Source of the DNA: Eledone cirrhosa
Lineage: Eukaryota
Reading direction: 5' to 3'
Length of the DNA: 64,000 nucleotides
NCBI GenBank assembly: GCA_964016885.1
Contig: OZ024743.1
Span: forward strand, 308,264,001 to 308,328,000
The notes beneath the pieces are model-generated. The model was given only the letters and a program-made list of their open reading frames with translations, ran no database searches and was not told where the DNA came from. A program made the translations under genes and the position numbers. This document shows positions 1-64,000 of the stretch, one piece after another; positions within the stretch are counted from its first letter, which is position 1, and each line of letters opens with the position of its first letter.

Positions 1-10
1 CATATATACA

Positions 11-105
<95 letters not shown>
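1..105. repeat. (TA)n microsatellite (one of many in the window)
   Basis: Near-perfect TA dinucleotide run. Confidence 0.98.
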
Positions 106-108
<3 letters not shown>

Positions 109-320
109 TCATCACCGTTTTACGTCCGTTCTTCCACGCTAGCATGGGTTAGACGGGTTGTCCTGTTGTGGGCAGTGTCTGGTCGGCTGACCATGCTTTG
201 CTCATACGGGAACTGATTCTGGCTTGATTTCTACAGCTGGATGCCCTTCCTAACACCAACCTCATTTACAGTGTGGGCTGGGTGCTTTTTTGCCGTGGCA
301 CCTCCACGACCACCTTGCAG
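106..320 (-). mobile_element. 5'-truncated RTE LINE 3'UTR stub
   Basis: (CAT)n followed by TTCCACGCTAGCATGGGTT...CTACAGCTGGATGCCCTTCCTAACACCAAC, matching the 3'UTR of the full-length RTE at 26194-26590. Similar stubs at ~11200-11470, 12760-13000, 35420-35630, 41000-41290, 42370-42570, 53730-53910, 61065-61220. Confidence 0.8.
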
Positions 321-432
321 TGGGAGGGTGTTGGGGCATATTGTCTATATGCTTCACCTTGTACCCATGGGAGGTCGGGTACTCTGTATTACTGCGTGAC
401 GCCAGAGGTCACGGCCGTGTGTCATCGCCTTT

Positions 433-494
<62 letters not shown>

Positions 495-519
495 ATATTA
501 TATATATATATAAAGAACC

Positions 520-631
520 ATATATCCAGAGAAGACAGTATATTGTACATATACAAAATACATATTATAGATAAGAACATGTACTCAAGATGGAATCAAA
601 AGTGACCCTATACTGTCTTCTCTGGATATAT
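520..631. repeat. Perfect 23-bp inverted repeat next to (TA)n, probable decayed PLE fold-back
   Basis: ATATATCCAGAGAAGACAGTATA (520-542) is the reverse complement of 609-631. Confidence 0.75.
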
Positions 632-847
632 ATCTTCTACTTTTGACTTAATATTGCTCTGGATAATGTCTATTGTGTTAATTTATTGAGAAGCACATAA
701 TTCTAACATATTTAATATGTTACATTTGTGTATATATATATATATATATATGTGTGTATGTAAAAGGTAAACAGAAATAACAACACAAATGGTACAGTAT
801 ATGGAAGGAATATATTAGGTTAACGCTTGAAATAGAAAGAAGAGGGG

Positions 848-881
848 CTTAACGTTTTGGACGCTAGTCCTTCATCAGAAG
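848..881 (-). ncRNA. Minimal type I hammerhead ribozyme motif, decayed (G12>A)
   Basis: Minus strand reads CTT CTGATGA A GGAC TAGC GTCC AAAA CGTT AAG: stem I CTT/AAG, stem II GGAC/GTCC, short palindromic stem III typical of PLE mini-hammerheads. Confidence 0.7.
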
Positions 882-1410
882 GAAAAAATGAGAAATTAGA
901 AAGATTGAAAGGATGGACGGGGTGCAATTAGAAAGAATGTTTTTAGAGAAAAATAACAGGTCCATTCAAATTGTTGATGCTGGCGTTTTGTGTATGATAT
1001 ACTTTTTTTTAGAAAAGTGGATGATGAGCGCGCCTCATATATATATATATATATGGAAAACAAAGAATCAGTGATGCATCGGAACACAATTTATTATGTA
1101 TTACGGCGAACAGCTCGAGGTGCGATCTGTTTGTGGATCGAACCTGACTCTGGATTTGCAAGTTCCTCAGATACGTCTTGTGATTTAGAAGCAAATCCCC
1201 TTTCTGCTGGACTCCGACCCTTCGAATTTCTATCATCTGCCATCATCCTGTTTGCGCGGCCAGTCGATTGCTCATAGGAACAATGCAAAGGGCATACTTA
1301 AAACATATAAAAAGTATATAAAAAATACACATGAGGTTGTACATGAAAAAATACAATAGGCGGTACATAATAGAATACGCAGATAAAATACACACACTAC
1401 ATATATATAT

Positions 1411-1580
1411 ATTCATTTATTAGGGCTAAATAGTGAGTCTTGTTACTCTGGAGTTTCGCCTGTTTATTGCAGGTGAAATTCCAGAGTAACAAGACTCACT
1501 ACTTAGCTTTAATAAAATGAATATTAAAACTCTACTTCGGTATTGAGCACTCTTTTCTCTCAGCTGTCAACCGCATACAT
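1411..1580. mobile_element. PLE-derived fold-back, family B (hammerhead 3' halves head-to-head plus tail)
   Basis: Inverted arms of ~50 bp around 1462-1472 containing GAAA(C/T)TCCAGAGTA, then a tail with the ACTCTAC-TTCG-GTATTGAG hairpin. Homologous to 45550-45735, which keeps the CTGATGA core. Confidence 0.75.
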
Positions 1581-1910
1581 ATACATGTGTATGTGTGTGT
1601 GTGTGTGTGTATTTGTTTTGTAAGATTATTCATGTAAAATAGCGTGTTGAAACAGATATAATATAAACCAGTTTAGTTTCAGTTAGGTTTTATTAGTCAA
1701 GTAACTAATCAATTCATTGGTTGGTTTTCTAATCAGCTGGTTAATTGTCAAAACATGATTAGCATTAAGCTTCTATAATCTTTATGATGGCTGCAAACTC
1801 GTGTTTTTACATCCATTTTTTCCATAATGGCATGGGTTGTACATCATCATCATCATCATCATCATCTTCTTTTAATGTCCATCTTCCACGCTAGCATGGG
1901 TTAGATGAAC

Positions 1911-1967
<57 letters not shown>

Positions 1968-2239
1968 TACATAGGGAGAAGTACACATAGAGATATGTGT
2001 TCAAGAGCTCATTAAATCATGGGGGATGATTGTGGATCTTTAACTCCACTTTGCAATATATATATATATATATCAACCCTTTAAATCCCACCACACTTGT
2101 CATATATTAATGGCATTATACTTGTCATCCTCCCTTCCCACCCACATATTGTTATTCATTCTACTGCCTCTCCCTCTACCATTGCTTCTCAGTAACTATT
2201 CCCACCATCACTGCAGTTTCTAACAAATTCTTACTCACA

Positions 2240-2360
2240 AGACATTGGTCTACCCAAGTCTACAGTAACAACATCTGCCCAAGGTTCTGTACAATAGGAT
2301 TGAACCCAGAACTACATGGTTTCAAAGTAAACTACTTAACCACACAGCCATGCCTGCACC
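2240..2360 (-). mobile_element. tRNA-derived SINE head (second SINE family)
   Basis: Minus strand has A-box-like TGGCTGTGTGGTTAA and B-box-like GGGTTCAATCC. Longer copy at 24295-24630, fragments near 8440-8590 and 14635-14720. Confidence 0.65.
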
Positions 2361-2442
2361 TATTTGTTTGTTTTCTTCATACTGTCATTTTTTCTTCCTC
2401 ACATCCTGGTATATAATATCATCATCATATGATATGATTCAT

Positions 2443-2484
<42 letters not shown>

Positions 2485-2488
<4 letters not shown>

Positions 2489-2598
2489 TCCTATGCGAGC
2501 AAGACAAACACTCTTGCCTCAAGTGGGAAAACCCCCGTCCAAACCCATGCAAACGTGGAACACGGACGTTAAACGTTGATGATGATGATGATGATGAT
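2485..2598 (+). mobile_element. Very short 3' stub of the young RTE family with (GAT)n tail, inserted in (TA)n
   Basis: Near-identical to the reverse complement of 29837-29950. Confidence 0.9.
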
Positions 2599-2736
2599 AT
2601 ATATATACATATATATATATTTATGTATGAATGCATATATACACACACATATATACGCAGGACATGGCAGCGATAATGAGGGACAGAGACCGCTGGAGAG
2701 AACTCGTCCATGGATCTCGGGAGTTTTACCCGCCTT

Positions 2737-2809
<73 letters not shown>

Positions 2810-3235
2810 TCTGTGAATGAGGGAAGTCAGAGCACGTGAATGGAGAAGTTGTAGAATCTGGACAAAAACTAAAAAAAAAATGTCACCGACTCATCTCAAT
2901 AAATATTAGACACTGGTTTTAACACTTTTGTACCTCTATTTCTAATTGAAAGACATTTTCAAATAATTTGGAAAATGACTTTAAGATACTTGTTGTTGTT
3001 ATGTTGCAGAACAAAAAACTTGAGATGATAGGACAAAAATAAAAATAAATGCAATTTGAGGGTATCAGTGCTGCCCCACCCCCCTCAAAACTTGCAATTT
3101 GAGAGTGTCAGTGCCCCCTCCCCTCCTAAAGAAATGTAATTTGGGGGTTCCAGTGCCTTCCCCCAATGCAATTTGGGTGTGTCAGTGAGTGCCTTCCCCT
3201 AAAAAAATGCAATTTTGAAGGTGTCATTAATGATA

Positions 3236-3400
3236 ATTATAATAATTAAAATCATTGTGTACAGTGCTCATGTGCACTACAACTCATCAAAGGTGCATGT
3301 ATTGTACATAGAATAATGTACAAAAGTCAGGAAAGGGGACAGTATATGAGTCATGATGTACATACAAACACATACACACACATGTGTGCATGTGTACATT
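3236..3400 (-). mobile_element. CR1-type LINE 3' tail
   Basis: Reverse complement matches the 3'UTR and (ATT)n tail at 14480-14626. Other copies at 20576-20652 (+) and 56965-57160 (-). Confidence 0.8.
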
Positions 3401-3537
3401 ATTAAGTTGGTGTTTTAGAAAGTAAGGGGTAGACTCTATTGTTATATAAGCTGGTGTTGTTGTTGTTTAGTAGTTACTGATATTGTTAAGTGACTTTTAT
3501 AACTTATTCACCTTCTCTTGCCACTACATTCAATATC

Positions 3538-3880
3538 TTAACGGACAGTCTGCCTCGTGGTCCTGGCTGACAGGATGGAGAAGACATTGCCTCGGAGGAA
3601 GGCAAGGGAGAAGCACTGGAACAGCCATATCCACTTCGTAGTCCTAGTAGACAGGATGGAGAAGACATTGCCTCGGAGGAAGGCAAGGGAGAAGCACTGG
3701 AACAGCCATTTCACTTTGTGGTCACAGCCGTCAGGATGGAGAAGACATTGTCCTTGAGGATAGGGAGGTGGACATGCTAGAACAGCCACTCCATGTTGTG
3801 GCCACAGCCAACAGGATGGAGAAGACATTGCTTCTGAGAAGGGTGGGGGAGATGTGCTGGAACAGCCACTCCACCTTCAT
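3538..3880 (-). repeat. 4 x 80-81 bp tandem repeat derived from the C-terminus of a CRE-like non-LTR ORF
   Basis: CAGGATGGAGAAGACATTG recurs at 3571, 3652, 3732 and 3812. Units translate as WLFQCFSLAFLRGNVFSILS, which aligns with WLLQRVSLAIVHGNAFAALS at 20953-21174. Confidence 0.75.
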
Positions 3881-4615
3881 AAGTTAATAAACTCTTCCTC
3901 CACCTTCTTCCTTACAAAATTATGGACTACATAACAAAGGAGAAATGGAGTGACAGAAGCAGTGGTATGTTGTACAAAATTAGGAGCATAACAATGAGGG
4001 AGTAGAGGAATGAAGTTGCCCCTGGGTGCATAACTTCTTCTGGCTTATTATGCCTATTAATTAAAAGGCAAGTGTGTGCAATACATGATTTTGCCTATCC
4101 CCTCAAGGGTGCTGATAGCTTTTAATGTGTCACTTACTTGATGTCGTGGGAATGATGTATGCCAACAATGAGGATTCTTGGACTTAACTGGGCCCAAATT
4201 ATTATGCCCTGATTACCAGGGTTATGTTAGGTTAAAAATGGGTTTATACAGTTATCATAGACCAAGGATTCTCAACCTGAGGTAAATTTATTTCCAGGGA
4301 ACAAATTTACTTTTTAAAAATTGCTACAGAGCAAATGGGATGAAAAAGTTGGGAATCCCAGGCATAGATGAATTCAATGGAATCAAACTCTCAACGCCAA
4401 GAGATGCCAATGAGGATGATGATGTGAGGGTTGTATGGGGCCAGTTTGGTCAGTTTAATTGAATCTGCTCCATCACTATCTTTCTTTCAAGGTTGTGGAC
4501 CTGTGAACAAAAATATTATATATTTCTCAAAGTTTATGACCTTCTACCAAACATATGGATTAACATCATGTGTGAAGCTTGAATTTTCGAACTTACAAAG
4601 CGTTGAGGAAATATA

Positions 4616-4826
4616 TTTATAAGAAGATGTAGGAAGCTCAGATGCAGAAAATAACTGCAATTACAGTCAGTTATTTTGAAATAGCTTATAAAAATGTTGC
4701 CAGTGAGCATTGGCAACATTTTTCTGTCTCTAGAGTTCATTACCCAATATTTATAAGCAATTTTATGGCAACTGACCATAATTGCAGCTATTTTGTATGT
4801 CTGTGCTTCCTACACATTCTTATAAA
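4616..4826. mobile_element. Fold-back MITE-like element
   Basis: Imperfect terminal inverted repeats of ~55 bp (TTTATAAGAAGATGTAGGAAGC.../...GCTTCCTACACATTCTTATAAA) and an inner palindrome AAAATGTTGCCA/TGGCAACATTTT. No hammerhead core seen. Confidence 0.65.
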
Positions 4827-7559
4827 AAGGGATTGATATAATGTGTTGGACTTCTGCTAGTTCCAACAAGAGTTCCAGTTATTTGAACAATGACCAGCCT
4901 GCACATGAAATTAAAGGCTGAGCCTTCCATAGACACATGCACCATTAATGTAGTTTTCAGGGAGATTCCCTATGGTACACATTGTATCATGGCTGGCCCA
5001 TTGAATCACAAGTACAACACATTATTGCCAAATGAAGTGAATTATGATTTATAAGTTGTGACTTTTATTGAGCAAGGAGCATGCTACTAGAGAACTGAGT
5101 TTCTATTACCACCATCTCAACTTTGCCTTTCATCCATTCAAGGTCAATAAAAAATGTACCAGTCTAGTACTGGGGTCGATTTTCCCTCTATATCTCTTTC
5201 CCACTTCCATTCTTTCATTCTTTATCCTTCTCTGGCCCTGCCAGGTTTTAAAATGCTTTAGAAATGTTGTGCGTCAATACAGCACCCAACGACTGCCTCA
5301 GGAGTTACAGGAACTTAGAGAATCACCACCATCTATACTAAAATAGTAAAAACGTCCAAAATTTACTAAATTTCAGTAAAGTCAAAACACAAATTTGTTC
5401 TTAAGTTGTGTCGGAATTTCAAGGCCATCTTAATGACAGTCAAATCTTGGAAAGGTCATAAATTAAGTTGGTTGATTCTAAGAGAAGCCTTGACATTTGA
5501 AAACTGTGTAGATTGTGTTGTGGCATGTATGAGATGAAGCTCAAATGATGTTGAAATATTGTAACAGTTAAATTTTGATTTCCAAATTTTAATGTTAACA
5601 TTCTTAATTTTAATAAATCTTTTTTTTTTCTGCTGGTATCTTGAGGTATTTGAAGATATTACAACTCTTATTGTCTTTGCTTAACTCTTTCATTACCATA
5701 TTTCAAATGAAAGACATTGCATATGATTTTCAAATAATTTTGAAAATAGTAAAGAACTTGGAAAGACTTAGTAAAATAACTAACTCTCTCATTACTGAGC
5801 TCATGTTTGGAGCATAACATAACAAAGGTTCTTAAATAAAATTACGAGGGAAGGTTTTCAGATTAACATAGACATTTTAAAACATGTAGAATTATGATAA
5901 TTATTTACTTATTTATTTAATCAATTCAAACATCTGCATAGAGCTAGTAAGCCATAACAAACTAGGGGAAGTATCTAGTACTTCTTATAGTTAAGAAACA
6001 AAAACGATAGAGATAAGTAAAAATAAAAATAAAAATGTAAAATAGGGAAGGCCCATGGGAGGCAGAATAAGCATAAAAAAGAAAAGAAAGGAAAAATTGA
6101 AAAGAAGGGAAGCTGTAAAGCAGCTAGAAGTTTCTGCAGTTTGTAATCAAAAGAGTTAACTCAACACAATTTCATATTTTCGAAAAGTTTCCTTCTAACA
6201 CCAGAGTTGTTCTTTTCCTTTTCAAAACTTAATAAAGACTAATATAAGCCATAATATAGGTAGGGTAAAAAAGAAAAACCCATCAGTTTTCAAACAAACA
6301 TTGGTAAAAAATCTATGTAGGCATTTGATATAAAATTATGAAGTAAACAATAATAATAGTCGATGATACTATTTGTCTTTGTGTTAAACACAACTTTAAT
6401 GTTAGTTTTGATGACACAGTCAGGCAACAAATAAGGTTTGGTGGCCTTTGACTACACTCAACCTCTGATTTGACATTGCTAACCTCTCTTTCCTCCATTA
6501 TCTCCTGTCATGTCTTCATTTATGAGGTTTTCTGTAACACATATGAACCTAATGTGAACTGAGAACTAAAACCATCTCTGGCCATCTGGGTTAATGATGG
6601 CTTCACTGTCCTCCAGTCCACAATGGGCCTCAAATGACATCAAATGCAGTTCAGCCTACACAAGGATTGAGTTTTCCTTCCACTATCTCTGTGTGGCTCC
6701 ACAACCAAACAGTTGCAAATGGTTCAGTTTGGTACCCTCTTTATCAACCAGTATCATTCTTGATGATGTGTATACTAGCATTGGAATTACCCTACAGCTT
6801 GGCATTTGCATATATGACCTACACAAGTTCCATTGTGGACTACTGACCATGTATTGGGACTACACCTGTTCTGTGTGAGCCACACAAGCTCCATTGTGTA
6901 TTAATGCCCATGTATTTTTTCAACTAAGCTGTTTATATAGTTTCAAGAGAGGCAAGGAAAGAGAGGTGAGCAAGAGGAAGAGAGGAGAATGTTGAAGAGG
7001 AGACAGGTTGGGGGAGAGGAGAGTGGGGTATTTTTCAACTAAACTATTTTCATAGATGAGAGAGAGGAGGGTGGGGGACCTATTATTTAATATTTCCTAT
7101 ATTTCAGTGAATTTCTGGAGTTGATTTTTCCTCTACACCTCTTTCTCACTTCCAATCTCTCACTTTCTAGCCTTCTCTGGAAGAAATCTACAGTATTCAG
7201 ATCTGGAAAGGAGATGGGCTCCTCCAGGTTTAAAAATGGTTTAAACATGGCAGAGCCCATCCCTCTGCAGATTTCTTCCAGAGAAGGATAGAAAGTGAGA
7301 GAGAGGAAGTGAGAAAGAGATATAGAGAAAGAATCAACCCCAGTACTGGACTGGTACATTTTTATCAACCCAGAAAGGATGAAAGGCAAAGTTGACCTTG
7401 GTCTTGGTGGAATTTGAACTCAGAAAGCAGTGAGCTGAAACGAATACCCCAAAGCATTCTACCTAACGTTGTATGACTTTGCCAATTCCTTGGACATGGA
7501 TAGTTGGTAGTAAAAGCACTAGTGTGATAAGCCTTTCTCAATGCCATGATGGTACTATA

Positions 7560-8230
7560 AAAGTAGTTGATAGTTTTAGCTAGAGTCAGTAGAGGAGGTT
7601 ATTCTGAAAATGTAGTGGCGAGAATGAGAAGTAGTTCGAAAAAGTTCAGAGAGCTACTACCTTTGTTGTCAACAAAGGTATTTTCTTTCTGAATGAAGGG
7701 TAAATTGTATGGTGCCTGTGAGAGGAATGCAGTATTGCATAATAGTGAAATAGTGATAAACATAGAAAATATGTGGATACTAGAGAGAAATGAAACGAAC
7801 ATTCGCTGTTGGATATGTAATGTTAGTTAGTGTTTATGAGTGACGGGGCATTGATGAACTGAGAGAAAAACTGGATATAAGAGAAATCAGATGTAGTGTG
7901 TAAGAGAGAAGACTGCACTGGTATAGACAGGTGATGCATAAGGTTGATGGTTGCTGGGTGTAGAAATGCTAGGAGATACCAGTGGAAGAAAGTTGCAGTA
8001 AAGGAAGACCAAGGAAGACCTGGCTAGAGGTGATTAGAGCAGATCTCAAAACACTGAACTTTACAGAAGAGATGCTAGTGGAAGAAAATTCCAATAGATG
8101 AAGACCAAGAAAACCTGATGAGAGGTGGTGAGAGCTTATCTCAAGACACAGAACTTTATAGAAAAAAGATGATCAAGGAATGCAACAATATTGGGCTGGC
8201 TGTGTTGGAATAGACTCATCTAACCTATGA
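7560..8230 (+). pseudogene. Highly decayed RTE LINE C-terminal fragment
   Basis: Residual KLYGAC..., LERNE and RGRPRKTW-like codons resembling the 1056-aa ORF C-terminus. Confidence 0.6.
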
Positions 8231-8591
8231 TGAAAGAAGGAAGTTATAGACTGCATTAGACATGTACAGTACCAAGAGAATGAAGTTGTTTTAAATTTCA
8301 CTTGACCTGTAGCCCACCTGTCAGAAGTATACTTGTAAACTAAATTATACATATTTGGGGCTTTTGTTTCTTTTATGTTTCTTATTTTTATTTTTTATTT
8401 ATTTATTTTTTTTTTTATTGCAAGTCTTTAATTCTTTTATTAGATAGTGGCCATGCTGGAACACTGCTTTAGTCGATTATATTGACACTGCTCCTTTTAT
8501 TCAAGTCTGGTATATATTTTATTATATCTATTTTTGTTGAACTGTTTAGCTACAGGATCTAAAAAGAAAGTAAATGTAAGCACAGACACAC

Positions 8592-8622
<31 letters not shown>

Positions 8623-8654
8623 TGTATGTATGTATGTATGTATGTATGTATGTA

Positions 8655-10075
8655 TTGCATTCAGGAATTGCGAGCATGGTGTTTACATCCGATATCGAAC
8701 CTCAGGCAGCATATTTAACATCAGGCGCTTTGCTGTGAAGACAAAAGTGTTTACATCAATCATAAGAGACCTCTTGTATGCAGATGATTGCGATCTTGTA
8801 GCGCACACAGAGAGTGATATGCAGCACATTTTGAATGCATTTTCTGACGCTTGCACTGCCCTAGGTCTGACTGTCAGTCTCAAGAAAACCGTCGTCATGT
8901 ACCAACCTGCCCCTGGTAAGCAGTACACTGAACCAAACATCTATGTGTATGGCAAACGACTTGGAGTGGTTGATCAGTTTGTCTACCTGGGAAGCACTGT
9001 CAATCAATACAGCAACCTTGACAGTGAAATCTCACTTAGGATTAGGAAAGCAAGTGATGCTTTCGGAAAGCTAGAAAGGCGACTCTGGGGTCGGCGAGAC
9101 ATATGCAGGAGGACAAAGGTAAAGGTGTACAGGGCATGTGTGCTCTCTTGTCTTCTTTATGCCTGCGAGACCTGGGTCACATATCGACACCACCTTAAGC
9201 AATTGGAGCGTTTCCATCAGATGTGTCTCAGACGGATCCATGGCGTTCACTGGAGGGACCACAGATGTCGAGATTTTGGAAAGCTCTATGTGTGACAGTA
9301 TAGAAGCTCTTGTGCTTAAGCAACGACTCCGTTGGAGTGGGCACCTTGCCAGGATGAAGGATTCTAGAATACCAAAACAACTCTTTTATTAAAGGAAAAC
9401 GACCGCCACATAAACCAAAAAAGAGGTATAAGGATTCCTTGAAAGCCTCTCTGAAAGACGCTAACATCTCTGCTGATACATGGGAGAATATTGCTGCTGA
9501 TCGTAATAAATGAAGAAAGACTGTATATGAGGGAAAAGTTGCCTTTGAGGCATCTCGAATCGCATACGAGAAAGTAAAGCGGGATGTGAGGAAGGGCATT
9601 GCTGTTGCACTTCCAGACGGCGAGGGTCCTCCTATGGTGCTGACATGCAGCGTATGTGTGAGACTCTGCCTAAGCAAAGCTGGACTCGAAAGTCATCTTC
9701 GCAGTCATAAAGTAAGACCAGTGGTTGACTACCAGGCTGCTGTTGGAGATGCTACTCATCATGCTTGCCAAACATGTGGTAGAGAATGTAAATCAGCAGG
9801 AGGGCTCAAGCGACATGCAAAAGTACATGAACTCCAACCACAGCCGACAAGTGAATGATTTGGTTGCCGACTCTGTGCAAGACATTTTAGATCATTGGCT
9901 GGGCTAAAAAGCCACATTCGATCGCAGCGCTGTTAGTTGCTATTGTGTGTGTGTGTGTGTAGATACGCTTATGTGTGTGCGTGTGTATGTATATATATAT
10001 GTATATGTATATTATTATTGTTGTTGTCGTTATTATTATTGTTGTTATTATTATTATTATTATTATTGTTATTAA

Positions 10076-10118
<43 letters not shown>

Positions 10119-10119
10119 G

Positions 10120-10150
<31 letters not shown>

Positions 10151-10258
10151 CTTTTTTTTCTTCTTTTTTTTTATTATTATTATTATTTTTTTTTTTTTTT
10201 TTTTTCTCGTGCAATGGCCAAACTCGATAACGAGGGCGCAGCCATCATCATGTATGTA
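8655..10258 (+). mobile_element. 5'-truncated RTE (BovB-like) LINE with three C-terminal C2H2 fingers, inserted in (TGTA)n
   Basis: RT motifs LLYADDCDL, FVYLGS, LLYACETW and LRWSGHLARM with frameshifts and stops. Zinc fingers at ~9640-9935. 3' end GCAGCCATCATCATGTATGTA, duplicated at 10624-10700. Confidence 0.92.
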
Positions 10259-10343
10259 ATATTATTGTTATTAATGTATGTGTGTGTGTATATGTGTGTG
10301 TGTGTATATGTGTATGTATGTGTGTATGTATATATATATATAT

Positions 10344-10532
10344 ATAGGAACAAGTAAGACCCCGACGGCTAAGCTCAAGCCGTTTCGACGGCTAATTCCA
10401 GAATTAGCCGTCGAAACGGCTTGAGCTCAGCCGTCGGGGTCTTACTTGTTCCTATTACCCACTCTACTACCCTAAGTATCGAGTACTTTGGTGTGTTATG
10501 GTCCACCTGGTTCCTTACCACATTTCCTTCGT
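10344..10532. mobile_element. PLE family A miniature fold-back (hammerhead 3' halves plus tail)
   Basis: 55-bp arms 10344-10398/10401-10455 with one mismatch, then a 77-nt tail. Flanked by (TA)n. Matches 59566-59697. Confidence 0.88.
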
Positions 10533-10588
10533 TATATATATATATATATATATATTTCTTTTTTTTTTTTTTATTATTTTCTTTTTTA

Positions 10589-10619
<31 letters not shown>

Positions 10620-10703
10620 CCTTGTGCAATGGCTATACTCGATAACGAGGGGGCAGCCATCATCATGTATGTATGTATGTATGTATGTATGTATGTATGT
10701 ATG

Positions 10704-11150
10704 TTCTACTTCTGGTTTTATAATTTTATAAATTTTTCCAATAGAGAGAGAGTCGGTTTCTAACATAGACTCTCTCATTGGAATTTACACAACATCAACT
10801 AGGTAGATATGTATACATGTCTGCATGCAGGTATGGGTGTTATTGTATGTGTGGATGTGTATCTTTTTAGTAATATGTGTGCATGTGTATATGCTTTGTA
10901 TCTGTACATGTGTATATGCAGTTATTAGATGCAGAATTTTTGGAATGCTTGACATATTTTTACTGTTCCATTAATGGATTGTACTTGTAATTTCCTAACT
11001 AGTTGTGTTCTTTCTGTTCCTGTGAAGCCTAGCTTCTCAAGATTTGTATTGAGGCAGTTACTAACATGTCCCAGTGCCCCAATAATCACAGGCATAAATC
11101 TGAAGGTATAGTCAGGGTGGAGTATCTGTTGATTTCTCATTAGTTCTGCT
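10704..11150 (-). mobile_element. 3' end of a restriction-like-endonuclease non-LTR element (R4/Dong-like)
   Basis: FMPVIIGALGHV...LEKLG...LQVQSINGTVKICQAF is a typical RLE C-terminus. Both ends abut (TGTA)n. Confidence 0.7.
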
Positions 11151-11196
11151 TGTATGTATGTATGTATTATAGACATAGAACACATATATATGTATA

Positions 11197-12015
11197 TCAT
11201 CATCATCATCATCATCATTATCACCATTTAATGTTCATTTTTCCATGCTAGTGTGGGTTAAATGAGTTGTCTGTTGTGAAACAAGCCAGATCAGATGACC
11301 ATGTCTTGCTTATACAGAAATGATTTTGGCTTGGTTTCTATGGCTGGATGCCCTTCCTAATGCCAACCACATTTACTGTGTGTACTGGGTATTTTGTCAT
11401 GTCACCAACACAACTACTTTACAATGTGGACTGGCGCTTTTTGTTGTGACACCAAAACGACCACTTTACAGTGTTGACTAGGGGTTAGGAGGGAAAAGGT
11501 GCATGGGGTTAGGAGCAGTAGATCTAGGGGTGAGGAATTTATCAGGTAAGGGGGGGAGTAGAGATGTGGGTGAAGGGTGTGGTGTTAGGACGGGGGAGGG
11601 GAATGTATGGGAAAGTGGTTCATACTAAATGTATGCTTCAACCTGTGCACATGAGTAGGCAGGTCTTCTGTATTGCTGCATATTTCCAAAGATCTCGATC
11701 CTGTGTCATCGCCATTGAGAGTGCGATTATGCAAGGTTATCCTTTATCACCTCATCTCAAGTCTTTCTATGTCTTCCTACACCATAGCTTCCATCAACTT
11801 TGAGTACCCTGCACCTTTTTATACAGCTATCATAATTCATATGCATCACATGTCCATACCAACACAATCTCCTCACCTGCACACTGCATCTGATCCCTCT
11901 CATACCCAGTTTCTCTCTCAGTTCATTTATGTTTTGCCATTCAGGTATATTACTATTGCACATCCAATGAAGCATGCAAGCTTCATTTCTTTCCAATCTT
12001 TGCAGGTCCTCTGCT
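11197..12015 (-). mobile_element. Older 5'-truncated copy of the RTE family
   Basis: ERNEACMLHWMCNSNI...WYGHVMHM...GRHRKT, followed by the 3'UTR and (GAT)n tail. Confidence 0.88.
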
Positions 12016-12024
12016 CACAGAGAA

Positions 12025-12412
12025 AAATTAGAAGTGTCTCTCCTTAGGGCATCAACATATGTTAACCTTGGTCTTCCTCTTCCAGTGTGTCCATGCAGGG
12101 GCTCCCACAGGAGCACTGAGTGCAGTGTCAACTCTGGGTGTTGGTGAGCATGTCCAGCTAACCTCAGTCTCCTCTGTGTCACTTTCGAGGTGACTTTTGG
12201 GAGGCTCCCATACAGCTCTGAGTTCTTCATCCTCGGTGTATACTGATTAATGTTCAGAGCCATCCTCAGCATTCTCGTGTAGCACCCATCCACCATCTGA
12301 GTGAGTTTCTTGGTCAGTGTCCAAGTCTCAGACCCATACAGTAGCACAGACTCCACTACAGCAATGAAGAGGAAGATCTTCAGTTCTTTACGAAGGTCCA
12401 ACTTCCACACCG
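12025..12412 (-). pseudogene. Fragment of a different RTE-type LINE ORF
   Basis: VESVLLYGSETWTLTKK...DGCYTRMLRMAL...RRLRLAGH...GRGRPRLTY. Confidence 0.85.
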
Positions 12413-12429
12413 ATTTTTTAATTTTTTGT

Positions 12430-12738
12430 GAGATTTCTTATCTGAAAACGTGTGTTGAAACAGATATTGTTATACTTTGGGAGGGTCATGTGGCCAATAA
12501 AAACACATGCACCTGTTTGTTTTCACTTCAATTTATTATAAATTTCTGGTTGGTTGGTTTGATAACCGGAAAGTTGTTTATATATTGTCAAAGCTCTTTC
12601 GTCACAAGGCAAATAGTGACCCAGACAGGACCACCAGCTATCGAACCAACCAACCAACTGGAAATTTATAATAAATTGAATTGAAAACGAACAGGTGCAT
12701 GTATTGGCAACATGACCCTCCCAAAGTATAACAATATA
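12430..12738. mobile_element. PLE-type fold-back with a decayed hammerhead in the loop
   Basis: Arms of ~105 bp at 12464-12570/12633-12738. The loop on the minus strand reads TGTC..GTCAC-N10-GTGAC GAAA GAGCTTTGACA. The right arm ends in (TA)n and the left arm carries an extra tail also seen at 1620-1660. Confidence 0.7.
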
Positions 12739-13344
12739 TATATATATATACACATATATATTCACACTGTAAAGTGGAGGTGTAAAGGACACAGCAAAAA
12801 GCACCCAGCCCACACTGACAATGTAGTTGGTGTTAGGAAGGGCATCCAGCCATAGAAAACCATCCAGAAACACCCTTATATGAGCGAGACATGGTCACCC
12901 AACCCAACTTGCCTCTAAATGGGACCCGTTTAACCCATGCTAGTGTTGAAGATGGATGTTAATCGATGTTGATGATGATGATGATGATGATAATGATGAT
13001 GATATACACATACACATATATGAATTTTTTAAATGTAAACAAACTCTTTGACTATGAATTGTCAAGCCGCTTGCTGAGATTTTATAATGAGATATTTACT
13101 TATGAATAATTAATTTTGTCCCAAAAAGGGACGAAACGTTTGTAAATCAACATTTAATGTAAAAACGTATTTGGTAATTACTTTAATGAATAATTTGCTT
13201 CATGCTTGTTTGAAAAGTCTTTCAAGGAAGTATGAAACATAGTCTTTTGTACTATTATAATAGATTAGTGTATTTTGTGCTGTTTTAACTTCTCCACCTA
13301 CCTCCTTCCAATTTTTATATTGTTTTTATATATTGTGAGTTTCT

Positions 13345-14626
13345 TGAAGACATCAACTGGATCACTGATGGCAGCTCATGGGTGGATGTTGTTTACATTG
13401 ACTTTGCTAAAGCTTTTAATTCTGTGCCACACAAAAGACTTATGGCAAAACTCTCCGCAATGGGTGTGAAGGATGATCTTTTTAATTGGTTGAAGTCCTT
13501 CATTCTCAGTCGAAGAGAGGTAATCACAGTTCTAGGACAGCATTCCTCACCATATGAGATGTCATCTGGTGTACCACAGGGATCTGTTCTTGGCCCCCTT
13601 TTGTTTGTGGCATATATTAATGACATAGATGCCAACTTAAAGAATGCCACAGTACTGAAATATGCAGATGACATCAAGCTGTACCTTGAGATAAAAAGGA
13701 CAGATCCTGAACACTATAGATCTTGCTTGCAGTCTGACCTGCACACAATGCAACAATGGATCACAGACTGGCAACTGAAGCTGGCTGTGGACAAGTGTAC
13801 CACCATGCATTTTGGGATTAAAAACCCAGCGTCTACATACTCCCTCCACAACACTAATATCAAGAAGTCTTCTTGTGAATGTGACCTGGGCATTACAGTC
13901 AGCAGCGATTTGCGTTGGACAAAGCATGTCTCTAAAATTGTCAAGAAGGCCGAAGGTTTCTTAGCATCACTCAGCAAGACCTTTGTCAGCCACTCTCTAG
14001 CTATCTATTTAAAGCTGTATATAGCTATGGTGCGGCCACACTTAGAATTTGCATCACCAGTCTGAAACCCCTATCTTGCTCAGAACATTGACCACCTGGA
14101 AACTGTTCAGAGACGTGCAACCAAGTGAATACCCTCCATCAAGCATCTACCATACTCTGAATGCCTTGCTTCCCTGGACATGGATACATTGAAGCTCCGC
14201 CGTCTGGAAACTGACTTGGTAAACACCCCAAAAATTATTAACCATCTTACCAACAACAACCCTGAGTACCTTTTTGATTTCCATGTCTAACACATGTGGG
14301 CATGCCTACAAAGTCAGAAAACAGTACAACTCCCATGACTTTCAGAAACATTTTTTCACGCTCAGAGTTGCTGAAGCATGGAACAAACTTCCTGCATCAG
14401 TTATTAGTTGTCGAGACACTGCATCCTTTAAAACCTCTATGCTTCCTGAGATTCGCCAACACTACACCTAATATTCCCCCTCCATACACACGCACACATC
14501 TATATCATGACTCATACACTATTCACTTCCCTGACATTTGTATATTATTCTATGTACTATACATGCACTTTTGATGAGTTGTAGTACACCTGAACACTGC
14601 ACACAATAATTTCATTATTATTATTA
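13345..14626 (+). mobile_element. 5'-truncated CR1-clade LINE
   Basis: DVVYIDFAKAF, SGVPQGSVLGPLLF, KYADDIKL, DLGI and VRPHLEFASPV motifs, internal stops, (ATT)n tail. Confidence 0.95.
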
Positions 14627-15054
14627 TATATATATATAAGCTTTCACACAGTTTCTGTCTATCAAATTCTGCTCACAAGGCATATTTAGTAAACCCAAGT
14701 CTACCTGAAATGACTGAAACAAGTAAAGTGAAATAATAAAAGAATTAAAGTTAAATATTTTACTTAGATAATAGAATGTATCTTTGGTCTCTATAATCTC
14801 CTTTAATGGAGAGAACATAAAATATATGATAACAATAATACATATTCATAGACATTGTATTATTGTGTAAAACTCTTTGTTTGTGATATGTGAACCAAGG
14901 TCAAGACTAGATCAGGTGTTCTTTTACTGTAATTGTTTTTTTATTATCATTTTTTAACTCTTAATTTTTTTTATACCAAACCACCTGAAACCAGCCTGGA
15001 TTTATTATACACAACTGATCATTTTAAAATGTTTACTCGTCTTCTGAGAGGGTT

Positions 15055-15270
15055 GTAGGGGAAGAGTCCATCTTCTTTGGGGTCTACCCCTGAGTCTCCT
15101 GCCGGTTGGTTTTTGCCCATAAAATCTGTCCAGCGATTTTTTTCCAAAGACATTCTAACCACGTGTCCATCATATCGGAGCTGTGATCTCTCAATTTGGA
15201 GAAGTAGCAGCTCCACCTGGAGTGACTCTCTGATCTCTGAACTACACACTCTATCAAATAACGTTGACCC
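15055..15270 (-). pseudogene. Rex3/Expander-like RTE C-terminal fragment
   Basis: IRESLQVELLLLQIERSQLRYDGHVVRM. Related pieces at 15820-15900 (+) and 56110-56270 (-). Confidence 0.75.
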
Positions 15271-15897
15271 TGATATTAAAATATTTCAACATAATTTATT
15301 TTAGAAATCTTTGTTAAGTATTGTTTTAAATGGTGGTATGGTATGGTCAGATAACACCCGAGGGAGTCATAGGGGTGCTGTAGTGGAACACAGCGTTTCT
15401 TGGGCATTTTTAAGCCTGGCAGAGCCCATCTTCTTTCCAGGTCTGACAGAATACGGCAGATTTCTTCCTAAGAAAAATAGGAAGTGAGAGAATGGAAGTA
15501 AAAAAGAGATATAGAGGAAGAATAGATCCCAGTACTAGACAAGTACATTTTTTTCTTATCACCCTTGAAAGGATGAAAGGCAAAGTTGATCTCAACAGGA
15601 TTTGAACTCAGAGAGTAGAGAGCTGGAGTGAATACCACAAAGCATTCTATCCAACATTCTCACCACTCTACTAATTCACCACCTTTGTTCTAAATAACAG
15701 CTTACTAATAACTAACTTAGTAATTTTATTGAATTCTTCTATTTTTTTTGTTACTTTCAAAATTAATTGAGCAGCTATTTTTCTGAATTGAGAGATCATA
15801 ACTCCATTAGAATATCTAAAGGGACAATCGCTGGATAGATTTTACAGGGAACACCAACTGGAAGGAGACCCAGGGGAAGACCCTGAGCAAGATGGCT

Positions 15898-15962
15898 GAA
15901 GAAGAAGAAGAAGAAGAAGAAGAAGAAGAAGAAGAAGAAGAAGAAGAAGAAGAAGAAGAAGA
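15898..15962. repeat. (GAA)n microsatellite
   Basis: Perfect GAA run. Confidence 0.97.
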
Positions 15963-16407
15963 TTTAAACACATAAGTAGTGTGTTTTACTAGTAATATGG
16001 TAAAGGAAGGCTTAACATCTTATAAAGATTTAGCAGAAAATATCTAAAAACAGGTTTATATATTCAAATGTTTGGAGTATCTTTCCTAGAGGGCAGATCA
16101 CTGAAAATTTTCAGTTTTACACTAAAGACTTTCATTTTTTTAATACTGTATTTTTTAAGAACATCTTACTAATGTGGTTTGATAAATCAAATATTTACAT
16201 TATCTTTACTTGACAAATTGTTGTCAAAATCTGGAGTAAACTATGGTAAAGACTTTAGTTAATATAGAGTCAAGATGCTGTATAACATAGCTTATAAAAT
16301 AGGGTGAAGACCCTTAAAAACTAACAAAGAAGTTGCCATTGGCTGCTTTTAGTTTTTAACGGGCTGAGACGATGGAAACTTCACAGTTTAACTATAAACA
16401 GCCCCAA

Positions 16408-16870
16408 GTATTAAAGATCAATATAATATTTTAAGTGTGTTATTAAAAATCAATATAACATTTTAAGGGTTAGTAAATATTAATTGTTTCTACATTGGAC
16501 ACAAGGCCAGCGATTACTCAGTACATTACTGGTACTTTATTTTATCGACCTCGTAAGGATGAAAGGCAAAGTTAACCTCGGCGGGATTTGAACTCAGATC
16601 GTAAAGGGACGTAACTATGCTGGAAAGCATGGCGTCCGACTCTCTACCTATACTGCCAATTCACGTAAATATTAATATAACATCTGAAGTGTATTATTAA
16701 AAATAAAGAAATCATTATTAAAAATCAATATAATATAATATCTTAAGTGTTATTAAAGATCAATATGATATTTTAAGTGTGTTATTAAAGACCAATATGA
16801 TATTTTAAGTGTGTTATTAAAGATCAAGATGATATTTTAAGTGTGTTATTAAAGTTCAATATGATATGTG
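16408..16870. repeat. 32-bp minisatellite interrupted by a SINE
   Basis: Unit TTATTAAAGATCAATATGATATTTTAAGTGTG. A SINE (16485-16664, minus) is flanked by the 12-bp TSD GTAAATATTAAT at 16473-16484 and 16665-16676. Confidence 0.85.
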
Positions 16871-17237
16871 TTATTTGCAAATGATATATGGTATGTTATG
16901 AACCCGTAACTCCTGGGGGAGTTTTAGGGGCACCTTATTGACATATGGTGTTTATTTTGGCATTTTTAAACCTGGCATGGGATATGGGTAAATATGTTGT
17001 GGTTTCTTAGTCAGGTTTTATTTATATATATATTGTTCAATTCGTAGAATAATGGGAAGAACTGAACTTGCATTGAGTTCTTAACATTATTCTACCAATT
17101 AAGTGTTATTAAAAGGCAAAGTGTTATTAAAGTGTTATTAAAGTGTTATTAAAAAAATGAAAGTCTTTAGTGTAAAACTGAAAATTTTCAGTGATCTGCC
17201 CTCTAGGAAAGATACTCCATTATTCTACCAATTAACC

Positions 17238-17425
17238 TAGGGCGGTGGATTGGCAGTCTCGGTAGAGGGTCGGACGCCATGCTTTCCAGCATAGTTACGT
17301 CCCTTTACGATCTGAGTTCAAATTCCGCCGAGGTTGACTTTGCCTTTCATCCTTACTGGGTCGATAAAATAAAGTACCAGTAATGCACTGGTTGATTGCT
17401 GGCCTTGTGCCTAAAGTAGAAACAA
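17238..17425 (+). mobile_element. tRNA-derived SINE with a Meta-domain-like core
   Basis: A box TGGCAGTCTCGG, B box GAGTTCAAATTCC, core GACTTTGCCTTTCATCC...GGTCGATAAAATAAAGTACCAG. Copies at ~7330-7490, 15530-15680, 16485-16664, 17780-17920, 36080-36297, 37752-38000 and 44070-44270. Confidence 0.85.
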
Positions 17426-18109
17426 TTATTCTACCAATTCTAAATACACTTTCGCTTCAAACTCTATATTCGAGATAACTTTGTTTATGTTGTTCAATGT
17501 ATTTTTAGCTGGTCAAACGACTTTGACGTTATAGCGTAACTTTAAAATCAATTAGAGCGACAATGCAAGGGAAAGAATTGCTGCAGTCCTGCTGTACGTT
17601 TCAAGATTTACTTCCCTTTAACTGTTAAACTTAGTTAATTCAAGTAATTTTTTATTCAAGTTGTTTCCTCTTCATTGTATTTAAAATTACACTATTTCTA
17701 CACATCCGAGCTTGATTTTCAATATTACCGCTGTTTATACATTAATAATCTGCCTACTGATTTATGTATTCATGGAATAAGTTTCTACTTTTGGCACAAG
17801 GCCAGCAATTATCTCAGTGCATTACTGGTACTTTATTTTATTTTATCGACCCGTAAGGCAGTTAACCTCAGCGGGATTTGAACTCAGACCGTAAAGGGCC
17901 ACAACTCCATGCTGAAAAGTATTGCTTTAACCTAATTTCGATAGCCTTTTAGTTTAATGGTTTCAGGACACCGACGAATGCGAGAAAGTTCTCCAGGAAT
18001 CTTTAAAAAATCTTCCCACCGAAGTTAACAAAGAACTTACTAGATCTTCAAAACCAAATTGCAAAATTATAATATTATAAGAATAAATCAAATTGTTTAG
18101 AACTACAAG

Positions 18110-18370
18110 TGAAGTCATTCTTTTCCTTTTTTCAAATATACCTAACTGTACCAAGGATTTCACACATTTTCCAATCGTTTTGCCGAGCATTTGAGGGACA
18201 TATAACTCGGTTTGGATACTCCTGTCGCCCGTCATTTCTGTGCTCCTGGTCATTCTTCCCTACATGTTTCAGTCCTGGGTGTCCTTTTACATCATGGATC
18301 ACAGGCCTCATGCACCAGGACTGAACAAAGTCTGATTCACCGCCTTGGGTCAACTCACCTCCTCAATTTC
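18110..18370 (+). pseudogene. Penelope-like GIY-YIG endonuclease C-terminal remnant (Neptune-like)
   Basis: RFAEHLRDI...DTPVARHFCAPGHS...EQSLIHRLGST matches the pattern RF.EH...PVA.HF...HS...E..LI..LGT. Confidence 0.75.
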
Positions 18371-18649
18371 TCTAATACCCCGTCCATTATCACACCCCTA
18401 GATTCCTATCGCTTTCTCTTGATCATTAACATCTTCTCTTACAACTAATGCAGGCCGACTGTATATGCTCATTCCACTTTTCCCTTCACTGCTCTGTATA
18501 CACACATACACACCATTATATTAACATACTTATAGAAAGGATGAGGAGTTAACTATTACCTATATCTTTTTATAACTGCAAGTTGAAATCTTCTAAAGTT
18601 CTTGTTTTTTTACAAACGATAATAAGAGAAATACCTTAGTCGGTGAGTT

Positions 18650-20575
18650 GGTTGACTTCCAGGATATAAATAAATATCTCTTTAACGCTCAATCCTCTAT
18701 AAATATAATTTTTATTGTCAAAAAGAATATAGTAGGAGTCATTCTGTAATAATTCTTCACACTTCCGTAGTCATCTCCTCGTCTCCCGTGTACTGTGGTT
18801 TTTACTCGAGAGTGACATTGTATTCATACGCAATTTACCATTGGTCTGTTTAACCTTATTGCATCTGAAAATGTTGCTATTGCGAGGTACGACGTAGTTC
18901 CACTACATCACCCTCTGCTTAGACTGGAAAGCAGCCGATAAAAATGAGGAGAAAATGTCTGCAAAGGTAACATAAGTCATGCAAAGCAAATACAAAAATG
19001 AAGAAAAAAGAGAAAAAAAAAGAATAGTTCATATGTAAATTGTTTTACAAAGTTTCTTGGGCCAATGAACATGATGACCACTACGAGTTGTGATGTATGT
19101 TGAAGGTAAAAGAGTGATTGTATGTGATTGTGGTGCTTGCGGTGGTGTTTGTATTGACACATTGTAGGAGGGGGGAGTATGAGGCTCTGGTGTGAGAGCA
19201 TCTGTGTAGGCCCACTTTAGTCTGCCAATAGAGACTGTGTCTTTATGTCCATTAAAGTCAATGGTGAAATGTTTGTTTGTACGTGCAAGTACGCGATAGG
19301 GTCCAGAATAAGGTGGAGTGAGAGGACTTCTCATTGCGTCATTTCTGACAAAAACATGGGTCCTCGAGGCAATGTCCCTAGGAACTGAAGATTTAATGGC
19401 TTGTTGCCTAGTGTTCATAGGAGGCAGGACTTGAAAATACGAACGCAAACGGGTCACATAGAGTGTAGGATCCTGAGTAGAAAGGTCAACTGAGGCAAGC
19501 ATCTGCCCTGGCAAAGATAAAGTAGTGCCGTACAAAAGCTCGGCTGGAGAGAATTCAAGGTCCTCTTTAATTGAAGTGCGGATACCGAGTAGTACTATGG
19601 GGAGGTAGTCGCTCCAATGTAGAATATCCGGATAGATACGCAATGCAGCCTTTAACTGGTGATGAAAACGCTCTACCATTCCATTAGATGCAGGATGGTA
19701 ACTGGTAGTCATAATGTGTTGAGCGCCGATGATATTTGATAGATCCGTGAAAATTTGAGATTCGAACTGCCTACCACGGTCTGTAGTAATAGTGGTAGGA
19801 ACTCCATAGCGCAATATCCATCCTGAAACCAGGGCTAACGCTACTGATTCAGTAGTTATGTCACTAAGAGAGATGGCTTCAGGCCATCAGGTGAAAGAGT
19901 CAATGCAGGTCAGGATGTATGAACATCTACGACTGGCAGGCCAAGATCCCACGATATCGATATGTCTGTGGCAAAAACGTGCGTCAGGTGTGCTAAATGT
20001 GCCGAGAGGTGCGCGAATATGTTTATGCACCTTCGACTTCTGACGAGACAAACAGGAACGTGACCAAGCAGTGATATCACGTTTCATATTCGTCCAGAAG
20101 AATCTAGCTGAAATGAGTTTCACTGTGGCGGAAATTCGAGGGTGTGCCAGACTGTGTAGAGAGTCGAAAACCATTCGACGATGAGTCTCTGGGACCAGAG
20201 GGCGAGGTGAATTTGTTGTAGCAGGTTGCTAATTCGGGTGAAGAGAGATCCAACGACTCTAGGGTGGGCTGTTCTGCAGCCATAAGATGCAAGTCCATAT
20301 TCGCAGGTGCTGACAAAGAATTGATGGGTAGGCGAGATAAGGCATCCGCCGCTGTATTTTGTTCACCAGGTATATGACGAATGTCATTCGTAAATTGGGA
20401 TATGAAGTCCAAATGACGAGTTTCTCGAGGTGAGTGTTTGTCCTAATTGGAACTAAATGCGAGCGTAAGTGGACGATGGTCAGTATAGATCGTAAATTGT
20501 CGGCCTTCCAGTGAATGCCGAAAGTTTTTGACATCAAGGAAAATGGCTAACAGTTCGCAGCCGAAGGTGCTATAG
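18650..20575 (-). mobile_element. 3' half of a Ty3/Gypsy LTR retrotransposon (RNase H end, integrase, PPT, 3' LTR)
   Basis: FTIYTDHRPL, HIPGEQNTAADALSR, HHCC region LHSLAHP...W, TDRGRQFES, YHPASNGMVERFH and PYSGPYRVL. Purine tract AGAGGGTGA precedes the LTR start TGTAGTGG at 18907. The distal LTR end is uncertain. Confidence 0.9.
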
Positions 20576-20899
20576 ACTGTACGTGCACCTTTGATGAGTT
20601 GTAGTGCACCTGAGCACTATACACAATAATTTTCATTATTATTATTATTATTTCATATTCTCCTGTTCTCAAGTATTTATTTATTTTTTATATCCTTAAA
20701 TTCAAAGATGAAAACAGAAATTTTATTCAAATTAAACTCATAAAGTTAGCTTAAAAACCATTGATAATTACATAGATATGAATAGGAAAGACAAAAACAA
20801 AATAAAATAATGAGAAAAAGGGTAAGAGGTAAAGAAGGGTAGAGGAATTGATTATAAATGCCATAAATGAGAGAAAAAGGAGGGAAAAAACAAGGACTC

Positions 20900-21180
20900 T
20901 TCGGCCACAAAAGAAAGGGAGGAGGAAGGGGAGAGGGTGATGGGCTTTGGACCTAGGACGGAGCAGTGTTTGGGCGCTGTGAGGACAAAGCTGCAAAGGC
21001 ATTTCCATGGACAATGGCCAGTGATACCCGCTGCAACAGCCACCCCACCTCACAGGGCTCTTTCCTCAGATGGGCTGCTGATGTATCAATTTTACAGAGC
21101 AGCGCAGCAGTATGGGGTCCAAGGACGCCTGAGGTTTCGATGGTGACCAGTGCAAAGAGGAAACAGCTGGTCAAGCCCTG
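20900..21180 (-). mobile_element. C-terminal fragment of a CRE-like RLE non-LTR retrotransposon
   Basis: IETSGVLGP...EPCEVGWLLQRVSLAIVHGNA fits the ET.G..G...L.QR.SLA..RGNA signature. Confidence 0.75.
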
Positions 21181-21437
21181 GAATTTATTTCTCTTAAATT
21201 AAGAAACAACAATAACAAGTGTTTATAATCATTTCTCCTTGCAGACCCCATGACAAGCTTTAAAACCATCACAGTCTTTTTAAGGCACTGTTTTACAGAT
21301 GGATGCCCTTCCTGGTGCCAACACTTTTTGTTGCCTCCTGTGATACACAGGAATACAGTGTACCTAGTACCTATTCTAAACTGGATACTTAAGCATTACA
21401 TAAATTTCATCTCTATTTTCCATAATAGAGAAAATAA

Positions 21438-21970
21438 TAATTGTTTCTACTTTAGGCACAAGGCCAGCAATTTGAAGGGGAGGGGTAAGTCGATTAAATC
21501 TACCCCAGTGCGTTACTGGTACTTTATTTTATCGATTCCCGTAAGGATGAAAGGCTAACCTAAGCAAGAATTGAACTAAGAACATAAAGGGATGTAACTC
21601 TATGCTGTGAAGCATGGTGTCCGACACTCTACTGATACTGCCAATCCACCGACCTTAATAATAATAATAATTGTTTCTACTTTTGGCACAAGGCCAGCAA
21701 TTACCCAGTACATTACTGGTACTTTATTTTATCAACCCCGTAAGGATGAAAGGCAAAGTTAACCTCGGCGGGATTTGAACTCAGAATGGCATGGGCTGTA
21801 ACTCTATGTGCCAAAGCATGGCGTTCGACCCTCTACCGATACTGCCAATCCTCCCTATTATTATAATAATAATTGTTTCTACTTTTGGCACAAGGCCAGC
21901 AATTACCCAGTTGATTACTGGTACTTTATTTTATCGACCCGGTAAGGATGAAAGGCAAAGTTAACCTCGA
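21438..21970 (-). mobile_element. Three tandem SINE copies, each inserted in the (TTA)n tail context of the next
   Basis: AATTGTTTCTACTTT(A/T)GGCACAAGGCCAGCAATT recurs at ~21439, 21669 and 21871. Confidence 0.88.
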
Positions 21971-21984
21971 CAATAATAATGATT

Positions 21985-23720
21985 CTTTATTCACCACAAG
22001 GGTTAACATTAAGAAAAACATTAGGATAGTACAGGAGGAAAATATAGAATATGTGTGCAGATATGTTGGTGTGCAGGTTTTGCATGTAAATAGATTTAAC
22101 AATAGTGAAAAAGAAAGGTAATATTATAAATTAAACAAAGGAGATTTCTCAATAGGGTGGAGATGCTTGATGGCTGCTCGTAGAAAAAAATCCCATAAAA
22201 CTATGGCTATCCTGATCTCTAGGGCAAGTGACCTGTCCCAGCTGTCCTCCCCCAATCTACAGGCGCATAATTAGAGCAGGCTTATTCATTCCAGCCTTGT
22301 TCACCTTTCTCACCTACCTTACAACAAACTGTTTAGAAGGCAGCATTTCCCTCTCTACTCTGATTTTTCTCTTCAAGTGAAACCTGAAAAAGTTAATCAG
22401 GGCTTCACTGAAGAGGAAAGTGCTGGTCTCCAACCCTTTCAAATGTGTCCACCATACAAACTCTTTCCCCACGGCCACCAGACAGATATAAACAACCTGC
22501 TCTTCCTGACTAAAGGAAGGCGGCAGGGCGTTCTCCACAATGGACTTAGCTGATAGCCGGATTCATCCTACATGCAACAGCAGGTGTTCGACATAAACCA
22601 ACAGATCAGAAATGCTCAAACACTGGACAAGTGCATGCAGGACGGTTTCGTTGTTCTGCACAAATCTTGGACAGGCCTGGCTGATGGCACTCGCAAAGCT
22701 CCCTGGTAGCATTACCAGGCCAGGGATTTCTGGAAATTGTCCATGGGTCCTAGACCAAAAGACCTCCTGAAAAGAATGATGATTTTCGTCAATGCCCAGA
22801 GTTTCCCCAAGAATATTGTTGCTTTTATGTCCCTAACCCTCTATAGAATGTCACTAACCCTCTACATGATTGCTTGAGGGCTGTTAGCACTTGAAGACAT
22901 TTCAGTTTCCAAGCACTTCTGCTCAGTCTTTGCTTGATCCAGGACGGTAGTTCTGTTAGGGAGACAAGCTGGGGGAATGTGTTTGGTGAACAGCAACCAC
23001 ACCTGTTCACGATTAAGGAAAAGATGGAGATGTTGTAGCCTCAACGCATGTTTGTGCATCATCAGTCACAGCAATTTCCAGTCCTCCATGCTGCAGGTGT
23101 TGACAGCAGATGGGCCACCTGACCATCGGAACATGTCTCTTCCATAAGAAGCGAAAGAGAAAACGCTCTAGTGCAGTCAGACAAGGTTTAGGACAAGGCA
23201 TGACAGTCATTGATAGTATATGGTGGATGTGATGTATGCATTTGCTACCTTTGTTCAACCTTTCAGAGATGGCTTTCTCTCAACACATTGCTGAGTAAGA
23301 TTAGCCACTCTGTTCGTCACCTCATCCCAGTTTTTGTCCATCTGGAGCTCCGAACTGAACCAGACCAGCAAAATTTAACTGGTCTGACTATCTAGCACCT
23401 GATGACGCTATCAGATGGCATGGACCTGAATCTCCAGGTGCCGAGCTGCAAGCCCACTGACTTTTCCTGGTTAATTTTCTCTCCTGTCAGATTATCTCAA
23501 TTTGTTTGATGTTTGACATTACTATGTGACATTGTCAACATAAACGGACACAGATCTCCCAAGTCCTAGTTCACATGGGATGCCCCTCAAAGTCTTTAAT
23601 TTGTGCAGTAGTGGCTTGAGAGTCAATACCTACAAGAATGAGAGGGGACAACTTTGGTGGACTGAATGCATGATGTCGAATGGATCTGAGAGATGACCGT
23701 TCACTCTAACCACCGAGCAG
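21985..23720 (-). mobile_element. Decayed Tx1/L1-clade LINE 3' portion
   Basis: LERFLFRFLWKRHVPMV...GGL and a CPR...ETVLHALVQC zinc knuckle, with many frameshifts. Confidence 0.8.
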
Positions 23721-25974
23721 TTGTCGTTGTGCATATTTTGTATCAAGTTTTCCATGCTTGCATGGGTTATACAGATCCTCTCTTTTAAAGTGTCTCTCTA
23801 CTTGCTGTTAGGTCATCCTTGGTCTTACTCTACTACAACTTCTTAAAACTTGCTGCATTTCTTTCTCATCCGGTTAACCCTGAGATCAGCTTCCACCATT
23901 TAAGCCCTACTTTAGCAGAAATGTTTAGCAATTCAGCAACTATCCCTGATGGTCTGACTTTTCTTTACCTTCATATCCTTAATGGTCATTTCAACTGTAT
24001 AACTTCAATAATTTATCCCTCTGTTAAGTCTACTGAAAGTAATCCCTCTTCTTACATATTTTCAACATTTAGCAAGTTCTTATAACTTTTCCAAGCTTCT
24101 TTCTTCTGAACATCAATGAAAGTAAGTGTGCTGTTGTCATTCTGAACACAATTTTTCCTAAAATCTTGATTCAAAGTGGAATTTTTTCATAGAATCCATT
24201 GTGGGAAACACCTCCTTCTCATGTGTTAGATCTACTGTCATAGTTATATCTATTTAATATCTAAATTTTATTATTGCTCTGGTTGTTATTCTTTTATTGG
24301 TTTCAGTCATTAGACTGCTGCCATGCTGGGACACTGTTTTGAAGGAATTTTGTTGATCATATTGACCCCAGTACTTATTTTTTCATGTTTGGTACTTATT
24401 TCATCGTCTCTTTCTGTTGAACTGTTGCTTAATTACAGGACTTAAACACAGGCATATCCACAGGGAACACACACACATATGACTAGCCTTTGCAGTGTTC
24501 ATCTACCAAATTCCATTTGTAAGGCACTGGTCAACTCAAGGCTATAGTAGAAGGTACTTGCACCAGGTGCCACACAGTAGGATTGAAACTGAAACTGTAT
24601 GGTTACAATAGAAATTCGTTAACCACACAGTCAGACCTAAATCATATTAAAACTACTTTAATTTTTTTCATATCTTCCCAAAATATTGCTTCTATTTTGA
24701 TATTTTTCAAAGTTTTCCTATTTTTGATAATTTGTTTTTTACTATTTGATAATTTCATTTTATTTATCTGATAATTTAGTTTTTTATTTGATAATCTATA
24801 ATTTTATTTGACTTTTTTTGTTTGATAATTCATTGTTTTGTATTTGATAAAATAATCTTTTCTATTTGATAATTTCAATTTAATAATTTAATATTTTTCT
24901 TTGTGATAATTTATTTTTTCTATTTGATAATTTATAATGCTCTTAAACAGTATTTTATGTTATTGCGAAGTAAGGAGGGACAGCAGGAGGAGTGTGGTCC
25001 CCATGACCCTTTTCAGGGTCACCATGACTGGGGCGGGTAGGAAGGTATCTGCAAACTGGATATTTAGCTTGAATGCTTGCAACAGAATGGACCCTCCCAA
25101 CAGTACTCAAGGGCTGGGTGGTTGTTTTAAACTAGATGACAGCTTAAGTTTACTGCCCAAATAGGCTATGGTGGGATTGGAACTCATAATGTAAAGAGCT
25201 GGAACAAATACCACAAGACATCCTATCTAATGCTCTAATGATTCTGCCCTTGACTTATCAACTCTAGAAAGATAAAAGACAAAGTTGATTTTGAACTCAT
25301 GACTGATTTATAATTATTTTCTGAACTTCAATTTCTGGCACATGAAATTATCCAACCATTAAAAATTATGCTGGTTGTTGTTATTGTTGTTTAGCCCTAG
25401 GTTTCCCCTAAGCAGACGTCTTATCAAAGACATTCCATTCTGGTCTTTTTTTTTTGTTTTTTATCTAGAATACAATCTCCACTATGCTAGGGAGTGATTT
25501 TAGAGAGATGAACTGCTATTTCTAGTAAATGTATCTATCAAATAGTGCAAGGATCAGTGGATTTATTATGACCTAAGTTTGACTTTTGATTTTTGTTTTG
25601 CCCATAGGCCACATATATATTATAGCTGCATGTGGCGCTGTTAAGTCAGACATGGCTTGCATTAATACTGGCTAAAACCTACATTTTTCTTGATATCATC
25701 AATATCATAAGTCTGCTTTCCATGCTTACATGGGCTGGATAAGTTGTCATGTTCAAAGACTAGACCAGTGGTTCCCAAACTTTTTTTACTCATGATGCAT
25801 TTAACAACCTCAGTCACATATCAACCACGCTATGCCAGATCATCATTACCTCTCATTAATTGAGCCTGCCAGTTTTTTCTCTGTATGCAAATGAGCTTCA
25901 TCAGCTCATGTTCATAAGCATAAATACTATAAGCCTTTAGCTTATTTTCATCTTAGTATCTAAGCAGAGTTAGC

Positions 25975-26016
25975 CCCTCTGAAGATGGTTAAATAAGCAG
26001 AAAAAGGCCATTAGGG
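25975..26016 (+). ncRNA. Decayed type I hammerhead motif
   Basis: CCCT CTGAAGA TGGTT-AAAT-AAGCA GAAA AAGGCCATT AGGG, with stem I CCCT/AGGG. Confidence 0.55.
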
Positions 26017-26193
26017 TACTCTATATTGGTTGCTAAAGACCAATTTTGAAATTCACCACTTGTAAAATTCAGAGCAAGGCTATAAAAATGTTTATTTATA
26101 TGAACAGTTCATATATGATTCAATATACAACCCCCCAATGACATATAAATCATATCAATGATGCTATGTCAGAGCATCACTACCTCTCATATA

Positions 26194-29100
26194 TCATCAT
26201 CATCATCATCAACGTTTAACGTCCGTGTTCCACGCTTGCATGGGTTTGGACGGGGGTAGTCCCACTTGAGGCAAGAGTGATTGTCTTGCTCGCATAGGAC
26301 TGTCTGGCAGGTTTTCTACAGTTGGATGCCCTTCCTAACACCAACCACATTTACAGTGTGGGTCTGGGAGGTTTTTACCGTGTTGCCTACACGGCCACAT
26401 TACAGCGTGGACTGTGTGTTTTTTTGTCGTGACACCTACACGATCTCATTTGTTTCGGCCTCGATGGCGCGGCACCAACATAACTTTACATAGAACGGGG
26501 TGGTGTGGATGGGGTGGGGGTGGGGGTGGTGGGACGGGGTGTATTTTGTTAGAGATGCCTACTGGCTGGAGTAGGTTTTACTATATATTTAGGTAAGGCG
26601 GGTCTTCTCTGTTACTGAGTACCGCCAAAGGTCTCGGTCCAGTGACATTGTCTTGGAGAGGTGTAAGTGTGTGATGTCGGAGTTTATCAGCTCGTCCCAG
26701 GTTTTTCTAGGTCTGCCTATTCCGTGACTACCGTCTATCTTTATTGCCCTGCACTTTGTTATACAGCTATCGACTTTCATGCGCATCACGTGTCCATACC
26801 AACGTAGCCTTCTCTCGAGTAAACAACATCTGATCCCTCTTATCTCTAATTTTTTCCTTAGTTCGTTTATGCTTTGCCGTTCACGTATATTACTGTTACA
26901 CATCCAGCGGAGCATGCAAGCTTCGTTCCTCTCTAGTCTGCGTATATCCTCTGCACACAATGCCCAGGTCTCACTGCCATGCAGCATTGCTGTTCGTATG
27001 CAGGCATCGTACAACCTGCCTTTCATTTTTAGTGAGAACCCTTTAGCAGCTAATAGTGGTATAAGCTCTCTGAACTTTTTCCAACCAGTTCTGACTCTAG
27101 CTACAGTACTTTCAGAGCACCCTCCCCCACTGCTGATTTTATCGCCCAGGTAACGGAAGCTGTCCACTATTTCTATAGAACCCTCTGCGCAATTGAAAGA
27201 GCTAGTAGTTTGTGGGCACTTGCTGCTACTTATTGCACCAGAGCACCGGCCACATGTAAAATCTATGTTCTTAGTTAGCTTACCTGTGATCCCACTACAT
27301 CTTTTATGCACCCATACTTTGCATTTAGGACATAAAATGGAGTTTCTACCTACGCCTTTCCTACACACCGAGCACGACCATTTCCCAGAAGGGACCGCCG
27401 CCTTGTTTTCTTTCCTACAAACTAGTACTTTGGTCTTAGCCAGGTTAATTTTAAGTCCTTTTGACTCTAGGCCGTGCTTCCATGTTTGGAATTTCTTCTC
27501 TAGCTCGGCCATTGATTCCGCTATGAGTGTCAGGTCGTCTGCGTATAGGAGTTCCCATGGGCAGCCTGTCTTGAACTCCTCTGTTATAGCCTGAAGGGCA
27601 ATAATAAATAGTAGTGGGCTGAGAACAGAGCCCTGATGGACGCCAACTTTTACGCTAAACTCTTCACTATATTCGTTGTTAATTCTAACCTTGCTGACTG
27701 TTTCTTTATACATGGCTTGTATAGCCCTCACAAGCCATTCGTCAACGCCTAGTTTTCTAAGAGCCCACCAGATAATGGAGCGGGGGACTCTGTCGAAGGC
27801 TTTCTCCAAGTCGACAAAAGCTAAGTAGAGGGGTTTACCTTTAGCTAGGTACTTCTCCTGTAGTTGTCGTACTATGAAAAGAGCGTCTGTGGTACTTTTG
27901 CCTGACACAAACCCGAACTGCATTTCATCTAGGTCAATTCTCTCTCTGATTAGTTGCGCTATTACTTTTTCCGTGACCTTCATGACCTGGTCGATTAATT
28001 TAATGCCTCTATAGTTACTCCTATCTAGGGCGTCTCCTTTACCCTTATAACAGTTAACGATGATGCTGCTATGCCAGTCCTTCGGAACAACCCCATTCTG
28101 TACGACTTGGTTAACTATGCGGGTGACCATGGTGTGTCCCACCGTGCCAGATGCCTTCAGCATCTCAGCAACTATTTCCGAAGGCCCAGCCGCCTTACCC
28201 GTCTTCATATCCTTGATTGCCTTACTTATTATACTCCCCTCGACTAACACTGCTGGTCCCTCTATTGGGTCGATATGGGGGAGACTGCCTTTCTCCCAAT
28301 TATTCTCCTCATTTAGTAGCCTTTCATAGTGACACTTCCAAGCTACCTTCTTATCAGCGTCGGTGATGGCAAGTGTGCCATCGTCGTTTAGTACACACTT
28401 CTCCCCGACAATATCACGGTTTTCCTTGACGCATTGCCTAGCAATCCTGAACACCTCACGTTTTTGGTCATCGCGTTGTAGAACATGCTTGAACTTTCTT
28501 TCCTCAGCTTCCCTTCTTGCTAAGTACACTTGTCTCCTAGCTTCCCTCCTGGCCACTTGATAGTCCTCTCTACTTCCCCCATCCCGCCATACTTTCCAAG
28601 CCTGCTTTTTGGCCTTAATTGACCCCTCCACCTTACTGTTCCACCACCATGTTACTCTCCTCCTGCCTACAGGCCTGCTCCAGCCACAGACTTCGTCTGT
28701 CGCCAACAGCAGGTTTGCTTTCAGAAATTCCCACTCTCCCTCTATATTGTCCGACTCTAAATGTTCTTCCTTACTGTCGAAAGCATCAAGTAATATGCTT
28801 TGAAATTTATTCCTGGCTGTGGGGTCCTTTAGCTTCCATATTTTCCTCCTGAGGATAGTCCTCTTCTGATGTCGAGTACGTCTCGTCCTGACTATGAGGT
28901 CGCTAATTATCAGTCTATGTTGGGAGGTGCATTCTTCATGGGGGAGGGATTTAGTGTTTACAACAGACACTCTGTCACGTCTTCTGGTAAGGATATAATC
29001 TACCTGGCTTGTGTGTTCCCCGGATCTATAGGTGATCAGGTGATTGTCACGTTTTTTGAAGTTAGTGTTACAGATAGTTAGGTTATTTGCATCACAGAAT

Positions 29101-29773
29101 TCCAGGATTCTGGAGCCTTCCTCATTTCTAGTACCAAACCCATAGCCTCCATGGATTTCGTCGTAGCCGTCACAATGTTGTCCAACGTGACCATTTAGGT
29201 CGCCTGCGATAATTATATAGTCACTGTCGGATATTTGGGCGGTAGTTAGCATCAGTGTCTCATAGAATCTGTCTTTTATAGTGCCGGGCAGTCCGGATTG
29301 GGGTGCGTACGCAGATATTACTGTCACCGTAGTTCTATTGAGGACAAGTCGTATTTTAATTATTCTGTCGTTCACTCTATTTACGTCTATTATCTTATCT
29401 GCCCACTTTTCTGCTACCATGATTCCTACTCCACCCAGCCCATCGTCGTTTCCCACCCAGAAAAGCTTATAACATCGTTTTTTACCCTCAATGAACCTAG
29501 CAGACCCACCCCTCCACCTGGTCTCTTGAATACAACAAACATCGACCTCCTTACGTTCAAGCATTTCTACAACCTCGTTAGCGCGACCCTTTAGGGTGCC
29601 TACATTTATGGTACCAACTCTGAAGTTTTGGATTGCGTTTGGGGGTTGGGGGCGGTGGGGGGCGGGGGGCGATGGGGTTATGTTAGCCGTCCGCGGTCGA
29701 AACAATGAGGAGTGCTCGCATTCTCGTCCAAGAGGTGAATTTGTCTTTATCTTTGGCATTGTCGCTGAGCGTC
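26194..29773 (-). mobile_element. Full-length or near-full-length RTE-clade LINE
   Basis: Single uninterrupted ORF, ~390-nt 3'UTR and (GAT)n tail. Possible low-complexity TSD TCATATAT at 26187 and 29772. Confidence 0.96.
26589..29759 (-). CDS. RTE LINE polyprotein: APE endonuclease, reverse transcriptase and PHD-type finger (1056 aa)
   Basis: APE motifs GTINVGTL, IQETRW, AYAPQ, GDLNGH, VDYIL and SQHRL. RT motifs NYRGIKL, QFGF, FVDLEKAFDRV, GVHQGSVLSP, YADD and FRYLG. C4HC3 cluster CSVC...CPKC..WVHKRC...CGRC. Confidence 0.97.
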   Translation of the reverse strand: MPKIKTNSPLGRECEHSSLFRPRTANITPSPPAPHRPQPPNAIQNFRVGTINVGTLKGRANEVVEMLERKEVDVCCIQETRWRGGSARFIEGKKRCYKLFWVGNDDGLGGVGIMVAEKWADKIIDVNRVNDRIIKIRLVLNRTTVTVISAYAPQSGLPGTIKDRFYETLMLTTAQISDSDYIIIAGDLNGHVGQHCDGYDEIHGGYGFGTRNEEGSRILEFCDANNLTICNTNFKKRDNHLITYRSGEHTSQVDYILTRRRDRVSVVNTKSLPHEECTSQHRLIISDLIVRTRRTRHQKRTILRRKIWKLKDPTARNKFQSILLDAFDSKEEHLESDNIEGEWEFLKANLLLATDEVCGWSRPVGRRRVTWWWNSKVEGSIKAKKQAWKVWRDGGSREDYQVARREARRQVYLARREAEERKFKHVLQRDDQKREVFRIARQCVKENRDIVGEKCVLNDDGTLAITDADKKVAWKCHYERLLNEENNWEKGSLPHIDPIEGPAVLVEGSIISKAIKDMKTGKAAGPSEIVAEMLKASGTVGHTMVTRIVNQVVQNGVVPKDWHSSIIVNCYKGKGDALDRSNYRGIKLIDQVMKVTEKVIAQLIRERIDLDEMQFGFVSGKSTTDALFIVRQLQEKYLAKGKPLYLAFVDLEKAFDRVPRSIIWWALRKLGVDEWLVRAIQAMYKETVSKVRINNEYSEEFSVKVGVHQGSVLSPLLFIIALQAITEEFKTGCPWELLYADDLTLIAESMAELEKKFQTWKHGLESKGLKINLAKTKVLVCRKENKAAVPSGKWSCSVCRKGVGRNSILCPKCKVWVHKRCSGITGKLTKNIDFTCGRCSGAISSSKCPQTTSSFNCAEGSIEIVDSFRYLGDKISSGGGCSESTVARVRTGWKKFRELIPLLAAKGFSLKMKGRLYDACIRTAMLHGSETWALCAEDIRRLERNEACMLRWMCNSNIRERQSINELRKKLEIRGIRCCLLERRLRWYGHVMRMKVDSCITKCRAIKIDGSHGIGRPRKTWDELINSDITHLHLSKTMSLDRDLWRYSVTEKTRLT

Positions 29774-29836
29774 ATATATATATATATATATAGTAATAAT
29801 AATAATAATAAAAGGGATGATTTGTTATATCTTCAT

Positions 29837-31581
29837 CATCATCATCATCATCATCATCGGGTTTAGCGTCCGTGTTCCACGCTTGCATGGGTTTGGACGG
29901 GGGTTTTCCCACTTGAGGCAAGAGTGGTTGTCTTGCTCGCATAGGACTGTCTGGCGGGTTTTCTACAGCTGGATGCCCTTCCTAACACCAACCACATTTA
30001 CAGTGTGGGGCTGGGAGGTTTTTACCGTGTTGCCTACACGGCCACATTACAGCGTGGACTGTCTGGCGGGTTTTCTACAGCTGGATGCCCTTCCTAACAC
30101 CAACCACATTTACAGTGTGGGGCTGGGAGGTTTTTACCGTGTTGCCTACACGGCCACATTTACAGCGTGGACTGTGTGTTTTTTTGTCGTGACACCTACA
30201 CGATCTCATTTGTTTCGGCCTGGATGTTGTGGGACCAACATAACTTTACATTGAAAGGGGCGGTGTGGATGGGGTGGAGGTGGTGGGACGGGGGTGTGTT
30301 TTGATAGAGATGCCTACTGACTGTAGTAGGTTTTTACTTTGTATTTAGGTAAGGCGGGTCTTCTCTATTACTGAGTACCGCCAAAGGTCTCGGTCCAGTG
30401 ACATTGTCTTGGAGAGGTGTAAGCGTGTGAGGTCGGAATTTATCATGTCGTCCCAGGTTTTTCTGGGTCTGCCTACTCCGTGGCTACCGTCTATCTTTAT
30501 TGCCCTGCACTTTGTTATACAGCTGTCGTCTTTCATGCGCATCACGTGACCGTACCAACGTAGCCTTCTCTCGACTAAACAACATCTGATCCCTCTTATT
30601 TCTAATTTTTTCCTTAGTTCGTTTATGCTTTGCCGTTCACGTATATTACTATTGCACATCCAGCGGAGCATGCAAGCTTCGTTCCTCTCTAGTCTGCGTA
30701 TATCCAATGCACACAATGCCCAGGTCTCACTGCCATGCAGCATTGCTGTTCGTATGCAGGCATCGTATAACCTGCCTTTCATTTTTAGGGAGAACCCTCT
30801 AGCGGCTAATAGTGGTATAAGCTCTCTGAACTTTTTCCATCCAGTTCTGACTCTAGCTACTGTACTTTCAGAGCACCCTCCCCCACTGCTGATTTTGTCA
30901 CCCAGGTAACGGAAGCTGTCCACTATTTCTATAGAACCCTCTGCGCAGTTGAAGGAGCTAGTATTTTGTGGGCACTTGCTGCTACTTATTGCACCGGAGC
31001 ACCGGCCACATGTAAAATCTATGTTCTTAGTTAGCTTACCTGTGATCCCACTACATCTTTTATGCACCCATACTTTGCATTTGGGACATAAAATGGAGTT
31101 TCTACCTACGCCTTTCCTACACACTGAGCATGGCCATTTCCCAGAAGGGACCGCCGCCTTATTTTCTTTCCTACAAACTAGTACTTTAGTCTTAGCCAGG
31201 TTAATTTTAAGGCCTTTTGATTCTAGGACGTGCTTCCATGTTTGGAATTTCTTCTCTAGTTCAGTCATTGATTCAGCTATGAGCGTTAGATCATCTGCGT
31301 ATAGGAGTTCCCATGGGCAGCCGGTCTTGAACTCCTCTGTTATAGCCTGAAGGGCAATAATAAATAGTAGGGGGCTAAGAACAGAGCCCTGATGGACACC
31401 AACTTTTACGCTAAACTCTTCACTATATTCGTTGTTAATTCTAACCTTACTGACTGTTTCTTTATACATGGCTTGTATAGCTCTCACAAGCCATTCGTCA
31501 ACACCTAGTTTTCTAAGAGACCACCAGATAATGGAACGGGGGACTCTGTCGAAAGCTTTCTCCAAGTCGACGAAAGCTAAG
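29837..31581 (-). mobile_element. 5'-truncated RTE copy 2
   Basis: Open RT/C-terminal frame nearly identical to copy 1. TSD TATCTTCAT at 29828-29836 and 31582-31590. 112-bp tandem duplication in the 3'UTR. Confidence 0.96.
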
Positions 31582-32289
31582 TATCTTCATTACGTTTAAT
31601 GAGTAGTGACGCATGTTTCTCTATTGATTATCTCAAGGTTCGATCTGTATATACATATATATGTGTGTGTGTGTGTGTTTGAACAATAAAAACTGAAGTC
31701 AGGTGTAGGTAGAGAGTTAGTTCATTGTTTTACAGTCGTTTCAGAGGGCCAATTGATCGATGGAGATCGATGTATCGACTAGCATGGTAGTGGTTAAGTT
31801 ACTACCTATTTCTAGTCCTGAAAACCCTGTTCAATCAGCCGTCCTCTTCAGAAACACACATACACATACATACACACACATACACATATATATGTATGTG
31901 TATGAGTATATATATACACACACACATATACAACAACTACAGACATATCTCCATCTACACAGATATATACTCATATACAGGTATACTCATTGATATTTAG
32001 GCTTTAGGATGAGTTTAAGAGATTAGAAGTAATCTAAATTATATTATAAATTATGCAAGTAAATTATTCTATTATAGAGAGAGTTGAATATTTGAAAATA
32101 ATTACAGGATTGATATATAAATACTTATATTGTCTAGAAATACCTAATATAGTATTTTAAAAAATGAAGATAAAGTGAAATAAACACACTTAGGTTGGGA
32201 AAGTGGTGAAATCTCATTCTTAATATAGATACTTGTCTAACGAACCAGTAGAAACTAAATAAATAGATTAGGTTGGGTCATATATTCTA

Positions 32290-33030
32290 TTAAAAAAGTT
32301 TATGCTAAGCAATGTGGACATGTTATTATGAGTTCATTTCTGTGATTCAAGAGCCTACATGGTGACAGTGATCTCATGTACCTCCGAAATACAAAGGACA
32401 CAAGACTTTTCACCTCCATCATAAGCCATCACAGAATTTATAATAGACCATTGTAGATTATAGGAGGTTTTAGATTTATTTAACAAAGAAACAGCTGTGG
32501 GGCTGTTTAGACTCTCTTTTTTAAAAGAATGTAAGTGGGAATTGTAACGAGTTTTAAAAGAGTTGGTGGTAGTGCCTATATAGAAGTTAGTCAAATTAGG
32601 GATATATACAGTTCATTTATACACTATATCTTTTTTAAGGCAATGGCTATTTAAAGTAAAACTATCAGGAATTCTACAGTTACATTCAGAATAAGATTTG
32701 GTATTATTGACAGATGTGAGGTTAGGTATGTTATTATGTGGTATGTAGTTAGTTTAAATTTCTATTTGCCCACTTTATTACTACTATTTAAGTTAGTGTT
32801 TTTAGTGTGGATAGACTGGTTTTATTTAGAGATGTTACAGTGGTTACTAAAGGCTATATAGTCAGCTAAATTAGGTGATGTAGAGAATGATATTTTAATA
32901 GTGTTTGATGATTAAGGTATGGTACCTATGTTCGGGTGGAAAGTTTCTTTCTAAGATGTCAAAAAATAACTTAGTGATATTTGAGGCCACATTTATTCCA
33001 AACGGATGATTGAACCACATTGTTTTGTGC
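32290..33030 (-). pseudogene. Decayed Penelope-like element: RT thumb, Cys-rich linker and C-terminal GIY-YIG (Hydra-clade-like)
   Basis: WFNHPFG, ECNCRIP...HCLKKDIVYK, FYIGTTTNSFKTRYNSH, CVLCISE and LLNHRNELIITCPH, with stops and frameshifts. Clade assignment is from memory of motif patterns. Confidence 0.8.
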
Positions 33031-33181
33031 CAGCAATTTTTATGTTTATTATATGGCTTATTATCAGCATAATGTAGAGGTTTAGAGCAATTGGATATTT
33101 GGTTTTCAGTTATGTATATTAATTTTATCTATTGGTTGGGATTTGTTAGTCACTACAGTGAGGTATTATAAAATTGTTTAA

Positions 33182-33625
33182 CCCTTTCATGACTGCATTT
33201 GTAATGAAATACACTCTATTTTAATTAATTAATGAATAATTTTGAGGGATTTACTAAAATTATTATTTCATTACTAAGATAGTAACTTAACCCTTTAGTA
33301 TTCACATTACTCTATATATATACTATTATATTTTCATGGTAAAGGTTTTATCTGACATAATTATCTCACATAATTTTGAATCTATGAGATTTTGAAATTA
33401 TTTATTTTGAGAACAATACCTTAACATCAGTTTGAATGACCTGTTACAGCCAGTTTCAACAGAAAAAAGTAGAGAATTCTGGCTGGTTTGAACATTAAAG
33501 GGTTAATGTAAGATTCTTATATAAAATTATGATGGAAGATTTCAATTTAAATTGGAAACCTTTAAAATGAGTGATTTTATTTCATAGAACCAGAGCCGGT
33601 TTCGGCCAGATTGGTAACTAAAGGG
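33182..33625 (+). mobile_element. piggyBac-like TTAA MITE containing a nested second TTAA MITE (33291-33502)
   Basis: TTAA|CCCTTT...AAAGGG|TTAA at both levels. Removing the inner element restores the sequence of the uninterrupted copies at ~35165-35396 (+) and ~40660-40868 (-). The inner family also occurs at ~38130-38341. Confidence 0.82.
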
Positions 33626-34464
33626 TTAACATAATTAGTTTATGAATGTATAAAAGATTGAGGATAAGAAAGCAGGCCATTATCTCTTTTAATTTTCCTA
33701 TTGTTAACATTATTTGGTTCTGAATGTACAAAAGACTGGGGTTAAAGAAGCCAACTGTTATCCCTTATTTTCCCTAGACTTAATATTAATAGGTTCTGAA
33801 TGTACAAAAGACTGAGGGTAAGGAAGCAGACCATTATCTCCTTTAATTTTCCTCGGACACATCAGGTCGGTGCTTATCCCGGTTTCCATGGCATGAAGTG
33901 ACAGGACACCAATCTATCGCAGGGTTATACCCCAGCTATTGCTAGTACTCATTTTCAGCCGTGTATACTGGAGCAATGTGAAATGAAGTGTTTTGCTCAA
34001 GAACACAACACACAACCCAGTACAGGAATCAAACCCGCAACATTATGATTGTATCTCACATAATCTCAAGTCTACAAGATTTTGATGATGTTAATGTTTA
34101 TTTTAAGAACGATATCTTAACATTGGTGTGAGCTGCTGGTGTAAATGCTAAAGGATTAAGTAAACTGTGATGCTAAGGCCATAATTTTTAAAGAATTTAT
34201 TTAAATGTTTTTCATGTTTTCTTAGCTATGCGGGTTAAAATTCTTAAGAATGAAAAGAACATTGTCTTTATATATATATATAGTCTACCTTATTTGGCTG
34301 GAATTTCGTTGTTGAGTTTATGTAATAAGAATACACCAACTAGATAAGTAATTATTTGGTTTTTTTAAAATATATAATTAAAAAAATATATAGGAAAAAA
34401 TATATATATATGTATGCACACACATATATATATATATATGCACATATATATATATGCACACACA

Positions 34465-34537
<73 letters not shown>

Positions 34538-36831
34538 ATATGTATAAATTTACAAATAGCTGTGTTGGTAGCTATTTGATACAACCTTATAGTTACTTGT
34601 GTTGTATACACACACACACACACACATATATAATGCAACATTTTTTATATTTGTTTTTTTATTAATCACACCCAATCTCCTCCCTAAAATAAAAGAAGAG
34701 GAGAAAAAGAAAAAACATTTAAAAATAAACCTTACTGTTTGAGTTTGTTATTGTTATTTTCATGTTGGAATCCTAATTTGCTTTAAATATGTTCTGTTAT
34801 ATTTATTATTTCTGTTGCTGCAACCACCACTAAATTTGCATGGATTCACTGAGTATTTCCTTAGAAATTATTATTGTTGTTTCTATCTTTCACTGCTTCA
34901 CTATTCCAATGTTCCTCTGTCTATTAAATGTTACCACATTTGTACACCATTATTTCTCAATGTCTGTTTTTTTGTTGGTTTATTTCATTTCTATTTTATT
35001 ACATTCTGTAAGGATTTTGTAGAAATTGTGTAAAAATAGGTTTGTTAATTGAAATGTTTATAGTATCTTTACTAGTAGAGAGATTGTTGTGAACATTTTC
35101 AGTATTAGTTCTTAATATCTAGTAATAATTGAGCTGAAAAATATATAAAAATGGCTTTGTTAATTTAACCCTTTCACCACCACATTTCTAATGAAATACA
35201 CTCTATTTTAATTAATTAATGAAGACTTTGGGGGGATTTACCAAAATTATTAATTACTAAGTCTGTAACTTAATATAAGGTTCTTATATAAAATTATGTT
35301 GGAAAATTTTTATTTAAATTGGAAACCTTTAAAATGAGGGGTTTTATTTCATATGAGCAGAGCCAGTTTTGGCTGGGTTGGTAACTAAAAGGTTAAGTAT
35401 CTAGTCCACCCTGTTAGATGATTGTTTTGTTGCCACGATAAAAAGCACCCAGTCCACATTGTAATGTGGTTGGCACAAGGAAAGGCATCTCGCTGTAGAA
35501 ACCAAGCCAAAATACAGATCTGTATAAGCAAGAGGTGTTCTCCTGACCTGACTTCTTTCATAACATGACAACCTGTCTAACCCATGCAAATGTGGAAAAA
35601 ATAGACATTAAATGATGATGATGATGATTATAGTATCTTTACTAGTAGATATATTGTTGTGAAAATTTGCTGTATCAACTCTTAACATCCTGTAATGATT
35701 TAGTAGTAAATATATAAAAATGATTTTGTTAATTCAAATGTTTATAGTATCTACTTGTGGACAGATCTTTGTGAAAAATTGCAATATTTTAGCAAATTTT
35801 TAATGTTATGCAGTTATTTTACTTTTCAAAAACGTTTTTCTAACCTTGTGAGTTCATGCGATACAGGAAGTTAAAAGTTATAAAACTCAGGATGAAAAGA
35901 AACTGCAAACTTTCTAAATTTTTCTCTCACTTTGAAAAGTTATTTTTTAAACCTTTTCTGTCCCATATTTTTATGGAAAGACACTACCTGTGGTTTTCAA
36001 ATAATTTTCAAAACAGTCAAGAATTTGGAGGGATTTAGTAAATGTAATTAACTATCTCATTATTAAGGAAGTGTGTTGAGGGCAGTGGATTCGCAATATC
36101 GGTAGAGCATCAGACAACATCCTTTGCAGCATAGAGTTATGGCCTTTACGTTCTGAGTTTAAATCCTGTTGAGGTTAGCTTTGCCTTTCATCCTTACGGG
36201 GTCAATAAAATAAAGTACCAGTAATACACTGGAGTTGATTTAATTGACTTTCTCCTAGCTCCAACTTGGTTGGCCTTGTGCCTAAATCAGAAACTATTAT
36301 GAATGTGGTGTTTGGAACATAAATTCTTCCATAAAATTATGGGTGAAGGGTTTTTGATAAATATAATGTTTTGTAATGTAGAACAAGAGGTTAACATTCT
36401 AACAGGTAAATAATTTTACCTTAAGTTCTTGTGCATTTGTTCTTAAATTAGCAAAATTTCGAAAATTCTTGATTCTAACAGTTAAAGCTAAATATAAATT
36501 TTGAGCTGTTATATTTTGGTATATACTAGAAGAAACCATTTGTAAGAGATATTTTGTAAATGGTAAATATTTTTATATAATATATGTTTATATGCATTAT
36601 AAACATTTGTATTAATCATAAATGTTTATATCTGTCAAATATTTATATTTGTATATTATATACCACAAATATTTATATCTTGTCATAAATATTTGTATAT
36701 ATATTATATAGTTTTATATATATTATAAATATTTTTACACTCATTTGTTAATGAGTTGTATGTTATAATTTTATTGCTGTATATATAAATTTGGAGAAAA
36801 TCTCAAATATATTCATGTTTCTATTTTTCAG

Positions 36832-36873
36832 ATACTAGAAGAATAAATCAAGGTCTACATAATCTTGGAAACA
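36832..36873 (+). CDS. Candidate 42-nt phase 1-1 coding exon of the membrane-protein gene
   Basis: Acceptor TTTCTATTTTTCAG and donor GTAAGT. Reads xTRRINQGLHNLGN and splices in frame to 42640. Confidence 0.55.
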
Positions 36874-38799
36874 GTAAGTAGAAATTTAAAAGAAAAATGT
36901 TTCAAATGTTTATAGAAATTTGGGAATATTTTCTTTTTTCTTTAAGCCATTTTTTATTTAGCTTAGACTGCAGCCTCATCCTTTTCATTACCATATTTCA
37001 ATGACTTCCACTGGAATGAGAGTTGTCTACTGTTTTTTTTTAGATAGTAATCCATTTGGTATAAAACAACCTGGAACTACCCCTGGTTCTGTGATACAAC
37101 ACTGCTTGTTTTAAAATGTTTAGATTTACCTAAAAAAATTTCTTTCATAATTTTATGTAAAAACTTTGTTCCAAACATCAGTTTAAGCCTGATGATAACA
37201 TGGTTTATTTTATGAGACAGAACTGTTTGTTTTGAAGTATTTATATTTAACTAAAAATCTTTTGTCATAAATTTGTGTAATAACCTTTGTTAAGTTATGT
37301 TCCAAATGCCAATTTAATAACAAGAAAGTTAGTTATATTACTAAATCTTTCTTGATTATTTTCAAATTTAGTTGAAAAACATAGGCCATATCTTTCTTTC
37401 ATTAGGAATATGGTATTGAAATGAGGTAAACATCTTTCTCAGTAGAACTTTTCCAATAAACAGAACTGAGTTCAGTGCAACAAGTTTTTAGATGAATGTA
37501 AGCACTTTAAAGTAATCTGTTTCTAACAGAACTGGGGAGGGGGGGGGGGATCTCAGGCTTACTCTCAAGCGTATGTTTTTTAAGGGGAGCAAAAATATGC
37601 ATTGGTTCATGGTGTTGTATTGGCGTTTTGTCTTCCAAAACCACTAGTGACCCGGTCACCTGTAATGAACATGTAAGCTGACTTTAAACCTTTCATTACC
37701 ACATTTCTGATAAGAAATACTCCAAGTGTTTTCAAATTCTCTTTGAAAATAATTGTTTCTGATTTAAGCACAAGGCCAACAATTTCAAGGGGAAGGGAAA
37801 GTCAATTAAATCGACCCAGTACATTACTGGTGCTTTATTTTATTGACTCCGCAAAGATGTTACTGATACTTTATTTTATCGACCCCATAAGGATGAAAGG
37901 TAACGCTAACCTCGGTGAGATTTAAACTCAGAACATAAAGGGTTGTAACATTATGCCGCAAGTATGGTGTCTGATGCTCTACTGACATTACCAACCCACC
38001 TTTCATCATTTAACGTCCATCTTCCACGCTAGCATGGGTAGGATGTACAATATATTTGAGATATACTAACCATCAATTCTATTCCTTGTAACATGTGTCA
38101 CTAATTATATAAATTTATAATTTACTTTATTTAACCCTTTAGCATTTACATTACTCTATTTTATTCTATTGTATTTTCGTGGTATAATATCGAATCTATG
38201 AGATTTTGGTATTATCTATTTTGAGAACAATACCTTAACATCAGTATGAGTGGCAAGTTTGAGCAGAAAGAGGTGAGAGAATTCTGGCCAAATATGGCCA
38301 GTTTAAATGCTAAAGGGTTAAATAACATTTACTGGAGAATTATATTTGATTTATACAGGTATTGAAACATTTATGTGGCAGTCTTGGGACCCAAGGTAGC
38401 CTGTATTTCCATATTTGTAGATGCAGACTAAATATATATAACAATACAACTACAAGTGTTTTAAAGTCACCTGGCAGTGTCTTTCATTAAAAATATGGTC
38501 ACAAAATACTTAAACCTTCCATCATAATTTTATGTAAGAACCTTTGTTATGTTCTAAACACCAGCTTCATAATGAGAAATGTAGTTATATTACTTAATTC
38601 CTTCAAATTCTTGATTATTTTCAAAATGATTTGAAAATCATAAATAGTATCTTTCATTAGAAAGATGGTCGCAGAAGGGTTAACTTGATAATAATAATTT
38701 ATTACAGTCACAGAGCTGTTGTGTTTTTTTTTTTGTTTTTTTTTAATGCTATGATTCAGTATTTGTACTTTTTAGAAAATGAGAGAAATCTTTTAAAAG

Positions 38800-39712
38800 A
38801 ACTAGATGAGGTCGATGTGTTCTCCCTCTTTCTGTCGTACACACTCTCTAAACAAATGACATTCCTTTTTTCCTCAATTTTGTACATCTCTCTCACTTGG
38901 CGCTCCCCATCTATATATATTGATGAGAGCGACATTGTAACTTTCTGTTTATCTACCTTTTTCTGTCACCTCAAAAGCACACAGCATTCTGTTTTCTCTC
39001 TATATATAGATGAGGGTGACGTCATGACTTTCCGTCCATCTACCTCTTTCTGTCATCTTGAAAACATATGGCATTCTCTTCCCTCTCTTTATCTATGTTC
39101 AAATCTCTTGCTTGGTGCTCCTCCTCTCTACATAAAGTGAATGTGACGGGTGGATGGATGGACAGACAGACAGCGTACTTATTATAATATAGACTAGCAG
39201 AAAACCACCCAGGGGCGGTTTTCTGCTAGTCTATATATCTAAAACAGAGAATGTCTGTCTGTCAGCTCACTAAAACTTGAGAACCATCCAACCGATTGTT
39301 TTCAAACTTTAGACATGTAATACTTATGGTCCTGTGAGTGTTTTGAGCAAATTTTCAATGCCCTAGGAACCGCATTAGGCGATTTAGCGTTCTCTCTATA
39401 TAATTCTTAGTCTTTCTTTTTAGATAGATACATAGATATAACGTTGCGCCCTTATAATATCTGTCTGTATGTCTGCATTACGTCATTATGACACGCTCAG
39501 CGCGATTCCCTCGGCCTCAGTGACCAAAGTCAGTGGAGAGGGGAAGGTAATGTTTCTGTAGCACGTGTTTTAGCGTCTATTCACTCTCTCTCTCTCCCGC
39601 TATCCCCCTCTCGTAGTCTGTCTCTTTCTTTCACTCTCACTCTCTCTCTACGCACGTGTTTCCACTGTCGGACAGACAGACAGAGAAATTGCTGGTTATA
39701 TATATAAGTAGA
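38800..39712. mobile_element. Cluster of non-autonomous Helitron-like ends
   Basis: Three TCTA...CTGTCTGTC starts (39230 on +, 39193 and 39712 on -) and CTAG-terminated GC-rich ends at 39187-39236. Confidence 0.55.
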
Positions 39713-42639
39713 TTATGGTTGTGATATATTTTGGAATGAATTGATTTGGATTGAAGTACCATAAAATACCAACTGGTAGATACATCGTCAAAATACTGAC
39801 ATGTGTTGTCATAGCCTCAGACAATACAGGTCTGAGCATCATGCCAAACTTGTATGCTCTATTTTGATGTGGTTTCTACAACTTCATTTTACATTGTGTA
39901 CTAGCTCTGCCATACTGGGTGCATTTTACCATGGCGCCATCATAACTACATTGCAGAGTCTATTCGGTGCAGCACTATCTTGGGTTTGCACCTGGAAAGC
40001 ACCTCTCAAAGATAGGATGTTTTGTGGAAGATCAGCTATCACTCCTCTCCATGCTATTAATGTTATCCAAGGGAAATGCAAAGGCCAATACAGCCTGGTG
40101 CCAATATGAATGGACTGGAGAAACATGTAATTTATATTGTGTCTTGCTCAAGGACACAATGTTCTGCCTAGTCTGGGAATCAAACTCAAGACTTTACAAT
40201 TATGTGCCAAACACTATAACTACTAAACCACATGCCTTAACCAGCACTGAAACAAGAAATCCTAATTTCCCCATGACTAAATATACAGCTAACTCCTATT
40301 AGGTCCAGCTCTCTGTGCACTGAGTTCAAATTTTGCCAATGCCAAATTTGTCTTTTGTTGTTGATTTTTTAGGTCAATAAATAAAGTACCATTCCAGTGG
40401 CAGTGGATTGGTGTTATTGTTAAAAAGTTGGGCATAACGATTTGTAGTATCTGATCTGACTGTGCATTCTGAGTTGAAATTCTGCCAGGAATTGTGTCTG
40501 GCAGATAGTACCACCAATGGAAATAGTTTCTTTGGTCCAAACATAGTATTAGGTCTTTTTCTTTGCCATTATAGTCTCCAATGTAAGGTTAATAATCCAA
40601 AAGCAATAATTTCAGTCTCCGATGTCTTCATTTTGGAAAAAAAACAGGTTTTACACTCATTTAATCCTTTAGTTACCAACCAGTCTTGTTCTATGAAATA
40701 AAACCCTCCATTTTAAAGGTTTCCAACATAATTTTATATAAGAACCTTACATTAAGTTACTATCTTAGTAATAAAATAATTAATAATTTTAGTAAATCCC
40801 TCAAAATTTTTCAATAATCAATTAAAATAGAGTGTATTTCATTAGAAATGTGGTCATGAAAGGGTTAATTTATGTTTATGTCCAGTTGTTGTTGTTATTA
40901 CAGCTCACATCTAGGTTTTGCTGGCCACCTTTGAAGTTAGATCCCATAAGAGGTTTCTTGGATGTTAAGCATCCGATTCACCCTGTAAGAGGGTCATGCT
41001 GGTGCCATGCCAAAAAGCACCCAGTTCGCCCTGTAATGTGGTTGTACTAGTCCTACAACAAAAAGCACACAGTCCACCCTGTAAGGTGGTAGAGCTGGTG
41101 TCTTGAAAAAAAATCTCCAATCCACCATGTAATGTGGTTGGCATTAGGAAAGGTATCCAGCCATAGAAAACCAAGCCCCAAATGGAATGTATAAGCAAGA
41201 TGTGGTCACCTAACCTATCTGGCCTCATTATGCAACAGCCTGTTTAACCCATGCAAGCTTGGATAATAGATGTTAAATGGTAATGAGTATTAAGAAGGAC
41301 ATCCAGCTGTATAAAACATATCAAATTTAGGTTTGAGGGGACCTTTCAGTTGAGCCAAGAGCATGATAACCTCTCTAGTGAAGGTACTATGATAAAATAT
41401 ACCCACTATACTCTGTAAAGTGCTCATGTAAGTGGGATCACATCCTATCTTAGTAGCTTTGATTAAATACTGACTTGGTCTGTGAAAACCTGTCCAACCC
41501 ATGCCAGTGTGAAAGAACAGATAATGTCATATGTTCTGTGTATGGATTATTTTGGTTTTAACTAGAATATAAAACAAATAAACTTGAAATAATAGTTTGA
41601 TAGAACTTTACAAAATCTTGTTTCAAAACAAATAACAGACCTTCAGACAATATCAAGCAAATCCATCCCAATAGGGTCAATTACCAAGCTACAGAAAATA
41701 AAATTAGAGGTAAGTCTTTATCATAATCATGATTGCCATCATTCTCACCTCTACCATCATCATTACTACCACCATCATCACCATTAACACCATCATCATC
41801 ATCATCATCATCATCACAAACATCATCCTCACCATCATCACCATTGTCACCGTCATCACCACAACTACCATTACCAACACTTTCATACATTAAAGACATA
41901 ACCTCACTAGTGTTGGTGCCATGATAACATGTACTCTGTACTCTCTGTGTTAGGAAAGGCATCCATCTGTAAAAATTATGCCATGCCAAACATGCAACAT
42001 ATGAGCAAGATGTAGTCCTCAAACCCATCTAGGAGGACAGTAATTTGCAATAAGAACTCACTTAGACGATAATGACTTATCTAACCCATGCCAACATAGA
42101 ATTATGTGTCATCTTTCCATGCTGGCATGGGTTGGATGGTTTGTCAATGACCAAGTCTGTGTTCAATTGGAGCCAAAGTCCTCTCAGTCAGGCTGGGGCA
42201 GGGAGGAGTATCTTAGCTTACATACATTTTAGTTTTTGCATGGTTCCTATGGCTAAATGCCTTATCACTTTATAGAATGCATTTTGATGTAGCATTCATT
42301 AACATTAGGGAATGTGTCATATCCTTGACACAACTGAAAAGTCTTCTGAACATCTTGTTTGACATAGTTTCTATGAGTGGATGCCCTTTCTAACACCAAC
42401 CATCTTACTGAGTGTACCGGGAACACTTTATCATGGTACCAGCATTAGAGGGGTTCTGGTGCCCTTGACAACTGAAAAATTTCACTCCACCTTTGGTTGA
42501 AGGGTTTCTATGACTGGATGCCCTTCCTAATGTCATCTCCTTTCAAGGGTATTGGGTGCATTTTATCGTGGCACAAGTATAAGTTTTATCAACAGTTTGA
42601 TTAGCATGTTTTCTATTTTGTATATACTTTATTTATCAG

Positions 42640-43247
42640 GTAATCAACAACAGCAGCAGCAGCAGCAGCAGCAACAACAACAACAACACCACCACCACCA
42701 CCAACAACAACAACCTACTGAAAGCAAGAACACATTACCAGATGTTAGACCTGCTGTTGCACAAGACCATCCCAAAGCAGGATTTCACACTGAGAGTAAG
42801 ATGCAAGCAGCAAATACAAATACAGATTATAAAGGAGACACTGATGGAAATATCCAGTCTAACTCAGCCTCTAGCATTAATGATAGAAAGGATAATGTAA
42901 ATGATGGAAGTGAGACTGATTCCGCTGCAGTTAACAGCAATGAGTCTACTACTACAAGATCAACAACATATCACCAGAACAGTTCACTTACCTCACAGAA
43001 GACATCAAATAATGTAGCGAAATTCTTTGAACATTCCAACTACATTCTGAAGAAAAAAGTTGTTGTAGCAAGTCCTACAGACAGTGCCCAAGGCCCTATA
43101 GTAGCACTTGCTCTTGGACTCTCTTTCACAACTATGCTGTTAATCTTTGTCGGCTGTCGTTTACACCGCGTGAAACGCCGCCTATGCAAAGGGAGAGCAC
43201 TACATTCAAATGAAGCAGATTACCTCATCAACGGTAAGTACTTGTAA
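42640..43247 (+). CDS. Terminal exon of a mucin-like single-pass membrane protein (C11orf24/MANSC1-like cytoplasmic tail)
   Basis: Acceptor TTTATTTATCAG, then polyQ/H, S/T/N-rich stalk, TM helix IVALALGLSFTTMLLIFVGC, basic stop-transfer RLHRVKRR and tail EADYLINGKYL*, resembling the DYLINGxY motif of C11orf24/MANSC1. Confidence 0.85.
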
Positions 43248-45077
43248 GATTTGGACTCAAAACAAGAAATTTAAAACTGGCAACAATGATGTCTTTTGCA
43301 GTTTATTATCTCCCCATTAACTTGTAATATATATATATATATTTATTTATTTATTTGCGGTTTGATTTATTCATGTATTACTATTGGTTTTGTTGACATA
43401 AACACATCTAACTCTTCAGATGTGTTCAGATGCTTATTTAGAATACATCCAAAGAATTAGAGCTGTTTAAATTTACAAAACCACTGATAGTGCACAAATA
43501 AATCAAACTGCTAATACAAATATTCTCAATATTATGTGTTGGTTGCCCTCTTTATTTGTTTGTACCCATAAAGTCAGTAGTACATTGAAGCTAAGACACA
43601 TGGTTTCTTGAATGCAATGTTTGCACTCGTGCTTTAGTTTGCTAGCATCACATAGTTGACCAATGCACGATGAATGCAGGCACTGCATCTAAGAAATCCC
43701 TGGTTTTGGCTATAATGTACTTACTGATTGTAAAATAATAAACAATAATTTATACCTTGCCCCACCTATATTAAGTGCTCCTCTTACATTCATCACATCA
43801 ATGTCTAGAAATTTTCTCAAAGGATTTTTATGTTGAGAATTAAGTTAAGTTCTTTCTCTGTTTTTTCTTCTGCATAAGACATATTGATTAACAAACTGCA
43901 TTTATCGTAATTTTCTCCTGGTAGAAATTGTATTTTTTTAAATATCATTTTCTCTAAACTAAATACTCTAAATCGAAATTATAATTTTGGAAAAAAATTA
44001 TTTGTTGATTTTTAATTTTTTTAATTTTATTTTAAAGGTAAATCAAAATCTATTATTATCTTTATTGGTAGAATCATTAGAGTATTGGGGAAAATGCTTT
44101 GTGGTATTTGTTCCAAGTCATTTTGAGTTGATATCCCACCGAGGACAACTTTGCCTTTCATCCTTTTGGGGGTCAATAAAATAAAGTACCAGTCAAGTAC
44201 TGGGATTGATTTGTATCAACTTTCCAATATCCCTGTAAATTGCTGGCTTTATGCTTGAATTAGAAACCATTATTATTATTATTAAAAGAGTTATTTTAAA
44301 AAAAAATATTTTCATTTCTGTGAACAAGTTCAGTTTGTCATTATTTTTTGTATTATAATTATGTTCAAAATACCTGTGGAGGTATTGGTTGGGTAGTTTT
44401 TCTCTCAAAATATTTAAGATGAAATGAGGTTTATTAATTTTTCGATTCTTTCATTTAAATTCTCAATAAATACTGTTTTAGAAAAGTTGGGGAGAAAAAG
44501 CCTTTGATAAAAGAAAATGTTTCACAGGATAATTTAATGGCAGTGATTGAAATATATAAACCATGGCCTTTCGAAAATTTCTTCTTTGTAAAACAATTTT
44601 ATGAAAATATCAGATAAAATAATCTCTTCTGCTCAATGTTGTATTCAAACACCCGACTGCAACATTTTTCTTCAGAATTGCTAGTTCTTTGTTTGTCTGT
44701 TTTTTTTTTGTTTTTTTTGGTTGAAAATGCTTTGTCATCAGTTTTTCTAAACCAATTATCTATAGGCGTATTCTGTCTGAATTCTGATGGAATATATTTG
44801 TGTGCGTGCGTGTGTTTGTGTGTTTTACTAACTTGCAAATACCTAATTTATAGTTGTATCCTATCTAAACTTTGGTGGAATTTATACATATATGTATATA
44901 TATATATATTCTTTGTTTAACTGTTTATTTGATTGGGAGTATTGTGTTTGCACCATCTCAATCTGTAAACTACAGTGTAAGCACTTCATGTTGGTTATAT
45001 ATATCCAACACTATTATGGGATCGCATAGAATATGACAGAGTATTGTTATATGAATGAATGTTATGATGGGCTGTAT

Positions 45078-45346
45078 TATAATTGAATCAAATTTATTTC
45101 TGTTATGTATATTTCTGCAATGTCGGCATATTGTTGTTATACTTCTTCAGACAGTATTTTGCATTTAAGCAGAGGTTACACAAGAAAAATTTTAAAGTTG
45201 TTATGATTAGACGAGAAATGCACGTCCAATATGTCATGTGAATTTAAATGCAAAATATTGTCTGAAGAAACCATACCAGCCTCAGTTACGACTTACATAA
45301 CATGCTGATATTGTGGAAATGTACATAACAAATAAACTTAATTATA
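45078..45346. mobile_element. Fold-back with a hammerhead in each arm (45100-45154 on -, 45258-45331 on +)
   Basis: Plus arm TTGT CTGAAGA-long stem II-GAAA TGTACA TA ACAA. Minus arm CTGT CTGAAGA...GAAA TATACA TA ACAG. Confidence 0.78.
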
Positions 45347-45549
45347 TATTAAATGACCGATAAGTTTGTTTTATTGTAAACCTGGTACAATGCGGTAGAA
45401 AATATGAAGGGTAAATGATGGTAAATGAAACAAAACAAAACAAAGTAAAGTAATGTTTTACCCAGTGTATTATTATTAAACTTAATTATGTAATAATATA
45501 ACCCTGTCTTAACATTCATTTGTGTGTATGTATGTGTGTGTATATATAT

Positions 45550-45733
45550 ATTTATTATTATTATTAAGGCTAAAAAGTGAGTCTGGTTACTCTGGAGTTT
45601 CGCCTGTTTATCATAGGATCATCAGATGAAACTCCAGAGTAATAAGACTCACTTTTTAGCTTTAATAATAATGAATATTAAAACTCTACTTTGGTATTGA
45701 GTATCCTTTCTCTCAGCCATCAACCACATATGG

Positions 45734-45735
<2 letters not shown>
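45550..45735. mobile_element. PLE-derived fold-back, family B, with hammerhead core on the minus arm (45588-45625)
   Basis: Minus strand CTGATGA TCCT-N9-AGG C GAAA CTCCAGAG TA. The plus arm restarts at GAAA and carries the tail hairpin at 45683-45702. Flanked by (TA)n. Confidence 0.82.
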
Positions 45736-45768
<33 letters not shown>

Positions 45769-46124
45769 TAAATCTACCTGTCTATCTCTCTCTTACACAC
45801 TCTCTCTTTCTCTCTATATATATTCTTAATAACATGCATCACAACTAGCTAATTTTTTATAGATTAAACTTAAATGATTTGTTTCAGTAACCTATAGTAT
45901 TTTAGCCAGAACTGGTTATTTTTGTGTACCAGTTTCAATTGTTACCTTACTGCAAGAAAGCATATTGCCTAAATATTTTCTTTCATTAATTAAAACATCT
46001 CTTGTGGTAACTAAAAAAATTGTATACATAAACACATTGAGGCCCTACAAGGAGCATTAAATATTTAAAAACGAATGATTATGTGTATGACTGTGTGGTT
46101 GTGTGTGTGTGCGTGCATGCACAC

Positions 46125-46386
46125 ATGATTGCTTTAGGAAAAGTGGTACAATTCAAATTTAAAAAAACCCAAACAAGTGTGAAAACTAGAGTGAAGTAAA
46201 GCACTGCTCATTGCCAACATCACACTCCATTTCATTTCTTTTGAGAAAGAGCGCCTATACTCAAAATATCATGAAATATAAAGTAACAGCGTAAACTGTT
46301 CTTCTGTTTTGTTTTTCTTGCTTTACTCTAGTTTTCATCCTTGTATTTTAAATATGAATTGTGCTACCTTTCCCAAAACAATCATA
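46125..46386. repeat. Imperfect fold-back with ~70-bp arms
   Basis: ATGATTGCTTTAGGAAAAGTGGTACAATTC.../...GAATTGTGCTACCTTTCCCAAAACAATCAT. The loop has a hammerhead-like remnant GAG-N8-CTC AAAA TATC ATGAAAT. Confidence 0.65.
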
Positions 46387-46543
46387 CATATACACACACA
46401 TATATATATATATATTAATCATATACATGATAATGGTTTCACAACCCTGCAACAAGCTTACATAAGGGGTAAGACTTAGATGAGGTTGTTCTTTGGGTGT
46501 TTTATGTTAATGTATGTATGATTAATATTTGCTGTATCAGTCA

Positions 46544-46762
46544 GTACAATGCAGTAGAAATATATAAAAGGCAAAGGATGACAAATAAAACAAAGTAATA
46601 TTTTACCCAGTATATTTCAACATGATATTTCAGGCTTTGTTTTGAACCATTTCCGTTTCACATTTGCAAAGAGGGTAATAGCTCTGAAATATCATGCAGA
46701 ACATTATTTTGTTTTGTTTTATTTTTGTCATTTGCCTTTTATATTTTTATACCGCATTGTAT
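46544..46762. repeat. Imperfect fold-back with a hammerhead-like remnant; solo arm at 45385-45470
   Basis: TACAATGCAGTAGAAATAT.../...ATACCGCATTGTA, with inner CATGATATTTCAG/CTGAAATATCATG. Confidence 0.65.
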
Positions 46763-46971
46763 GGGCTTTTTGAAACCTATTAACTATATTAATATATATA
46801 TATATATATATATACACATACACACACATTTATGTTGTGTGGTTCGCCAATAGGTAGAACTGGTCATTCCATTTAGTTAACCATGATGTAATAGTAAGAA
46901 AAGCACTCTACGTTATACAACTCATCAATCGTAGATGTTGAATCTCGTGGCTGGTGCAGGAATGGGGTTAA

Positions 46972-47398
46972 ATATTTATTTAATTAAAACAACAGAAGGC
47001 CAAACAGGAAATAACCCTTTAAAGTTTTAACGTTGCAAAAACACTATATATATTTCAATGGCCTTGTTACATAAGACCCTGGCAACATCATCAGGTACAG
47101 ACTGCATTAGTTAATCAATAAATAGAATTATGGCAAACACAAACAGAAAATATATTTTAGTCAGAGATGGCCCACAAATTCAGTGTTAATGTTGCGGCAG
47201 ATGGGCTGCGATTCTCTGTTTGTGTTTTCCGTAATACCTTCTATTGATTAATTAATTATGCAATCTGCACCTGATGATGTTGCCAGAGTCTTGCGTAACC
47301 AGGCCATTGAAATATATATATATAGTGTTTTTTGCAACATTAAAACTTTAAAGGGATATTTCCTGTCTGGCCTACTGTTGTTTTAATTAAATAAATAT
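46972..47398. mobile_element. Large fold-back (~180-bp arms) with a hammerhead motif in each arm
   Basis: Plus arm 47267-47328 reads GCAC CTGATGA ... GAAA (TA)6 GTGT, with a mirror copy in the left arm. Confidence 0.82.
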
Positions 47399-47407
47399 AT
47401 CTGTGTG

Positions 47408-47451
<44 letters not shown>

Positions 47452-48173
47452 AAAGGAATGACAACAATATTGTTAATGTTAATTTTTCACAATGTTTTGT
47501 AATGTTTGGTATGTTTTGTTGATTGTCATCTAATATGAGACACCAGTTCACAAATAGGTGAAATAATAAATGCATTCAAAGAAACACCAGATAAATTCAT
47601 TTCTTTTCTTCTACTTTTCATTTCTTCTGTAGCAGCTGTGATGTTGGATTTAGAGTGTTTCTTGTTATGAATTTGTATTTTTTTTTAAATTCTGTAAATA
47701 ATAAATCTGTCTTTCTTCCCACCGTTTTCATCTTCTAAAACCTACCTAAAATTGTTTTGGCTAATGTTGAATCTGAGATTTCAATGATATTTTTTGCATT
47801 AATTAACATTTATGTTTTGTGTTATGTTATAGATAAAAGCTTTATCTTTGTTTATATCCTGCCAATGCAATGCTTTGTATTCCCTCGCTTCTTATTGTTA
47901 AGATGACCATCCACAAATTTCTTATTTTTTAATTATTTCTAATTCATAACTATGATTTTTTTTTTTTTTTTTTTTAAACTCGTCAACAGCTTTTCTTTTC
48001 TTTTCTATGTATTGGTAAGAGGCTCCTTGGAATTTTCTAATGAATTTTTCTTTTAGAAGAAACCCAATAGTCACTATAAACTTCAGTAATGTGTAATGTC
48101 TTATTGTGCACCATCATTTTTGTTATCTGTAGTCAGAATCTACTTAATGTGTACTGAATAATATATATATATA

Positions 48174-48279
48174 ACGAAGGAGGTGTGGTAAGGAACCAGA
48201 TGGACCATAACGCACCAGAGTCCAGAAATAGCCGTTGAAACGGCTTGAGCTCTGCCGTCGGGGTCAAACATTTTCCTAT
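48174..48279. mobile_element. PLE family A miniature insertion in flipped orientation
   Basis: 48174-48221 is the reverse complement of the tail end. 48222-48279 is the hammerhead 3' half ending TTCCTAT. (TA)n on both sides. Confidence 0.82.
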
Positions 48280-49077
48280 ATATATATATATATATATATA
48301 AGTACAGTACAGAACCACTATCAGAAAAAATATAATAATAAAACATTGCTTATAATTTTTTTATAATTATATATATTTTTTTAAATTTCAAGTAATAAAC
48401 AGTGCTTTATTACTTCTTCTGACTATGGTAAATTCTATATGAATAGAGCAGTGACAAGCTTCTTAGCAACATTATAGGATGTGATTCCTTCAAGTTAAAA
48501 TAGATGTTTATAGGAAACAAAGTTTTAGCTAAGGTTCTGTAACAAAATCATCCCACCTTAAATACTGATATTTAAATTGAAAAAATTCTTTTTTTTTTTT
48601 AATTTTTTATATTCAGTGGATTACTTGTTCTTTGTGTGGTGTAAAATGGTTAATAGTAGTCAACTGAGAAATGGCTACTTTCTCTCTCTAACCATATTCT
48701 GATAACTTTTTATTAAATTTAGACTATCATTTATATGGGACCTTTTTTTATATTCAAAATTGTTTTTGCTAGTTTGTAAACCAAAATAGTTGTGATTTTC
48801 CAAAGAAACATTGTACAACATAGTTTTTTTTTTCAACCTGTTGTGTATGTCTTACAACTACCTTGACTACAAGCTGATAGGAAATCCAGTTGTTCTTGAT
48901 TACTAATATAATAGTAAAGTTAATGACATATCTTCACTGAATGTTTTCCCACCAAACTTTACTGTCAGTCATCTGGAGATGAAAGAACAGTAAATGTTTT
49001 ATGTATGAATGTATGGAGAAATTGGCTGTGCCCCTACGACTCAAATCTGAAGATAGGGGCCCATAGATGAATAGAAA

Positions 49078-49210
<133 letters not shown>

Positions 49211-50993
49211 TAAAGCTGTCTAGGTGATTACAAAACAAAGTAGTTTTCTTTTGTTTTTTTTTTTATTAATAATTAGATTTGAAACAAATTTTCCAAAATG
49301 CTTTATATAAACCATTGCCAGAAAAGTAACTGCAGATTTGAAGAATTCTTTGTTCTTTGTTTTCTCGGACATATTGCCAGTTTGACATTCCAATTACTCA
49401 GTGCTAAATATTCATTCCATATTTATACAAAAATAAAATAATAATTTCATACAAAAATTCATACTACATTCCAGAATGTTTAATTTATTTATAGTCTTTA
49501 CCTGTTGTGAAAGTGCATTGCTTAGTGGTTAGTGTTGGTTTAACAATCATAAGGTCATGTGTTGAATCCCCAACTTCAGGTGGCATGTATCCTTGATCAA
49601 AGTACTTCCTTTCATGTTGCTTCAGTCCACCCTGTTGAAAATGGGTTTCAGCAACTGAGGGGTTAACCCTGTGATTGACTGGCACCTGTATTCTCACTTA
49701 TTTCATGCTATACAAAACCAGGATTAACTCTGACCTGATGATGAGCCTCTGTACATTAACTTTCACCTGTACTTCCAAGAGTTTATATTATACTGTACTC
49801 AGGCTCATCTGTTTAATCAACTTTCTTAATTATCACTTTATGAGAGCTTTAGAAGGCTTCTGATTTCTCTTATTGCTTCACTAAATTTAGAGTTTGTCTT
49901 TAAAGGCTTTTACATAATTGCTGTGGTGTTTGGTTTAGATATATATTGCACCTGGCTGTGGTGTTAGGTTTAGTTATTATATATTGCTCAATGTAGATAA
50001 TACAATGTCCTATTTCATTACATCACTGTTATGGCTTCAGGTTTAGAAATAATATATCAGTCTAACCCATGCCAGCATGGAAAACAAATGCAAAATGATC
50101 ATATCACTCAGTATAGATAATAATATATTTTCTTTGACAGCAATCTTATGGTGTTAAGTTTAGTTGTTATATGTTGCACAATATCCTCTTATTATATAAA
50201 CCTTGTCAAATTTAAGTTTAAAAGGTTAAAAAAAATATAACTGCAGTAAATTTAAATTGGTTTAAATTAAGCCAACATAAATTCTGTCCAAAATAATAAT
50301 AAAAAAAAGTATTAGGTTTGTAAAGGATATTACTGCATAACTTAAAATATTTCTTCCTTGTATTTTAATTTGTGTTTTCTAAACATGTGAGGACTTTAAA
50401 AAGTATTTCAAACAGAATTTTAATAGTGATCTATGAGCTGTTGTTATGGTTATTAAGCTTAGGTATAATATGTATTGTATAGAGGTCAGTCTTCTTTATT
50501 TTTCACCCTTTCATTACCATATTTATAATGAAATACACTCTATTTCAATTAATAAAAGTTATTTATTATTGAATTACTAAAATAGTATCTTAATTTACGG
50601 TTTTATATAAAATTATGTTGGAAGATTTTAGTTTAAATAGGATTGATCTGTCTGGCATTACGCTTTGCCAAAAAATAAAAGACCTGCTTGCTTGTACAAG
50701 CATTGTGACACAGTAAATGTGTGTGTGATCAGTAAATGTTGGCAATTGAAAATATATATAGCCTTTGAGAGAACCTTTCAAACTTGAGTATAAAACAACC
50801 AGTCTAGTGTTGGTGCAATAATAAAATGTAAAGCGTTAGTGGTGATGACATGAAAAAAATACATCGAGTATACCCTTTAAGGGGAAGAGGCATCGACATG
50901 TTTTACATGCTAAATATGGAATGTATGAACAAGATTGGGTTGTTCCAACCTGTCTGGTTTCAGACTGTGACAACCTGTCCAACCCATGCCTGG

Positions 50994-51027
<34 letters not shown>

Positions 51028-51247
51028 CATCATCATCATCATATATATATATATGCCCCAGCATGGCCTCAGCCAGATAGCTGGAACAGGTAAAAGTATA
51101 TATATGATCACCATCATTTTACATACTTTTTCCATGCTTGCATATATATATACAGTCCCATTCATACTAACGTGGAAAATAACTTTAAAATAATGGAGGT
51201 ATGATACACACACACGTGGGTGTGTGTTCAAACGTCTGGCACCATAA

Positions 51248-51939
51248 AAATAAAGGGACCCTTATACGAGGTATAAGTGCGTATAAGGGTCCCTTTATTT
51301 CCGTCCCACCTAGTTTATTTTTATTATTATTTATTTTTTTATTCTTCATTATATATATATTTTTTTTAAAATTTATTTATCTATTCTTTTATTCACTTAT
51401 TTGTTTATTTATTTATTTAAGTATTTCTTTAGTCTAGCAATAGCGAGAGACTTAAGTCTTAGTAACCAGACTTTGCTTATTTTTTTTCTCTCTCAGTACT
51501 TTTTATAGTTTTACCCTTCATCGTTCTACTTACCGTTTCGACTTCCTCCCCCTCCCCAGTATCCTCTTTGACCTCACGCCCAGCTGTAGCCGGCACTACC
51601 AACGCATGAATGGGTCTACTCCACCCCCTCTCCCTTTTTCTCCTACCGGCAGGTTTAGCTACGCCTTCCCCCACCAATTTGCCATCACAGATTTACTACT
51701 AACATGTGATGTGACCAATCCTGGTGATTATCTCTTTGACCATATATGGAATTACCCCTTGATCAGCTCGGCTATTTAAATACCAGAATAAATGTTTATT
51801 CAGTACAGAATTAGCTGTCGAAACGGCCTGAGCTCAGCCGTTGGGGTCTTACTTGTTCCTATTACCTACTCTACTACACTAAGTATTGAGTACTTTGGTG
51901 CGTTATGGTCCACCTGGTTCCTTACCACATTTCCTTCGT
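51248..51939 (+). mobile_element. PLE family A pseudo-LTR with hammerhead (51754-51847) and a 33-bp inverted 5' piece
   Basis: Close match to 59035-59697. The hammerhead is slightly decayed (TTGATCA core, GTT site). Confidence 0.88.
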
Positions 51940-51940
51940 T

Positions 51941-53700
51941 CATCATCATCATCATCATCATCAACGTTTAACGTCCGTGTTCCACGCTTGCATGGGTTTG
52001 GATGGGGGTTTTCCCACTTGAGGCAAGAGTGATTATCTTGCTCGCATAGGACTATCTGGCGGGTTTTCTACAGCTGGATGCCCTTCCTAACACCAACCAC
52101 ATTTACAGTGTGGGGCTGGGAGGTTTTTACCGTGTTGCCTACACGGCCACATTTCAGCGTGGACTGTCTGGCGGGTTTTCCACAGCTGGATGCCCTTCCT
52201 AACACCAACCACATTTACAGTGTGGGGCTGGGAGGTTTTTACTGTGTTGCCTACACGGCCACATTACAGCGTGAACTATGTATTTTTTTGTCGTGACACC
52301 TACACGATCTCATTTGTTTTGGCCTGGATGTTGTGGCACCAACATAACTTTACATTGAAAGGGGCGGTGTGGATGGGGTGGGGGGTGGGACGGGGGTGTA
52401 TTTTGTTAGAGATGCCTACTGACTGTAGTAGGTTTTACTTTGTATTTAGGTAAGGCGGGTCTTCTCTATTACTGAGTACCGCCAAAGGTCTCGGTCCAGT
52501 GACATTGTCTTGGTGAGGTGTAAGTGTGTGAGGTCGGAATTTATCAGCTCGTCCCAGGTCTTTCTGGGTCTGCCTATTCCGTGGCTACCATCTATCTTTA
52601 TTGCCCTGCACTTTGTTATACAGCTATCGTCTTTCATGCGCATCACGTGACCATACTAACGTAGCCTTCTCTCGAGTAAACAACATCTGATCCCTCTTAT
52701 TTCTAATTTTTCCTGAGTTTGTTTATGCTTTGCCGTTCACGTATATTACTATTACACATCCAGCGGAGCATGCAAGCTTCGTTTCTCTCTAGTCTGCGTA
52801 TATCCTCTGCACACAATGCCCAGGTCTCACTGCCATGCAACATTGCTGTTCGTATGCAGGCATCATACAACCTGCCTTTCATTTTTAGGGAGAACCCTTT
52901 AGCGGCTAATAGTGGTATAAGCTCTCTGAACTTTTTCCATCCAGTTCTGACTCTAGCTACTGTACTTTCAGAGCACCCTCCCCCACTGCTGATTTTGTCA
53001 CCCAGGTAACGGAAGCTGTCCACTATTTCTATAGAACCCTCTGCGCAGTTGAAAGAGCTAGTATTTTGTGGGCACTTGCTGCTACTTATTGCACCAGAGC
53101 ACCGGCCACATGTAAAATCTATGTTCTTAGTTAGCTTACCTGTGATCCCACTACATCTTTTATGCACCCATACTTTGCATTTGGGACACAAAATGGAGTT
53201 TCTACCTACGCCTTTCCTACACACTGAGCATGGCCACTTCCCGGAAGGGACCGCCGCCTTATTTTCTTTCTTACAAACTAGAACTTTAGTCTTAGCCAGG
53301 TTAATTTTAAGGCCTTTTGATTCTAGGCCGTGCTTCCATGTTTGGAATTTCTTCTCTAGCTCGGCCATTGATTCAGCTATGAGTGTTAGGTCATCTGCGT
53401 ATAGGAGTTCCCATGGGCAACCGGTCTTGAACTCCTCTGTTATAGCCTGAAGGGCAATAATAAATAGTAGGGAGCTGAGAACAGAGCCCTGATGGACGCC
53501 AACTTTTACGCTAAACTCTTCACTATATTCGTTGTTAATTCTAACCTTGCTGACTGTTTCTTTATACATGGCTTGTATAGCTCTCACAAGCCATTCGTCA
53601 GCACCTAGTTTTCTAAGAGCCCACCAGATAATGGAACGGGGGACTCTGTCGAAGGCTTTCTCCAAGTCGACAAAAGCTAAGTATAGGGGTTTACTTTTAG
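51941..53700 (-). mobile_element. 5'-truncated RTE copy 3, inserted at the PLE/(TA)n boundary
   Basis: Same family as copies 1 and 2, with a 1-bp frameshift near 52710 and W>stop near 52657. Same 112-bp 3'UTR duplication as copy 2. Confidence 0.95.
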
Positions 53701-53732
<32 letters not shown>

Positions 53733-54757
53733 TGCCATGATAAAATGCACTCTGTCCACTCTGTAAAGTGGTTCGCCATGGGAAGGGTATCCATAGAAAC
53801 CAAACCAGAATGGAATATATGAATAAGTTATGGTCATCTGAACTGTCAAATCTCAGAATGTGACAACCTGTCTAACACATACCAACATGGAAAATAGATG
53901 TAAAACAGTGGTTTTCTTCATAAATATATAATATTCCATTACTCTGACAATTAGCTATAAATAGGACACTGTTTGTATTTAGAGGTTTAACTCTAAAATA
54001 AAACCTGGAAAAAGGAATATATAAAAAAAAAGTATTTGTTACCAAAAAACTTTGCAATTAGCGAATTTCCTTCGTAATCATCCCACTCCCTCAATCATAT
54101 CACAATAGAACTCATAATTTTATGGGTTTTTTCTTTTCTTTTCTTTTTAATAAATTGTAGTAATTTACCTATAGTTAGAAATGATATAATGTTTATCTTT
54201 TAACATCCTGTACCATATGAAACCATATTAGCAAGCGATTCTTGGATACTCTAATATTGCAAACTTTCACAATGATCTGTCCACTGATAAAGACGCTATA
54301 AACATTTGAATCAACGAACCCATTTCTATATATCTTTTGCTAAACCATCACAGTATGTGATAATACTGCAGAACTTCATAATAATCTAGTAAAAATGATA
54401 TGAACTAACAAATTAACAAACCTGTTTTTAGACATCTATTGTATCATTACAGGATGTTATGAATTAAAATGTCTTTTAGTCAAATACTGTAAATGTTCAC
54501 AATGATCTGTCCACTAGTAAAGATATTATAAACATTTGAATTAACAAACTTGTTTTTCGACATGTTCTGCTAAATTATTACAGAATGACTTATAATCTTA
54601 TCAAAAGAAACTAGTTTTAGACTGTATATTGAGGCAGTGACTCAGTAGTCAATTGTTGCTAAATGAAACTCTTAGCTCAGTTTTGATCTTCAGAAAGAAA
54701 CCACTTACTGCACTAAACTATACCATCACATTTTCTGTTCTTCCTCCCTCGATTGTA

Positions 54758-55045
54758 GAGGCATGTGGCCCAGTGGTTGAAGAATTAGGCTCACAAATGT
54801 AAGGCCATGGGTTCAATGTTCAGTTGGGGTGGCACATTGTGTTTTTGAGCAAAACACTTCATTTCACATTGCTTTAGTCAATTCAACTGAAAAATGAGTA
54901 CCAGCAGCATCTGAGGATTCACCTTGCGATGGACTGGCATCCTATCCAGAGGGATGTTTCATACTTCCAGTTGCTTAACACCACGTAAAACCAAGATCAG
55001 CGCTGGCATGGTAAACCTCTCGGCTTGAGGAAGACTAACTTTTTT
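54758..55045 (+). mobile_element. tRNA-derived CORE-like SINE
   Basis: A box TGGCCCAGTGGT, B box GGGTTCAATG, then TTGAGCAAAACACTTCATTTCACATTGCT. Relatives at ~33860-34050 (-), 40050-40240 (-) and 49510-49740 (+). Confidence 0.72.
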
Positions 55046-57563
55046 TTAACCTCCCTCAATTATTCTATATGGCTTTAGGCCAGGTTAAAGAACAAAAAAA
55101 AACCAAACAAATGTTATTTCCAAAATTCTTTTTTTTTAAAGATAAATATATTTATGTTAATATTTTTTTGATTTAACATCATTTATGAAATTTTTATATA
55201 TTTTTTTCATCCTAAATTGAAAAAGAAAAAACACACACTCTGTTGTTAATATTTTTGTTGTTAAAATATCTCTTTTTTGTATCAAGCTTTGTATCTGTGA
55301 TAAGTTAAACATGTAGATTTCATGTCCACTAAAATAGAAATAATATGAAAGCTTCAAATTGTTATTTTGTGTGTTTGTTGTTGTTGTTGTTTTTTTAACT
55401 TTTTGTTAGTATTATTATTTTTTTCCTAACACTGACTGGGATGGTAAAATTTACAAACATCATGTATATCTTCTGAGGGTTCCTAATCACAGAAAATATA
55501 TGGATTTCTACAATTTCTATGGAAATAGAAAAAAAAAAAAAGAATCAAATATAATTTAAAAAATAATTTCCATATAGTTGGTCAACAAATTGATTACCCA
55601 CATTTACTAGCACTGGTTGGCTACATTTGAAACCTTGTTACTAGAATAAGCATTGTGATTTTGGTGTCAAACTGTAAACCATGTCCTCAATTTAGTTGCT
55701 AATTCCATCCTGTTTGGATTTTTATTTCATCTCTCCAGATACAATGATCTGTAGTTTAATATATTGATGTTTGATCTCACTAGATACAATGATTGATTTG
55801 CAGATACATTAATTGATCTATAGACACATTAACTTGTAGATACATTGATTGATCTACAGATACATGGATTAATCTGTTAATGCTACTGTATTATGTTTGA
55901 TCTCTCCAGATACATTGATTGATTGATCTGCAATTATTACTGTATTATGTTTGATCTCTTCAGATACAATGATTGATCTGCAGATGGTTCTGTATGTATT
56001 TTGCTTGTACACCATGATTTTTGCACCATAATTTGTAATGTCATTAATAAACTGGTTATGTATTCACATTTAAATGTTTGTCCGGTCCTTATTTTTCAAT
56101 CAAACTTCTAATAAATTTTATCGGAGAAGTAGCAGCTCTACCAGGAGCACCTCTCTGATTTCTGAGCAATGCACTATATCAAGTAACGTTACTCCAAAGA
56201 CCCCTCGGAGGAACCTCATTTCGGCCGCTTGTATTCGTGATTGTATTCTTTCGGTCATTACCCAAGATTCACAAATTGAGGATAGCGAGTTTGGCTTTTA
56301 CACCTAATTCTTCTGATTACATCAGTTTATAATAATAATTCCTTTGAAGATGGCTGAAAGGTACAACAAATGAAGCACTGTGGCTGTAACAACCATCATG
56401 AGGACACTAGTCTGAATATATTACACATTGGTTTGTTTAATATATGGCTATACTACTAAAACATCACTGCATCTCTCCACCGTTAAACATTAACAATATG
56501 AAAGTAGAATCCCTTGGAGTTCCCTCCAAATACTAGGTCTCACTTTCACTAAGGATCTCTTGTGTCGAACGTACATTGCTAAACATGACTGTCTTTTCTC
56601 TTCAACATAATAATTTAATGGAGTGGGAAGAATGGTGAACAGACATACTCTCAATCACAGGCAAAAAGGGACTTGCATCTAATAATTTCTGAGGCAAGCT
56701 GACGCACACACAAACATATATATTCGTACTTACATATATATAGATATTACATACATATATATATTCTGGTGTGCACATGTCAACAAATTGAACATGCTCC
56801 GCTGGATGTGCAACACAATTACAAATGAATGACGAAGCTCGGATGACCTGAGAGAAAAAAACTGGCCATTAGAATAGAATTGTATGTGTGCAGACACTTT
56901 CATGAAAACTAGTCATGGGGAGGTCACCAGTGTCTGTATATTGTATGTAGAGTGTATAACAGTTTAATAATAATAATGAAATTATTGTGTACAGTACTCA
57001 GGTGCACTACAACTCGTCAAAGGTGCATGTATAGTACATAGAATAATATACAAATGTCAGGGAAGGAATAGTGTATGTTTCATGATATACATGTGTGCGT
57101 GTGTATGGAGGGGAGATATTAGGTGTAGTATCAGCGAATCTCAAGAAGCATAGAGGTTTTTGAACCAGTGTAAAACTCCTTAAAACTAATGATAACATAC
57201 ATTAGAAGTAATTGTATGAATCGAAAAAGCTGGACTGTTAGAAGTCGATTGTTAGATCCTCAATGATTTTCCAATTTACCCTTGGGTTAGAGGTAGAATC
57301 CCCATATAACACACCACTATCAGTGACTCTTTTGTCTTTTCCTCACAACCGAGATTGACAAAATTAAGTACAGAAATAAAATGTTTCATAAAACTACCAG
57401 AGAATTATAATTATTTTTACCTATATAAAATTACTTGATGTTACCCACAGTGACAAATGTATACACTCACCAAATTTACCCGTTTTATGACGAGTCAAAT
57501 ACGATTGTGTAGTAAGAGCACTTTATCATGGCACCATACACATGAGAGCGCACGCACACACAC

Positions 57564-57594
<31 letters not shown>

Positions 57595-57606
57595 GGAACA
57601 AGTAAG

Positions 57607-57700
57607 ACCCCGACGGCTGAGCTCAAGCCGTTTCGACGGCTAATTCTGTACTGAATAAAAATTTATTCTGGTATTTAAATAGCCGAGCTTATCAAGAGGT
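57607..57700 (-). ncRNA. Type I hammerhead ribozyme, U3-A8 core variant
   Basis: ACCTC TTGATAA G...C GAAA CGGCTTGAGCTCAGCCG TC GGGGT. Confidence 0.82.
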
Positions 57701-58886
57701 AATTCCATATATGGTCGAAGAGATAATGACCAGGATTGGTCACATCACAAGTTAGTAGTAAACCTGTGATGGCAAATTGGTGGGGGAAGGGGTAGCTAAA
57801 CCTGCCGGTAGGAGAAAAAGGGAGAGGGGTGGAGTAGACCCATTCATGCGTTGGTAGTGCCAGCTACAGCTGGGCGTGAGGTCAAAGAAGATACTGGGGA
57901 GGGGGAGGAAGTCGAAACGGTAAGTAGAACAATGAAAGGTAAAACTATAAAAGGTACTGGGAGAGAAAAAAAAAAATAAGCAAAGTCTGGTTACTAAAAC
58001 TTAAGTCTCTCGCTATTGCTAGGCAAAAGAAATACATAAATAAATAAATAAATAAACAAATAAGTGAAAAGAATAGATAAATAAATTTAAAAAAAAAATA
58101 TATATATATAATGAAGAATAAAAAAAATAAACAATAATAATAATAAAAATAAACTAGGTGGGACGGAAATAAAGGGACCCTTATACGAGGTATAAGTGCG
58201 TGTATCGTACGGTGACGTGTCAACGGGGGGGGGGGGGCAACATACTAAAGAGACCACCACGAAATAATAAAGGTTTCTACCCCAATCACAGGGCCAGCAA
58301 CCACTCAGTGCAAGAAAGTAAACTAGTACGAGAATATAATTCAGGGTCCCGCAAAAAAATACTAGTGCTAACTCTAAGGTTACCGCCACGGAACAAAAAG
58401 TCTTATACAAGCTATATGAAAGATCGTAAGAAATAAAAGTAAAGAACGGAAAATTAATACAGAAACACACCCCCCACCCCACAAAAAAAAGAAAAAGAAG
58501 AAAGAAATACTGGATAAACGAGAAATTAAAGCAAGGATGCCACTAAGAAATATAGAAGGCACGGAAAAAAGGGACGGCGGTCGGAGAAGGGGGCGAGTAT
58601 CCAAAGTCTAACACCTCTGCTATAAAAAGCGGAGTCAGCCAAATCTATCATAGAATAGGGGAGGGGGTGGGGGTGCTGAAGCTACAAGGGACCGAGGGGC
58701 TACCTCGGGTGGGCGAGAAAAAGACGACGACAAGGAAAAGGAACTGGGGTAGAAGGACTAGGGAGGGATGGGGGGAAGGAGGAAATATAGAGGAAGCGAT
58801 AAAAGAATGTAAAATATCTTACGTCTCCATTGGCAAGCAGGGGTTACTCATTACAAAATAGGCAAGTGGGGTGTTATAGCCCTAGT

Positions 58887-59021
58887 CTAACCCCCCGGGT
58901 CATTATGGGGTTTGAGGGCGAGGTAGGTCCTACGTAATCGGTGTTTACATGCAGTAACCAGTTCATCTTTCTTGTTTAGGAGTTGGTCCGTCGAAAACAA
59001 CATTTGTAAAGTTTCCTCCGA
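58887..59021 (-). pseudogene. Last 44 codons of a PLE GIY-YIG endonuclease (not in the ORF track)
   Basis: SEETLQMLFSTDQLLNKKDELVTACKHRLRRTYLALKPHNDPGG* aligns with SEVHEI...LLNHRNELIITCPH of the 32.3-kb PLE remnant. Confidence 0.85.
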
Positions 59022-59511
59022 GCACTTATACCTCGTATAAGGGTCCCTTTATTTCCGTCCCACCTAGTTTATTTTTATTATTATTATTGTTTATTTTTTT
59101 ATTCTTCATTATATATATATATATTTTTTTTTTTTTTTAAATTTATTTATCTATTCTTTTCACTTATTTGTTTATTTATTTATTTATGTATTTCTTTTGC
59201 CTAGCAATAGCGAGAGACTTAAGTCTTAGTAACCAGACTTTGCTTATTTTTTTTTTTTTTTCTCTCCCAGTACCTTTCATTGTTCTACTTACCGTTTCGA
59301 CTTCCTCCCCCTCCCCAGTATCTTCTTTGACCTCACGCCCAGCTGTAGCTGGCACTACCAACGCATGAATGGGTCTACTCCATCCCTCTCCCTTTTTCTC
59401 CTACCGGCAGGTTTAGCTACCCCTTCCCCCACCAATTTGCCATCACAGATTTACTACTAACTTGTGATGTGACCAATCCTGGTCATTATCTCTTCGACCA
59501 TATATGGAATT

Positions 59512-59605
59512 ACCCCTTGATAAGCTCGGCTATTTAAATACCAGAATAAATTTTTATTCAGTACAGAATTAGCCGTCGAAACGGTTTGAGCTCAGCCGTC
59601 GGGGT
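59512..59605 (+). ncRNA. Type I hammerhead ribozyme, U3-A8 core variant
   Basis: Stem I ACCCC/GGGGT, core TTGATAA (59517-59523), long stem II (CGGCTA/TAGCCG, GAATAAA/TTTATTC), GAAA at 59578-59581, stem III ACGGTT.../...AGCCGT. Predicted cleavage after GTC at 59600. Confidence 0.85.
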
Positions 59606-60639
59606 CTTACTTGTTCCTATTACCCACTCTACTACCCTAAGTATTGAGTACTTTGGTGCGTTATGGTCCACCTGGTTCCTTACCACATTTCCTTCGTTAT
59701 ATATATATATATATATATATATATTGGGGAAATTGTTTGACCAGGGAAGAACTCTGCAGGAGTAGACTTCGAACGAAAGACAGCCCACCCTCGATCAACC
59801 CATCTAGCTCTGTGCCCTTCAGTTTTTAAAGACAGTAGGGTATAGATTTGGGGGGCTTTGGTTGCTATTTCTAGCACAAGTCAACATGGAAAGTCCTTAT
59901 ATGATTACTCAACAGGCTAGAAATAGCAGCCAAATATTTCTAAAACAATAAACTAACTCTCTTTAAATGCATATTAATGATCTGTGATACAGGGTATTTT
60001 CCAATCTTTCAGATCTTACCTCCTGGACCTTACCTTGAACTTATTTGATCTGTCTGATTTAAAATCATAATAGCACATTGAGTTTCTCGGTATATTGTTT
60101 AGTTAAGACAATGTAGATATCTCCATTTCAAAATGTTTCAAACAGATATCGATGAGAAATAATATGTTCTATCATTAATATGGTAGCTGAAACATTTTAA
60201 CAAGCTGTCCTCTGTATAAATCCAGACCAGTCAAATAACTGAAACCAAATCAGTGAAAGACCTTATTTATTTTTAATGTCATTGTTTATTTGCTTTGTTT
60301 AATATATCTATGCTACTAAAACATCACTGCATCTCTCCACCTTTAAACATTAACAATATGAAATTAGAAGAACCTTGCAGTTCCTTTCAAATACTAGGCC
60401 TCGTTTTCGCTAAGGATCTCTCGTGTCGAACATACAATACTAAACAGGGCTGTAACTACTTTTAACAGGCTGGCTCTTCTCTTCAACATAGTTGGATAAG
60501 GATAAAATTTAGTTGAAAGGAAATGGAAGAAAATGATTTATATTTAACAATTGAACCAAAATAATAATTTAATGGAGTGGGAATAACAGTAAACAGACAT
60601 TCTCTCAATCACAGACAAGAAGGGACTTTGGGACTATCC

Positions 60640-62205
60640 ATTAATGAACAGATTCAGTAGTTATGGCTCAAGAAATGAAAAGGGATTCAGGCTCCTGGAA
60701 TTCTGTGATGCAAATGAACTAACCATTTGCAACACAAATTTCAGGAAACCAACTAGCCATCTGACCTCATATCAATCAGGTGAACACACTAGCCAAATTG
60801 ATTACTTACTTGTAAGAAAACAAGATAAATGGACTGTAATAAATACTAAGGCCTTGCCTGGGGAACAATGCACCACCCAACACAAGTTAGTTATTAGCGA
60901 CATCAGACTAAATACACAAGATAGAATAAGATATGTAGGAAAATATGGAGACAGAGGGTTTGGAAGCTAAAGGACCCTTCATTTAGAAAGGCCCTACAGG
61001 ATACAATTTGCGAGAGGGATGACAAGTTAAATACATATAACATAGAGGACAACTGGAAATTCTTGGTTGGCATGAGGAAGGGCATCCAGCTGTAGAAACC
61101 AAGCCAAAATCAGTTCTGTGTGAGTAAATTCATGGTCCACCGACCTGATCCCTCACTAAGTGACAACCTGTCCTAACCATGCTAGCATGGAAGATAGAAA
61201 TTAAACGATGATGATGATAAACTTTTGCAAACAACTAATGAGACATGTGTCTGGAGTAAAGAGCCAACCAGATAGAGGGTGACTTGGTGGTGGAAAAGCA
61301 CACTGGATAGGGCTGTTAAAACCATGAAAGAAGCATGGAGACTGGGAAACTGGAGGTAGCAGAGATTGGTACCTGGTAGCTAAGAGAGAAGCTAATCACA
61401 GCTCAGAGAGAGGCTGAAGAAAGAAAGTTTGCCAATATCTTGAGACGTGAGGTTCCAGAACGTGAAGTGTTCTGCATTACAGTGTAAATCAGGATGTTGT
61501 TGAGGAAAAGTATGTTAGAAATGACACTGGTGTATTTAGCACCACTGATGCTTAAAAGAAAGAGGCCTGGAAATGTTACTATGAGAGACTGATAAATGTA
61601 GAGAAAAAATGGGAGGAAGAGAAACTACTCCCAACTTACCCAACAAGGGTACCGGCTATTGAAGTTGACAGTTATAAGCTGCGGGAACATCCACTGATAA
61701 ACATATCAGAAGTAGGAGTCAAACTATTAACTCGCATAGTCAACCAGGTATTGCAGGACAGAGTTATACCCAATGACAGTCATAAATTGCTACAAGGACA
61801 AAGGTAATGCTCTAGAAAGTAGCAACTATGAAGGAATAAAACTAATGGACCAAGTTATGAAAGTGACGAAAGAGTTACAGCGCAGCTAATTAGGAAAGTA
61901 GACAAAGTTTGGTTTCATGTTTGGGAAAAGTATTACAGGTGCCCTCTTTCTAGAAAGGCAACGTCAAGAGAAGTTCTAGCCAATCATAAGCTATATTTAG
62001 CTTTTGTTAATCTAGAAAAGGCCTTAGACAGAATACCTTGACCTAATATCTGGTGATCCTTAAGAAACTGAGATGTAGAAGAATGTCTTGTGAGAGCAGT
62101 GCAAGCCATGTACAGAGGAGCTGTAAGTAAAGTAAGAGTAGGAAGTGAGTTTAGGGAGAAATTCGAGGTATAAGTAGGAATCTATCAGGGTTGCTATTCA
62201 TCATA
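60640..62205 (+). pseudogene. Old decayed RTE copy (APE end to RT), interrupted by a 3'UTR stub at ~61065-61220
   Basis: RNEKGFRLLEFCDANELTICNTNFRK...QIDYLL...QHKLVISD and YLAFVNLEKA, with many stops. Confidence 0.88.
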
Positions 62206-62209
62206 GTAT

Positions 62210-63580
62210 TATTTTTACCTGGCAGAGCGCCCAAGTTTGGACATGGTGTCGTTTTGTATGTTTACAGTTTTACTTCCAATTGACTGTAAAACTGATGTGA
62301 TTTTGCACACCCACGATGCAGGAGAGAGAACGGAGAATAGAAGAGGAGAGGTGAGAGCGTCTATGTTCGGTTAGTGAGAGAGACAGAAAGAAGATAGTTC
62401 TGTGGTAGAAGGGGGTGTTTTCTGTATGCATCCAGATTTACTTCCCCCTTGACTGTAAAACTGATCTGATTTTGCACACTCGCAATTTTATTCCCGGAGA
62501 GAGAACGAAAAGGTGAAATGAGGTGATAGTGTTTATGGTTGGTTGGTGAGAGAGACAGAAAGAAGGTAGTGTGGTGGTAGCAGGAGTGAGATATGACGAC
62601 ACAGAGAGAGGCTGGTTAGAGGGAGAGAAATAGAGAGGAGCTGGAGAGAGAGAGAGAGAGAGAGACATTAGAAAAGGTTGTGTGAGAGAAGGGGCTGGCA
62701 AAAAGAGAGAGAAAGCAGAGGATGCGTGAGAGGGGAAAGAAAGAGAGAGAGAGTGAGACAGTAAGTAAATGAAGGGGAGTGTGTTGAGAGTTACGTCGTG
62801 ATTAAATGGAAGAAAACCAGACGACATATGAATTATCAAACACTATATTAAATAATACAATAATTTATATATACATACATGCATAAATATACATATGTTT
62901 ACAGCTATATTTATATATACACACACACACACACACACATGAAACAATCGTCTTCCATGTAAACACGAAACCTTTTAACGGAATTTCACGAAGTTTAGGT
63001 TTTCATTTTATCTTTACTTCGTTATTTTTTTTATGAATGATTTATTATAAAGTTGTGATGTGATTATGGCGAATACAATGATGTTTTATTGTCATGTTTT
63101 ATTAATTTATTGATTTTTTTTCCAGATATTTTTACCTGGTAGAGCGCCCAAGTTTGGATTTGGTGTCGTTCAGCATGTTTACAGTTTTACTTCCAATGGA
63201 CTGTAAAACTGATCTGATTTTGCAGTGAAATGAGGTGATAGTGTTTATGGTTGGTTGGTGAGAGAGACAAAGGAGGTAGTGTGGTGGTAGCAGGAGTGAG
63301 ATATGACGACACAGAGAGAGAGGCTGGTGAGAGGGACACGAAGGGAGAGAAGTACAGAGGAGCTAGAGAGAGAGAGAGAGAGTTGCAATGAGAGGGATGT
63401 TGAGTGAATAAGAGGTAAGGCAGAGAGAGGGAAAGAAGAATAGATAAAGAGAGAGAGATGAGAAAAGGCTGTGTGAGAGAAGGGGCTGGCAAAAAGAGAG
63501 AGAAAGCAGAGGCTGTGTGAGAGGGGAAAGAAAGAGAGAGAGAGTGAGACAGTAAGTAAATGAAGGGGAGTATCTTTTGC
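62210..63580. repeat. Local duplication of a GA-rich unclassified repeat
   Basis: TTTTTACCTGG(C/T)AGAGCGCCCAAGTTTGG at ~62212 and ~63129, followed by homologous GA-rich bodies. Confidence 0.7.
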
Positions 63581-63784
63581 CATAAAAATGATAATCAATT
63601 CAATTAAGAAATATATATATATATATATTATTAGTAGTATTATTATTATTAAAATTAAATACCATTTATTCTGCGGCAGAGAGCTTCATCTTCCCAGAAT
63701 CGTAGTACTGGTCGTTATTATATGTGTGTGTTTCTGCGTATATATAGATATGTGGTGTATATACGCATTCACATATTTAGAGGT

Positions 63785-63922
63785 AATATCACGTGAACAC
63801 AATCACGTGACAAATCACATTATTCTTTCAAAAGGAAAAGTTTGGCGCCATTTTTCTCCAGGGAATAGCACGTCAACAAACGCAAGAGAAAAGAAGAAGC
63901 AAAAGATGAGAAAATGGTAAAT
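63785..63922 (+). promoter_or_regulatory. Candidate housekeeping-type promoter and first exon
   Basis: Two TCACGTGA E-boxes (63789, 63803), overlapping E2F/YY1-like TTTGGCGCCATTTT (63841) and a possible donor ATG|GTAAAT at 63916/63917. Confidence 0.35.
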
Positions 63923-64000
63923 AATATCCGTTTCCATTTATTAATATATTGTATATATATGTATGTATGTATATAATGAGAATCTAAATTATGTTAATTT

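Follow-up and report, generated by a model that had tools for sequence, protein, structure and literature searches.

Twin bulged hairpins adjoin the short and long ends of Hydra-clade PLEs in Eledone cirrhosa and are candidate RT docking sites

What is a small bulged hairpin doing beside the ends of so many inverted repeats in one stretch of the Eledone cirrhosa genome? The window, which is the whole stretch of DNA analysed here, is 64 kb long (64,000 nucleotides; contig OZ024743.1, positions 308,264,001 to 308,328,000), and a first-pass annotation had listed five hairpin strings in it, all of which were found where it had placed them. The pattern ACTCTACN{3,12}GTATTGAG gave 4 exact matches in the window against 0.00 expected from 100 shuffles, and the fifth copy, at 10461, was missed by the exact pattern since its bulge is TC. 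A covariance model, whose training rows included the 45683 copy alone of these five, returned the five copies as its sole matches in the window with E <0.01. The Rfam covariance models produced no match at the five hairpins with E values up to 5.

Two of the copies belong to a repeat designated family B. The first hairpin (HP1, with its 3' ACT flank) is at 1529..1551 on the plus strand, folds weakly (-1.2 kcal/mol) and has a UUCG loop that is specific to family B. Its outer pair is an A-C mismatch (ACTC/GAGC), which is judged from the letters to be a decayed state, most family-B copies having GAGT. It is preceded by head-to-head inverted arms (1409..1524) containing the 3' half of a minimal hammerhead (1475-1488), known intact from other family-B copies; the left arm runs to the short end, where ..GAATAT passes into a TA repeat at about 1409. 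The remaining family-B tail, up to the long end, occupies approximately 1552..1580 (+). The second family-B HP1 is at 45683..45705 (+), with inverted arms at 45553-45677 and a hammerhead 3' half at 45628-45641. The other three copies belong to family A. These are HP1 at 10461..10487 (+), with inverted arms at 10344-10455 of which the left is at the short end; at 51868..51894 (+), recognised by sequence within a copy spanning 51280-51940; and at 59626..59652 (+), where the short-end position is 59620 and the long end 59700. The last stands behind a family-A hammerhead (59512..59605, +), a U3-A8 core variant (TTGATAA...GAAA) with a long helix II, identified by sequence and a descriptor search and predicted to cut after 59600; its helix II is about 50 nt long and its stem III loop is palindromic.

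A long family-A inverted arm (57592..59024, minus strand) ends at the short end (57592), and its translation gives the last 45 aa of an endonuclease (58890-59024, minus strand). In a small family-A inverted copy (48161..48300), one arm is at the long end, truncated before HP1, and its partner reaches the short end. Five inverted arms (1409, 45553, 10344, 57592 and ~48277) have outer ends reading ...GAATAT, ...AAATAT or ...CCTAT, at which they merge into (TA)n. Behind the hammerhead of a third family, a degenerate long-loop hairpin (46902..46968, minus strand) was recognised by its position and 3' half, its 5' half being mutated, and an inverted repeat of this family was seen in the sequence at 46972-47398. 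Elsewhere the window contains an intact 1,060-aa non-LTR retrotransposon frame (26589-29771, minus strand) with an APE endonuclease, an RT and a PHD finger after the RT, 5'-truncated copies of which lie near 30056-31586 and 52161-53827, and a retroviral-type integrase fragment of an LTR retrotransposon, seen from its translation (19029-19886, minus strand). A candidate last exon at 42531-43247 (+) probably encodes the end of a host type-I membrane protein with the C-terminus ADYLINGKYL; it had no significant Pfam match, and its product presumably resembles the tails of MANSC1/C11orf24.

The host repeats had been proposed to be PLE ends, and this was supported. Intact tandem copies, whose unit is 3,531 bp long and contains a 784-aa frame, were reached from the last 45 codons of the long family-A arm. 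The protein is a single ORF with an RT, in which YRDD is present, and with a GIY-YIG-type EN at its C-terminus; it is 37% identical over 696 aa to that of locus L392 and had no Pfam match in the Pfam search. It contains AKRLRWR, SDKTG (DKT for DKG), CNCPDRSIC (the CxCX5C linker), CNLC..E (CxxC) and CKH (CxH), and it is by RWR, DKT, CxCX5C, CxxC and CxH that the Hydra clade is defined (Craig et al. 2021, PMC8557442). A Neptune-type control (L061) had DKG and none of the other Hydra signatures. Family A also has a hammerhead in its pLTR and inserts into (TA)n; like published Hydra elements, it thus combines RWR/RWK and the other protein motifs with a hammerhead and (TA)n targets (PMC8557442), by which it is classed as a Hydra-clade PLE. 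It differs in its unit length, 3,531 bp against a typical '<3 kb', and in that the motif and its doubling are unannotated in the published set, 'hairpin' and 'stem-loop' occurring 0 times in the main text of PMC8557442. The family-A protein was judged by eye to be similar to the N-termini of the Hydra elements in File S7. A Nematis-clade label for family A was considered and dropped, as DKG and a CX2-5CxxC-type linker are absent and the Hydra variants are present instead. Family A is very young: 150/150 scored matches to its EN tail were 100% identical. Near-identical 3,531-bp units with the intact 784-aa frame stand in tandem arrays, for example L158-L160 (C1:437195500-437219000), and another array of family-A-like hairpin segments, with many repeats at short spacing, was seen in L293-L304 (C1:14.24-14.27 Mb).

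Family B has a textbook minimal hammerhead, with 17 exact copies of one form. Among the loci traced, no ORF could be linked to family B or to family C, the copies of both being old and 5'-truncated, and the Hydra RTs adjoining family-B/C loci (L205 and L428) end in the hammerheads of other families. Family B was placed in the Hydra clade by its hammerhead, twin hairpins and TA targets, that is, by architecture alone. When some 1.06 Mb of loci was searched with the hammerhead descriptor, the ribozyme proved to be followed by this hairpin in many other families. All ENs whose ends could be followed to the hairpin without a nested insert were of Hydra type, namely those of A, G, H and another three or four families, and the carrier proteins compared were 36-53% identical to that of family A; for several Hydra-type ENs the hairpin was not traceable. 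The first-pass annotation had described the families sharing the hairpin as unrelated. This did not hold, as every carrier with a linked protein is Hydra-clade, and the hairpin families are, on sequence comparison, divergent relatives, family B by architecture alone. The GIY-YIG Pfam search returned mainly Neptune-type and some Poseidon-type ENs, and the covariance model found the motif absent from the tails of these two types (14 loci). Four model matches with E <0.05 in these 14 loci were rejected as nested copies of families A, C and E. The Neptune-type family on the minus strand of L061 (1570 and 6549) has a 938-aa ORF and a U3-A8 hammerhead, and its tail contains a different small stem, GTGT-AGG-ACAC.

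The motif found behind the hammerhead of Hydra-clade PLEs can be written as RCTC, a stem of at least 3 bp with its loop, a UY/UA bulge, GAGY and RCU. Across the 3.0-Gb genome, the N{3,10} version of the pattern had 58,597 exact matches and its reversed control 28. A second pattern, which excluded the TAC/GTA inner stem, gave 55,878 further matches against 2,812 in the control, a count that may be inflated, as GAGYRCTC is nearly palindromic and the 3' half alone yields false reverse matches. For the structure, 43 family-level hairpins (25 from this genome and 18 from other organisms) were aligned and 49 own-genome singletons were dropped. The three inner pairs were formed in 42/43, 41/43 and 35/43 hairpins, where shuffles gave means of 29.8, 22.9 and 17.9 and 0/20,000 shuffles were as high; the rows are related by descent, so the shuffle counts are not probabilities. 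Altogether 118/129 inner pairs were formed, against 29-52/129 in slid controls, although part of the own-genome rows had been selected with inner pairing imposed; in the 18 foreign hairpins, where no inner pairing was imposed, the count was 47/54 against 13-22 when slid. RNAalifold recovered the same 7 pairs unprompted from a 20-row alignment, in which the pair counts lay above all 500 shuffles on 4/5 measures. Covariation of the stem is supported by these counts.

In the outer stem, which together with the bulge belonged to the search pattern, pair 1 was A-U in 17 hairpins and G-C in 24, pair 3 was U-A in 41 and A-U in 2, and pairs 2 and 4 were constant C-G. The bulge was UU in 29, UC in 8 and UA in 6. 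The 3' flank read RCU in 38/43 hairpins, so that, of the earlier description (stem and bulge kept, loop and all flanks different), the covarying stem stood and the free 3' flank did not. There were 10 G-U pairs and 1 A-C, which favours the hammerhead-sense strand; besides RNA, plus-strand single-stranded DNA would also tolerate G-T.

Hydra-type elements were also recovered from eight metagenome loci and from 18 loci co-binned in GTDB genomes. The latter (L400-L417) are Hydra-type PLE contigs in several GTDB bacterial genome bins and are very likely animal host DNA. With L417 left out, the covariance model found the hairpin in 13 of the 25 foreign loci (E <0.05), many of them by construction. 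By eye, 5/6 Hydra consensi in File S7 of PMC8557442 show the hairpin or a variant, unannotated, among them consensi from coral, sea cucumber and an arthropod. Hydra-2_Amil, Hydra-1_Ajap (twice) and Hydra-2_Ajap have the hairpin, Hydra-1_Crog has a variant with GCCC/GGGC, Hydra-1_Obim has a degenerate form, and the Hydra-1_Amil consensus ends before the hairpin position. No relative was found in the viral contig collection (viral_contigs). In the literature searched, which included PMC8557442 and stopped short of subscription papers and some supplements, neither the motif nor its doubling was described, and the part of the retrozyme preprint available (bioRxiv 10.64898/2026.07.22.740005) does not mention the motif.

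The position of the hairpin became clear from copies that are joined in partial tandems, in which the read-through order is hammerhead, HP1, a second hairpin (HP2) and ORF. HP2 was seen exclusively in such read-through copies, just past the long (tail) end, and the distance from HP1 to HP2, which is the tail, was 61-90 nt in eight read-through elements. It was present in 21/21 read-through family-A copies among the matches listed, in families G and H, and in 4 elements from other organisms. For family B its presence was a prediction that 3 of 4 pattern matches (3 loci) bore out, with HP2 4 nt past the long end. The HP2 copies of G, H and L392 had just 0-2 good inner pairs. No HP2 was found for family C; an apparent one in L425 was rejected as another family's tail in reverse, GAGYRCTC being nearly palindromic. 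In the foreign loci the long end lay 2, 4 and 4 nt before HP2 (L392/L393, L400 and L406, respectively) and the short end 3-4 nt before HP1 (L405/L414).

Ends flanked by TA were counted in loci that had been fetched by motif searches and that do not form a random sample. In family A, 39 of 97 ends were at HP1-5 and 52 at HP2-3; in family H, 16 of 27 were at HP1-2 and 9 at HP2-3; in family G, 18 of 41 were at HP1-4 and 13 at HP2-4/-6; and in family E, 19/21 were at HP1-4. Inserted copies therefore end mainly just 5' of HP1 (short) or HP2 (long), at a TAT or ATA that merges with (TA)n. The claim that the short arm always stops at TAT just before the hairpin describes this prevailing position, and fails as a rule: in family B, 15 of 57 ends were at -4 and 8 further upstream, and in family C2 the 9 ends were scattered from -12 to -5. 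In family H over a dozen TAT/ATA sites between the hairpins were almost unused (2/27 ends), so microhomology is not enough to fix where an element ends. On the family-A reference, contigs of two runs from a single sample had (AT)n loose ends exactly at HP1-5 and HP2-3, and the summed depth dropped about 200-fold beyond HP2. The positional link is thus stronger than first claimed, as both ends have their own hairpin, and the optional tail corresponds to the interval between the twin hairpins; this, with HP2 beyond the long end, is new relative to the first-pass annotation. As judged from sequence, the motif is a genuine cis element that covaries, is clade-wide and is strongly tied in position to both ends. 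The published Hydra-1_Ajap consensus starts 2 nt before HP1, contains HP2 and ends ..ATATATT (File S7), and in L406:2385, too, the full-length element starts at or just before HP1. On these two cases, the 5' junction may likewise use a TAT beside a hairpin.

The reading that we prefer, and hold to be reasonably probable, is that the motif forms a bulged hairpin in the RNA, conserved and doubled in Hydra-clade PLEs, each copy of which is likely an RT docking site with the cDNA start 2-6 nt 5' of it. From the anatomy and the end positions, both seen directly, we infer the binding, the priming and the RNA itself. On the sense read-through RNA, the protein would dock on the C-G pairs, the bulge and the RCU flank, the endonuclease would nick the (TA)n target, and the nicked 3' end would pair over 3-4 nt with the UAU/AUA adjoining the hairpin. 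The cDNA synthesis would proceed away from the hairpin; a start at HP1 would omit the tail, and a start at HP2 would copy HP1 and the spacer, giving the optional tail.

The closest experimental parallel is PAc, a Poseidon-clade PLE, for which internal initiation in vitro was reported at both tail ends, the two start sites bracketing the tail, with RNA 3' of the start sites required to +172 (Frangieh et al. 2024, PMC11167929). An 'AC-rich stem loop' at the internal start sites has already been reported for this one element, and in the printed template a stem-loop with a bulge can be made out by eye from about +119 to +150, immediately on the 3' side of the +111-118 start (PMC11167929). PAc differs in clade and sequence, and the published work as seen concerns one element, with no covariation and no twin motif; its initiation is described as non-homologous to the target, whereas the Hydra ends carry TAT/ATA microhomology to (TA)n (PMC11167929). 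Internal initiation on an uncut template in PAc also bears on an unlikely alternative, in which RNA is processed under the direction of the hairpins, by cleavage or termination immediately 5' of each, and the RT starts at a true RNA 3' end by ordinary TPRT. It predicts genomic ends and a strand bias that are no different. The one RNA run found, with a small share, covers 4353-4486 of L158 alone and neither hairpin, and no transcript ends could be mapped. PAc, however, starts internally on uncut template in vitro (PMC11167929), and cuts 5' of both HP1 and HP2 would need a second nuclease besides the hammerhead 25-40 nt upstream.

It is rather improbable that the hairpins act in DNA, where the GIY-YIG EN would recognise a plus-strand single-stranded or cruciform intermediate, cut just 5' of it and resolve the insertion. 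Craig et al. ascribe the tail to EN-mediated resolution (PMC8557442), Frangieh et al. cite that recognition and cutting of DNA by the D. virilis EN depended on the tail (PMC11167929), and the C-G pairs and the RCT flank are conserved in sequence. Against this, the ratio of G-U to A-C pairs (10 to 1) speaks against the minus (cDNA) strand, the ends merge into (TA)n as target priming predicts, and the RT start sites of PAc match its genomic ends (PMC11167929). That the hairpins serve translation or packaging in the 5' leader or reflect coding constraint, with the ends near them by chance TAT microhomologies, is very improbable. In its favour, HP2 begins 38-87 nt upstream of the ATG with which the conserved N-terminus starts, the frame of family A stays open across both hairpins, and the N-terminal extensions predicted for several homologues contain LSTL, which is what the 3' half translates to. 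Against it, the inner lengths are 6-45 nt and occur in all three frames, the family-B frame from ATGAATATT closes within HP1, and the between-hairpin TAT/ATA sites of family H are almost unused (2/27 ends).

The proposed docking of the RT at each hairpin can be set beside other small RNA stems. LINE 3' stem-loops are generally copied into the insert since priming is 3' of them, whereas in the PLEs studied here the hairpin used is left out. They too are small stem-loops, and in stringent LINEs (eel UnaL2 and zebrafish LINEs) retrotransposition needs the stem-loop, which a protein of the element itself recognises (PMC1636434, PMC4176376). The first-pass annotation had used the term 'template-boundary element'. 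In telomerase RNA this element (TBE) defines the 5' boundary of the template and stops synthesis (PMC4993307), so the term does not fit a hairpin that is 3' of the inferred start and uncopied. Both are short template-adjacent stems with conserved sequence at the base, RT-bound in ciliates in the case of the TBE (PMC4993307), and the two are compared by position, with opposite geometry, and not by homology; HP1 is, moreover, copied through in long-end copies, unlike a TBE that halts synthesis. The hairpin carriers have minimal hammerhead ribozymes, including the U3-A8 core variant in family A, and the hairpin is an element separate from them; in families A, B and C it starts 25-40 nt 3' of the predicted cut. 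The PLE 'tail' was described as an optional 30-40 bp extension at one end, in direct and inverted copies (PMC8557442, PMC3846280); the extension seen here is likewise optional and at one end, and differs in its length of 61-90 nt, the distance between two motif copies.

As a signature of PLEs the optional tail has long been noted and is unexplained, and internal initiation is known for one element, in which the RNA signal is undefined. A covarying motif a few bases past both ends, in several animal phyla, gives a precise target for experiments in which it is mutated, restored or moved, and family A, young and with intact tandem copies, offers starting material for such an assay. When Hydra elements are annotated, the motif also serves as a sequence marker and as a rule for their boundaries; these elements are far commoner in the E. 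cirrhosa genome (>100,000 matches with two patterns) than the small published set suggests. More tentatively, and with considerable doubt, the portable hairpin of about 25 nt could encode the start site for an entire PLE clade, and the tail of PLEs in general could result from its doubling, perhaps with one copy for each subunit of an RT dimer, other clades such as that of PAc using bulged stem-loops of different sequence with the same geometry. If true, the sister group of telomerase would have its first defined RT-RNA recognition module, and internal initiation could be placed at will on any RNA.

Follow-up and report, generated by a model that had tools for sequence, protein, structure and literature searches.

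The window analysed here is a stretch of 64,000 nucleotides, part of C4 in a genome of 3.0 Gb, and it contains six insertions belonging to two hammerhead-bearing repeat families, A and B. The family A insertion at 57592-59700 consists of two head-to-head arms that overlap by 3 nt where they join (59022..59024); positions within the arms are counted from the family A hammerhead GTC (59598-59600), which is taken as zero. Its short-ended arm (57592..59024, minus strand) carries the last 45 codons of an ORF (59024-58887), the 3' UTR and the hammerhead, and ends at +20; the long-ended arm (59022..59700, plus strand) begins in the 3' UTR at -583, includes the hammerhead and goes on through an 80-nt tail to end at +100. 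The type I hammerhead motif lies at 59512..59605 (plus strand), with a U3-A8 core at 59517-59523, a GAAA at 59578-59581 and a predicted cleavage after 59600. A TATA-like box (59531..59538, plus) sits within stem II of the hammerhead, and an initiator-like site (59558..59563, plus) marks a putative transcription start at 59560 (-40). Two UAU sites on the plus strand, one short (59618..59620, +20) and one long (59698..59700, +100), coincide with the arm ends, which suggests that they serve in priming. The 80-nt tail (59621..59700, plus) runs on, in tandem copies, into the 5' UTR, with the ATG about 90 nt later. Within the tail, 4-5 nt past the short site, is a motif common to families A and B (59626..59649, plus), a candidate protein-binding signal. 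Stretches of (TA)n flank the insertion at both its short end (57571..57591) and its long end (59701..59724).

Two further family A insertions, 10344-10535 and 48171-48279, have the same plan, with two head-to-head arms whose outer ends are at +20 and +100. The former joins a short arm (10344..10398, minus, -34..+20) to a long arm (10399..10535, plus, about -38..+100). The long arm of the latter is tail only (48171..48221, minus, +50..+100), and the element segment that it represents does not overlap that of its partner, a short arm covering about -40..+20 (48219..48279, plus). An earlier, sequence-only reading of this DNA had described these three insertions as paired, opposed arms with their 3' ends outward, one short and one long, and that description is correct; it was also right that the two ends are fixed, but the spacing of 77 nt that it gave should be a TAT-to-TAT offset of 80 nt. 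The copy at 51248 does possess the long end attributed to it, but it breaks the rule: its long-ended arm (51280..51940, plus) faces (TCA)n and its left side (51248..51280, minus) is not a short end, being a 33-nt inverted, fold-back copy of the 5' end of the next arm. Family B resembles family A, as had been proposed, in that both of its window copies are short/long: one has a short arm at 1409..1470 (minus) and a long arm at 1469..1581 (plus), the other a short arm with a canonical hammerhead core at 45550..45625 (minus) and a long arm at 45626..45737 (plus), with predicted cleavage after 45641, the short site at about +37 and the long end at about +96. No relationship is seen between the flanks of the different insertions, six in all (best local score 7-13 for the three of family A), and the copies are not in general segmental duplicates. 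A few duplicates do exist (B241, B201 and L142); the last of these, on C6, is a segmental duplicate of the family B locus at 45550-45737, with flanks in common. A common interspersed repeat also occurs in the window as two 112-bp tandem dimers, nearly identical to each other, at 29944-30175 and 52049-52279.

On the evidence of its sequence, family A belongs to the Hydra clade of Penelope-like elements (PLEs). The hammerhead-bearing insertions had been taken for PLEs from the window, which for family A is borne out by a single ORF with a reverse transcriptase (RT) and a C-terminal nuclease, by pLTR tandems and by the hammerhead motif. The complete element, recovered from 20 long loci, has a unit of 3.6 kb. 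Five loci (L173, L175, L176, L177 and L184) contain partial tandems, where the sequence passes from the long end into the 5' UTR and ORF; an inverted 5'-truncated copy and a tail accompany these pLTR-forming arrangements. The L176 reading frame spans 801 aa between stops; it has motifs of the RT type and, at its C-terminus, a VIY..YIG block. Among 8,000 scored, homologs of the protein number 1,052 at E<=1e-20, and its Atlas neighbours, at 0.96-0.99, carry PF26215 and PF01541; a Pfam scan and a PDB sequence search with the family A ORF and its close homologs gave no match. The marks of the Hydra clade were taken from the accessible part of Craig et al. 2021 (PMC8557442). In family A, DKT replaces DKG, the CxCX5C linker is intact in L179, L182, L183 and L189 (one Cys is altered in L176) and the nuclease has no CCHH, its CxxC and CxH surrounding a conserved E and N. 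Most homologs have an N-terminal RWK motif, in a region that is frameshifted in the L176 copy, and the motif order, compared by eye, is that of Hydra-1_Amil. Two other identities were considered and rejected: a Naiad/Chlamys PLE, with an N-terminal nuclease and no canonical hammerhead, since the nuclease here is C-terminal; and a non-LTR retrozyme, with non-coding head-to-tail hammerhead units, since the short copies here are head-to-head with half a hammerhead.

An Rfam scan returned no hammerhead match, and the family A motif was instead read by eye and by its fold, as a type I structure of three stems (fold z -1.8) with the core UUGAUAA in 42/54 long copies. According to the available text of PMC3088659, a U3-A8 core is a natural hammerhead variant, and self-cleavage of the family A motif is predicted. 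Family B has a canonical minimal hammerhead. The tail motif that it has in common with family A could form a hairpin, which folds no better than shuffled sequences. No ORF adjoins the family B arms in the window or in 30 loci of 3 kb. Pieces of other PLE genes are present in the vicinity: the minus strand of the window at 32337-33098 has a degraded fragment of a different Hydra-type ORF, with 27% identity to the protein of family A, and the flanks of L177, L179, L183 and L190 have ORF pieces of further Hydra-type families near family A copies, one of which may be the partner of family B.

Exact-pattern matching finds 25,849 short-type and 22,494 long-type ends genome-wide. The ends are not scattered, 265/294 arms in all of the fetched DNA falling into the two classes (134 at +17..+24 and 131 at +95..+100); 20 end elsewhere, five read through into a tandem and four are cut by the edge of the locus. 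A (TA)n flank is present at 128/133 short ends and 125/131 long ends, the TA run being absent at 5 and 6, respectively. The TA runs that flank insertions are longer than the background (15 vs 7), and within such (TA)n target-site duplications are unreadable. A telomerase-like addition of TA at one of the two ends was considered and rejected, as there is no difference between them (median 11 vs 12 units, P 0.32, n=93). Other UAU triplets, at +44, +64 and +111, are not used as end sites, so that the choice of the sites in use must fall to geometry or to the shared motif; the sequence-only reading thus correctly had each strand end joining at a different fixed UAU, but UAU alone does not define these sites. 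Read-derived contigs also show loose ends at +100, +20 and -40, and their depth drops beyond about -46; they trace to no more than two samples within a single study, are possibly the source of the assembly and say nothing on expression.

These two ends are combined one of each. The unique pairs over all fetched DNA, a set obtained in part with a long-arm query, comprise 93 short/long, 3 short/short, 2 long/long and 9 unclassed (n=107). A random sample of 69 evenly spaced 20-kb blocks (1.38 Mb) has 34 pairs: 28 short/long, 3 short/short, no long/long and 3 unclassed. One short/long pair of this sample is a tandem duplicate and two of the short/short pairs are one duplicated event, so that 27 short/long and 2 short/short are left without duplicates; the third short/short pair lies inside a palindrome that takes in its flanks. 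In C1:1-23.45 Mb, the pairs that are head-to-head within 250 bp, among the matches listed, are 46 short/long, 1 short/short and 0 long/long (n=47; P 3e-13 against free pairing), and those within 5 kb, again among the matches listed, are 52, 1 and 1 (n=54); both lists were made by merging exact-pattern places, 100 short-type and 82 long-type. For family B, 14 of the 15 pairs among the matches listed (the first 100 of 779 and of 149 places) are short/long and one is short/short, with one end variant read as long. On such counts, which rest on the first listed places plus sampled loci, short/short and long/long pairs are not as common as short/long ones (46/47 of the C1 matches listed, 28/31 of the classed random sample). 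The idea that there are always two arms was, however, overstated: about 12/47 family A insertions (random sample, by eye), roughly a quarter, have a single arm, in some cases flanked by (TA)n at either side. Such copies may have arisen as one-arm events, or the palindrome may have been lost later.

The sampled loci contain several other arrangements. A third repeat end facing (TA)n occurs in the L257-L258 block (2560-2880), where there is a perfect inverted duplication around a short/short pair, and it recurs beside family A arms in L184 (near 7222) and in the L087-L088 block (near 13800). Tail-only inserts that start exactly at the short site (+20/+21) are found in the L047-L048 block (15805-15884), between two TA-rich runs, and at L025:572-652; the palindromic part of such inserts may have been lost. 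Insertions are often found within the (TA)n beside an older A or B copy, so that hairpins follow one another in chains (L001, L015, L022, L158, L159 and random blocks).

In short pairs, 115/154 arms have their inner end at -33..-45. An initiator-like TCAGT or TTAGT has its A at -40, and a TATA-like box lies 29-31 nt before that A in 50/50 long copies scored; the site was judged by the TATA/initiator promoter consensus. The same pair of elements has been noted in a rotifer pLTR (PMC3846280, accessible part). In 13/15 sampled arms that end at -40 the next base is G; a Fisher test of this is skewed, as neither C nor T can score at -41, and is given no weight. Counted over the whole genome, matches with a G before -40 number 2,929 and those with an A 567; another 14,048 have the template base, C or T, and the latter arms make -40 a mode rather than a wall. 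In the first 40 G loci the G does not derive from the partner arm in 22/43 cases and could do so in 21/43, with a G on both arms in three loci, and 10/15 sampled A residues before -40 are untemplated; scaled to the genome, the untemplated bases amount to roughly 1,500 G to 380 A. At L1 5' junctions an extra G marks copied caps (PMC11702581, in the text available). By the look of their sequences, the short copies likely run to a capped RNA start inside the hammerhead.

The putative start at -40 lies between the hammerhead core and the cleavage site, and so an RNA beginning there would have half a ribozyme: it would be without the 5' half (-93..-87) and unable to cleave itself at that place. With such a start, short family A copies need no circular or multimeric RNA. 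Family B arms often have the whole minimal hammerhead, so that their template would simply be uncut. The tandem copies of family A extend upstream past -40 in 5/5 cases, and full-length jumps would thus need read-through, multimeric or circular RNA, or else a template jump. In one case, L173, the inverted arm has 3 private variants of the upstream repeat and not those of the downstream repeat, which hints at a linear multimer as template. The template had been predicted to be uncleaved, multimeric or circular; uncut at the hammerhead site it does appear to be, but a multimer or a circle is unneeded for most copies, given where their arms stop.

The two arms of an insertion are alike in several respects. 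Their subfamily code is equal in 45/47 C1 pairs among the matches listed, against a shuffled mean of 15. In pairs with an arm beyond -100, both arms are long in 16/17, a count that leaves out long arms with no detected partner, and random-sample arms are long in 5/99. Private variants are common to the arms of one locus (5.4 vs 9.6 differences per 270 nt). As to 5' reach, in the 93 short/long pairs the short arm extends more than 25 nt further in 21, the long arm extends further in 8 and the two are within 25 nt in 64; the short arm is therefore not in general a fold-back copy of the long one. The junctions are varied, with 76 distinct sequences in 77 short pairs and an overlap of -1..+1 nt in 26/77; some have A/T-run inserts and some are palindromes or have a 4-7 nt overlap. 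An arm's own partner is its best match in only 21/58 short pairs, and gene conversion within palindromes, or subfamilies active at different times, could contribute to the concordance. Because subfamily, private variants and length class are common to both arms, and neither arm is contained in the other, the data point to a single template copied twice, as two cDNAs that were primed on the same RNA and then joined by their ends. In one long/long pair an arm (L111:1370-1495) has a peculiarity of its own, in that 9 of its 11 differences are T-to-C (sense), equivalent to A-to-G antisense, a pattern unlike that of the other 86 long arms scored; this could be A-to-I hyper-editing of a retro-copied hairpin RNA or a sequencing artefact.

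We consider it reasonably probable (about 0.65) that a (TA)n run is cut twice, that each DNA end primes the same RNA at either +20 or +100 and that the two cDNAs are then joined end to end. The enzymatic steps that we infer would run as follows. The nuclease of the element would cut both strands of the (TA)n run, and each 3' TA end would pair with one of two UAU sites presented by a single RNA, itself held by an asymmetric protein dimer. Two RT subunits would copy toward the 5' end of the RNA, the second enzyme displacing the first cDNA, and host end repair would join the two cDNA ends. For the short copies the pair of sites would be near the capped 5' end of a transcript that starts inside the hammerhead; the kb-long copies would use the pair carried by the downstream repeat of an RNA, tandem or read-through, that has not been cleaved. 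The almost complete overlap of 64/93 pairs means that a one-RNA scheme needs strand displacement. To our knowledge PLE RTs lack RNase H, and related RTs do displace strands. One RNA is the simplest account of the one-of-each pairing, although the five exceptional short/short and long/long pairs of the 107-pair set, the one short/short pair in each of the C1 and family B listings and the single arms speak against the scheme.

Alternatively, two RNAs from the same source locus could be used, one for each subunit of an asymmetric dimer and each primed once. Overlapping cDNAs could then both reach -40 with no strand displacement, which suits the 64/93 pairs and the double-G loci; a dimer is predicted for PAc (PMC11167929, excerpts), and a long/long pair, L015, has arms of different subfamilies. 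Such a scheme would, however, call for a second rule to forbid short/short and long/long, and a kb-long arm should often be paired with one that stops at -40, a combination found in 1/17; we regard it as unlikely. The accessible part of PMC3846280 proposes a self-priming model, and a fold-back of this kind, in which a single cDNA primed at +100 folds back, copies itself, leaves at the +20 TAT and anneals to the other (TA)n end, would give the one-of-each pairing and the identity of the arms directly. The palindromic junctions, those with a 4-7 nt overlap and the 51248 copy, which resembles a fold-back, are all in its favour. Yet it demands that the short arm lie within the long one, and the short arm reaches further 5' in 21/93 pairs; it fails for the non-overlapping arms of 48171-48279 and for the 1.4-kb arm of 57592-59700, many junctions have no overlap, and an extra G at -40 on both arms needs two run-offs. 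Fold-back may account for a minority of insertions, but as the general explanation it is very improbable.

Rolling reverse transcription of a circular RNA made by the hammerhead would explain why 5/5 tandem copies extend beyond the putative start and why tandem repeats within a locus have private variants in common, and related retrozymes do form circles (10.64898/2026.07.22.740005, available part). A circle has no 5' end, though, and the majority of short arms terminate around -40, an extra G being present in many, while the L173 variants fit a linear multimer (one case); we think a circular template quite unlikely overall, and it could apply to the long copies only. Finally, most copies are about 200 bp in length, and a ready-made 190-bp short/long palindrome might have been copied as a unit, or the copies might be duplicates (of which, as noted, there are some) or assembly artefacts. 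This is hardly credible: junctions vary from copy to copy, arms match by subfamily within a locus, kb-long copies follow the same rule, flanks are unrelated and the same ends appear in read-derived contigs. In keeping with the preferred double-cut, one-RNA scheme, a bolder version of it, to which we would give somewhat less than even odds, makes twin priming obligate. An asymmetric RT-nuclease dimer would hold one RNA with two fixed sites, both cut ends would be extended at once and ligated head-to-head, and, with the promoter lying in the hammerhead, the 5' ribozyme would never be whole, leaving only the 3' copy able to cut off the priming sites and so limit full-length jumps. If true, a single scheme would explain, for PLE clades in general, the tail, the inverted pLTR and why 200-bp copies are so abundant.

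The insertions described here clearly exemplify a known architecture, in a Hydra-clade family that is new, and add fresh evidence about its formation. The formation of the inverted ends and the one-sided tail of PLEs is treated as an open question in the accessible parts of PMC8557442 and PMC11167929. Here the young copies, which number tens of thousands, provide a direct read-out of the process: single priming per site, one template and a mapped RNA 5' end. Many of the 200-bp hairpins of TA-rich animal genomes would, in this light, be PLE run-off products, which repeat annotation may call MITEs or SINEs. In the text available, the octopus repeat annotation (PMC13282606) lists PLE families with no such end detail. 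A literature search, which left older subscription papers outside its scope, found no counted one-of-each rule, single-template evidence or cap signature for PLEs.

Compared with the Hydra-clade PLEs as presented in the available sections of PMC8557442, family A has the same ORF with RT and C-terminal GIY-YIG, the DKT, the CxCX5C, the absence of CCHH, a hammerhead, (TA)n flanks and partial tandems; it differs in its U3-A8 rather than canonical core, and its 3.6-kb unit exceeds the size listed there for the clade, generally under 3 kb. The inverted-repeat PLE insertions published in PMC8557442 and PMC3846280 likewise have, in the portions accessible, head-to-head arms, a tail on one arm, palindromic junctions and a TATA box plus initiator in the pLTR. 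Their one-sided tail is 30-40 bp, against 80 nt in family A and about 60 nt in family B, and is described as optional or frequent, whereas a one-of-each rule has been counted here; the arm geometry argues against the self-priming model of the second paper. A 34-bp repeat is known at the ends of Penelope (PMC2377424). In vitro, the lizard PLE PAc (Frangieh et al. 2024, PMC11167929, excerpts) has both strands cut and extended, with two internal starts that bound the tail and an uncleaved RNA as template; no difference in start site was seen between the strands, which counts against strand-specific starts here. PAc belongs to the Poseidon clade and its starts are within the ORF, while those of family A are in the 5' UTR, 80 nt from each other, and every insertion uses each of the two once. 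Lastly, L1 twin priming, as set out in the accessible text of PMC11702581, has in common with these insertions that a second DNA end primes the same RNA and that complete 5' ends have an extra G; the second L1 site is internal and not fixed, whereas here there is no poly(A), the two pieces overlap and both priming sites are fixed.
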